Source: Octopus vulgaris
Taxonomy: Eukaryota
Assembly (NCBI GenBank): GCA_951406725.2
Contig: OX597816.1
Span: forward strand, 27,900,001-27,964,000
Reading direction: 5' to 3'
DNA: 64,000 bases
Shown: positions 1 through 64,000 of the stretch, in pieces
How the letters are laid out: every line of letters begins with the position of its first letter
How positions within the stretch are numbered: the stretch's first letter is position 1
The notes under the pieces: generated by a model
Database searches by the model: none
The model's input: only the letters and a program-made list of their open reading frames with translations
Told to the model about the DNA's origin: nothing
Made by a program: the position numbers and the translations under genes

Positions 1-544
1 ACGGCTCCATAATGAACCACTTCAAGCTCTGCTGTTAGTTTGAATGCGTCAATAATTCAAGTATTTTCCCGGATCTAACACACGCTCTCTACTAGCAAAT
101 TCAATATTAATATCTTACGTACACACTATATAGGTATGATGATGTTAACAATGGCAATTTAACTATATTTCTTTGGTCACAAATATAGGACAAGTGCGTA
201 CCAACATCATCTAGTTGTGTTTGGAGTTCGAAAAGAATATGTTGCCGATATATTGCAGAAGTTCCTTAAGAAACACGGAATACACTAAGAAATATTTGCG
301 GTTTATGCATAATTGAGAAATGTATAATACGCATAAAGCAAACAAGAAAGCTATCTAAATATCGGGAATCATCAATAAATATCATTATTTTGATAATATT
401 TTCTAAAACACTGGAAGTATATAAGGCCAAATGATTCAGTGCAACAATACGTAACTAAACACGATTGCTCAGTATTCATGACCGATCATTATAAAATAAC
501 CGTTCATTATAAGTAACCGATCATTATAAAATAATTAAACGTGA

Positions 545-690
545 TGTACTGGGAATTATTTTATCGACCGCGAAAGAATGAAAATTATAGTCGACCTCGG
601 CAGAATTTAAACTCAGAAGTAATGAATCGGAAGATATCTCTCAACGCATTTTTCCCGCGGCTAAAGATTCAGTCAACTGAAATCGCCGTG
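545..690 (-). mobile_element. Degenerate tRNA-derived SINE, family A (Nin/Deu-domain-like core)
   Basis: ttttatcgaccgcgaaagaatgaaa..agtcgacctcggcagaatttaaactcagaa matches other copies at 2243, 18813, 27955, 58545. Confidence 0.6.
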
Positions 691-769
691 TTAATAATAT
701 TAATAGTTTCATTTTAAAATAATAATAATAACAGCAACAACAACAACAATAGTGATGATGATGATAATA

Positions 770-1278
770 AATGCCCTATTTCAGTTGCAGGCTGCATCAG
801 GGCTTCCGGTCTTGGTATAAAAGATGCTACAGTAAATATTCTGCTCAATACCACAGATTTTCTTGTCAGTTACTTGACCTTAACCAGTTGACCATGTCCC
901 TTAGTTGCTGACGGTATGTCCATCTCTGATCACGAGCAGAAGTAGTGAGGGAGCATCATAGCCATGTGTTGAGAGGAATTCTTTGGGATTTGGATAATTC
1001 ACCTGGAAACATGGGAGTTTTGCTCAACATCCTTAAACGACACTTATTCTGGGATCTTTTGAGAGAGATGGGCTACTGGGTCTGAAGAACATTCTAACTG
1101 GGCCCCCACCTGCACAGTCAAGCGCTGTTTATCTTGATATGAGATCACGATGTCACGCACAAATGGCTGTGATGCATGTGTCTAGTGTACCCTTATCAGA
1201 CGGGTAGTCATGATGGATATGCCGGATTCGTATATTTTACCCCAGTGTCACTTTGTTGGCATGCACTGCTCTCTCACT
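770..1278 (+). mobile_element. Non-coding interspersed repeat, family D, (AAT)n-associated
   Basis: Near-identical to 56109-56663 (minus) and 52924-53145; ends gcactgctctctcact followed by AAT-like repeats. Confidence 0.8.
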
Positions 1279-1293
1279 GAGTAATAGTAATGG

Positions 1294-2232
1294 TGCCTTC
1301 TACCAATGTGGAAACTAATGTCAGGTGCTTTGGCCAGTGAACTAAATAAGTACTTGGTAAAAAGTGGCGTGCTACCTATTGAACAGAAAGGGTGTGAAAG
1401 GGGAGCCGGGGAACGAAGGATTAGCATTTACTTGATATAATTATCAGGAACTACAATAGAAGACACACGAACCTGAACATGGGATGGGTTGACTATCGTA
1501 AAGCATACGATATGATACCACATTCCTGGATAATAACAAAAACGGAAATGTATGGAGTAGCAGAAAATATGAGAGGCTTTATATGGAATAGCATGAAATG
1601 CTGGAGGACGGAATTGACAGCAGGGAATCAAGTATTAGGAGAGGAATCTTTAAAAGAGACAAAATGTCCCCATTGACCTTCATGATGGGAATGAACCCCT
1701 GGAGTGAAATTCTACTGAAAACAAAGTTGGAGTATGATCTGGAACGAGGTAAGGGAAAACTGAATCACTTGATGTTCATCGACGACCTGGAGCTATTCAC
1801 AAAAACTAAGGCAGAACTAAACAGCCTAGCCCAGACTGTGCGGATTTTCTCCAATAATATTAAGATGGAGTTTGGATTCTCAAAATGTGCTACGATGGTC
1901 AGGACAGAAGCTTGTAAGGGCAGAATGCATATGGTTAACAAGTGGTGAAATGATGGAGGCATTTTAACCTCAGTCCAGCTATAAATACCTGGGAATACTT
2001 GAAGCAGATGGAATCAAGCTCAACGACATGAAGGAAAAGACAAAAAGAGAATAACTGCGGCGAGTGAGGAAAATATTGGTTTCAAAGCTGAATGCCAGAA
2101 ACATAATTTCGGCAATAAACTCGCACGTATTCTCAGAATTTCGGTACGGCACTGGAATCCTGAAGTGGACAGCGGGGGAGCCAAAGGAGATGGACAGGAA
2201 GTCAAAAAAGCTCCTAACGATTCATGGTGTGC
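1294..2232 (+). pseudogene. Frameshifted non-LTR reverse transcriptase fragment, R4/Dong-like
   Basis: Motifs across frames: MGWVDYRKAYDMIPHSWI, IRRGIF..D.MSPL.F, LNHLMFIDDLELF, MEFGFSKCA, YKYLGILE, SKLNARNIISAIN. Confidence 0.8.
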
Positions 2233-2242
2233 GGCGTACGGG

Positions 2243-2395
2243 CTAGTCGATTACATCGACCCCAGTGCTGAACTGATACTTATTTTATCGATCTCAAGAA
2301 GATGAAAGGCAAGTCGATCTTGGCGGAATTTGAACTCAGAACGTACAGACGGACAAAATGCCGCTAAGCATTATCTCGGCGTGCGAATGATCCTG
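2243..2395 (-). mobile_element. SINE family A
   Basis: gtcgattacatcgaccccagt...gatgaaaggcaagtcgatcttggcggaatttgaactcagaacg shared with other copies. Confidence 0.75.
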
Positions 2396-2511
2396 AATAA
2401 CAATTACAATACCATTAAGGAAAAAGGAAAGAAGTGGATTAAAAACAGGAGACAACAGAAAATGAAAGTTGAAATATTGGAATAAAAGAGGTAATATTAG
2501 AGAAAAAGAAA

Positions 2512-2709
2512 GTGGCTAGCTGGCAGAAACGTTAGTAGGCCGGCCAAAATGCATAGCGGTATTTGCTCCTTGCTATCTGAAGTCGACTTTACTTTTCATT
2601 CTTTCGGTATCGATAAAATAAGTACAAGTTGAGCACTGGGGTTGATGTGCTCGGCGTATCCCCTTACACGAAGATGCTGGCCTTTCCGCAAACTTGAAAT
2701 CAATATTAT
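2512..2709 (+). mobile_element. SINE family A (internally deleted)
   Basis: gctggcagaaacgttag head; gtcgactttacttttcattctttcggtatcgataaaataagtac core. Confidence 0.7.
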
Positions 2710-5229
2710 GAAAAATAGCTACACACACACACAACATATTTGCAAAAAAAGAACAACAAACAAGAAATTGAAATAATTATATGTGCGTATGTGTTTGTAT
2801 GCGTGTGTTTGTGTATGTGTGTTTGCGTATGGTGTGTGTTGTATATATACATATAAAGAGATACTAATATAAACATCATAACTTAGAGGATGACAATGAG
2901 AAATTAAGCGACAAATACATAGTAAATGGTTTCGAGAATAGAGAGGAGGAAGAGAGAGAGAGAGAGAGAGAGCGAGAGCGAGAGAGAAAGTGAGAGAGTG
3001 AGTCAGAGAAATGTTAACAAATGTGCGAAGAGAAATGTCGGACGAGACTATAAACTAGAATTGCTGATTCCACATCATCTGGGATTGGTGACACATAACA
3101 ATTGAACAATTGAAAAAATTAAGGATTAAGACTAGAGACAACAGTCTGGGATGCATACGAATGAATGATTATCTTAATAAATGGCAGAGTTTATTGCAAG
3201 CATTTGTTAAGGGAGACAGCAATAATTCATGCGTTACATTATAAATATATTAAACTGAATTATCTTCCGTTTAAACTATTCCCTTTCAATTCCCACAGCC
3301 ATTAGAGTAGTAGTGGCATTCCTTTAAATATCTGCGTCTCTATCATGGTTTCTGATTTATGTGACTCTGTCTGTCTGTCTCTCTGTCAGTCAAACTTTCT
3401 GTCTGTCTGTCTGTCCGTCTCTCTTTCTCTCTCTCTCTCTCTCTCCTTCTATATATATATATATAAATATATATAGGGAGAGTTTACGAAAAAACAACAA
3501 AAGACGAAGACAAGTGGTGTACAAAACAAACAGATGTATTAGTATAACACTCAGGAATAGAAAAAGTCTTATACGTTTCGAGCCTACGCTCTTCTACAGA
3601 AAGGGACACAGGAAAAACAAGGAGAGAAATAAGGAGTGAAAAAAAGGAGAGAAAAAAGGAAAGAAAAAAGGAGAGAGAAAAAAGCGCGTGTGTGTGTAAT
3701 AACACACATACACACATATGTATATCTTATAATAATTCTTCTTGTCATTGCGTTACTTAGCCCGTCGGTAACTCTTTCGCGTGATTAGTTGAAGCGACAG
3801 AGAGAAGACAGAAAAAGGAGAGGAGAAATAGGATAAGGAGTGAGACAGAGAGAGCGAGTAAGAGAAATAAAAAGAGGGAGAGAGAAGCGTCCATGACGTG
3901 AGGTAGGGGGAACCTAATATTTATTGCCTGGTTAAAAAAGGTTAGTTGAAGATAGAGGAGGAGAATTGAAGATATAATTTTAACAGAGGGGCGATATTTT
4001 GATGGTGAGGTTAAGGAAAGGCAGAGAGACGGAGTGAGTAAAGAGAGATGATGGAGGAAGAGAGGAAAGAGAAAACTAAAGGGGAGAGAGGGGAAGAAAG
4101 AGAAGATGGAGAGAGATAGGAGAGGGACAATGGAGAGAGAGGGGAGAGAGAAAGAGAGAGGAGAGATGATGATGGTGGTGGTAGAGATGGAGTGGGTGGA
4201 GATGGAGGTGGTGATGGTGGTGGTGTTGATTAGATAGTGAAAGCTATTCTTTTCTTAAACTAAGTCTTTGTATATCCCTTATCACTTAACGCATGCGCAT
4301 AAGTGCAACTCCGTGAAATATTCACGCTAATGTACGTGGCAGATATATGCAATTTAATTAAACGTTGTATCATATGTATATTGATTTTGCTTATGGGGAA
4401 ATTGGGAAAATAAGAGTGAATATTTATTTGGTGAGTGCTGTGTATAATTCTATAAAATTGTGCATAACGTATATAATGTGTATATATAAAGTGCATTAAG
4501 TAATCATCGTATTCCAATTTCTTTCACTTTTCAATGAGTAGCAGATGAAAAACCATCTTTCCATACAGACATGACACGAAGATGCTGGCCTTTCCGCAAA
4601 CTTGAAATCAATATTATGAAAAATAGCTACACACACACACAACATATTTGCAAAAAAAGAACAACAAACAAGAAATTGAAATAATTATATGTGCGTATGT
4701 GTTTGTATGCGTGTGTTTGTGTATGTGTGTTTGCGTATGGTGTGTGTTGTATATATACATATAAAGAGATACTAATATAAGATGGAGAGAGAGGGGAGAG
4801 AGAAAGAGAGAGGAGAGATGATGATGGTGGTGGTAGAGATGGAGTGGGTGGAGATGGAGGTGGTGATGGTGGTGGTGTTGATTAAATAGTGAAAGCTATT
4901 CTTTTCTTAAACTAAGTCTTTGTATATCCCTTATCACTTAACGCATGCGCATAAGTGCAACTCCGTGAAATATTCACGCTAATGTACGTGGCAGATATAT
5001 GCAATTTAATTAAACGTTGTATCATATGTATATTGATTTTGCTTATGGGGAAATTGGGAAAATAAGAGTGAATATTTATTTGGTGAGTGCTGTGTATAAT
5101 TCTATAAAATTGTGCATAACGTATATAATGTGTATATATAAAGTGCATTAAGTAATCATCGTATTCCAATTTCTTTCACTTTTCAATGAGTAGCAGATGA
5201 AAAACCATCTTTCCATACAGACATGACAC
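2666..5229. repeat. Complex local duplication: A(2666-2872)...B(4130-4577) A'(4574-4780) B'(4782-5229)
   Basis: Direct comparison; identical 85-aa ORFs at 4260 and 4912 (offset 652); only one mismatch noticed in B. Confidence 0.95.
3475..3700 (-). mobile_element. Short (TA)n-anchored PLE-derived element, family H1, with minimal hammerhead-like motif (3569-3602)
   Basis: Reverse complement reads ttt CTGTAGA a gagc gtag gctc GAAA cg TA; homologous to 29636, 41111, 50241. Confidence 0.8.
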
Positions 5230-5354
5230 AGAACACACTTGGGTTTTTTGGAGAGAGTTTTCAGAAATAACCCAAGAGGTTAACAATTAAATCCGTGAAA
5301 TATTCCCGGGTCTAGTTAGTATATATAAATATATGTGTGTACGGTTGTATTTCT

Positions 5355-5530
5355 TCTCGAAGCGATGAAAATATTTTGGCAAATTAAATTTAAATGTTGA
5401 AGAGGATCTAACGGTTTTTGGTTTTTGTTTGTTTTTAAATATCTTATAAACACTTCCGCGCTGCAATTCTTTTCGTTTCAGCACACGGTCTCAGATCAGG
5501 TCACAGGCTATGCAAGTACATCTCCGTAAT
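5355..5530 (+). mobile_element. Family H3 element, truncated within the hammerhead stem II
   Basis: Homologous to 59765-59994; retains gcgat GAAA atat tt tggcaaa; ends catctccgtaat before (TA)n. Confidence 0.7.
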
Positions 5531-5544
5531 ATATAAATGAATAA

Positions 5545-5582
<38 letters not shown>

Positions 5583-5617
5583 ATGTGCGTGTATGTGTGC
5601 GTGCGAGTATTATATAT

Positions 5618-5783
5618 AGGCGTAGGAGTGACTGTATGGTAAGTAGCTTGCTTACCAACCACGTTGTTCCGGGTTCAGTCCCACTGCGTGGCACCTCAGG
5701 CAAGTGTCTTCTACTATAGCCTCGGGCCGACCAAAGGCTTGTGAGTAGATTTGGTAGACGGAAACTGAAAGAAGCTCGTCATG

Positions 5784-5854
<71 letters not shown>

Positions 5855-6065
5855 TTTTGTGTGTCTGTGTTTGTCCCCCAACATCGCCTGACAACCGATG
5901 CGGGTGTAATTTACGTTGCCGTAACTTAGCAAAAGAGACCGATGGAATAGGTAGTAGGCTTACAAAGAATAAGTCCTGGGGTCGATTTGCTCGACTAAAG
6001 GTGGTGCTCCATTATATTCACAGTCAAAGGACTGAAACAAGTAAAAGAGTTAAAAGAGTAAGAGA
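5618..6065 (+). mobile_element. tRNA-derived CORE-type SINE, family B, with internal microsatellite
   Basis: Pol III A-box-like gtgactgtatggtaag, B-box gggttcagtccc, CORE-like acctcaggcaagtg, tail aagtaaaagag; many copies in window. Confidence 0.9.
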
Positions 6066-6446
6066 GAATAATGGTTGTTGGTGCCTGCAGTCACCTATAT
6101 TATTGATTCTGTTATTATCATTTTTAATTGTTATATTAGATAATAATAGAGTCAATGATATCTTCGCAAATATTTTCCCCATAAATCAGTTGCAGCGCAG
6201 ACCTCAGCGTGATGGGTTGGGGCTCTCCATCATGGTAACTCGTGGTGGGGAAGGTGAGGCTGTAATGCCAGGCCAGAAACCGATCGATGTGAGTCCAAAT
6301 GCTTGAATTCATGTTGAGAGATTGTTTTAGCCCGTTTGCCTTCAGACTGTTGAATTCTGTAGTTATTATCGGTGAATTTTGTGGATTTAAATTAGAGATT
6401 TGACTGTTATTTCCAGCAGGTAGATATATTAATTTTAATCCTTCAG

Positions 6447-6523
<77 letters not shown>

Positions 6524-6591
6524 CATACATATATATTTATATACGTTTATACATACACACACACATATACATACATGTATTTATATATCTC

Positions 6592-7575
6592 TAGCAGACG
6601 AGGTATATATATAGGATGCAGCTGTGCAACGTTTTAACCAGCTACAGATGTCTTCTCGGTGTAAAAAATCGCAGTAAAATCCGTTCGAACGGACAGCAAT
6701 GTTGAAGTGGTAACGAACATTACTTGCTAGTACAACTACTGCGGTGATCTCTTAGACTATGTGCCGCCTGAAATTAAATATATTGCGAGTAGTAGTGAGC
6801 TGCTGCCATCTCTAGGAGACTAGGAGTTCGTCAAGGGTGTCCCCTGTTACCGCTTCTGTACGTGTTGGCTCTTGCGCCATTACTGCGGAAGTTAGAGAAT
6901 TTGGGGTGCACCCCCAATGAAATCGGATGCGGTAAGTCTGTCTCTGCTTATGCATCATCTTGTCCAATGAAGCTCAGCCACCTTGTGTAGAGGACACTAT
7001 CTAAGGGTACGAGGTGGTGGTAGGGGCAAAAGTTAACAAGGACAACTCCATCGGCTTGCGCCTCGGCACCTACAGGAGCAAGCCGATATCGTCCAGTGCT
7101 GTGGGTCACTGGACAGATGGTCCTGTTAAGTTGCTTGGTGTTTGATTTGGACTGGACTCCCAGACGGAGAAGAATTGGAGGAGACCCTAGACAGGGAGGA
7201 GACCCTAGACCGGACATGGTCCGGACGGGCTCAGTTCCTGAAAGGAAGGGTGGAGTTGGTACAGGTATTTATTGCATCTGTAATCACCAACCACATCTGT
7301 AATCACCTACCGCATTTGTATTTGTGTACATTTCTCTGTATTTTTTTCGTCCTTGTTTTCGTATGCGCTTAGCTTAGTTTTTCCTAGGGTTGGCCAGATT
7401 GGAGCAATCTCGAGTATAACCAGCCGAAATTGCCAAAATAATCTGAACTCGACTAAGGATACAGAACTCAGAATGACTCGTCCTTGTTTTCTTTGTAACG
7501 TCTGTCAAGATGTCTTGTTCCCTTTTTTGTATCACCTATCTGTCTGGATGTTTTGCGTTCTTGTCCAATTTTTGT

Positions 7576-7576
<1 letters not shown>
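6592..7576 (+). pseudogene. Internally deleted Tx1/L1-clade LINE remnant
   Basis: From 6823: GVRQGCPLLPLLYVLALAPLLRKLE...VSAYA; later HWTDGPVKLLGV*FG..QTEKNW and WSGRAQFLKGRVEL; followed by (TATC)n. Outer boundaries uncertain. Confidence 0.65.
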
Positions 7577-7788
<212 letters not shown>

Positions 7789-8198
7789 ATTTATATGTAT
7801 GTATTACTATCTTACAATAACTTGGTTAAAATGAAGGATTCTGTTATAAGGAGTTTCTTGTTCAAGTCAAAATTTCTCTCACTATAATATTGAATGTTGA
7901 AATTATAAAAGATCACAAACTATGATGTGTTCCTGTGCTTGCGTGCATAAACTAAGCAAATATTTCTCGAAAGAGATAGATAGAAGAAGCAATGATGCCC
8001 TTTTTCTGAATTGCACGTAATGATTAGATGTTTAATTTGTGCTAATTGCTACTGAAAATATTTAATTTCCAACGGTATGAATCGTAACGAACATTAATTT
8101 ACCAAGTCAATAAATTTTGACCTACATACTGACAAAATATGTATAAACCGGTGTATGCCTGAGAAATGAATGGTTGTCTGTGTGTGTGTATGTGTGTG

Positions 8199-8276
8199 TA
8201 CATGTTTATACATACACACTTATACATACGCATAAAAATACACGCACTCACATATACACCCATCCACACATGTATA

Positions 8277-8327
<51 letters not shown>

Positions 8328-8477
8328 AAGTATGTGAATATATAAGTACGTATGTATGTATGTATACACACACATATACGCACATACGTACTCGCAAACG
8401 TACACATATACATACACAAAGACAGATAAAAACACATAGACAAACATACACACGCACGCATACGTATATATATATAT

Positions 8478-8510
<33 letters not shown>

Positions 8511-8606
8511 AATATATATATATATGCATATACATGTGTGGTTGGGTGTATATGTGAGTGCGTGTATTTTTATGCGTATGTATAAGTGTGTATGTATAAA
8601 CATGTA
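8199..8606. repeat. Inverted repeat with arms of about 90 bp (8199-8290 / 8515-8606)
   Basis: Reverse complement of the left arm matches the right arm with one mismatch (gatggg vs gttggg). Confidence 0.9.
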
Positions 8607-8665
8607 TGTATAAACATGTGTATGTATAAACATGTATAAACATGTATAAGTGTGTATGTATAAAC

Positions 8666-8709
<44 letters not shown>

Positions 8710-8925
8710 GTAACCTCGTGAGTACCGCTGCCGATTTTTTCCCTCTGTCTTCCCTTCTCGGGATCTTTCCTTTCTCCTATGTTTCCGACGAAGAGCTCCG
8801 CTCGAAACGTTGAACCCCGCTTCTTCCCTTCTTTCCTGAACGTCCAATAATACTTTATTTGTTCCACGTCCTCGCGTTGCTGTGTTTTTTTTTGTGTTTT
8901 CCTTTTTGTGTTTTCTTGTTTGGAT

Positions 8926-8929
<4 letters not shown>
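8710..8929 (+). mobile_element. (TA)n-embedded PLE-terminus-like element related to H1
   Basis: Flanked by (TA)n on both sides; shares tcctgaacgtccaataatac and a T-rich tail with H1. Confidence 0.75.
8781..8815 (+). ncRNA. Minimal type I hammerhead ribozyme motif (U4C core variant)
   Basis: gttt CCGACGA a gagc-tcc-gctc GAAA cg TT gaac. Confidence 0.7.
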
Positions 8930-8977
<48 letters not shown>

Positions 8978-8997
8978 CCTATATGTATATATGTATA

Positions 8998-9068
<71 letters not shown>

Positions 9069-9070
<2 letters not shown>

Positions 9071-9265
9071 CTCTTTTACTCTTTTACTTGTTTCAGTCAT
9101 TTGACTGCGGCCATGCTGGACCACCGCCTTTAGTCGAGCAAATCGAACCCGGTACTTATTCTTTGTAAGCCCAGTACTTATTCTATCGGTCTCTTTTGCC
9201 GAACCGCTAAGTGATGGGGACGTAAACACACCAGCATCGGTTGTCAAACAATGCTAGGGGGACAA

Positions 9266-9297
<32 letters not shown>

Positions 9298-9486
9298 ATA
9301 TATACATATATATACATATACACGACAGGCTTCTTTCAGTTTCCGTCTACCAAATCCACTCACAAGGCATTGGTCGGCCCGGGGCTATAGCAGAAGACAC
9401 TTGCCCAAGATGCCACGCAGTGGGACTGAACCTAGAATCATGTGGTTGGTTAGCAAGCTACTTACCACACAGCCACTCCTGCGCCT
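9069..9486 (-). mobile_element. SINE family B, full length
   Basis: Reverse complement of the family B consensus from aggcgcaggagtggc to the aagtaaaagag tail. Confidence 0.92.
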
Positions 9487-9812
9487 ATATATATATATAT
9501 TTATGAAATTACACACTTTCAAGACCTATATTCTTAACCTAAACTGCCATTGTAGTTGGTTATTCTCCCATTTCATTGTTAGTCTCGATAGACTCTTTCC
9601 TATATCCCTGCCGTATTCTTGGGAGTATTCTTTTGTTTTGATTATGGTATTTTTTAATGGAATAATCTTCTCATTCTTCGAATAGAAAGTCACATCAGAA
9701 ACACCTATCCATCGAATGCTGTTATTTATTTGATTATGTATACTTACAAATGTCACATAACCTCCAAAAACTAATCCCCACTATCTAAGCGTTAATTAAG
9801 CCCAATTTAGTT

Positions 9813-10189
9813 GGAGGCGCAATGGCCCAGTGGTTAGGGCAGCGGACTCGCGGTCATAGGATCGCGGTTTCGATTCCCAGACCGGGCGTTGTGAGTGTTT
9901 ATTGAGCGAAAATACCTAAAGCTCCACGCGGCTCCGGCAGGGGATGGTGGTGATCCCTGCTGTACTCTTTCACCACAACTTTCTCTCACTCTTACTTCCT
10001 GTTGTACCTGTATTTCAAAGGGCCGGTCTTGTCACTCTCTGTGTCACGCTGAATATCCCCGAGAACTACGTTAAGGGTACACGTGTCTGTGGAGTTCTCA
10101 GCCACTTACACGTTAATTTCACGAGCAGGCTGTTCCGTTGATTCGGATCAACCGGAACCCTCGTCGTCGTAACCGACGGAGTGCTTCCA
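9813..10189 (+). mobile_element. tRNA-derived SINE, family C, full length
   Basis: A box tggcccagtgg, B box ggtttcgattccc; homologous to 51315-51702 and 57773-58152; flanked by an approximately 87-bp direct repeat. Confidence 0.92.
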
Positions 10190-10958
10190 TTATTTGATCA
10201 TATATACATACTTACAAATGTCACATAACCTCCAAAAACTAATCCCTACTATCTAAGCGTTAATTAAGCCCAATTTAATTACCTACGAAAAAAAGCATAC
10301 AATACCAATGTAAGCGATCCCCACAAACTATGAATTCACTTTCCACTTTACAAGAATGAAAGACAACTCAATAAATGCTTTCCCGACATCACAAAATGCG
10401 TCTGAATAAACATTACCGGACAGAAAATAGAGACTCGGATATTGCTTAGAAAATATTTGTCATTTTTAACCTCGTATATAGTATGCATTAGGGATTTTGA
10501 CCTTTAATTTCTGGGGAAAAAATGCGGATGATACTCGAGGATTTACGGTATACTTTAGTTTTTAAGCCTGGTGCTTATTTATCGTTACTTTTGTCGAACC
10601 GCCATGTTACGGGGACGTAAATACCCTATCACCGGTTGTCAAGCGGTGGTAAGGAGAAATACACACACACACATACAAACAGAGATACACACACAGACAC
10701 ACAAACACGAAAAAACAGGAACGTACTCCTCCTCCCATACATACATACATAAAGACATGCAAACACGCATACACACACACACACACACATATACATATAC
10801 ATACATGTAATACATAAATACACACACACACATATATAGATAGATAGATAGCTTCATTCGGTCTCAGTTCACCAAATCTACTGACATGTCTTTAGTTTAT
10901 ATAAATATGTACATTTTATATATATTATATATATCATAATTTTCCATATCTATCTATC

Positions 10959-11645
10959 TGAAGTTCTCGGTTAGAATCTGGGCTTCGACGATGAAAACCT
11001 GACCCGTCTGTTCAGGACAACTTTTGGGTCGGGACCTATAGACAATCACAAGAGATCCCTGGCCTGGCAGTGCTATCGAGAAGCATTGCCCGTTCGGGAT
11101 AAGCTCTACAGGCACGGTTCGAGACACACCGGACCGACTTGCCCGAGATGCAGTCAGAGCGACGAAACCGTTCTGCATGCGTACGTGCACTATCCAAACG
11201 TTTCGGACCTGTGGGATTATGCTGAACGGCTACTGTTACGTGTGGGACGAGTTCGCTTGGCGGCCGTGTCTATTGTGAAAATTGCTCCGTCACCTTCCCT
11301 TAATCGGGAAGGCAAAGCAGTGTTCATCGTACTGGTGGCCATGGTGAAAGAATGTGTGTGGTGCGAAAGTGGTGGTCTTTCCTTTCTGGACAATCGCTCA
11401 TCAACATTTTCAAGTACCACTTGAAACGGAAGGTGAGAATAGAGAGTCAAGTTTTTAATGAGGCATAGGTTCTCGCATAATATAAACCTAGACGTGTGTG
11501 TGTGTGTGTGTGTGTGTGTTAGTATAAATTCACGTATTTATGCTTGTGAGCTTTTGTGTTTATATTATTTTTATATGCTGACTTTTACACACCCCTCTCC
11601 CCTCACATACATACACACATATATGTATCTATATATATGTACGTG

Positions 11646-11680
<35 letters not shown>

Positions 11681-11801
11681 ATATAAATATACATATGTGT
11701 GTGTATGTGTGTGTAGATACATAAATATATATTTATATATAGCAAAGATGGTACGCGCGAATGACGAAACAACTTTGAGCATGATCCTGTAAATCGATAA
11801 A

Positions 11802-11838
<37 letters not shown>

Positions 11839-12149
11839 ATTTTGTTCTTATGTGTTTTTTCCCTCCCTACCTGAGGCTACCGTGGTCTTTTCTGTAGGCT
11901 TTTCTTTCCACAGATAAACCTAATCTGTTCTTTTTTTTATTACATTTATGATATTTTCTGTGATACGCGATCCATTTTGATCGCATTTTTTGGAAAAACA
12001 CGATCCCTTTTGATCGCATTTTTTAAAAACACGATCCCTTTTGATCGGAAATTTATATCCACTTCCTATTTTGTCTATTTTCAAAAAGAAAAGCTCTGCA
12101 TTATATTTTGTCTACTCTATGTTCTGCCCTGTGTGGCCAATAAAGAAAC

Positions 12150-12150
<1 letters not shown>
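10959..12150 (+). mobile_element. 5'-truncated Tx1/L1-clade LINE (zf-RVT C-terminus plus 3' UTR) in (TATC)n, interrupted at 11456-11741
   Basis: [25 protein letters not shown]...DETVLH; ends aataaagaaact then (TATC)n; preceded by tatctatctatc. Confidence 0.85.
11456..11741 (+). repeat. Copy of the sequence at about 13864-14130 inserted into the LINE
   Basis: gaggcataggttctcgcataatataaacctagacgtg...gtagatacataaatatatatttatatata present at both loci. Confidence 0.9.
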
Positions 12151-12782
<632 letters not shown>

Positions 12783-13693
12783 AGGGCCCATGGACAACTT
12801 CCAGAGATCCCTGGCCTGGCAGTGCTACCGAGAAGCGCTACCCGTTCGGGATAAGCTCTACAGACACGGCTCGAGAAACACGGTGCCGACCTGCCCGAGA
12901 TGCGGGCAGAGCGACGAAACCGTTCTGCACGCACTCGTTCAGTGTCCAACAATTTCCGACCTGTGGGCTTATGTCGAACAACTGCTGTCACGTGTGGGAC
13001 GAGTCGGTTTATCAGCTGAGTCTATCGTCAATATTGTCACGCCTCCTTCCTTCAAACGGGAAGGAAGAGCTATTTTCATCATCCTTGTGGCTATGGCGAA
13101 AGAATGTATCTGGTGGACGCGTCTGAAAGGATTGGAGACAAACACTTTCCTCTCTGGTCAATCTCTCATCAACTTCTTCAAGTACCACTTGAAAAGGAAA
13201 GTGAGAGTAGAGAGGCAAGTTTTGTCTAGCGAATGTTTTAAAAAAGATGGGTGAATGTAGCAAGAATGGCACGTATGAATGACGAAGCCACCTTGAGCAT
13301 AGTCCTATGAACCCAGAAATCGAAAACAGAGAGTTGCTTATTTGCAAAAAAAAAAAAAAAAAAAAAAAGAAATATAAAATGTGACTTCATTGACCGAGGT
13401 TACCGTGGTCTTTTCCGTAGGCTTTTCTTTCCACGGGTAAACCTCACCTGTCCTCCCCTTTACACTTCATATTGACATTTCTGTGATAACGATCCCTATT
13501 GATCAATTTTTTTTCCTCTCCCCCTTTCTTTTTAACCCCCTTTTTTGTCCTCTTTCTCTCCTTTTACGATCCCTTTTGATCGAAACTCCCCCTTCCTTTT
13601 TTTTTTTTTTTTTTTTTTTAAACCTTCAAAAGAAAAGCTCTACCTTGTAATTTGTTCTATCTGTGTGCAGCCCTGTGTGGCTAATAAAGAAAC
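12783..13693 (+). mobile_element. 5'-truncated Tx1/L1-clade LINE (zf-RVT CCHC domain plus 3' UTR) in (TATC)n
   Basis: [26 protein letters not shown]...[18 protein letters not shown]...KECIWWTR; ends aataaagaaac followed by atatctatccatc. Confidence 0.9.
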
Positions 13694-14121
13694 ATATCTA
13701 TCCATCTACCTATCTATTTAATATAAGTCCGTTTTCTATCTATTTAGTATATATGTATTTTTTATAACACGACATTTGCATAAATGTAGACGTATGCAAA
13801 TTGGCAGATTTGTGTGCAATTATTCTTGAACGCATTCATGTATTTTATAAACAAACATATAGATAACGAGGCATAGGTTCTCGCATAATATAAACCTAGA
13901 CGTGGGTGTGTGTGTGTGTGTGTGTTAGTATAAATTCACGTATTTATGCTTGTGAGCTTTTGTGTTTATATTATTTTTATATGCTGACTTTTACACACCC
14001 CTCTCCACTCGCAAACACACACACACACACATATATGTATCTATATATATGTACGTGTCTACACACACACACGTATATAAATATTCATATGTGTGTATGT
14101 GTGTGTAGATACATAAATATA

Positions 14122-14179
<58 letters not shown>

Positions 14180-14204
14180 AGAATATATATATATATATAT
14201 ATAC

Positions 14205-14251
<47 letters not shown>

Positions 14252-14403
14252 CATACATTGCTATTCATACATATATACATATACATTTATACATATATGT
14301 ATATATATATGTATATATACATACATACATATATATATATATACATATTCATATATATGCATATATATATATATATATATATATACATACATATTCATAT
14401 ATA

Positions 14404-14461
<58 letters not shown>

Positions 14462-15181
14462 CATATGTATGAATACGCAAACACACACAAACACACGTTC
14501 ACTTACACACATATATATACGCATACGCGCACGTAATTACAGACAGGTATATATATTTATGAAAGAACACACAGACAACGTGGCATTTGTTTCCTTCCGT
14601 ATTAAGACGCAATTCAAAGCATCCTTTTACCCTCTCCTTGCCTGACATTCTTAAGTGAATAATTTAATCAACTTAATTACCATTTATGCAGATATATTTC
14701 CATGGTTGCTAGCGTAAATACACGCGTATAAGTTGTACCTGCGAAGATACAACTAATTATATTAGGGGGAGAAACGCAAAGAAGTTCAGTAGTCACGTAT
14801 GCAGAGGTAGAAGCGTGTAGATACACATGTGTATGTATGTATGTATGTATGTATGTATGTATGTATGTATGTATGTATGTATGTATGTATGTGTGTGTGT
14901 ATGTATGTACGTATGTAGACACACACTCACACACACACACATACACACACACTTATATATATGCACACACACATAGATATGTACACACACTGATATGTAT
15001 GTATATACGTAAAAGTACACTCTGTTGAATAAGAACTACTAATAATGTCTTGGCAGAATTATATACATACATACATACATAATACATACATATATACATA
15101 CATAATACAAACATACATACATACATTCATACATACATACATACATACATACATACATACACACACACATACATACATACA

Positions 15182-15213
<32 letters not shown>

Positions 15214-15324
15214 CACACACATACATACATACATACATACATACATACATACATGGATACATACATACATACATACATACATACAAACATACATACATAC
15301 CAGTAGAAATACGTATGTATGTAT

Positions 15325-15607
15325 TCTTTATTCTTTTACACGTTCCATTCATTTGATTGCGGCGATGGTGGAACACTGCGTTAAAGGGTTTTGGTCGAAG
15401 AAATCAAACCCAGGATCTATTCATTGCGAACCTAGTACTTATACCATCGGTCTCTTTTGCCGAAGCGCTAGGATACGAGGACGTAAACACCAAAATTGGT
15501 TGTCAAGTGATGGAGCGGGGACAAATACAGACACAAAGTCATACACGCACACACACACACACACACATACACATACAAGCCCATACATACATACATACAT
15601 ACATACA

Positions 15608-15643
<36 letters not shown>

Positions 15644-15702
15644 TATATACATACGACAGGCTTCTTTCAGTTTCCATCTACCAAATCCACTCATAAGGCT
15701 TT
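15325..15702 (-). mobile_element. SINE family B, head missing
   Basis: Homology to family B. Confidence 0.8.
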
Positions 15703-15794
15703 AGTTTCTCTCTGTCACTCTCTCCCCATCTTTTAACTTGTATACACACATATATACATACTAACACAGTTTCTGTCTGTCTGTCTGTCTCTCC

Positions 15795-15870
<76 letters not shown>

Positions 15871-15873
<3 letters not shown>

Positions 15874-16051
15874 CGTAGGCGTGGCTAAGTGGTAAGAAGC
15901 TTGCTTCCCAACCACATGGTTCTGGGTCTATCCCACCGCAAGACACCTTGGGCAATTGTCTTCTACTGTAGCCTCGGGCCGACTAAAGCCTTATGAGTTG
16001 ATCTGATAGACGGAAACTGTGTGTGTATATATATTATATATTATATATATG

Positions 16052-16103
<52 letters not shown>

Positions 16104-16315
16104 TGTGTGTGAGTGTGTGTTCGCTCCTCCCCACTACCGGTGGTGGTGTGTTTAAGTTTATGTAACATAGCGGTTCGGCAAAAGAAACCGATACAATAAG
16201 TACTAGGCTTACAAAGAAAAAGTACCGTGGTCGATTTCGTCGTCTAGAACCCTTTAAACACTGCGTCGTCATGGCGACAGTCAAATGATTGAAAAGTGTA
16301 AAAGAATAAAAGAAT
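15871..16315 (+). mobile_element. SINE family B
   Basis: aggcgtaggcgtggctaagtggtaag head; accttgggcaa core. Confidence 0.85.
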
Positions 16316-17250
16316 GAGATAGTTGTTGATAGTTTAAAAGCAAACAAAAATTCTACATACCGCTTAATGGTATTTGCGTTTGATGCAGTGGAATCAATCG
16401 GTTGCTGTTAGTAGTTTCTAGTATTGGAAAATCTGTTGGAGCTTTGAGAATTTGATTTTAATTCTATTCTCATTATGTATCGGATTTATATATACTTCTA
16501 ACACATGCACGCACACCCACACCCACACATATGCACTTATAAGGGACTGAGTGTGTTCCTTTGCGAATGTATTAGTTTTCGTTTCTTTAATCTGTATATA
16601 TCAAAAGATAAATATGTAAATGTCAAACTGGAGATATTTGAGAGTATTAAATTGTAATGTCAGTGCTCCTTCATGTTGAAGTTTACGACCGAGTGTTGAC
16701 AGTTTTGGGAGGAACGCAATTTGCCCTCGTCTTTATTACCAGTCTGATAGAAGGTCGCACTTGAGAGACAACGTAGCTGGAAATATTCGAAATACAATTA
16801 TCTTTGATTTGAATCATGTCTGATGATGGTCAAATGTGTTGGAGTTGAAAATATTGATAATTTTAAACTCGAAGCTATACAAATTCGTCACATATTCTTA
16901 TCAGTGGAAGTCAGGCCAGGTTTTCTTGTCTTGCACGTGTAGAATTTCACCTCAGTAAGTTTAATGTCGGTGACACTATTGCTTGAATCGCAGCTCATGA
17001 GTGAAACACCTTGATTCTTGGTTCAAATTTCAGACATTGACTCTGATCAATTTCTTTCATATTAAAGGCCATTGAACTGATCAATCTCTATCGAATGGCG
17101 CACGATTCAGAGTTAGGTGTACACGAAATGAAATTGCTTCCATATTTCATCCCTTGCAATACATTCCTACACACGCACACAGACACACACATACTGACAC
17201 ACACAGAGACAAACACACATATGTATGTATATATATATGTACGTATATAT

Positions 17251-17308
<58 letters not shown>

Positions 17309-18523
17309 GTAAAATATGAAAAATGTACGAAAATGCATATTGCAAATAGAAAAAGGCTATTTATGACAGGTAGTGACAAATATATACATTTAGATTGACT
17401 GAGGTAGTAATATGAGTCATAAAGGTCATTATTATGAGATAATTATAATATGATAATAAAGTAAGAGAACAAAACGAACCAGTGGTTTACACGAAGGCTA
17501 TTCATATATATGTATATATGAATATATATGTATACACACACACACAACTCACACACACACAAACACTCACACACACACACAAACACACACACACACACAC
17601 ACATACGCATACACAATACATATGCGCGCGCACACACATATCGCGTGCCCTTCCGCTATTGTTGGGATCAACAAAACGAGTACTCCATCTAGTTGAGAGA
17701 TAGACATCATTTAATAAACACAAGGTCTGAATGTTAGTTACTATAAGTTTCCTGACCTGATACTACAATAGTCGGAGCTGTTTAAAATTGCGTGCAAGAT
17801 AAGGCATACAAATATAGCAGCACACATGTGTTCAGAATATAGCCACTCTCATACAAAACACAGTATACATTGTCGAATACATAGATTTACATATCCAGAG
17901 ACACACATATTCGCGCATCTAGAGACACCATCCAGTAATTTTTAGCTCCGTTTATATAAATTCATAATTCATTCTTAGATTAATTGGGAGTGAAAACGTA
18001 GAAGCAGAAGATAAGTTGATCTAAGTCATTTAGAAATTACGGACGACAAAGTGAGTAATAAAGGATGTGTGAATTAATCAATAGATAAGTAATTCCAAGG
18101 AAACCAGTGAATTTCTTGTATGTATTCGATATCGAATTAGTGTTTAGTTAAAAGAAGTATAAAGTGTTTTTCGTTTTATGTTTTATTTTACAGTGTTTGT
18201 ATGAAAGAGCGGTGGATTATGTCAAATCGAAAAATTAGTAGATCAACTACTTTGCACATTTTAACTGTATTTTTAACATCTAGTGTCCAAATAGCTGCAG
18301 AGTCAATTTGGTATTGTATTATAAAGGACTGTGTATCGATATCCTCTTCCCAAATTGTAGATTTGTGACTACAGTTGAAGACATTTATATCATTAATGAA
18401 AATGGATAACTTTGCCTTTCAACATTTCGGGTCAATAGAATAAGTACCAGTAGAGTACTGGAGCCGATGTAATACACTAGTCCCTCCCCCTAAATTTCAG
18501 GCCTTGTGCCTATAGTAGAAAGG

Positions 18524-18565
<42 letters not shown>

Positions 18566-18812
18566 GTTATCATCATCATCATCATTATTTTCATTCTCGG
18601 TCTGAAGAATTACTGTTAGATGTCTTATATATTTTTCTACATGTATACCTATGTACCTCCTATTAGTAATGAAACATAAAAGGCGGAATTTTATATAATC
18701 CCAACAACTGAACACACACACACACACACATACACACACACACAGAAATACAGACGGGGAAAGAAAAAGATACATACGTTTATACATACATACATACATA
18801 GATATATATATA

Positions 18813-19040
18813 TTTCTTTATTGCCCACAGGAGGCTAAACATAGAGAGGACAAACAAGGACAGACAAAGCGATTAAGTCGATTACATAGACCCCAGTGCC
18901 TAACTGGTACTTATTTAATCGACCCCGACAAGATGAAAGGCAAAGTCGACCTCGGCGGAATTTGAACTGTCGTTAAGACAGCCAAAATACCACTATGCAT
19001 TCAGGCCGGCGTACTAACGTTTCTGCCAGCTCCCCGCCTT
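18813..19040 (-). mobile_element. SINE family A, near full length
   Basis: Reverse complement begins aaggcggggagctggcagaaacgttag; core ccgaggtcgactttgcctttcatc. Confidence 0.88.
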
Positions 19041-19054
19041 AAAGGTATATATAT

Positions 19055-19647
<593 letters not shown>

Positions 19648-19966
19648 ATATATATATATATATATTACCGTAATTAAAAAATATCTGTCTATATCTATGT
19701 ATATAGTATAAAGTCGGGTGGTATGATAGGTAAATGTAGACTTGTTTAGCTACGTGACTTCCATAGGAATACCGGCGTTTTGCAATCTTCATTATGCAAC
19801 ATTATTGAAAGCCGAGTCCATGGGTGGAGCTTACTCTAATAGCCTCACCAGTCTCTGAATCCATATCGTATACTACACTTTTTCAAACACACACACACAC
19901 ACACGCACACACACACACACACGCACACAGACACGCACACGCACCGACATGTACGTATGTACCTTC

Positions 19967-20010
<44 letters not shown>

Positions 20011-20072
20011 TTATCTGTTGTCTATCTATCTAACTATCTATCTATCTATTTATCTCTCTGTCTCACTGTCTA

Positions 20073-20124
<52 letters not shown>

Positions 20125-20174
20125 CCTATCAATCTATCTATCTATCTATCTATCCATCCACCCATCTATTTATG

Positions 20175-20208
<34 letters not shown>

Positions 20209-20587
20209 TGTATGTATGTATGTATGTATCTATCTATCTATCTATCTATCTCTATATCTATCTACATAGATATGCATGTATACGTGCACTTATGTGGCTA
20301 TGAATATCTTTAATTTGCAGCAAGCCTTCTCTTCAAAAACGGTAGTAATAACTTACGGATGTTAGTTTTCATTTCTAAACTTGTAGGGTATTCATGTATG
20401 TAAGTAAATTTTGTACACAATGTTCCACGCATATAACATCTATGCATCTGTAAGCAAGTATACGTCAGATAATCTACTTATAGCTGCGCCTATAATTACA
20501 TTATCAAAGACAGGTGGATGAGTAGTTATGGATATACATACGTATAAGCGTATACATATATAAACATATGCGCATATATCTGTATAT

Positions 20588-21000
20588 AGGTGCAGGTGTA
20601 GCTGTGATGTTGAGAAGCTGTATTCCCAACCATGAGGATGTGTGTTCAGTCCCACTGTGTGACACATTCTCCTATAGCCCCAGGTCGACTCAAGTCTTGC
20701 GAGTGTATTTAGTATATGGAAATGAAAAGAAGCACGTGGTATGCATACATATATGTATATATGTGTACGTGGATGTGAATGTGAGTGTTTGTGTCTGTGT
20801 GTTTTATTTGCTCTTCGCCATCACTTGACTTTTGGTGTTGGTTTTTTTACGTTTGCCGAAAGTAACGGTTTCTCAACAGAATCCGATAGAATATTTACCG
20901 GAAGTTAAAAAATCAAATACTGGTGTCGATTTGTTAAACTAAACACTCAAGAATGTGTCCCAGAATGGCTGCAGTCCAATGATTGAAACAAATAAAAGCA
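20588..21000 (+). mobile_element. Old SINE family B copy
   Basis: Degenerate homology (gttcagtcccactgtgtgacac; aatggctgcagtccaatgattgaaacaa). Confidence 0.7.
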
Positions 21001-21028
21001 GATGTGTTTGCGTACCTCTGTGTGCACA

Positions 21029-21067
<39 letters not shown>

Positions 21068-21644
21068 ACTCATATCCATTGGAATGTATACAAATACTTG
21101 TGCATAACTATATACATATACATGCACATATACACGCATATATATATCCTTATGTATTTAAAAAAATACAAGTATATAAATAAGAAAATAAATATAAAAA
21201 ATCAGTAGGGCATATGGGATTATTCTCTGTGTCAGGGAGAATGTTTGTTCCCGGTACAGAGATTATAATACTTGTAATGTCTGGGACTGTAGGTTTGGCC
21301 AAACAGTAGCAATTGTTGAAGCGATAACAAGAACAGTAATAAAGATTGAATGAATAGAGATTAAATGAGCCTACTTACCGATCATACATGCCAACAGATG
21401 AGAATGCAGTTGAGAATATTTGAAGAAAGTGGCCACATGATCTATGAGGAAGAGAAGCAGAATGGAATTGGTGAATTATAAGAGTTCAAATAGACCAATC
21501 ATTACAGTTACAATTCAATATTTCATCGATGAGATTAATCATAGAGGCATATAAATTAAGTACGAGTTGCGTACTGAGATCGATCTAATCGACTGGCCTG
21601 CGCCCACAAAATTTCAGCCCTTGTGCCTAGAGTAGAAAAGAATA

Positions 21645-21870
21645 TAGATTAATATCTGTTGGAGAGCATGTGAGTTAAGAGTTGTTAAGTTGTTAAGAAT
21701 TTACGGTAGGAAGGACTGGTAGGAAGTATTTAGTTCAGGTTGTGAAGGGTCAGGATAGAAGAACTAAGTGATTAAATGGACTTGCGTTTCGAGGGTAAGT
21801 GGTTAGCTATTTCAGAGGAGCAGAGTCCATTATTGGTGCGATTGGTGGTAGAAGTGTCAGAAAGAAGTAA
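21645..21870 (-). pseudogene. Degenerate 3' end of a CR1/Jockey-group LINE
   Basis: Minus strand encodes an NGLCSSEIA-like segment and a decayed SF..R....NSL terminal pattern. Confidence 0.4.
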
Positions 21871-22049
21871 GATATATATGAATTAATAGTTGAAACATGT
21901 CGGGAGAGTGAAACAGAAATCACACTTGCACCGATTTTGTTTTCATCGAACTGCAGTTGATAAAATAATAACTATTTACTATACTGGTTTCAGCATATTC
22001 GACGGTCAGATTCACCTAAAAATATGAGGCGCCATTGTGCCAATGTATA

Positions 22050-22600
22050 TATTGGACAATGGTAGAGAGAATGACCAAGATGTTCCCGGCAGCCACTTCG
22101 AATCATGATGTCAACCACTTATTCTTTGATTCAACTTATTGCTACTTGAACTTGTATTGACTCAGAACATTCGAGATCAAACCTAATCGAGCAGATCCAT
22201 GATGGAATATGTTCTACAGTTGACCACACCCTGTTATTTCGTATCAAATACTTTACAACGTAATCTTCTTCATTTAAGACGATGATATATGTGTTAATGG
22301 AAAGATGGATTTTCTTTCTAGCAGGCCTAACAACCATGACTTGGCTACTTTATTGGTTTATGGCAATCATTGAATGTAATTTTGTTCGAATGCTTGGTTC
22401 TTGATTCAGGAATCGTTTAAGTAATTTTGTGAAGATCCATGTCTTTCCTCGAGGCGGATAACCCCCATCCGCTCATCATTTCTTCACAACACTTCTAATG
22501 TGATTTGTGAAAATCGAGACAAGATCCATTTTGTATTCTATGTCATGAACGACATTGAGAATATTCATTTTAGATATGCATGTAGAAAAGCATTTATATG
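22050..22600 (+). pseudogene. Possible highly decayed LINE RT remnant
   Basis: Ordered weak motifs VDHTLL, WIFFL, FVFYVMNDI..FRYA resemble RT domains 3-5. Confidence 0.3.
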
Positions 22601-24145
22601 AATGAAAGAATTTATACCAGGTAACACTGATGTTGCAAGCGATTGAAAGAAAATTTATTGCTACGAATAAAATACGGAAATAATTTTGTAGGCTGAACCA
22701 AAGCTGGTTCCAAATTATTTAACCCCGAATCAGTTCTGATTTTTGAAATGTAATCATAAGTATAGCATCTATGCTATTCCATACTTTTGCTTACCTCGGA
22801 TTACATTGTCTAATGTATCACACTTCTATTTAAAAGCTTAAGGAACATTTGTGTATTATTTCTAACAAGTCTAGAGACTTCGTACTAAGCTCCGTCTTTG
22901 ACGAAATTAAGGAAATGTGTAACAATGATATTATTGGTAAGAATAGATAAGCTGTTGTGCTTTTATATATTCTGAGCGAGAAATGTTAGTATTGTTGATG
23001 TCGAGCAGTTTTATCTAAATATCTAAACAGAATAACTGAATTTGTCACTTAGAACTTGTCACTTACTTGTGGACTATCCTCAGAATTATTGATATATCGA
23101 CCGCTTATATTGGCGTAATTCCATATATTCGTTGCGGAGAGATATCTCAGTTACTATTGTGGTTTAGCCTCAGGTCAGTCATGACTGAGAGTAGCTTCGA
23201 TAAAAGATAACACTGTTTTTATTCGGATTTGGTGTATCTTGGAACAGATTGTCCTTTCCGTTTTTAAGATAGAAGTTTTGATTCAAAGCGGGTTTTTCAG
23301 TTCTTTTTAGCAAATTGAACGCAGACAAAGATCTCTTGTTGGCCCATTAGAAAGAGATGTAATTATTGTCTAATTCCAACTGACTTCTGACCGTGTAAGC
23401 AAACGTATGACCTAAGTGTTCCGTCCATGACTATCCTGTTTTGCGACATACGGTTTCATTTTTAAAACCTGGAAACTGTGATGTGAAGGAGATTTGGCCA
23501 TTATTTCTAACATGGAAAACACATTCAGATTTTAATGTCATTCTGAGTTGTACTTTATTTTTATCGAGCTAAAATCGATGTGACAGGATTTTGCTCAAAA
23601 GGCAATGAAGCAATTTTTAAGATGGCGGCCAGATTTTTCTTCTAGTGTTGTAGTTGTTTAGCCTTTCCCGTCCAAATTTACATTGATTTATGATATAGAT
23701 TCAATCTCACAGATTGTGGAAGTATTACAATAACAGAAGCCGAAGGTTTACTGACATCAATGATGATGAAAAGTAATTCCGAACGCTGCAGGATTCAAAC
23801 TTAGATTGAAAGATAACAGAATATTGGAGGACATCTGTTGAGGTTTTGGATACATTTCTGGGTTTTCTCATATATTCACTATAGGAGAAGGAAATAAAGG
23901 ACATCAATATTCTAGAGGCGAGCTGATATATCTTACATTGGGACGGACGTTTTGAGGTAGAAATGGTTGAAGAATATTTTTACTACTCTCAGATTCTATA
24001 ATTAAAGGCTTTCACAGAATTAACTGCATATTTCTTCTCGGTGTATCTGTAAGCTTACATCTAATTAATAAAATGTTCATTTTAATTAGTGCCTTTAAAT
24101 ATGTAAAAACAGGAAAAATTCACTGAGTAAAGGCCTGAATACATG

Positions 24146-24835
24146 GAGGGTGCGATGGGTAAATTGTCGCCATTGTATATTTTAAGTTTTGTACATACGC
24201 ATTGTTGTGTTTTTGATTTTGTCGACTACACCGTATAGTAGTGGGGCACCGTTTGTGAGAGAAGCATCATGAGGCAATTCATTCTGCCAGTAATTTGGAA
24301 CATATATGCTATACTGTTTGGCATTCGTGTCGGAAGCACCAGTACGAACATTTCAGAGTGTTTGGATGTCAATCTGAGGACAGTGCTGGAAGACCCTATG
24401 CCTGGCAACAGGCCTCTGCACCATGCCACACAGGCAGGAGAACCCAGTCATAAATGTCGGACAATTTATACAAGTACATCATCCCTAATGTCTGGCCACA
24501 AAACTCCCCAGACTGCAACTTCATTCGTTATTATCTGTGGGGCGTAGCTGACCGGAGAGACCAACGAAACTCCTTGTAACCCCAAATATAAACTGAAGGC
24601 GAGGATTATGGCAGCATACATCAACTTAAACAAGGAGAACCCCCAAAAGACTTGCAGGAGATTTCGAAGTCGTCTGAAGTCCGTGGTTGAAGCAAATGGC
24701 AATTATATTGAATAAATTTACTCTTTAGTATTGCAAGATATTATTATGTAATTTTGGCAAATATATTTGCTAAAATGAGATGTCAGTGTTATTTTCCTCC
24801 TTCCGTAATTTAGACAATTTATTCACCGCACTCGG
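24146..24835 (+). mobile_element. Internally deleted Tc1/mariner-superfamily DNA transposon
   Basis: Imperfect TIRs gggtgcgatgggtaaattgtc / gacaatttattcaccgcactc with TA at the right end; WPQNSPDCN..YYLWG transposase motif near 24490-24545. Confidence 0.8.
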
Positions 24836-24863
24836 TATGTATGTATGTATGCATGTATGTATG

Positions 24864-24902
<39 letters not shown>

Positions 24903-24975
24903 ATAGAGAGAGAGAGAGAAAGAAAGAGACAGATACAAACAGACAGACAGACAGACTGACAGACAGAGAGATATA

Positions 24976-26100
24976 CATCCATGACAGCAGTGAATAGACA
25001 CCAAAAACAAGATTATGTTATGTCTATTTTAGCTTGAAAATGTTTATATTGTTTTATTAACTGGCATTTTTATGTTTCAGTTTCAAAATGTGACTATTTA
25101 ATCTAATCATAAAAGAACCCTACGAACTGTCCGAATCTCAAAGAGGCCATATTGTGGGTCAATTTGGATGTGGCCTGTCAGCGTAAAATCGCAGAAAACA
25201 TTGAGGTCACTCTTTCTACAGTTAATTGAGTGATTGTGAAATTCACAAGGGAGAGGAATGAGTCAACATCACCTCGTCAGGTATCTCCACAAACCAGACT
25301 ACTATGGTAGAGTAGCAAGAAGAAGCGACTTCTTCGACCAGCCAACATGAAGCGGAGAAAAGTTTGGGCCAGCAAGATGGTGCGGAGATCACTAGCGTTT
25401 TGGGACACTGTCATATTCTCTGATGAGTCCAGATTTACTGTATTTTCTGACAGTAATCGAGTGTGGTTCTGGAGACTCTGTGATCAAGAATTTGATGTGA
25501 AAAGATTTCATCCAACAATGGAACATAGCAGCTATTCTATGATGGTCCGGGAAGCAATTTGGAGCAATGGTCTATCAGAGCTGGTGGAGTGTAAGGGAAA
25601 TATAAACTCAAATAAATATGTGTCCATATTGCAGAAAAGACTCCTTTGGATCTTCTCCAGTGGTGAAACGTTTAAAGAAGACTCTTTATTTATGGATGGT
25701 GTGGTTTCTTTTCACACACCTAAAATGACCCAAGATTTGTTAGATGAGAATGGCATTAAAAAGCTTTCATGTCCAAACCATTTACCAGATACGAACTCTA
25801 TTGAACACCTTTAGGGCATAATGGATAGGACAATTCATAAAAAGAACAACAATGCATCCTCAATACCAGATCTTTTGAGATTACTGCATGCAACTTAGCA
25901 AGGAATTTCTCAATAGAATATTCGTCATCTCATCAGTAACATGCCTAATAGGGTCCTTGCATTGGAAAATACAAAGGGCATGTCTACTAAATATTAGATA
26001 TTCACATAATATAATTAATAAATAATTTGAATGCATAATTTCAAATTTAAATAAACTCTGACAATTATAAGAGTGTCTATTTACTTCTGTCGCGCGCGCG
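24976..26100 (+). mobile_element. Tc1-family (DD34E-type) transposon relic
   Basis: TIR cores 24983-25001 / 26073-26091; ELSESQRGHIVG HTH start; ORF 25347-25814 with WDTVIFSDESRF and PDTNSIEHL; C-terminal GMSTKY*. Confidence 0.88.
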
Positions 26101-26148
26101 TGTGTGTGTGTCTGTCTGTCTCTGTCTGTCTCTCTCTGTCTCTGTCTC

Positions 26149-26210
<62 letters not shown>

Positions 26211-26869
26211 CTGACAAATATCAATGTCCCATGCGGTTGGCTTGACAATTACTGAGAAAACAATCATGGCCTTGTTAAACCACAAATCAAGAATATTTAT
26301 CTATCAATGCGGTATTGAGATGCATATAAATTCATTCGTGCATATATAGGTATATACGTATGCACAAATATAAACAGATATAAAAATAGGAACCAAGAAA
26401 CCATAATACACAAGCGTCCATTCACACTTAATAAACGCATTAGTTAGCTCGTGATATGAATTATGTTGTAAAATAATTTCATTTCAAGAAATCGTTTATC
26501 TGCAGTCTCTCGTCTTAAAGACCTTTTAAAAACAATTTGAGCTCCATTACTTAGCTCTCATGGGAAAACACTATACATTCTGTCAACAAACGAACTAATT
26601 CTTATTTGCTTGTAATCTCACTCTTTCTTTCTATGATGCATGTATGTATTTATGTATGTATGTATGTATGTATGTATGTATGTATGTATGTATGTATGTA
26701 TGTATGTATGTGTGTATGTATGCATGTATGTTTGTATGTGTATGTGTATTGATCTGACTGTCTATGTATGTATCTACAAACATATCTAATAATATAATTG
26801 TGTGTACGTCTATTTATTCCTGTCTGTCTGTCTCTCCCTCTCTCTCTCTATATATATATATAATATATT

Positions 26870-26900
<31 letters not shown>

Positions 26901-26901
26901 C

Positions 26902-27134
26902 ATATGTGACAATTAGTTGGTTGTCATAATTAAAACTCTGAGTTTCGGATGCTGGGGGTGAAGTCTGCTCCGGCATCTCATCAATTATAACTAATGAGAT
27001 GCCGGAGCAGAATCCAACGCCGGCATCCGAATCTCTGAGTTTTACTATGACAACCAACTAATTGTCACATATATTTATAGATAAATTCCTCTACTTTACA
27101 TAATATCAAGGTCTCACTCATTCTTTTGTTGTCA

Positions 27135-27136
<2 letters not shown>
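26902..27136. mobile_element. Fold-back element: two head-to-head decayed hammerhead-like units between (TA)n and (ATT)n
   Basis: Hairpin of about 170 bp at 26902-27072; arm cores CTAATGA (plus) and TTGATGA (minus), stem gatgccgg/ccggcatc, GAAA ctcagag TT. Confidence 0.7.
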
Positions 27137-27214
<78 letters not shown>

Positions 27215-27284
27215 TATTATTATTATTATTAATATATATACATATATATTTATATATATATCCATATACATACATGTATGTGTG

Positions 27285-27457
27285 TTTGAACGCTAAATCT
27301 ATAAGTTTTTTTAATTCTCTCTGTAGTTTTCTCTTATTCCTTTCTGTTGACGAGCGTAGACCCGAAACATAAAAAAAACTCTTTCACTTTACCGAGAGTT
27401 AAACCTGCTTGTTCCTCATACACCTGTCTTCTTCCCTTGTTTTCCTGTAAATCTCAA

Positions 27458-27458
<1 letters not shown>
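27285..27458 (+). mobile_element. Older H1-related element with decayed HHR-like motif
   Basis: ttt CTGTTGA cgagc gtag accc GAAA ca TA aaa at about 27341-27374; ends before (TA)n. Confidence 0.6.
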
Positions 27459-27521
<63 letters not shown>

Positions 27522-27539
27522 CTATATATATATTGTTCT

Positions 27540-27940
27540 CTTTTTTACCCTTCTACTTGTTTCAGTCCCTTGATTGCGTCCGTGCTGGAGCACCGCCTTT
27601 GGTCGACAAATTGAGTTCAGGACTTATTTTTTGTAAGTCTAGTACTATTCTATCGGTCTCTTTTGCCAAACCGCTAAGTTACGGGGACGTAAACACACCA
27701 TCATCGGTTGTCAAGCGTTGTTGGGGGACATGCACAGAGACACAAACATATATACAAACATACATACATATGTCCATATATACGACGGGCTTCTTTTATT
27801 GTCCCTCTACCAAATCGGCTCATAAGGCTTTGCTCCGCCCGATGCTATAGTAGAAGACACTTGCCCAAGGTGCCACGCAGTGGGAATGAACCTGGAACAA
27901 AGTTGTTGGTAAGCAAACTACTTACCACACAGCCACTCCT
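27540..27940 (-). mobile_element. SINE family B
   Basis: Homology to family B. Confidence 0.85.
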
Positions 27941-27954
27941 GAACACACACACAT

Positions 27955-28097
27955 ATCTTTTCTACTCTAGGCACAAGGCCCGAAATTTTGGGAGATCGGT
28001 GCAGTCGATTAGATCGACCCCAGTACGCAACTGGTACTTAATTTATCGACACCGAAATGATGAACGGCAGAGTCTACCTCGACGAAATTTGAACGCG
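27955..28097 (-). mobile_element. SINE family A fragment
   Basis: Homology to family A. Confidence 0.75.
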
Positions 28098-28572
28098 TGA
28101 AATTGATTATAATTAAATTAATATCAAATTTCTCACCCTCATTTTAAATTTAAATTTAAATTAATACGTTCTCTAATCGGCAAAGGGCACTGTACTAAAT
28201 TATTTTGTGTAGTATCATTTTTTCCGGTAATTTAGCGCGCCAAAGCGAGGACATTTGAATAGTAACCACGAGTGTGAGGGGCAGAACTGTTTACAGGTCC
28301 GTCTTTGTGCGGACGTCCAAGTATACAGTTCTGCAAATTATATACACTTGGACGGTCAAACCGAAGATCTACGGACATCTTGCATAAGTTAAATTACGTA
28401 ATATGGTTATAGTGAAAGCTGTATGTGAATAATCCATATTTTTATTGCTTTCCTTTTGTCTTGATCGATTACGCTTTGGTTATTTGCTGAATTTATTTCT
28501 TGAGAACATTTCTTGGTGTTAAGCTAATAGCGGATCTACTTCTAGCATGAAGGCATCCACATAGTGGTTTCC

Positions 28573-28660
<88 letters not shown>

Positions 28661-29635
28661 TATATACACACGACGGGCTTCCTTCCCTTTCTGTCGACTA
28701 AATCCACTCATCAGACTTTGGTTGACACACGAAAATAGTATAAAACACTTGTCCAAAGTGCCACGCAGTGGGACTAAATCCAGAACCGTTTGGTTGGGTA
28801 GCAAACTTCTTACCACACAGCCCCGCCAACGTCTAAGAATATCTAAGGAAATACATTATTCTTTTCTTAATAAAGGTGGGAAGGAAAATCTCGAAGTATT
28901 TAGACGCCTTTAACAGAATGTGTTATAGAAACCTCACTAAAATGTATGAGACACATTCCTTACACAAATATTTCCATCCTTGATTTTGATGAAAAGTACG
29001 TTTATAATACATGGATATTTACAGTTGGTCAAAGTAAACTTTTGGAAAACTATGCACATTGTTGGTGTATATAAAGAAAATTAAATTAATTAAAGAAATG
29101 AACAGGCAAATGAAAAAGATATGAAAAAGGCAAACGTCAATATGGAAAATTTAACCTTTATCTATATGCGAAATTTCACGATGCTTTCAGTTGGATTATA
29201 AGTAATTATTTTTACCTCAGGAGGAATATGAACTTTTGAACTAGCTGGAAGGCAGCTGAAGACAAGAAAATAACATGACATGTGTATGATGGCGAAAAAT
29301 ATCACATTAATAATAGAGAAAGCCTCACACCTTATTTTGCGAATTTTGAATTAAAGTGTGATAATATGTTAGTTCACATTTCTGATTAAACAGCTTTTAG
29401 CATTTGGTTTGGATGTGATCAGATTGTTCTAAGTGTTAATATCAAAACAGAAGCCTATAATCTACTTCAGTAATACACAATATAACGTACTCCACTACCT
29501 TAAGTATTGCTGATACAGAGGAATATCTATCTATGTATCTATCTATCTACTACACGCACCTAGACATACATACTTACGTACATAAGCATCCTGACACACA
29601 CACGCACGCACACACAAACACACACACACACACAC

Positions 29636-29790
29636 ATACATTTTTCTCTCCTTGTTTCTTTCTGTTTTCCTGTAGAAGAGCGTAGGCTCCAAACGTAAAA
29701 GACTTTTTCAATTCCTGAGCGTTATACTAATACATGTTTGTTTTCTACACCACTTGTCTTCGTCTTTTGTTTTTTTCGTAAATTTTCCCT
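29636..29790 (+). mobile_element. Family H1 element
   Basis: CTGTAGA a gagc gtag gctc caaa cg ta (G12 mutated); ends ttccct before (TA)n. Confidence 0.8.
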
Positions 29791-29800
29791 ATATATATAC

Positions 29801-29891
<91 letters not shown>

Positions 29892-30285
29892 AGGCGCCAG
29901 CGTGGCTGTGTGGTAAGTAGCTTGCTTCCAAACCACATGATTCCGGGTCTAGCCGACTGCGTGGAATCTAGAGAAAATGTCGTCTGCTATAGGCTCAGGC
30001 CAACCAAAGCCTTGTGTGTGGATTTGGTAGATGGAGAGTGAAAGAAGCATGTCGTATATATATATATATATATATATATGTTTGTGTATTTGTGTTTGTC
30101 CTCCCACCATCGCTTGGCTACCGATGTTGTTGTGTTTACGTCCCCTTAACTTAACGGTTCGCTAAAAGAGACCGATGAAATAAGTATTAGGTTTACAAAG
30201 AATAAGTCCTGGGCTGGATTTTCTACAACTAAAGGCGGTGCTCCAGCATGGCCCGCTTCAAATGACTGAAAGAAATAACAGAATA
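29892..30285 (+). mobile_element. SINE family B
   Basis: Homology to family B. Confidence 0.85.
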
Positions 30286-30425
30286 ACACACACACACACA
30301 CACACACAAACACACATACATACACATACACACACACACATATATATATATATATAAGAAATTTTTGCGTAATATGATAAAACAAACCAAAGCTTTACAG
30401 ATATTAGAGCATTTATTGATAGAAG

Positions 30426-30477
30426 GTCTTACAGCTGTTTCTAGGATATTAATTAATAATATCCCTTCATCGGAGAC
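30426..30477 (-). ncRNA. Minimal type I hammerhead motif (U4C) within a TA-flanked insert of about 130 bp (30358-30485)
   Basis: Minus strand: gtct CCGAUGA a gggatatt-attaatt-aatatcct a GAAA cagctg UA agac; palindromic stem III. Confidence 0.72.
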
Positions 30478-31420
30478 GGTCTTACATATATATACATGTA
30501 ATACTATTTGATGAGCTTTAAGTGTCAATTCGCCACAGAAAACGAAATCAATGGATGCTGTGATATCTACCCTCCTATTTGTAGTTTTACAAATATGGAT
30601 CATTTTTTTTTTGTGGGGGCGTATAATTGCTACATTCTCCGTGCGTGTTTACACATAGTAAGAGATGCGTGGCTTCGGAGATTTTCAACGCCTCTTCCTA
30701 GCAAACAGGTGCATATTGTACCCTCGCTTGTAATATATGTTTTGCGTATTTGGATTGTGTTTTCTGGCCCATTTTTCATTATTTTTTAAAAGGTAACTTA
30801 TTAGAACTTTGAATACATACCCACACACACATCCATACACACATATGTATAGATAGATAGACAGATAGACATATCGTATGTAGATATCGTTATAGCAAAT
30901 ATTCTACTCAATACCACAGATTTGCTTGTCAGTTGCATGGCCATAGCAGCTGACAATGTGTGAATCCTTGATTATGAGCAGAGGTATTAGAAGAGCGTCA
31001 TAATCATGTGATGTGGTTTGAATAGATATAACAAAGGCAAAGTTCGAAGGAAATATTAGCCCTTTTCATATTTTCTAGGGGTAAGAAAATAGGAGATAAC
31101 ATACCCCAGTACAAAAATCGTGTTACACAGTGCAATACAAGGTCTATTCACATGTTGTATATCTGCAAATTATATATGTAGAAGTTATATTTTATAAGCG
31201 CGTGAAAGATAGGGAAGAATACTATATATTACTAGAAATACTTTTTGCAGAATAATTACATATCAAAGGAGAAAAAATTGGAGAATATATTTCCGCATTA
31301 CATATGGTTCATTACAAATAGGAATTACACCTATGTAACTCATATTGGTAATGATACAATGATATATATTTAACGCACATTAGAGAATATCAAAACAAAA
31401 ATCCAGCTTTTTATTTGTTT

Positions 31421-31486
<66 letters not shown>

Positions 31487-31800
31487 ATATATATATGTAT
31501 GTATGTATATATATATATACACAAAGAACAAAAGATGGATTTTTCTTCTCTTCATTTGTGAATGAAGTTATTCCATCATGCGAAAAAAAAAAAACGTTTT
31601 CATCAAGTGAATATACACGAATTAAACAATAAAAACAACATTCCAAGATATAATATATTTTGTTTCACCAGTCGATATCCATACAACGAGTTTCGTTTTG
31701 CAGTCTTTATTATAGAAAACAATCTATTTTAGTGTATTATAATTAAAATTATTTTACATGTCTGTACTAAGGTATACAATATATATAGTACAGTTGTATG

Positions 31801-31912
<112 letters not shown>

Positions 31913-32226
31913 TCTGTCTCTCTCTCTCTCTATATATATATACACACACACTTATATATGTATATATATGTATATATGTATGCATTATGTATTTACACAC
32001 TCACAGAAACACACAGTCACACAAACACACGCACGCACACACACACACGCGCACACATACACACACACACACATACACATGCATATACATGGATGGTGCG
32101 TATAGACTTTTTTCCTAAAAGCTTGAAACGGGAAGTGTATCGGATTACGGAATTGTTGCTATTAGCTTTAATAAAATATATATTTCATAAAACATCTTAA
32201 ATATATAAATATATATATATATATAT

Positions 32227-32625
32227 AGGAGTGGCTGTGTTGTAAGTAGCTTACTTACCAACCACATGGTTCCGGGTTCAATCCCACTGCGTGTCATCGT
32301 GGGCAAGTGTCTTGTACTATACCCTGAGGTCGACCAAAGCCATGTGAGTGTATTTGGTAGACGGAAAATGAAAGAAGCCCGTCGTATGTATGTATATGTA
32401 TGTATATGTGTGTGTGCTTGTGTGTCTGTTTGTCCGCCCAACATCGCTTATCAACCGATGCTGGTGTGTTTACGTCCCCGTAACTTAGCGGTTTTGCAAA
32501 AGAGACGATAGAATAAGTAGTAGGCTTACAAAGAATAAAGTCCTAGGGTCGATTTGCTCGACTAAAGGCGGTACTCCAGCTTGGCCGCAGTCAAATGACT
32601 GAAGTAAGTAAAATAGTAAAAGAGT
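32227..32625 (+). mobile_element. SINE family B
   Basis: Homology to family B. Confidence 0.88.
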
Positions 32626-33188
32626 ATATATATATATATATATATTTACTAGCAAATAGTTTTGTGCATTTCAGAATTTTACATTCGGAACAGTTCCCTT
32701 TTTATGGAAACAATCTGATTTTTACTTAAACTCAGATTGTCCACCACAATAAAGCTACGCATCAGTTTTCGTTGAATATGCTTCCTTTTCTAGCTCACAG
32801 ACTACAAATACTTTCCGACTGCTTTCAGGAATTTTCTCAATGGAGATTTTTAAACGTTATTATATATAGTAATACACACACACACACGCGCGCGCGTGCG
32901 CGCACGCACACGCATTTTATCATTTAACTATATCAGCCATTGAACTGCATCTATGGTGGGGCACAGCCTTGGAATGTTTTAATCGAAAGAATTGCTCTCA
33001 GTACTTATTTTTAAAGCGTGCTACTTGTTCTAGAAGTTAGCATTGTCGGACCGCTAGGTTACTGGGACGTAAGGAAACCAACACGGCCTGCCAAGAGCGT
33101 TGGTAAGAAAAAAGACGAACGTGCACGCATACATACATTCACATATATACCTCTATGTCCATCTGAATTTGTATCTGAGTGTGTGCAT

Positions 33189-33294
<106 letters not shown>

Positions 33295-33573
33295 TTATAT
33301 ATACATTATTTATTCTTAATAGAATTGAAGGATAAACTCACATTAATGTTAATATCAGGTAGTTAGCATGAAATAGATGTCATTTTTAGTATTTTTTCAA
33401 CTGCCAGACTACAACTTGTTTCTTTGGAGTTATTCAGTAGTGCCTTGACATTTATTTCAAGTATTTAGGAAGCAGGTCATTTTGCCCTGCTCCCTTAATC
33501 TATCTATCTATGTATCTATCTATCTATCTATATAATTATTAATATGTATATATACATATTATATAGATACAAC

Positions 33574-33609
<36 letters not shown>

Positions 33610-34942
33610 GATGTCTGTGTGCGCATGTACACGTCTCTGTACACAGTTTCAGTCTACCAAAGCCAACCATAAGGCTTTACTCGGTTGAAGTCTACGACAG
33701 AAAACACTTGCCCAAGTTGACACACATGTGACTGAACTCAGAACCATGCGGTTGGGAAGCAAACATCTTAGCACTAGTATGTGTATGTTTGTAGATAAGT
33801 GCACGTAAGCACACACCCATATTCACACACATGCGTCTATCTGCTCATGTCTCTTGTGAGGCTATACATTCACATATATATCCATCTGTCTATCTCACCA
33901 CCAATTCACCTATCACGCGTTTGAAAGAATTAATGATATAAGATCACTTGTTGATCCTAGATTTGGAACTACTCCATGCATTATACCTTTTACAATATTC
34001 TCTTAAATTTGCAGATAGTTTCAGGCTAATGCGTGTATGACATATAACATTAACTGTGATTAAATTCAGAAGAAAATATACTATTTATGTTATAGCTTTA
34101 TTATTTATTTTTTTCCTACATTTGTTCCACATTCTCTGCGTGTTGTGTGTTATGTTGTTAGTTACCTGTTACTTTTTGTGTGTGCTACGAAATTTACAAA
34201 ACAGTAATCACGAACGAACATGCTAATTCGGTTTGTATGCTATCATTTTATTATATACCACACTGCTAAATGAAAGGAAAAAAAAGAATGACTAACGGGT
34301 ATATACTATGGGATAACTTTTGATTGTAAAATAGTAAAGTCACTGCTGTCATATTTAATGTGGTTTGAAAAAAAGGGGCTGTACTGATGAGTTCAATTCA
34401 TTAGCTTCAGGATAATTTGTGGTAAATATAATCAGGGGACTCAAGCAACATCGCTAAAAATAAATTCAACACTGGCTAGTTATTCGTTGTTTCATAAATT
34501 TCAAATGTTTTGAATTCTACAATTGTCTCTCTTGCACTTTAGCAAAATTATTAAGATATATGATATAATTTTTCTCATTACCCGTATCATTAAGATTAAT
34601 TAAAACGGGCTACTTTCAGTTTCCGTCTACCAAATCCACTCACAAGGCTTTGGTCAGCCCGAGGCTATAGTAGAAGAGACTTGCCCAAGGTGCCATGCAG
34701 TAGGACTGAAACCGGAACCATGTGGTTCCTGCGCCTAATTATATTACATGATATACTATGAATATAATATAACATAATATTATATAACATAAACAATTAT
34801 TTAAAAAAAACATAAAAGGCCAACACATTGTTTCGACTTACGTACATTTTCTGATATACATACACAAAAAACGGTTCCCTTATATATAAGTCACTTCAGC
34901 ATCCTAGTTTAAAGATAGATGAAATCACGTGTGAAAGTACCC

Positions 34943-34996
34943 CTGGATTGTAAAAATTAATTCAAATATCCATTTGAATTAACTTTTACAATCCAG
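34943..34996. repeat. Hairpin with a 25-bp stem adjacent to (TA)n
   Basis: ctggattgtaaaaattaattcaaat-atcc-atttgaattaacttttacaatccag, 24/25 paired. Confidence 0.9.
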
Positions 34997-35000
34997 CCGT

Positions 35001-35094
<94 letters not shown>

Positions 35095-36914
35095 CATACA
35101 TATATATATATATATACACACATATATCTATATACATATATATATACGTATATATATATATATATATATACATACATATATATATATATATATATATGAG
35201 TAATATACATATGTTTCCTAGCAGAATAATGAAGGCGCAAGAGTGATAGTATTCTTAAAATTATAGCAGCTGCAATTAGAATTTAGATTTATAGAATTTG
35301 ACATTCCATCCCAAACCAGCATGGAAAGGATATTAACTTTTGAATCCACAGTTCAGATGCAATATTCTGAAGCTTCCTGTATATTTTTATTTGCCGTTAG
35401 CTTAAAGTATTAATTTTGCACTTACAATTTTTCTACTAGACCATTCGTTTTATATGCAAACCCTTTTCAAATAACAATCAATTCATATGCAGATAATGGT
35501 AAAAAGCTTGGAAAGCAAATTACTCATTTCAAAATGTTTAGGCTATATAAAAGATAAATTCTACAAATTTAGAAGAAAATTTTATTTGGAAAAATCTCTT
35601 GTTAAATTAAAGGACGCTAATCAGAAAGCCGTGCAACAAATATTAGATGAAAAGTTCGAGGCAATGTTGTCCTGCTCTCCAAGCTGCGGGGTGGAATCAT
35701 TCGACGGATAAAATAACATAAAGGACATTGTGATCAGCGATGTGTAACAACATCTGATGATCTGGCCAGTCAAGCGATCACCATTCCTTGTATCGAGACA
35801 ATTTTCTTTGTCTTAGTAGTCTCGTAGGCACTCAGTATATTTCAAACAGGGCACTGTATAGCTTGCTGAGTTATTGCTGCAACAGAGAAAATATTAGTGC
35901 AAAACCTTTCACAGAATCTAATTTATTAGAAAGGCATGCCATAATTTCTGTGGTAGAATCGGTATGATGATCGTCGTAACTGGTATATACTGTATGTCAT
36001 TTGAGTAGCATCAATTGGTTTATTATTCATGTTCTCAACATTGACTGTTGCCATATGTAATAAAATATATATGAAATACCTAAACCGGTAATTTCTGCTG
36101 TAATGGTGTCTTCTGTGGATAAAGCAAAATGAAACGATGCTAGAAAATTGACATTTTCAGTATATAATTCTGCCATCTCTCACGATACTAATATTCAGGC
36201 CTTCATTAGTATTCAGTGCTTTTATTTGTTAAATCTATAACTTTTCTTTTTTGATATATCATATTTTTCGATATTTATCGCCACAAATGTTCAGCTGTCA
36301 TACACGCCTAGCTAAAATCATAATGATTTCAAACGGTCATTAAGTCTTTAGTATCATTTCCTTGAAGTACGATCAGGATATGTATTGTAAATGATAATTG
36401 ACGGTGAAACAGTGAATGAGAAAAAGAAAGATGTATTCTTCTCACTGAATGACATTTTTTCTTGAGAACTAAGATGAATGAGAAAATAAAATACAACTTA
36501 TAGAAGGATTAGATGGAATGTTTCATGGACAATAATATTAGAAGATATTATTTTATTCTACACAAAAGAGAATAATCTATTCTATCAGATGTTCTACACT
36601 TCATTAGTTGTTTTATGCTTCACCCAAGCCATTTTTCTCGGGGCAGCTTCGGTGAAGATCAAGATCATATATATTCAATATATCGTAGCACACACACCCC
36701 TTCTCTCTATTTCTCTCTCTTTCAAACACACGCACATATATACACACGCACTTGTACACTCACTCTCATACAAAAAGACAGAGGCACATACGCTCGTTCA
36801 AACTTATATATTCTCTCTCGGTTCCATATTCTCACCCTATGATTTCTAATGTTTAAGCGTGTACATAAGATATTTTCCCATATAAAGAGGTACATATACA
36901 TACATACATCTATA

Positions 36915-37010
36915 TGCGTGGCATCTTAGGCAAGTGTCTTCTACCATAGCCTCGGGCCGACCAAAGCCTTGTGAGTGGATTTGGTAGAAGGAAACTGAAA
37001 GAGGCCTGTC

Positions 37011-37056
<46 letters not shown>

Positions 37057-37171
37057 ATGTGTGTGTGTATGTGTGTGTGTGTGTGTATGTGTGTGTGTGT
37101 GTGTATAAATGGCGGTGCCCCAGCATGGCCACAGCTCGTGAGCTGAAACTAAATAAAACAAATATAAATAA

Positions 37172-37204
<33 letters not shown>

Positions 37205-37355
37205 AGTGTATTTGTATGTGCGTCTGTGCTTGTCCCCCCCCACAATCGCATGACAACCGATGTTGGTGTGTTTACGTCCCCGTCGCTAAGCGGCTCGACA
37301 TAAAAGACCGATAGAATAAGTACCAGGCTTACAAAGAATAAGTCTTGGGGGTCTG
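36915..37355 (+). mobile_element. SINE family B with a second SINE tail nested in its internal microsatellite
   Basis: Family B segments; extra ggcggtgccccagcatggccacagc..tgaaac at about 37110-37160. Confidence 0.75.
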
Positions 37356-37369
37356 TGTGCATATTACTA

Positions 37370-37630
37370 AAATGGCAACGGTGCCCATACGAGTGGCAGG
37401 TTGAATTCTGAGATCACTCAGTATAAGGAAAAGGGATATTATGCTACTCCTAAAGAGAATTATTTTTGTGTTATCTGGATAGCTACTCCCAACTATGGTC
37501 ACGACAAGACGTCAAACTTACAGGCAACCCAACGTCACTACACTAAGGAGATGAACTCGGTGCAACAGATGAGCTCCTAGGAGAGGCAGAAAATGAAGCT
37601 CTATTCCCTAGAAAGAAGACACGAAACATA
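37370..37630 (+). pseudogene. Decayed CR1-group LINE C-terminal remnant
   Basis: QRHYTKEM...MKLYSLERRH resembles the LE..QR..T / L.LYSLERRR signature. Confidence 0.45.
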
Positions 37631-37764
37631 TACATATGTATGTATGTATTATGTGTGTATGGATGGATGGATATGGAAGATCCCTGAAGGTGTATGAACG
37701 CCACTGGATTGTACTAAATATCCAGTCATCTCTACTTAGACTAAACACATGCTTGAAACTGCTC

Positions 37765-37958
37765 CCACCAATCCCTAGATATTTTTCTCTCTCTTTTTTT
37801 CCTTTGTTCTCTGTCCGTCCCCCACCACTTCAGTATTTTCTGTCCAAGAGAATAGACTCGAAACTTCAAAGATTTCTCCATTCTTCCCGAGCGTTAAACT
37901 ATACACCTTCTTGTTCCTTCACATGTTTTCATTTTTAGTTTTCTGTAAATTTGAACTA
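37765..37958 (+). mobile_element. Old H1-related element, decayed HHR-like motif
   Basis: tttctgtccaagagaatagactcgaaacttcaaa followed by tcccgagcgttaaactatac, as in H1. Confidence 0.55.
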
Positions 37959-38044
37959 TTGGATACATACATACATACATACATACATACATACATACAT
38001 ACATACATACATACATACATACATACGTACATATATATATATAC

Positions 38045-38161
<117 letters not shown>

Positions 38162-39994
38162 CTTACGGACAGAAATTATAAATTGTATTTTTTCTGTTCT
38201 CTTTCCCCATCTCATCCTCCCTCTCTTTCTCTCTCTACCTCTCTCACTTGCGCTGTAAGCTTTTAGTTAGAGATTTGTGAAATACATTTGACATTATGGA
38301 TTCTTTGAGTTTTGTTTGGTTAATCTTTAACGAAAATTTTACGGGTTTTCCAGAAGCATAAACTGTAGAATATGCTGTGACAGTATTAAACGATGTATCA
38401 GTTTAAGAAATCATAGATAAATTTATAGAAGGCTATGAAAAAATTATACCAAAAGAACATCATCTGAACACTAACTTTAGACACTTTATACACTCACAGA
38501 TAGATGATGTAAATACCATTTACAGTGTAAACACTTTCATCAAAAAACGAGAAAACAGTGAATATACGAAACATAAGAACATAAATGCTGTCGCATTACT
38601 CACTATAAATAGTAAGTATATCTCCCTCATATCAACACACTTCTGTCTTTTATAAAAGAACGTGACAATAGATACGACAGTAGATGGTCAAACAGATGTG
38701 TACCTTTGGTTTGAAGGTAATCACACTTTCACCAACACCAGCACCACATCACGAGCACCAGCATCACCACCAGCAGCGCCACGACTAGCACCACCATCAC
38801 CGCCAACACCACCGTCACCGCCGCCGCCGTCACCGCCACCATCATACCACCACCACTAAAACAACAGCTACAGAAGTAAAAAAGGGAAGGCTTTTGTTCA
38901 ACAACAAAATTCAAGCCTTCACGTTATTGCTTAATTCCAGGTCATTCCTGACCCAGTACAACTATAGGGTCAAATGTGTTCTATGTATGAAAATCCTTGC
39001 TTTAATTTTGGAGATAGTGTATCTAGGACTATATCATTTCCTGTGTTCTCTAAAGATCAACGATTAAATATGTTGCACTCGTTATTCAGAGATAATATTT
39101 CTCACACCACATTATATCGTTTATCTATTTCTTGATAGAGGTCATGATGAAATTTGACGGAGATTTCGCTCTATTTCTTGCAGATCGAGTAGGCAATGTG
39201 GTGAATCCTACTGCATCATGGTCATGTCGGTTTTTTGTTAGTTCTGTTTAAATCCAGGTCAGATTTGAGGAGATCTGTGATAAAAAAATCTCTGTAACCA
39301 TCTTGTCTTTCAGCTATTTTAATATATGAGAATGTTATTAGAGGGATGTTTTAGCTACCATTTTTTAACTGTTCAATCAAGCGTGCAGTTGTTCGCTTCG
39401 ACATTGATCTGTGCCTCTTAAATGCAACTGAAGGGTCATATGGTCAGAGGCTTCCAGCTATGACAATCCTGTCTTTTTTAGAGCTATGTAGCACCACTCT
39501 ATACTTAAGACACTTGGATGAGATTTGAGGAAATTGTGCTGCTAGTTCTAGCGTGTCAAGTGACCAGGTACACTCTTACCACTGATCACGTATAACACGT
39601 AGACCAGCAAACTGCACAAATATATATTATATTCTTCAATTAACCTAGCAATGTGTTTCCTATTTTGTATTTCACCTTCTATACCTCGGCTATCTGGACA
39701 CCTCAAATTGAATTGTCTTGCGGAAACGGTTATATACTATTTATAGTGATTCTGAAATTGTCAATTAAGAATGACTGCTTTAGGGTAAGAAGCAAGGCGG
39801 TATTGAAAATATTACCTGCTTCACAAATAGCTGTCTTGTGAACACGTATATCCATCCAAGAGGATTGTTAAATCAGTGATTAAAGAAAGAAGAAAGTAAT
39901 ATATGGCATATACGTGGATGGACTCACCATGACTAAGTGGGTAATTAAGGAATATTGAGCCATGCATGCGTATATAGCGACACTTAGGTACGTG

Positions 39995-40151
39995 CGTATG
40001 TATGTATGTATGTATGTATGTATGTATGTATGTATGTATGTATGTATGTATCTATGTATGTATGTATACATGCATATATATATACACATACACACATGCA
40101 CTCGCATATGTATATACACTCATGCACTAGCGCCCATACAAATACACATAC

Positions 40152-40182
<31 letters not shown>

Positions 40183-40540
40183 CATACATACATACATACA
40201 TACATACATGCATACATGCATACATATATACATGCATACATGAATACATACATACATGCATACATGCATACATACATACATAGATACATACATACATACA
40301 AACATACATACATACATACATGATACATACATACATACATACATGCATACATACATACATACATACATACATACATACAAACATACATACATACATGCAT
40401 ACATGCATACATACATACATACATACATACATACATACAGGCATTCATACATACATGCATACACACATACATACATACATACATACATACATACATACAT
40501 ACATACATACATACATACATACATACATACATGCATACAC

Positions 40541-40570
<30 letters not shown>
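39995..40570. repeat. (TATG)n / (CATA)n microsatellite block
   Basis: Direct. Confidence 0.95.
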
Positions 40571-40571
<1 letters not shown>

Positions 40572-41076
40572 CCACGTGTTCGGCCACTAATTGTGAATTT
40601 GTTTTTAAACGAGAGAGAACCCATTCCCAGTCGAAGTTAGAGACTCTAATTTTCGATTAATAAATATTTATTACTTTACTTCTTACACAAAATAAAAATT
40701 TTTAATTTTTTGTCGTTGGTAGCCATGCATATTTCTATTACACCCTCTTTAAAATGGTCGGAGCTGCGTAGCACGAGACAAATTAAATTAAGCTAAATTT
40801 AACCGTCTATGAAGTTTAATAAAAACAGCAAGAATACTGAAGATAAGAGATAGTTCATATTTTAAACGACATTCTTTTACTCTTTTACCGTTTTAACTGC
40901 TAGAGCAGGACTTATTCTTTGTAAGCGTAGTACATATACTATTGGACTCTTTTGCCGAATCGCTAAGTTACGGGGAAGTAAATACACCAACATCTGTTGT
41001 CAAGCGTTTGTGGGGGGGGGGCAAACATATATAGAGACACAAAAATAAATATATATTTACATACATACATACTTAC

Positions 41077-41110
<34 letters not shown>

Positions 41111-41114
<4 letters not shown>

Positions 41115-41314
41115 AGAGTTTACGAAAAAAACAAAAGACGAAGACAGGTAGTGTACCAAACAAAGAGATGTATTAGTATGATACATCTCTTTGTATCATA
41201 CTCAGGAATTGAAAAAATCTTTAACGTTTCGAGCCTATGCACTTCTAAAGAAAGGGACACAGAAAAAACAAGAAGAGAAAAAATGTGTGTAGTGGCTAAC
41301 GATCTATCATGGCG
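41111..41314 (-). mobile_element. Family H1 element in (TA)n
   Basis: Reverse complement of 50241-50448; HHR-like motif mutated. Confidence 0.85.
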
Positions 41315-41315
41315 A

Positions 41316-41358
<43 letters not shown>

Positions 41359-41364
<6 letters not shown>

Positions 41365-41505
41365 TCAAATATATAAGGAATGCCCATATTAGGACATTCC
41401 TTATATATTTGAATGTATATTATATAGTCTATTGACTAACTTCTGTTTCTCACTTGACCCCTGGTAGCGGAGAATTTTTCTAGAATTTTTGCTACCCTTA
41501 AATTT
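41359..41505. other. TA-embedded fold-back insert with two hairpins
   Basis: attcaaatatataaggaatg..cattccttatatatttgaat (41359-41418) and ggtagc..gctacc (41463-41496). Confidence 0.7.
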
Positions 41506-41526
41506 ATATATATATATATATATATA

Positions 41527-41748
41527 TGACAACTATGATTGTCACACGCTGACGAGAGGTCAATACCTCGAAACTCGAGTCCGTGTGTATCATAAGTTGA
41601 AGACGGGAAGGATGACTTCCCTTTGCAAATACTGACAGGACACAGATAGTGTGTCTATGGCCAGCTGGAGGAGTGTGTCCTCCTGGGGCTAAAAACTACA
41701 GTAGCATCCACCCTTAGGGGTTAGCCATATTGAAATGGCAAAAATACG

Positions 41749-41752
<4 letters not shown>
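41527..41752 (+). mobile_element. Retrozyme-like insert of about 226 bp in (TA)n
   Basis: Bounded by (TA)n on both sides; canonical HHR near the 5' end; further hairpins gggaag/cttccc, gacac/gtgtc, ggagga/tcctcc, gccat/atggc. Confidence 0.8.
41530..41599 (+). ncRNA. Canonical type I hammerhead ribozyme
   Basis: cacacg CUGACGA gaggt-caat-acctc GAAA ctcgag UC cgtgtg; predicted GUC cleavage after 41581; stem I extended by caactatgat/atcataagttg. Confidence 0.92.
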
Positions 41753-41798
<46 letters not shown>

Positions 41799-42112
41799 AA
41801 GGGCTTCTTTCAATTTCCGTGTACCAGATTCACTCACAAGGATATAATATAAAACACTTGCTCAAGGTGCCACGGAGTAGGGCTGAACCCGGATCCATGT
41901 GGTTGGGAAGCAAGCGTCTTACGACATAACCACGTCTGCGACTATATTTAATCTTTGTTTTTTCATTCTAAATCGTTAACGATTAATAGTGGAGAACAGA
42001 GAAAAATGTCCTTCGCGACGGTCTGAATGACTTTCCAGGGTTTTTAATCTATTATTATTTGGATTTTTTGTACAAGGTTAAGAGTTCTGTTGGTATTATA
42101 AACCTGTGCATT

Positions 42113-42512
42113 GGCGCAGGAGTGGCTGTGTGGTAAGTAGCTTGCTCACCAACCACATGGTTCGGGGTTCAGTCCCACTGCGTGGCACCTTGGGCATGTG
42201 TCTTCTACTATGGCCTCGCCCCGACCAAAGCCTTGTGAATGGATTTGGTAGACGGAAACTGAAAGAAGCCCGTCGTATATATGTATATATAGGTGTGTGT
42301 GTTTGTGTGTGTGCGTTTGTCCCCCCAACATCGCTTGGCAACCGATGCTGGTGTGTTTATGTCTCCGTAACTTAGCGGTTCGGCAAAAGAGCCCGATAGA
42401 ATAAGTACTAGGCTTCCAAAGAATAAGTCCTGGGGGGCGATTTCCTCGACTAAATGCGGTGCTCCAGCATGGCCGCAGTCAAATGGCTGAAACAAGTAAA
42501 AGAGTAAAAGAG
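42113..42512 (+). mobile_element. SINE family B, full length and young
   Basis: A box, B box, accttgggc core and aagtaaaagagtaaaagag tail all intact. Confidence 0.93.
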
Positions 42513-42850
42513 AATACGTTTTGCTTTCTGTTGCTGATGTTGCATCTATGTCAGCGACTTCTACGTCCTGAGCAACTTTGCCTGCGAAAAATCGTTAACT
42601 TTCAACAGAGTTATTTCAGTACCAATATGCTGCGCTTCTATGGAATTGATAACGCGTGCCTTTTTATTCACAGTGTCAACCTGATGTCTGACATCATTTG
42701 TGTGAAAAGGAAAAAATCTTAGAAGAAAGCTTTGCATGAGGTGTCCTCAGAAAACCGACATACTGTGTGTGTGTGTATGTGCGTGCGCGCATGTATTTGT
42801 GTATGTATGTGTATATATACATACATATGTACATACATGCATACATATAT

Positions 42851-42912
<62 letters not shown>

Positions 42913-42913
42913 G

Positions 42914-43530
42914 TACAAGGTGTTTCAAAAAAATTGCTATCATTTCGCAATAACTTTGCCAGTTCTTGTTCAAATGACTTCAAATTTTAACATTATGTGT
43001 TGAAGCAGGTCAAAATTTTATGTTTAATGTTTGATACGTTTCTATTTTCAGGTATAGAAATGGCATTCACTGGAAAAGAAAAGGCATTTTGTGTGTTGGA
43101 GTATGCTCAAACACAGTCGAACAAGACTGTGCAGCGTACATTTAAGAGAGAGTTCTCTAAAAAGTAACCAATGGAAATGCAGATTTGGACATGGCACAAA
43201 AATTCAAAGAAGAGGGCTGTCTGTGCAGGGCAAAAAAATCTAGATGACTACTAACATCGGAAGAGACAGTCGAGTGGGTTCGCCAAAAACTCTTGCGAAG
43301 CCCTAAGAAGTCCATAAAAAGAAGTCCCCAGGAAACGCTTGCTAATAAAACCCTATAAGCTGCAGCTCGTTCAGGCCATAGCAACAGATGACAAGCGAAA
43401 GCGCAAACATGGGGCTATGTGAAGGGCCTCATCTATATGCCTCCTCTTTCTGCAAACCTAGAGAAACTCGAACACAGAATCACTACCGCAATGGAGACTG
43501 TTATCCAATACATGCTGCAACGTTTTTGAA
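42914..43530 (+). mobile_element. Internally deleted mariner-like transposon (DUF4817-type N-terminal HTH)
   Basis: Starts ta-caaggtgtttcaaaa; ATG at 43060 gives MAFTGKEKAFCVLEYAQTQSNKTVQRTF..; C-terminal WGYVKGLIYMPPLSANLEKLEHRIT. Confidence 0.8.
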
Positions 43531-43712
43531 AAGGTTCCAAGACGCAACGAAAATTTTAGGAAAATAAAAATAGGAAATAAGTGGAAATTTTACTGGTGAG
43601 TGTGTTACCTTATAAGGCACAAAAAGAAAATGACTCTCCCCAGACAACATAATATGCTTCAACAGACGAACTCATATAAAGAATCTTGCAAACCAAATCC
43701 CCAAACGAAATA

Positions 43713-43795
<83 letters not shown>

Positions 43796-44363
43796 ATATG
43801 TATGTATATATATATATATATATATTTAAATGGATGAATGAATTATCCTTTGTTTACTGCTAACATGAAAAATTCAGTAAACAGTTGCCAGGGTAGCAAA
43901 ATTCACGAATGAAGTGACCTATTCAAAGGTAAAAACTCCGGGTTAATGTGCTGTAATTTGTGTATTATATATATATATAGATAGGTAGATAGATTGTGTG
44001 GAGGTAGGCATTTTGAGTGCTTAAGAAATTTCCTACTCCATGTTATTTGGGTCTTGTTACAATTACTTCGAGTCATTTGTATGTTTTGCGAGTAAAGTTA
44101 CGTAGATGAAAACTGAAAACTGTCGTGTGGACTGTGCGTGATACTGTGTGTCAAATTTAACGAAATTGAGAGTTATATTAAGAGTACAAGATTCTGTAAA
44201 AAAAACAGCCATTTTAATTAAAATATAATCGAATCGTTTTGCACAGTCATCATGTCGGCATTCAGCCCACTGCAAGTGCACTTGAATGCGTGTGCGAGTG
44301 CTCACATCTGCGTGTATGTGTGTCCGCACGCGAGCACGTACTCGTGTATGTGTGTGCGTGTGC

Positions 44364-44535
44364 GGAGGTGTGATTGAAAGGTTCAGTTTTGTCTAGCATT
44401 TAATTGTAAGATTGTGGTTTAGATTCTTGGACCGGGCGACGCGTTGTGTTCTTGAGCAAAACACTTCTTTTCACGTTGCTCCAGTCCACTCAGCTGGCAA
44501 AAAGGAGTATATATATGCATTTATATATATATATA

Positions 44536-44621
<86 letters not shown>

Positions 44622-45030
44622 AGGCACGTGGCTTAGTGGTTAGGGTGTCAGCATCATGATTATAAGATTGTGGTTTCGATTCCTGGACCGGGCGACGCGT
44701 TGTGTTCTTGAGCAAAACACATCATTTCACGTTTCTCCAGTCCACGCAGCTGGCAAAAAATGAGTATACACACACACACACACACACATATATGGAGGCA
44801 CGTGGCTTAGGGGTTAGGGTGTCAGCATCATGATCGTAAGATTGTGGTTTCGATTCCTGGACCGAGCGACGCATTGTATTCTTGAGCAAAACACTTCATT
44901 TCAAGTTGCTCCAGTCAATTCAGCTGGCAAAAATGAGTAACGCTGCGATGGACTGGCGTCATACACCATAGAAACCGGGAAACCGAGCCCATGAGCCTGG
45001 CTAGGCTTTAAAAGGGCGCATTTATTTATT
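44364..45030 (+). mobile_element. Three tandem copies of tRNA-derived SINE family E (44364-44509, 44620-44766, 44794-45030)
   Basis: A box tggcttagtgg, B box ggtttcgattcc, core gtgttcttgagcaaaacactt. Confidence 0.88.
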
Positions 45031-48000
45031 AATTATTGCGACCAATAGAAGATTCGTCAGAAATGTGTGCATACAAATGTTAGTACGTATACATAAGTGA
45101 TCTTAGTGCTCTGTCTCCCGCTTTTCCTCTCTTTCTTTTACATAAATATGTGTACACACGCACAAACGCGTGCGCGCATGCATACACACATACACACACT
45201 CACACATACAAACACACATATATGTATATATACAAACCTAAGTACATATTTCAAAATTATGCATTTTTACGAGGAAAAGTGCTTTTTTCAGTGAGCTGGT
45301 AGTAGCAGTCATCGTCGTCGTCATCGTTGTAGAAATTGCTGTTGTTGCTATTGTCTTGGATGTATTATTATAGAGGGATTAGGGCGATAGAATCAGAATT
45401 GGCAGAGCACCCAAAAAATGCCTCCCAGTTCTTACTACAATTTCTACGTTATAGCTTCAATACCTATAGATATTTATTTAACCTTTCATCTTATGTGAAT
45501 CAATAACATAAATATCTATCAAATACTTGGTTATATTTACTTGACTGTGATCTTAACCCAATATTTTTAATCGCATTATTTTGTATCCAAAGATCGGTTG
45601 CACCTCCGACCAGCTATCTGATATCTACTTTCCATCAATTATCGTTCTTCCCTTTTACCGTCTAGTAACAAAAATAAATTGTTCTCTTTACTCAAAATTC
45701 CTATAATTAAGAAGTTGTTAATCATAAAAAGAACAGAACATAAAGAATTAAAGAAAAAAGTAAACGCTCTTTAGTCATCAGAAAAAATAAAACACAACAA
45801 ATATCTGTAATATCTTCTGTGAAATTAGATGAAAGGATTATCATCTAAGGAAACACATGAAAAATAGTAAATCAATGAATAGAAACTATCTTGTGGAAAC
45901 CTCTAATGAAAACTGAACGGTTTTAATTAAGGACATTGATGTTACTGGTTGACAACTCAATTAACAAATCGCTTTGTAAAGTTCTTACAAGATTATGGTT
46001 AATTAAAGTATTTGGGAGAAGGAATCGGGATGAGGAAACACAAGTATGTATTAACCTACCGAAACAGATGATGTTTGCAGTAAAGTTAAGAATCAATGCT
46101 TTATTGACTGTTTCAATTCTTACTAGAATCTAAATCATTTCGATTACAACTTGAAAGTTCTTTGCCAAATTATAAAGCCATAATATCATATTCTCCTCTC
46201 GTGAAATAACAAGAATTGAATACTGAAACGGAAAGTAATATTTTGCTGCGATTAGATGCTTTTGAAGAAGTGTGAGTTCTAAGTTAGCACAAACTGCGAT
46301 TCGGTTTTCATCCATTTTGAAATAATTCCGTTTTAATTTCACTTGTAATTACCTTTGAGGAAACTCTTGACTTCTTAATAGCTATTTTCCTTTCCGACTT
46401 GAACATTGATCTCTCAGAAGAAAGAAGCTGTTGTCTGCGATAAATGTGTAGAGCAAAAGTAGGAGATGCTTGCTTCAGCATATTTGTCTCAGGCAGAAGA
46501 GACATAAGAAATAATAGGGAGAGAAAAACAAGAAAAATATTAATTACGTCTTACTTTAGAGCAACGAATCGTTGTGAATCTCGCTGGAATTTTGTAAATC
46601 TATTGTTATGCGCCATTTTCACCATTTTGGTATGCTATATGTTATACTGGTAGTATGACTGTAGAGTTTAGCTAATATTGTGTCACAGGTGGACATATAC
46701 ACAATGTCATTATATTCAATATCTTTTGTGAACATGAAGTGGAGAAACAGCCGGTTTAATTTCAATCCAGTGATTGGATTTGGTCAACAAATATGTACTT
46801 TCTTTGAGTGTCCAATTAAATGATGCTTACAGACCCATAACGGCTCAAGTAAATCTGATAGTGACTTACATATGTCTCAACTTTTGGCAGACATTCCGAA
46901 CATTGAACTACTGATGCGTTTATAGTGCTTTGCATACAGTGTTAGCTAAAATTTATAGATTTTCTCTCCAGAGCTACATTGAAACAAAACCATGATTACA
47001 CGGCAAGCATTTCGTAAATATAAAATCTATTTTGTTAGATTATTTATGATTTGGTAGACCAATGTTTAAACCATGGCTGTATTATCATCACGTTGACTAA
47101 AATTTTATGATTAAATTTTTTTTTATTATTCTCTCAGACATTTTGGTATGACGGAATAAATTCCTTGTAGTGTGTATTTATCTCTATTTACATTTTGATT
47201 TCAAATCATGCCGAGGTCGAATTTGCCTTTCATTCTTCCGTGGTCGTTAAAAGAAATACCAATCGAGTATTAGGGTCGATGTAGTGGTATCCTGCTAACC
47301 ACACTCAGAAAATCAATAGAGGTCATAATTTATAAATGTATACATCTTATCAGTGAATCGTCCAGTAATTGTCTCTATTACCGAGAGCATGCTCATATAA
47401 ATAGCAAACTGCTGTTTGAAATAAAAATCAAAACAAAAACAAAAAAAACAACAAACAACGAAGAAACGACACAAAATGTTGTAAAGTTATGTCAACATGT
47501 ATTTTTCTTTCATTAAGTTATTTATTTTGCAGAAGAAATTTCCCGTACAATGTAATAATTTGCTCAAATCATTTACCATTTCAGATTTCTGCAAACATTA
47601 TTATACAAAATGTTGTTTTGTCCCAAGTAAGCATGGAAATAAGACAAATAGCCAGCATGATTCACTGTTAGTACATTATATCTTGGATATTTTCCTGAGA
47701 CATATGGAGTCTGTTAAAACGTCCGTCAGGAAGTAGTGACGGTGTGAGAAATATAAATGGTTCATTTTGTGAATCGATATAGTAAACTACAAAGGTTTCG
47801 TTATATATCAGAGTTTCAAATAGAGAATCCACGTCCGGTGTTCGAAATTAATCTTGTTTGGTTTAACACTGCATTTTACTAACTTCCGTTTCAACCAAGA
47901 GCTTGTAATTGAAAATCTTAGTCCGTTCCGGTGAAGAGACTTCAGCAAATCTCTATTATAAATTATTGAAGCCAATATTTGCAGCAAACATTTAAACAAC

Positions 48001-48514
48001 AACAATTGCAATAGCAGTAGGAATAAGATTATGAATATTTTTCCCTTTGATTGGGCATAAAGCCAATTTAAGAGAGACGTAGTATAATCGATTAAGAATA
48101 ATTTAGCAATTAATAATTACTTACGCAGTTACAACGTTAGAATTTCATGGAGAGGTGGCACACGGAAGAACTGATTATATCGATCTCTGCTTCTTGAATG
48201 GTACTTTATTTCATCGTTGTTGAAAGGATAAAATAAAGAGTTGGTGTCGGTGGGATTTGTACGCAGAATATAAAAATTATCCATGCTCTAACACTTCTAA
48301 CACGTTGCTACATTCTAATTCAGTTAGTAATGTTAGCTAAACTCGATTTTACGTTAGCTGGAGTCAAAATGAAGTCCTGTTTTAAAATAATATTTCCTAT
48401 GATTATAGATAATCTATTAGTAATTGCTACTTACATAGAATTTCATTGAGTTTTCTGATTTTAGTACTCAAATCAAATGTAAATAACTTCAACCAGAAAC
48501 CCAAAACAATTTAT

Positions 48515-48900
48515 CTTTATTTGCTTCGGTCATTAGGCTGCGGCAATTCTGGGGCACCCCCTTGAAGATTTTTTTGTAGTTGAATGATTCGACCTCATTT
48601 CCTTTTTGAAGTCTAGTGTTTATTCTATCGCACCCTTTTGCCGAAACGCTAAATTACAGGGCCGTAAACGCACCAACACCGATTGGCAAGCGGCGGTGGG
48701 GGACAAACACAGACACAAATACACACACGCGCGCGCGCATTTATGACGGGCTTCTTTTAGCTTCCGTTTATCAATCCACCTACAAGGCTGTGGTTGGTCC
48801 GAGGCTATAATAGCAGAAGACATTTTGCCCAAGGTGCCATGCAATGGGGCTGAACCTGAAACCATGTGGTTTGGAAGCAAGCTTCTTATCATATGGTCAC
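48515..48900 (-). mobile_element. SINE family B (older)
   Basis: Homology to family B. Confidence 0.8.
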
Positions 48901-49864
48901 TCATAAGTTTGTAGATAAAACCTATGAAAAGCTACGATGTATCTCACCACTGCCACAGATCCAGGGATGCAATATGCGGCCTATGATAATACAGTCAATT
49001 AAGTTATTCTGTAGAAATATGTGAAGATATTTTGAATACTGGGATTCTTTGAATAGCATAATTTCACACATTTTCTCTATTCTGGAATAAGGACATTGTT
49101 GTCAGTCAGATGAAATATGAACACATTACTTTAAATATTGCAACCAAAAACCACATGTTATTTATACTAGCAAACAGTTACCTGTTGTTCTAATGACGTC
49201 TAAATAGCAAATGTTATGACATTTTAGCTTAGAAGAAAAGCTCAAAGTTACGGACAGAAATTATATAGTAAATTGAATTAACTACTATATATTATTATGC
49301 ATTATTTCATCGACCTCAATGGAATAAATGAAGAGTTTACTGAAATGAATTTGAATACTAAAACCCAGAGTGCTACAGTTTCTGTGACTGTATGGCTTCT
49401 TTACATCAACACCCATATTAATTTTGAATATAGGGAAAAGATCCTCAATTTTAGAGTGGAAGTAATCGATTGTATCGTCCTTCTGTGCTTGACTGACACT
49501 GTATTATGATACTACAGAATGAATCCAGTCAACAAGGGAATCCCAATGTGATCGCTCGGATTGCAAAATAGAAAAAAAATTAAATCACGTCATATCTTCT
49601 TTAGAATTTCACATTAGATCAAGCAATTCGGATTACACAACAACTGAAATACAATAGCAAAGTCACAAGTGGAATGCTTTTGCTAAATAGCACTGCTCGA
49701 ACAGGAAAGGCAATGGATCCAACAAACCACAATGTCTAGAGTTTATGAATTTACCTCCCCATTGCAAACACATACGTATATGGCTGTGTGATTAAGAATA
49801 TCGTTCTGCAACGATTTGGTTTCATGGTCAGTCCAAAGGTGCAGCAATTTGGGTAAGTCTATGC

Positions 49865-50004
49865 CAAGTTGTCAAGTGATGGTTGGGGAGTGACAAGCAC
49901 AGGCACACAAATACATACATACATATATACATATATACATACATGCATGCATACATACATACATACAGACTCATACACATATACATACATACACACACAC
50001 ACAT

Positions 50005-50082
<78 letters not shown>

Positions 50083-50214
50083 GACGGGATTCTTTCAGTT
50101 TCTGTCTATCAAATTCACTCATAAGGATTTTGGTCGGCCCGAGGCTATAGCAGAAAACACTGAACCCAGAACCATGTGGTTAGGAAGCAAACTATTTACC
50201 ACACGGCTACTCCT
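49865..50214 (-). mobile_element. SINE family B fragment with expanded internal microsatellite
   Basis: Homology to family B. Confidence 0.75.
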
Positions 50215-50240
50215 GAGTCTTATATATATATATATATATA

Positions 50241-50448
50241 TGACGCCATGATAGATCGTTAGCCACTACACACATTTTTTTTCTCTCCTTGTTTCGCTCC
50301 TTGTTTTTTCTGTGTCCCTTTCTGTAGAAGAGCGTAGGCTCGAAACGTAAAAGACTTTTTCTATTCCTGAGCGTTATACTAATACATCTGTTTGTTTTGT
50401 ACATCACCTGTCTTCATGTTTTGTTGTTTTTTTTCGTAAACCCTCCCT
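50241..50448 (+). mobile_element. Family H1 element in (TA)n, best-preserved copy; HHR-like motif 50319-50352
   Basis: ttt CTGTAGA a gagc-gtag-gctc GAAA cg TA aaa. Confidence 0.85.
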
Positions 50449-51314
50449 ATATATACATACATACATATTTGGGTGTGCGTACGTGTGTGCACGTCTGTGT
50501 ATATATGTGTGTGTGCACGTGTGTGCATGTGACTTCGTGTCTTCTCCCACCGGATGACTAACTGATATCTTAGCCTGGGAAAAGTTTACCAATAGAATAA
50601 GTACTAGAATTAAAAATATGTACTGGGGGTGAATTATTTCGAGTAAACCTTTCATGGTGCTCCAACATAACCACCATCTAATGATTGCTTCAATCATTAG
50701 TTAGCAGTTATAAATTATTACTAATTGTTTCACTGACCCTGGAGGCGTAAAGGAATAATATAACTTAGGAACTGAAAAGTAAAAGCCTTAATGCTACAGT
50801 TTCTCTGTAGTCTAAGATTAAACCACTCATATTCGACTTTGCTTTTCACCCATTTCGATGTCAAGAAACAATGTACCCCTAACATAATGAGGATCGACTT
50901 AATTTACTCATCCCTGTCCCATCTTAATGTTTGACTGGCTCTAATGTGAGAAAAAGATAAATGCAAATCGTGTAGGTGGATTCCTATACTAGAAATATCT
51001 GTATTTAAAATATTCCTGTTGCTTACGTATCTCTCACATATTCAACCTTGTTCCGACGCGAGAAACAATATTCAGCCAGAAGCCATGAAGGAGTCTCTAC
51101 ATGAACAATAGGCTTGATAGAAAAATAAATCGCCTGTTATTATGGATGTTTATTTAGGGAAGTTAGCCCGGAGGCCATTCAAGAGCAACAAAAATAATGG
51201 CAATGATACAATCTTGCCCTTCTATGAACTACGATGACGGAAAGTTATATTTCGGTAGAAGTATTAGTTGTAGTAGTAGTGTGAGTGATAGTGGTGGTGA
51301 TTTTCGTTTTCCAT

Positions 51315-51702
51315 GGGAAGCACTCCGTCGGTTACGAAGATGAGGGTTCCGGTTGATCCGAATCAACGGAACAGCCTGCTCGTGAAATTAACGTGTAAGT
51401 GGCTGAGGACTCCACAGACACGTGCACCCTTAACGTAGTTCTCGGGGATATTCAGCGTGACACAGAGAGTGACAAGGCCGGCCCCTTAAATTACAGGTAC
51501 AACAGAAACAGGAAGTAAGAGAGAGAGAGAGAAAGTTGTGGTGAAAGAGTACAGCAGGGATCACCACCATCCCCTGCCGGAGCCCCGTGTAGCTTTTAGG
51601 TGTTTTCGCTCAATAAACACTAAAAATGCCCGGTCTGGGAATCGAAACTGCGATCCTATGACAGCGAGTCCGCTGCCCTAACCACTGGGCCATTGCGCCT
51701 CC
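51315..51702 (-). mobile_element. SINE family C, full length
   Basis: Reverse complement of 9813-10189; TSD-like flanks of about 11 bp (tcgttttccat / tcgtttcccat). Confidence 0.92.
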
Positions 51703-52489
51703 CTCGTTTCCCATACCCTCTGTAAAACAATATATTTAGCCATACAATTTGACTCAATCGGGCAAAAATTACTGTTCACGCAATTATGAGTACTGTCGTT
51801 TGTATTGAAGAATAATTTGTTTAAGTTTACGCAGATTAGACGAGGCGAGCACATTAGCAAAGTTTGATATATTTTGATATAATATTTGATGGTAGTGTTT
51901 AAAACCTATGTTGTCTTACTAATTTTCAAATAATATTTCTATTGATGTTTCACTTTGATATTAAGAGGAGGATTAAACGAAATTATGTTCTGTTATATAT
52001 TGTATGGTTGTCACTCTTGTTGTTTAATAAACTTCTTTTTTTTTGCTGTTAGTCCCTTTTCGAGTAAACCATTATAATAATTAGTCGTTGTATTGTTATA
52101 GATTTTGCTTTGCCTAAATGTTTGTAGAATCTGAGAGATGTTTTGAATTCTGTCATTACCAATAGTTTTTGAGATAATTAGATATATTATTTATATATAG
52201 TTCAGTGTTCAACACATTAGTTACACAAAGTATCATTAATATATTGGTTATGTTAAAATGTCATTACAACTAAAATTCTTCTTGCCACAAACATACTGGC
52301 AACAAGACTCAGGTGCAAATATAATACTTGAGGATATTTTTAAACTTGTTTCGTATAATTATCTCTTCGCGTAACAAAGTTGCCGGCAGCCAGTTTAACC
52401 CATAAAAAGTTAAACCTCCTACTTATATGATTTGTCTACAATTCTACTCATAAAACAATGTGATTGAGATAAATCTGTATATATACACA

Positions 52490-52532
<43 letters not shown>

Positions 52533-52715
52533 TAAGTAATTAAGGGTTCAGCAACGATTTGCCTCACCACACACCGAATTTAGAAATAGCAGTCAAAAGG
52601 TTTTGGCTATTCTTTCTACTTAAAAGGGAGATCCCAGTAAAACCAAAGCACTTTAAAAAACAAACGACGCAGGTAAAAGAGAAAGAAATGACGAAAATCA
52701 TTCTATATAAACATT

Positions 52716-52750
<35 letters not shown>

Positions 52751-52752
<2 letters not shown>

Positions 52753-52927
52753 GTTAGGAGATGATGTACAGGTATTGTGTTTTAGAAGAAATGAGGTACT
52801 CAGAAATCTGGATGGTTTTATATTTACGGGTATTTATTAGTATGTCACATGTTTTTATAAATCATATATCAAAAATTAGCGCTTTCGTCCACTCTAGTAG
52901 AGTCTTCAAATTGAACTGTTCAATTTG
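52751..52927 (-). mobile_element. TA-anchored insert with decayed HHR-like motif (52873-52912) and terminal hairpin
   Basis: Minus strand: aat TTGAAGA ctctactagagtggac GAAA gcgc TA att; hairpin tcaaattgaac-t-gttcaatttga. Confidence 0.5.
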
Positions 52928-53145
52928 AGCGGGATGGGCTACTCGACCAGAAGAAAATTCTAACTGGGCCCCACCTGCAAGGTCATGCGCTCTTTATCTT
53001 GATAAGAGATTACCATGTCGCGCACATATGGTTGTGATGCATGTGCCTGGTGTATCCTTATCAGACGGGTAGTCATGATGGGTATACTGGGCTTCGTATA
53101 TTTTACCCCTGTGTCATTTTGATGGCATGCACTGCTCTCTCACTC
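52924..53145 (+). mobile_element. Family D, 3' portion
   Basis: Homology to 770-1278; followed by (AAT)n. Confidence 0.85.
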
Positions 53146-53205
<60 letters not shown>

Positions 53206-53223
53206 TATAATAATAATAATAAT

Positions 53224-53306
<83 letters not shown>

Positions 53307-53320
53307 TAATAGTAATAACA
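53146..53320. repeat. (AAT)n microsatellite
   Basis: Direct. Confidence 0.98.
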
Positions 53321-53503
53321 ACATCAAAAAAACCTTAGGAATGAGAGCCCCGGTTCGAAATTTCCCCAAGGCACCTGTTGAAGGCTGGAGGGTATGAAAA
53401 CCGAAACGTTGTATTAACAACAAACAAATGAGGACAAATATCCGTCAAATGTAAATAATGTAAAAAAATGTACATGATTCCTCATCTCTTAAATATAGAA
53501 CTG
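53321..53503 (+). mobile_element. Short insert with decayed minimal HHR-like motif (53371-53414)
   Basis: gcac CTGTTGA a gg...cc GAAA cg TT gtat. Confidence 0.55.
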
Positions 53504-53642
53504 GACGAAATATTTGTCATGGTGAAGCTATGGTAATAAATAATTGTTTGAGATGCCTCCAAGAGGGAACAATCCTACAATACTATCTGGCCGCAAAGTG
53601 AGCTGTAGAATACACACACACACATACACACACACATATACA

Positions 53643-53703
<61 letters not shown>

Positions 53704-54339
53704 CAAAAGCACAAAGCGCCCGCACACACGCACACACATACACACAAAATATACAAAAAAGTTGTTTTCGATTCAGAAATCCTGTTGACAAAAACACTGC
53801 CTGATAAAAAGCAGGCCTCGAGTTTTATTTTAATTTATCATTTATCGCATTAGTTCTTCCTTTCGATCTGTCAGTTAAACTACATTCTTAATAAATCATT
53901 GGTTTCCTAAAACTATTTGCTAAATAGAATTACATTGAACCGTAAGAGATTTTCTGTCAAATTTAACCAGGAATTAGTTTTGACAAGTCTCCTTTACTTA
54001 GATCTTTACGCTGTGTTTATAACGAATTAAAATGTGTATGCGTGTATGTGTCTGTGTACCTGGGTACGTATTTGTTAACGCGTGTGTACGCATGTTTACC
54101 CGTGAATGTGGCTTTTTGTGCGTGTCTGTAGATGTTTTGCAATATGTATGAATGTACGTTTGTAATTATGTATGCATGAATGTATGCTGGTAAGTATGTG
54201 TATCCACACTTAAATGTAAATATATACGTATAATGTGAGTTTCATATACTGTGCCTCCTTACCCTGAGTTGTTATATATATATGTGTGTGTGTGCACATA
54301 TAGTCTCTCTCTCTCTTCCTCTCTTTCTCTCAGTCTGTG

Positions 54340-54414
<75 letters not shown>

Positions 54415-54453
54415 TATCTATCTATCTATATATCTATCTATATATATTATATA

Positions 54454-54502
<49 letters not shown>

Positions 54503-54694
54503 CATACAAACACACGCGCTGACACACACACACACACACGTAGATATTTCTGTAGGTATGTATATATTGTTAATATATATTTCCACTAATAAGAACAGTA
54601 AAACTTTTCTTCTGTTGGCAAAACATGAAATGCAACTCAACAATATCAAGAAAGATAACACCACCACCACCACCACCACCACCACCACCACCAA

Positions 54695-55350
54695 TAATGG
54701 TTCAAAATTTCGCTCACTTGTTAGGAGAAAAGATAAATCGATATTTTCAAGCCCAGTGTTTGGAGGTACTTATTGTATCGACCGCGATAGGATTAAAGGC
54801 AAAGTCGGCTTCAGTGGCATTTGAACTCAGAACGAGAATCTGTTAGAAATGACACTAAGGTATCCGTCTGACGTGCTAACGATCTGCCACCTTCGCGCTT
54901 TGATAAAAAAAAAATAATGATATATTTTAATTAAGCATAACACAAGAAATTTGCGGGAGAGGGCTTCTCGATTAAATCGATTATCAAGAACTCAAGTAAT
55001 ACTTATTTAATCGGTTCCGAAAGGATCCCACAGCAAATTGGAACTCAGAACATAAAGATGGACGAAATGTAGCTAAGCTTTTTGTCCAGTGTGTTAACGA
55101 TTCTACAAGCTCACCACCTTAACAAAAATAATGAAAGTTTCATAATTTGGCCCAAGGCCAGCAATTTCAGGAGAGGGTGGGTAAGTCGATTACATTGATT
55201 TCCAGTGTTCAACGGGCATTACCTAATCGACCCGCATGAGGATGAAAGCAATGTCGACCTCAGCGGAATTTCATCTCTGAACGTAAAGCGGGTGAAATGC
55301 CACTGAACGTTTTGTCAGGCATACTAACGATTCTTCCACCTGCCGCACTT
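54695..55350 (-). mobile_element. Three tandem degenerate SINE family A copies
   Basis: Units at about 54695-54900, 54940-55120 and 55135-55350, each ending ctaacgattct..c..ccacctt-like. Confidence 0.75.
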
Positions 55351-56049
55351 TGCCATTATCAACATAGGTGCAAGTTAGCGACACGTTTAGTCGATTTGAT
55401 ATCATTGCTATTAAAGTTTTAGAAAGTGAAAGTAGCATCTTTTAGAAATATAACTTTGTTTTTTCTTAGCTGACGTATTAATCTCTTCTGTTGGATGTTG
55501 CCAAACTATTTGATAAATCGAATTTATTTCTGAGAGTTTAAAAGTAAAATAATTTGGAAATTTATTGGAATCTTAATGTTTTTTTCAATTAATGCACTAA
55601 TTTTTAATGATCTATGTTTAAACATCTGAATCAGTTTTGAAATACATTTTTCATCTGGTAGAACCGCGTATTTTTACCGTAAAAGTGCTCTTTCTCTGAA
55701 TTAAAATCTTTGGATACAGGTGACAGTTAAAAACCCCGAATATTTCTGGCCTTTAGGAATTTGAACAACAAAACTTTCACTAAAACATGGTGCTTCGGTG
55801 CTAGTGTAAATAGAAAGGGAAGACCAAACAAATGAAGTCACATGTATTTAGACATGCGCTTGAATCTAAATAACCTTATTTATAAGCCTATATAGAAGCA
55901 GTGCACATGAACGTTTGAACCCACTTTTGAATAGTGAGATTTGTGTGTTCGATGACATTGTCTCATTGCCGATTATATACACCTTGCCACTAACATCTTT
56001 AGGTACTCTCTTTTCTTTCGTGTGTTTTTGTCTTTTTTCTCCTTCTTCT

Positions 56050-56108
<59 letters not shown>

Positions 56109-56661
56109 GAGTGAGAGAGCAGTGCATGCCATCAAAGTGACACTGGGGTAAAATATACGAAGCGCAGTATACCCATCATGACTACCCGTTTGATAAGGGT
56201 ACACCAGGCACATGCATCACAACCATATATGCGCGACATCGTGATCTCATATCTAGATAAACAGCTCATGACTTTGCAGGTGGGGCCCAGTTAGAATTTT
56301 CTTCTGGTCGAGTAGCCCATCCTGCTCAAAAGGTCCCTGAATAAAGGTTGTTTAAGGATGTTGAACGAAACACCTATGTTTCTAGAGGTGAATTATTCAA
56401 ACTTAAAAGAATTCCTCTGAACACATGACTATGATGTTCCCCCACTACTTTTGCCCATGATCAGAGATGCACATATCGTCAGCCACTAAGGGACATACTC
56501 AACTTGTTAAGGTCAAAGAACTGACAAGCAAATCTGTGGTATTGAGCAGAATATTTGCTGTAGCGCATCTTTTATACCAAGACAAAACAATGACATGATA
56601 ACACTTCCAATCAGTTAAGCTCAGAAGCCACGTGAGCCACTGACTGGTACTGCATCAGGGA

Positions 56662-56663
<2 letters not shown>
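56109..56663 (-). mobile_element. Family D, apparently full length (about 555 bp), inside (AAT)n
   Basis: (TTA)n on both flanks; homologous to 770-1278. Confidence 0.88.
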
Positions 56664-56727
<64 letters not shown>

Positions 56728-56729
56728 TT

Positions 56730-57140
56730 AAGGCGGCGAGTCGGCAGGAAAGTTTTCTCGCCGTGACAAATTGCCTAGCAGCATTTCTTCCGTCTTTACG
56801 TTCTGTTTTCAAGTTTCTCCCTCAGTTGGCTTTTCTTTTTTCTTTTTTTTTTTTTTGTTAATAAACAAGTAACATTTGGGAAGTTGGATCGATGCAGTCG
56901 ATTTCCCAACCAACTTACCGCACATTGCTGGCCTTGTGCCAAAGTTTGTAACTTGCTCTTTTGGTCAGAGTACAAATTTCTCAGAGGTTCATTTTTCCTT
57001 TCATTCTTCGAGGGTAATAAAGTAACTACCAGTTGAGTACTGGGGTCAATGTAATCGACTGACCCCTTCTCCTGAAATTGATGGCTTTGTGCCAAAATCA
57101 CTGTCCTTGTACCACAATTGCTGGCCTTGTGCCAATTTTG
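56730..57140 (+). mobile_element. SINE family A with duplicated 3' half
   Basis: Head aaggcggcgagtcggcag; repeated gctggccttgtgccaa tails. Confidence 0.7.
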
Positions 57141-57772
57141 ATGCGTTCTTAACTGACAGCTGTGCATATATATCTTTATATTCTGTGTTATTGATTTTCG
57201 GTGAATTTATTTATATATAAATATATTACGAAATGCAAAATTTACCGAATCTCATATAGTTTCCTAAAGGTAGATGTACTGGTATTTGTCATATAATGAC
57301 TCATACACTCACACACACACATACACACACACGCACATACACGCAATGCCTCTGTCACACTTTCACATTCTTTTCCCCTAATACACATATATTCGTATGT
57401 GTGTGTTTGTGTAGGCGCGTCACATATACATTCGTGTGTCAGTGTTTCTGTAAGCGTGTGTGTATATATGACCAAGTATCTGTCAGTTTATATTGAATGT
57501 GAGATCTAAAGTAGGAAACACAGTAATAATAGTAGAGACGAGATATTAGGAGTGACTAAGTACAGGTGGAATTAAGGTTGTTAGATCACGGAATCAAAGA
57601 GTGTGGTAGAAGAATTTTAATACCAGGAGAAGAAATGGTACGTCTGTGTACCAATTCAAGGATGTTAGCTAATGATTAAATCGGTGGAATGGAGCTGATG
57701 ATGTGTGCATGTGTGCTTTATTTATGGGTGTGTGTTCTTTGTGTATGTGTGCTTTGTGTGTATGTTTGCATT

Positions 57773-58152
57773 GGAGGCGCAATGGTCCAGTGCTTAGGGC
57801 AGTGGACTCGTGGTCGTAGGATCGCGGTTTCAATCCGCAGACCGGGCGTTGTGAGTGTTTATTGAGGAAAAACACCTGAAGCTCCACCAGGCTCCGGCAG
57901 GGTGGTGGTGGCGAACCCTGCTGCATTCTTTCACGACAACTTTCTCTCACTCTTTCTTCCTGTTTCTGTTGTACCTGTATTTCAAAAGGCCAGCCTTGTC
58001 ACACTCTGTGTCACGCTGAATCTCCCCGGGAACAAAGTTAAGGGTACACGTATCTGTGGAGTGTCCAGCCACTGGCACGTTAATTTCACGAGCAGACTGT
58101 TCTGTTGATCGGATCAACTGGAACCATCATCGTCGTAACCGACGGTGCGCCA
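57773..58152 (+). mobile_element. SINE family C
   Basis: Homology to 9813-10189. Confidence 0.9.
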
Positions 58153-58544
58153 CGATGTGTACTTTGCATGTGTGTGTGCTATCCCTATGTGTGTGTAAGT
58201 GTGTGTGTGTGATTTGCATATGTGTGTATATGTCTATTTGTGTACTGCATGTGTGTAAAACAATAATATCCTTCCAGATGTTCATGCAATATTCTAATGT
58301 GAGCAAAACGTAAACTTTATGAAGGGCAATCAACCGATCACGTCTGAAATTAGACAATAAACCTACTGTTTGAGATGTAGGATGGTAGATTTATGTCAGA
58401 ATAATTTATCGCGTCCAATAACATGGACAGCAACACAATCTAACAGTGGTGTAAAACCACTAGTTTATAAGGGCAGAGGTGTGGTCCATTGAATCGATCG
58501 TAATGTGCTTAGATGCCTATTGTTAATAGAAATAATAATAATGA

Positions 58545-58731
58545 TAACCGTTTCTACTGGAGGCGAAATGCCTCAAATTTGTGGAGTGTTTCACTGATAC
58601 TTAATTTATCGACTCTGAGAGGATGAAAGACAAATTCGACCTCGGCAGAATTTAAACTCAGAACGTAGCGACGGGCGAAATACCGTTAAGCATTTCGTCC
58701 AGTATGCAAACGATTCTGCCAGCACGCCACC

Positions 58732-58733
<2 letters not shown>
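58545..58733 (-). mobile_element. SINE family A
   Basis: Homology to family A. Confidence 0.85.
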
Positions 58734-58801
<68 letters not shown>

Positions 58802-58960
58802 TAATAATAATAATAATAATAAATAATAATAATGATGATGAATTCGTTCGCCAGCTTTGATAGCGCAGAACGTGTTCTTCGCTGACCAGTCAGCAACTGC
58901 TGCCACCGAAACACTAATACAACCCAGCAGGACAATTGGAAAATAACTCTCAAAGACTGG

Positions 58961-59420
58961 AATATCTACAATTTCCTGTCAGTATTTTAAATTTCCATCA
59001 AAATAAGTTTAGAAACTTACATATCTACAGTTTTCGAATACACAAAAGATCAGCTTTAAAATTTTTAATATCTACAACTTTCTGCCTGAGTATCCGAAAA
59101 TGTAAACATCCTTTTTATTGTAAGAACATTATTGTTTTCTGTCTCCGGACTTACAAAAGGTCATCTTTAGATAATTTTAAATCTTTAATATCTACAATTT
59201 TCTTGAAAATGTTACCTTCCTTTTCTTTTCTTTCTCCCTGGGTATTCGAAAATATAAACATCTTTTTTATTGCAAAAACACTACTGTATCTCTGATCGGA
59301 TATACAAACGAATGTGTCTAGAAAATTTAATATCTACAATTTTGTATGAAAGTTTTATCTCTCTTTTTTCCCTGACTACCCGAATATGTACACATACATT
59401 TTATTGTGACAACACAGTTT
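58961..59420 (+). repeat. Degenerate minisatellite (main units about 120-142 bp)
   Basis: atatctaca anchor near 58961, 59021, 59067, 59187, 59329; cctgagtatccgaaaatgtaaacatc..tttattg module three times. Confidence 0.75.
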
Positions 59421-59764
59421 AATGCACGATAAAAAAAATTAAGGAGGTAAGCAGCTGGCAATGTATACAAACTATACAATTACAAAAACTGTAATCCACA
59501 GCAAAACTTATAAAAAACAAAAGAAATGTTTTTAAAAATCTGAAATTCAGAAATTCATCAGTATATTGTGATGAGTGGTCAGTCTACATCTATCCATCAC
59601 TACAGGTTTATAGCTTTAAGTTTATAGTGTGTATGTGCGTGCATATACACACACATACATACATATATACATACACACAGGCGTATGTACGTACATGCAT
59701 ACATGCATGCATGCATACATGCGTGTATACATACATACACACATACATACGTACATATATATGA

Positions 59765-59990
59765 CGAACTAACTGTTACTTTCTCAGATGCAGCACGGAT
59801 TTTTGTCAGTGAACAGGTCGCAGTCTTATAGCGACGAAAATATTTTGACAAATTAAACTTAAATGTTGAAGTGAATCGAACGGCTTTTGTGTGTTTCTTA
59901 AATGGCTTACAAACACCTTCTACGCTGCAATTGTTTTCGTTCCAGCACACGATCTCAGATCAAATCACTTGCTATGCAAATCCATCTCCG

Positions 59991-59994
<4 letters not shown>
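59765..59994 (+). mobile_element. Family H3 TA-anchored element
   Basis: Homologous to 5355-5530; ends catctccgtaat then (TA)n. Confidence 0.78.
59802..59852 (+). ncRNA. Minimal type I hammerhead motif, G3-C8 compensatory core variant
   Basis: tttgtca GUGAACA g gtcgc-agtcttata-gcgac GAAA atat UU tgacaaa. Confidence 0.7.
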
Positions 59995-60029
<35 letters not shown>

Positions 60030-60090
60030 GTGTGTGTGTGTGTGTGCATATATATATATCCATATATATATATATATATATATATATGCA

Positions 60091-60171
<81 letters not shown>

Positions 60172-60409
60172 TCTATCAGTAATTTAAAATGGGGCAAGGT
60201 GAACTGGTTCTTTCCAAGACCAAGGTCAGCGCTCTAATTGATCGCTAGTAGTAGTAATCACATCTGACCGTTGCTGATCCCAAGGTAGCTAGACCTCTTT
60301 TGTCTCCTTATCGCGCAGGAATGCCCATTGCTGATTGCCTCAACATTTGCCGAATGTAATTATAGACCTGAAGAATTTGGTCTTGTCACCAAGCTGCTTC
60401 TCTTCCTCA

Positions 60410-60630
60410 GTTGAAATGACCAGTAAAGGAACTAAAAATTAGTTGAGGATGATCCCTGTTTCACCATTCATGCAGGGAGTGTAAAAGAGCGTATTAAGTG
60501 TTAACTGCAAATGTAGACAGACTGTATACGACACGAAAGAATGGTGGCAGAGGAGTGATCATTGAAGAAGGAGTGAAGGGTGACGCTTGCTGAATATTTG
60601 ATAAATAGTGACGAAGATCTGCTGCAATAT
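60410..60630 (+). pseudogene. Decayed R4/Dong-like post-RT fragment
   Basis: VDRLYTTRKNGGRGVI from 60513 and LAEYLINSDEDLL; upstream resembles 2150-2230. Confidence 0.55.
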
Positions 60631-60738
60631 ACCTGGACCCACATGATTGATATTTTTAAATGCTATAGGTAGAACGATGGTTATAATGATAATCACAGTG
60701 GTTATGGAGATGACATAACGTAAGCACGTTATATATAT

Positions 60739-61401
60739 ATCGACCGCACTACCGCCCTGTCTCCTTCCACCCGCCCACCCCCCAACCGCACCCCCTTCCC
60801 CCTCCTCTTCCACCCCTCTACGCTACCCCTTCGTCGCAAGATACTACGTGCCTTCCGTCGCCTCCAGCTTGATCCCACCACCCGCCCCATTTTCCCTAAC
60901 CCACCCCCGTCCTCTTTCAAACGAACCCGCAATCTGCGTGACCTCATGGTCCACAGCACCCTCTCTCCTTCCCCCTCAGCCCCACACGGATCATTCCCTT
61001 GCTCTAGATCCCGCTGCAACACTTGCCCCTTCATCACCAACACCACCGCTGTCACCGGCTCCAACCAGCATACTGTACGCATTAGGCACTCTTTTACGTG
61101 CACCTCGTCTGGCCTTATTTACTGCATTAAATGCAACCTATGCGGGATGCTGTATGTAGGACAGACGGGACGCCGGTTGTCCGACCGTTTCACTGAACAT
61201 TTGAGGGACGTTCGCCTACACTCTTTTTCTCCCGTCGCACGCCACTTCCGCTCGGCCGGCCATTCCCTAGATGACATCTCAGTGTTTGGTCTCGCCCCCC
61301 ACAATGGTCGCCCACTTTCCAGGCTCCACTTGGAGCAACGCTACATCTTCACCCTACAAACTACCACCCCACACGGACTTAACACAGCCCCCTCCTCTTG
61401 A
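60739..61401 (+). CDS. C-terminal part of a Penelope-like element (Neptune-type) ORF: linker, Cys-rich motif and GIY-YIG endonuclease; 5'-truncated, open without stops
   Basis: IDRTTAL..RTPFPLLFHP..LQLDPTTRPIFPNPP.SSFKRTRNLRDLMVHS; CSRSRCNTCPF..FTC; LIYCIKCNLCGMLYVGQTGRRLSDRFTEH..PVARHF..LEQRYIFTLQTTTPHGLN. Confidence 0.92.
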   Translation: MDRTTALSPSTRPPPNRTPFPLLFHPSTLPLRRKILRAFRRLQLDPTTRPIFPNPPPSSFKRTRNLRDLMVHSTLSPSPSAPHGSFPCSRSRCNTCPFITNTTAVTGSNQHTVRIRHSFTCTSSGLIYCIKCNLCGMLYVGQTGRRLSDRFTEHLRDVRLHSFSPVARHFRSAGHSLDDISVFGLAPHNGRPLSRLHLEQRYIFTLQTTTPHGLNTAPSS

Positions 61402-64000
61402 GATCCGCTTTTTTTTTTTTTTTTTTTTTTTCCCGGATACACCACCCACACACACCCACCCACCTACCTCCCACACGCCTGTTCACACACACACATACGT
61501 AGACCCATCTACGTACATACATTCACACATTTAATCACACACACTTATTGACATACATGCACACACTAACATACAAACCAATATGCACATACACACACAC
61601 ATACATACATACACACACACATACATACTTACACACACACACACACACAGACATACATACACACATACATACACACATACATACGCACATACATACACAC
61701 ACACTCACACACACACACCGCACGTACATACTTCACACACACACACATGCACACATACATGTAGGCACACACATACATACATACCCACACATGCACACCC
61801 TTACACTGAATGCACACACACATACACCTTTTTGCATCCAGACAGCCCCCTCTTTTCTGCTTTCCGGTTTTGGCTAATGGATCCTCGGTTCCCGCGTAGC
61901 GGGGCGTTCGAGGGCCTTTGCGCTCGCGCGCCTTGGCGCGCGCTGGGGGGATTGGCCGGCCCCTTGGGCTTGCGTTGTATTGCTTGTGCGTTGTGTGCGT
62001 GAGCGCGCTTCGTGTGTGTGGGCTTGCTTCGGATGTGCGCGTGCGTATGTATGCATACATTCCCACACACTCGCATGCATCCCTACCCACATATATACAC
62101 GCGCACCTACTCACACACACACACACATACATACATACACACACATACCCGCACACACACACACATACATACATACACACACATACCTACTTCAGACATA
62201 CACACACACAGACATACACCCATACACTCACACTCACACGCATACACACACACACATACACACGCACACGTACACATACACACACACACACACACATACA
62301 TACATACATTACACTTGTACACACACACACTTACATTCATACACACACACACCTACACAGCCATACCCTCACTCAGACACACACACCTACCTACACACAC
62401 ACACAAACACACACAGACACACACCCATACATACATACATCTACACACACACGCCTACACACATACATACACACATACATAAACACACACACATACACAC
62501 ACACACACATACGCACACACACATATACTTATACACATGCACACACACACACACATACATACATACACCCATACACATACACACACACATACCTACATAC
62601 TCCTATACGCACATACATACACACAGACATACACACATACACACTCACACACACATACACACACACATACTTACACACACACTCACCTGCACGCGCACAC
62701 ACATGCATGACAAACACCCATACACTCACACTCACATACGCACACACCAACATAAACACGCACACGCACACACACACCTACACTCCCACACACACACACA
62801 CGCACCTACATACACACACGCACGCATACACATACACACGCACACACACGCATACACACATACATTACACACGTACACACACACCTACATACACACACAC
62901 ACACAAACATGCACGGACACACCCAGACATACATACATACACCTATATACACACGCCCACACACCTACATACACACACATATACACACGCCCACACACCT
63001 ACATACACACACATACATACACACACATACACGGACACACCCATACATACTTACATACATACACCTATACACACACGCCTACACACCTACATACACACAC
63101 ATGCATACACACACACATGTACGCACATACACACACATATACGCACATACATATATACACACACACATGCACACACACACACATACGCACATGCATGCAT
63201 GCACACGCGCACACCTACATGCATACACACACACACGCACGTACACATACATACATACACATACACATACATACACCCATACACATACATGCATCCTACA
63301 CACACATACATACACACTCACACATACATACACACACACACACTCACTCACACACCTGTATGTACGCGCACACACATGCACATACACACACCTCCACACA
63401 CCCACACGTACATACATACACACTCATACACATACACACACACACACACACGGACATACATCTATGCACACACACATATACACACATACTCACATACATT
63501 CATCGGACACACTGACACCCAGACATACACACAGACACACTCACACATCCACACACATACATACTTACGCGCATACTCGCAGGCGCGCGCACGCACGCGC
63601 TTGCGCCGGTTCGCGTACGCATACGCGCTGCATGCACCTCGCTCTTGGACCCGACGAGACCACCCGCTCGTTCCTGGGACCGTCGCTTGTCGTTGGGTTT
63701 TCCCACGCCCGTCTCCGCGGGACCACTCTTCCATCTTCCCCTCAGCTGGGGTCCTTTTTCCTTAACCCCCCCTTTTTTCGTTACACACACGCGCGCACAT
63801 ATACACACATTGCTTAAATATATACATTACTCTTACACACATTCAATCTACTCGCCATTAATACTACCACGACACTGGACACACACACACACTACTACTC
63901 AACACACGCTGGCACGCTACATACGCCCCCACCCCTTCCCCTCCCTCCCTTCCTCCTTCCTTCTTTTTCTTACTACTGACCACTATCTGCTATGCCGACT
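60740..64000 (+). mobile_element. 5'-truncated PLE insertion in (TA)n with a long CA-rich 3' region, probably continuing past the window
   Basis: Starts directly after atatatatat; abrupt shift to C-rich, CpG-rich composition that persists to the window end. Confidence 0.65.

What the first reader, a model, noticed from the sequence alone, without database searches (positions are those of the whole stretch)
41527..41752. Textbook hammerhead ribozyme in a 226-bp retrozyme-sized insert
Seen: perfect 6-bp stem I, CUGACGA, 5-bp stem II with a CAAU loop, GAAA, palindromic CUCGAG stem III and GUC. An internal loop in the extended stem I is placed where loop II-stem I tertiary contacts occur in natural type I HHRs. 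The rest folds into several hairpins. This is the best candidate for an active ribozyme in the window.
Basis: partly seen in the sequence, partly recalled or inferred. Interest (0 to 1): 0.85.

Follow-up and report, generated by a model that had tools for sequence, protein, structure and literature searches.

The report
Truncated copy of a hammerhead retrozyme
This is a real-looking self-cutting RNA motif inside a shortened copy of a small, recently active jumping repeat of a kind already known in animals, and its copies show unusually clearly how a Penelope-type enzyme pastes such repeats into AT microsatellites.

Summary
The hammerhead is there as described (Rfam RF00163, E 3.3e-6, 1.8 bits under the cut-off). 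The "226-bp insert" is not the unit. It is a 225-bp, 5'-truncated copy of a 353-bp tandem monomer with 439 exact cores in this 2.8-Gb animal genome: a new family of the known non-LTR retrozymes. Cleavage and circular RNA are inferred, not shown.

The insertion anatomy is the informative part. Copies sit in (TA)n and end at two fixed internal sites, 171-174 (S1) and 216-220 (S2) nt past the cleavage site. Of 44 head-to-head insertions, 37 pair S1 with S2; none pair S1/S1 or S2/S2. Arms run up to six units through the cleavage site, and both arms nearly always share variants. An autonomous Neptune-type Penelope-like element here shows the same two-site pattern.

This fits published internal priming by Penelope-like reverse transcriptases and supports mobilisation from one, probably circular, RNA. 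The partner enzyme was not identified. The window copy has one ribozyme and is probably a dead end. The scan noted a similar TA-inserted repeat, with a tRNA instead, in another genome.

The parts
41528..41752 (+). 5'-truncated copy (225 of 353 bp) of retrozyme family A; circular coordinates c300 to c171, c1 = first base after the cleavage site (41582)
   Evidence: 100% identical to the other 40 best genome matches; tandem period 353
41530..41599 (+). Type I hammerhead ribozyme with extended stem I
   Evidence: RF00163 E 3.3e-6 at 41543-41587; compensatory changes across families A, B, C
41549..41555 (+). Catalytic core, first box (C3 to A9)
   Evidence: sequence; positions 3 and 8 read C/G in A, U/G in B, U/A in C
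41556..41569 (+). Stem II (4 bp) with 6-nt loop 2; last A of the loop invariant in A, B, C
41570..41581 (+). GAAA, two-pair stem III with palindromic tetraloop, GUC; predicted cleavage after 41581
   Evidence: loops UCGA, UAUA, CUAG in A, B, C are all palindromic; self-duplex -12.1 kcal/mol
41582..41752 (+). Hairpin-rich domain upstream of reverse-transcription start S1, conserved in sister families; inferred enzyme-recognition region
   Evidence: function inferred from PMC11167929
41749..41752 (+). 3' end at fixed site S1 (c171), the inferred internal priming site
   Evidence: 70 of 123 outer 3' ends lie at c170-175 (junction detail)
41505..41527 (.). Left (TA)n target flank
   Evidence: 67 of 82 loci have (TA)4 or more on both sides
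41753..41796 (.). Right (TA)22 target flank

Best explanation
A young non-autonomous Penelope-type retroelement (non-LTR retrozyme). Tandem copies elsewhere are transcribed (inferred). The hammerheads cut the transcript into 353-nt units, probably helped by dimer pairing of the palindromic stem III, and a host ligase circularises them (inferred from published retrozymes). A Penelope-like RT/GIY-YIG protein binds the conserved hairpin domain, nicks both strands of a (TA)n tract, and primes one strand at S1 and the other at S2, 46 nt further on. It copies round the template for a variable length, and the cDNAs are joined at short microhomologies. Shown: copy anatomy, fixed ends, strict S1/S2 pairing, read-through of the cleavage site, shared variants. 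Inferred: cleavage, circles, enzyme identity. The window copy is a single S1 arm that stopped after 225 nt.
For: 353-bp tandem units, 1-6 hammerheads per arm, dispersed over many contigs. 67 of 82 loci flanked by TA on both sides. Simple insertions end at S1 in 29 of 35. Head-to-head insertions pair S1 with S2 in 37 of 44 and S1/S1 or S2/S2 in 0; the other 7 have one non-canonical end; the pairing is 26 of 26 without the loci picked for 100% identity. Seven more S1+S2 loci among 20 drawn by the S1 junction. The same two sites are homologous in sister families B and C. An autonomous Neptune-type element with a 784-aa frame ends at two sites about 34 nt apart in 46 of 49 tallied end rows (some loci overlap), paired one of each. 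Two internal start sites define the PLE tail in vitro (PMC11167929, main text read). 161 passages through the cleavage site; 5' ends within c351-c5 in 2 of 123, 2.8 expected. Opposite arms carry the same allele at c66 in 36 of 36 loci, c162 43 of 43, c298 27 of 27, c153 42 of 42; 17 private substitutions are present in every copy of their locus, several across both arms. One insertion joins a retrozyme arm head-to-head to a Neptune arm without TA between (L188).
Against: No cleavage assay and no direct sign of a circular RNA. The canonical partner was not found: the Neptune-type families seen have no tail (X: 28 end rows at one site) or tails of about 33-34 nt (Y; Z and W read by eye), not 46, and none shares terminal sequence with the retrozyme. 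In the one chimeric insertion the retrozyme arm ends at c274, not S1. At c253 the arms differ in 2 of 20 loci. Among 16 S1 arms drawn without core bias, one starts at c3 and one near c7, against about 0.4 expected. In Anolis, uncleaved RNA was the main in vitro substrate and ribozyme mutants still inserted (PMC11167929).
Confidence: 0.72

Rival explanations
1. Same Penelope-type enzyme and same two priming sites, but the template is an uncleaved linear multimer transcribed from a tandem array; the ribozyme is slow or irrelevant to mobility.
For: The active fold is disfavoured in the monomer. Ribozyme mutants of the Anolis element still inserted in vitro (PMC11167929). A homogeneous parent array would also give homogeneous daughters.
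Against: Arms reach 2122 nt, and 2740 nt in one insertion, longer than most arrays sampled (28 of 82 have two or more ribozymes in tandem, 4 of 82 have four or more). No pair of loci shares more than one single-unit variant (13 pairs share one each), a weak test on a partial sample. The ribozyme fold is kept with compensatory changes across families.
Confidence: 0.2
2. The arrays arose by local tandem amplification (unequal crossover) of a solitary PLE terminal repeat, a scenario discussed in the 2026 preprint.
For: Units within a locus are homogeneous; the preprint finds pLTR similarity for 21 of 57 Xenopus families.
Against: Arrays are non-integer, with random 5' ends, fixed 3' ends and inverted arms that share private variants; they are dispersed and under 1% divergent. 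Crossover does not explain the strict S1/S2 pairing.
Confidence: 0.05
3. A LINE or other non-PLE enzyme mobilises it by ordinary twin priming.
For: 5' truncation and inversion are also LINE features (established knowledge).
Against: No poly(A) or simple-repeat tail belongs to the unit; the second arm starts at a fixed site, not a random one; the same pattern is seen in autonomous PLEs of this genome.
Confidence: 0.03

Closest known systems
Metazoan non-LTR retrozymes (coral, mussel, axolotl; Cervera and de la Pena 2020, PMC7229834; passages and Discussion read)
   Same: Canonical type I hammerhead in a short tandem monomer (353 bp, within 170-400), GC 42%, no long reading frame, highly paired predicted circle (z -7.7 for the linear monomer).
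   Different: New sequence family. Copies are very young, in short dispersed arrays inside (TA)n, with fixed internal 3' ends and head-to-head arms; the text I saw proposes PLE mobilisation but gives no such insertion anatomy. Circles were shown there, not here.
Retrozymes as non-autonomous PLE derivatives (Li, Clavereau, Pollet 2026, bioRxiv 10.64898/2026.07.22.740005; parts 1-3 of 5 read, supplements closed)
   Same: Co-occurrence with Neptune-type PLEs; tandem hammerhead units.
   Different: Their evidence is co-distribution and pLTR similarity; here it is the insertion signature, and no homologous pLTR was found.
Poseidon element of Anolis, internal priming at two sites (Frangieh et al. 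2024, PMC11167929; main text read)
   Same: Two internal start sites downstream of the hammerhead, AT-rich target, both strands extended, tail between the sites.
   Different: There the element is autonomous, the tail is described as 30-40 bp, and no strand difference in start site was seen in vitro; here the spacing is 46 nt and each two-armed insertion uses one site per strand.
Neptune/Naiad PLE insertion structure (Craig et al. 2021, PMC8557442; passages read)
   Same: 5' truncation, partial tandems, inverted 5' copy, tail at one end, (TA)n preference.
   Different: Those encode RT and endonuclease; Naiads lack canonical hammerheads.

Membership tests
Type I hammerhead ribozyme | Conserved core (CUGANGA, GAAA, UH) at a three-helix junction with open stem I | tested here: met
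Type I hammerhead ribozyme | Rfam RF00163 gathering score 34 bits | tested here: not met
   32.2 bits, E 3.3e-6; a near miss on a curation threshold, not a structural defect
Type I hammerhead ribozyme | Helices kept by compensatory change | tested here: met
   7 of 21 pairs change on both sides, 96.8% of cells paired, slid controls 22-46%; only 3 families, 6 rows; mostly the extended stem I
Type I hammerhead ribozyme | Loop 2 / stem I tertiary contact | tested here: inconclusive
   U after stem I and last A of loop 2 invariant; their role is recalled, not tested
Type I hammerhead ribozyme | Self-cleavage in Mg2+ | not testable with these tools
   needs transcription assay
Non-LTR retrozyme | Tandem monomer of about 170-400 bp with one type I hammerhead per unit | tested here: met
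   353 bp; 28 of 82 loci carry two or more in tandem; the window copy carries one
Non-LTR retrozyme | Non-coding, GC under 45-50% | tested here: met
   GC 0.425; no frame of 110 aa or more covers 41528-41752
Non-LTR retrozyme | No LTR, PBS or PPT organisation | tested here: met
   arrays are partial tandems with random 5' ends, not LTR-bounded; PBS and PPT not searched separately
Non-LTR retrozyme | Expressed as linear and circular monomer RNA | not testable with these tools
   only contigs of runs not on record as RNA were offered
Penelope-like element (autonomous) | ORF with RT and GIY-YIG | tested here: not met
   the unit is 353 bp and non-coding; it works like a PLE passenger but is not an autonomous PLE
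PLE-mobilised element | Partial tandems, inverted 5' copy, tail at one end, microsatellite target | tested here: met
PLE-mobilised element | Terminal homology to an autonomous PLE | tested here: inconclusive
   none among five Neptune-type families sampled; the PLE survey is incomplete

The most novel reading that the evidence does not exclude
Each insertion is made by one Penelope-type RT dimer on one ribozyme-made RNA circle: one subunit primes the first target strand at S1, the other primes the second strand at S2, and both roll round the same circle. The strict one-of-each pairing and shared private variants would be direct genomic evidence for the rolling-circle life cycle proposed for animal retrozymes, and would explain the PLE 'tail at one end'. 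The partner may be a PLE lineage with a 46-nt tail not yet sampled here.
Probability: 0.45. Interest if true: 0.65.

Novelty: new member of a known kind. Interest (0 to 1): 0.42.

Why it matters
The ribozyme itself is ordinary: animal genomes hold thousands. What helps is that this family is young (0.9% mean divergence) and short, so whole insertions can be read. The papers read here leave open which enzyme moves animal retrozymes and whether the template is a circle. This family offers a 353-nt defined substrate with two predicted start sites and several active candidate enzymes in the same genome, which makes both questions testable in the published in vitro PLE assay. I found no report of this insertion anatomy for retrozymes in six paper searches; subscription papers, Repbase entries and the preprint's supplements were not visible.

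Tried and rejected
Expression: no RNA holder listed. Four runs laid as contigs all cover the unit and show a joint going back 353, which tandem DNA gives as well as a circle; no inference drawn.

Partner search. Neptune-type family X (4485-bp unit, 1092-aa frame, at least 91 copies identical over 119 aa) was set aside: one end site only, no shared sequence. Families Y and Z have the two-site pattern but about 34-nt spacing. Locus L243 first looked like a PLE ending in retrozyme sequence (81%); reading it showed a separate TA-embedded insertion 600 bp beyond the PLE end, so it was rejected. A profile search of the loci then held found only Neptune-like fragments.

Lower substitution rate in the core (3 of 1685 vs 223 of 40543) is not used as evidence of selection, because loci were drawn by an exact core match.

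Genome-wide junction counts are inflated on the reverse strand by repeated matches; only forward counts (278 for S1, 66 for S2) are quoted, and the two patterns cover different subfamilies, so their ratio is not used.

The other Rfam hits (miRNA families) lie on the TA run and are artefacts. A DNA transposon (MITE) reading from the short TGAC/GTCA ends was dropped: the left end is a random truncation point. Earlier-findings look-up by sequence gave nothing. The host species was not determined; the repeat landscape recalls an octopus (recalled, untested).

Rows left out of the 82-locus tally: L038 (mirror duplicate of L033), overlapping cuts of the same insertion, L104 merged into L098, L105 duplicate of L072.

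Full report
Observation. The window is animal DNA rich in microsatellites, from a 2.8-Gb assembly. At 41543-41587 lies a complete type I hammerhead: 6-bp stem I, CUGACGA, stem II, GAAA, a two-pair stem III with palindromic loop, and GUC with the cut after 41581. Rfam finds nothing at gathering score but gives RF00163 at 32.2 of 34 bits, E 3.3e-6. A descriptor with pairing rules hit 0 of 200 shuffled windows. The catalytic fold is not the lowest-energy fold of the monomer, as expected for a weak stem III.

What the unit is. A genome search returned 40 further full-length matches at 100% identity, often 353 bp apart or facing each other. The missing 128 bp lie between tandem copies. The unit is a 353-bp monomer, GC 42%, that folds into a branched structure at z = -7.7. 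There are 439 exact 33-base cores and 467 exact copies of a 3' motif. The S1-TA junction occurs 278 times on the forward strand, so about 550 insertions if older subfamilies are counted (the doubling is my estimate). The window copy covers c300 to c171, counting from the cut. It has one ribozyme; 28 of 82 sampled loci have two or more in tandem.

Conservation. Sister families B (about 351 bp) and C (about 355 bp), a diverged family D and older A subfamilies were found. Across A, B and C the hammerhead helices are 96.8% paired, with 7 of 21 pairs changed on both sides; slid controls give 22-46% (six rows from three families, so few independent events). Core positions 3 and 8 read C/G, U/G and U/A, and the stem III loop stays palindromic in all three. 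That favours cleavage helped by dimer pairing, as described for metazoan hammerheads (PMC4209133 and PMC7229834, passages).

Insertion anatomy. I mapped 82 loci: 63 drawn by exact core or 3' motif on contigs 1-4 (the window included) and 19 drawn for 100% identity. 67 have TA runs on both sides. Of 35 single-arm insertions, 29 end at S1 (c170-175), 2 at S2 (c215-221) and 4 elsewhere. Of 44 head-to-head insertions, 37 have one S1 and one S2 end, none has two of a kind, and 7 have one other end; 3 loci are complex. Independent choice would give 37 of 37 mixed with probability about 7e-12, or 1.5e-8 for the 26 not picked for identity. Twenty further loci drawn by the S1 junction gave 7 more S1+S2 pairs. 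B and C end at the homologous two positions. Two insertions outside TA show a direct repeat of about 11 bp by eye (L077, L093), which suggests staggered nicks.

Template. Arms are 53 to 2122 nt and pass the cleavage site 161 times. Their 5' ends are spread round the unit: 2 of 123 lie within c351-c5, against 2.8 expected. Core-based sampling misses arms that stop at c1, so I checked arms drawn by the 3' end. None of the four core-less loci starts at c1 (nearest c7 and c349). Of 16 visible starts, one is at c3 and one near c7. Cut linear monomers are thus not the main template, though a minor share is not excluded. Family-level variants are present in all copies of a locus in 61 of 69 cases; opposite arms agree at c66 in 36 of 36 loci but differ at c253 in 2 of 20; 17 private substitutions are in every copy of their locus, 119 in one copy only. 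This fits one RNA, or one source locus, per insertion. A circle explains it most simply; an uncleaved multimer is not excluded.

Enzyme. The pattern matches Penelope-like elements: partial tandems, an inverted 5' copy, a tail at one end and TA targets (PMC8557442, passages), and two internal start sites that define the tail in vitro (PMC11167929). The genome holds several Neptune-type families, judged by the cysteine motif between RT and GIY-YIG; X, Y and Z have many identical copies. Family Y shows the same one-of-each pairing with sites about 34 nt apart. One locus joins a Y arm head-to-head to a retrozyme arm, which there ends at c274; this suggests that a Y-type enzyme can copy this RNA, on one case. 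No family with a 46-nt tail or shared terminal sequence was found, and one apparent match was a separate insertion. The partner stays open.

Mechanism and odds. Best reading (0.72): tandem transcript, ribozyme cut, ligation to a circle, two-site target-primed copying by a PLE protein. Rivals: uncleaved linear multimer as template (0.2), local amplification by crossover (0.05), a LINE enzyme (0.03). Anatomy is shown; cleavage, circles and enzyme are inferred.

Known versus new. It meets the testable features of metazoan non-LTR retrozymes (PMC7229834), and a 2026 preprint already ties these to PLEs. It is a new member of a known kind. The added value is the quantified insertion signature, which six searches did not find in print for retrozymes; supplements of the preprint were closed and may bear on this. 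An unchecked note of this scan describes a TA-inserted tandem repeat with a tRNA in another genome, with a similar PLE-like pattern; I saw it after forming my reading and did not test it. Interest 0.42.

Noticed in passing
window 41376-41506 (+): Fragment of another TA-inserted tandem family (E, period about 449 bp) that carries a hammerhead with a long stem II and palindromic stem III in fuller copies. It abuts the finding across one TA run.
   Followed up: partly
window 41103-41263 (-), also 3466-3611 (-), 29645-29798 (+), 50309-50455 (+): Old 3' remnants (72-78%) of Neptune-type family X, with a minimal hammerhead-like motif. Three PLE-type insertions thus share one TA cluster at 41.1-41.8 kb.
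   Followed up: partly
window 60724-61398 (+): Endonuclease end of a further Neptune-type element, 59% to family X.
   Followed up: no
L153:2024-6508; L231: Apparently active autonomous PLEs: X (4485-bp unit, 1092-aa open frame, single 3' end with TA-like microhomology) and Y (about 4.4-kb unit, 784-aa frame, two ends); Z has a 781-aa frame in many identical copies.
   Followed up: partly
L188:6050-8500 (G000:C17): Chimeric insertion: a 5'-truncated family Y arm joined head-to-head with 1.9 units of the retrozyme, no TA between.
   Followed up: partly
L106-L125, L165, L243, L250-L269: Sister retrozyme families B, C, D and older A subfamilies with core variants (U at position 3, C at position 4, mismatch at the base of stem II); activity unknown.
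   Followed up: partly
L032/L033 and L037/L038 (G000:C1, about 1 Mb apart): The same insertion with the same flanks in mirror orientation: a segmental duplication or an assembly duplicate.
   Followed up: no
window 42112-42500 and 44614-44939: SINE-like dispersed repeats, one as a 174-bp tandem pair; similar sequence flanks many fetched loci. Label by appearance only.
   Followed up: no
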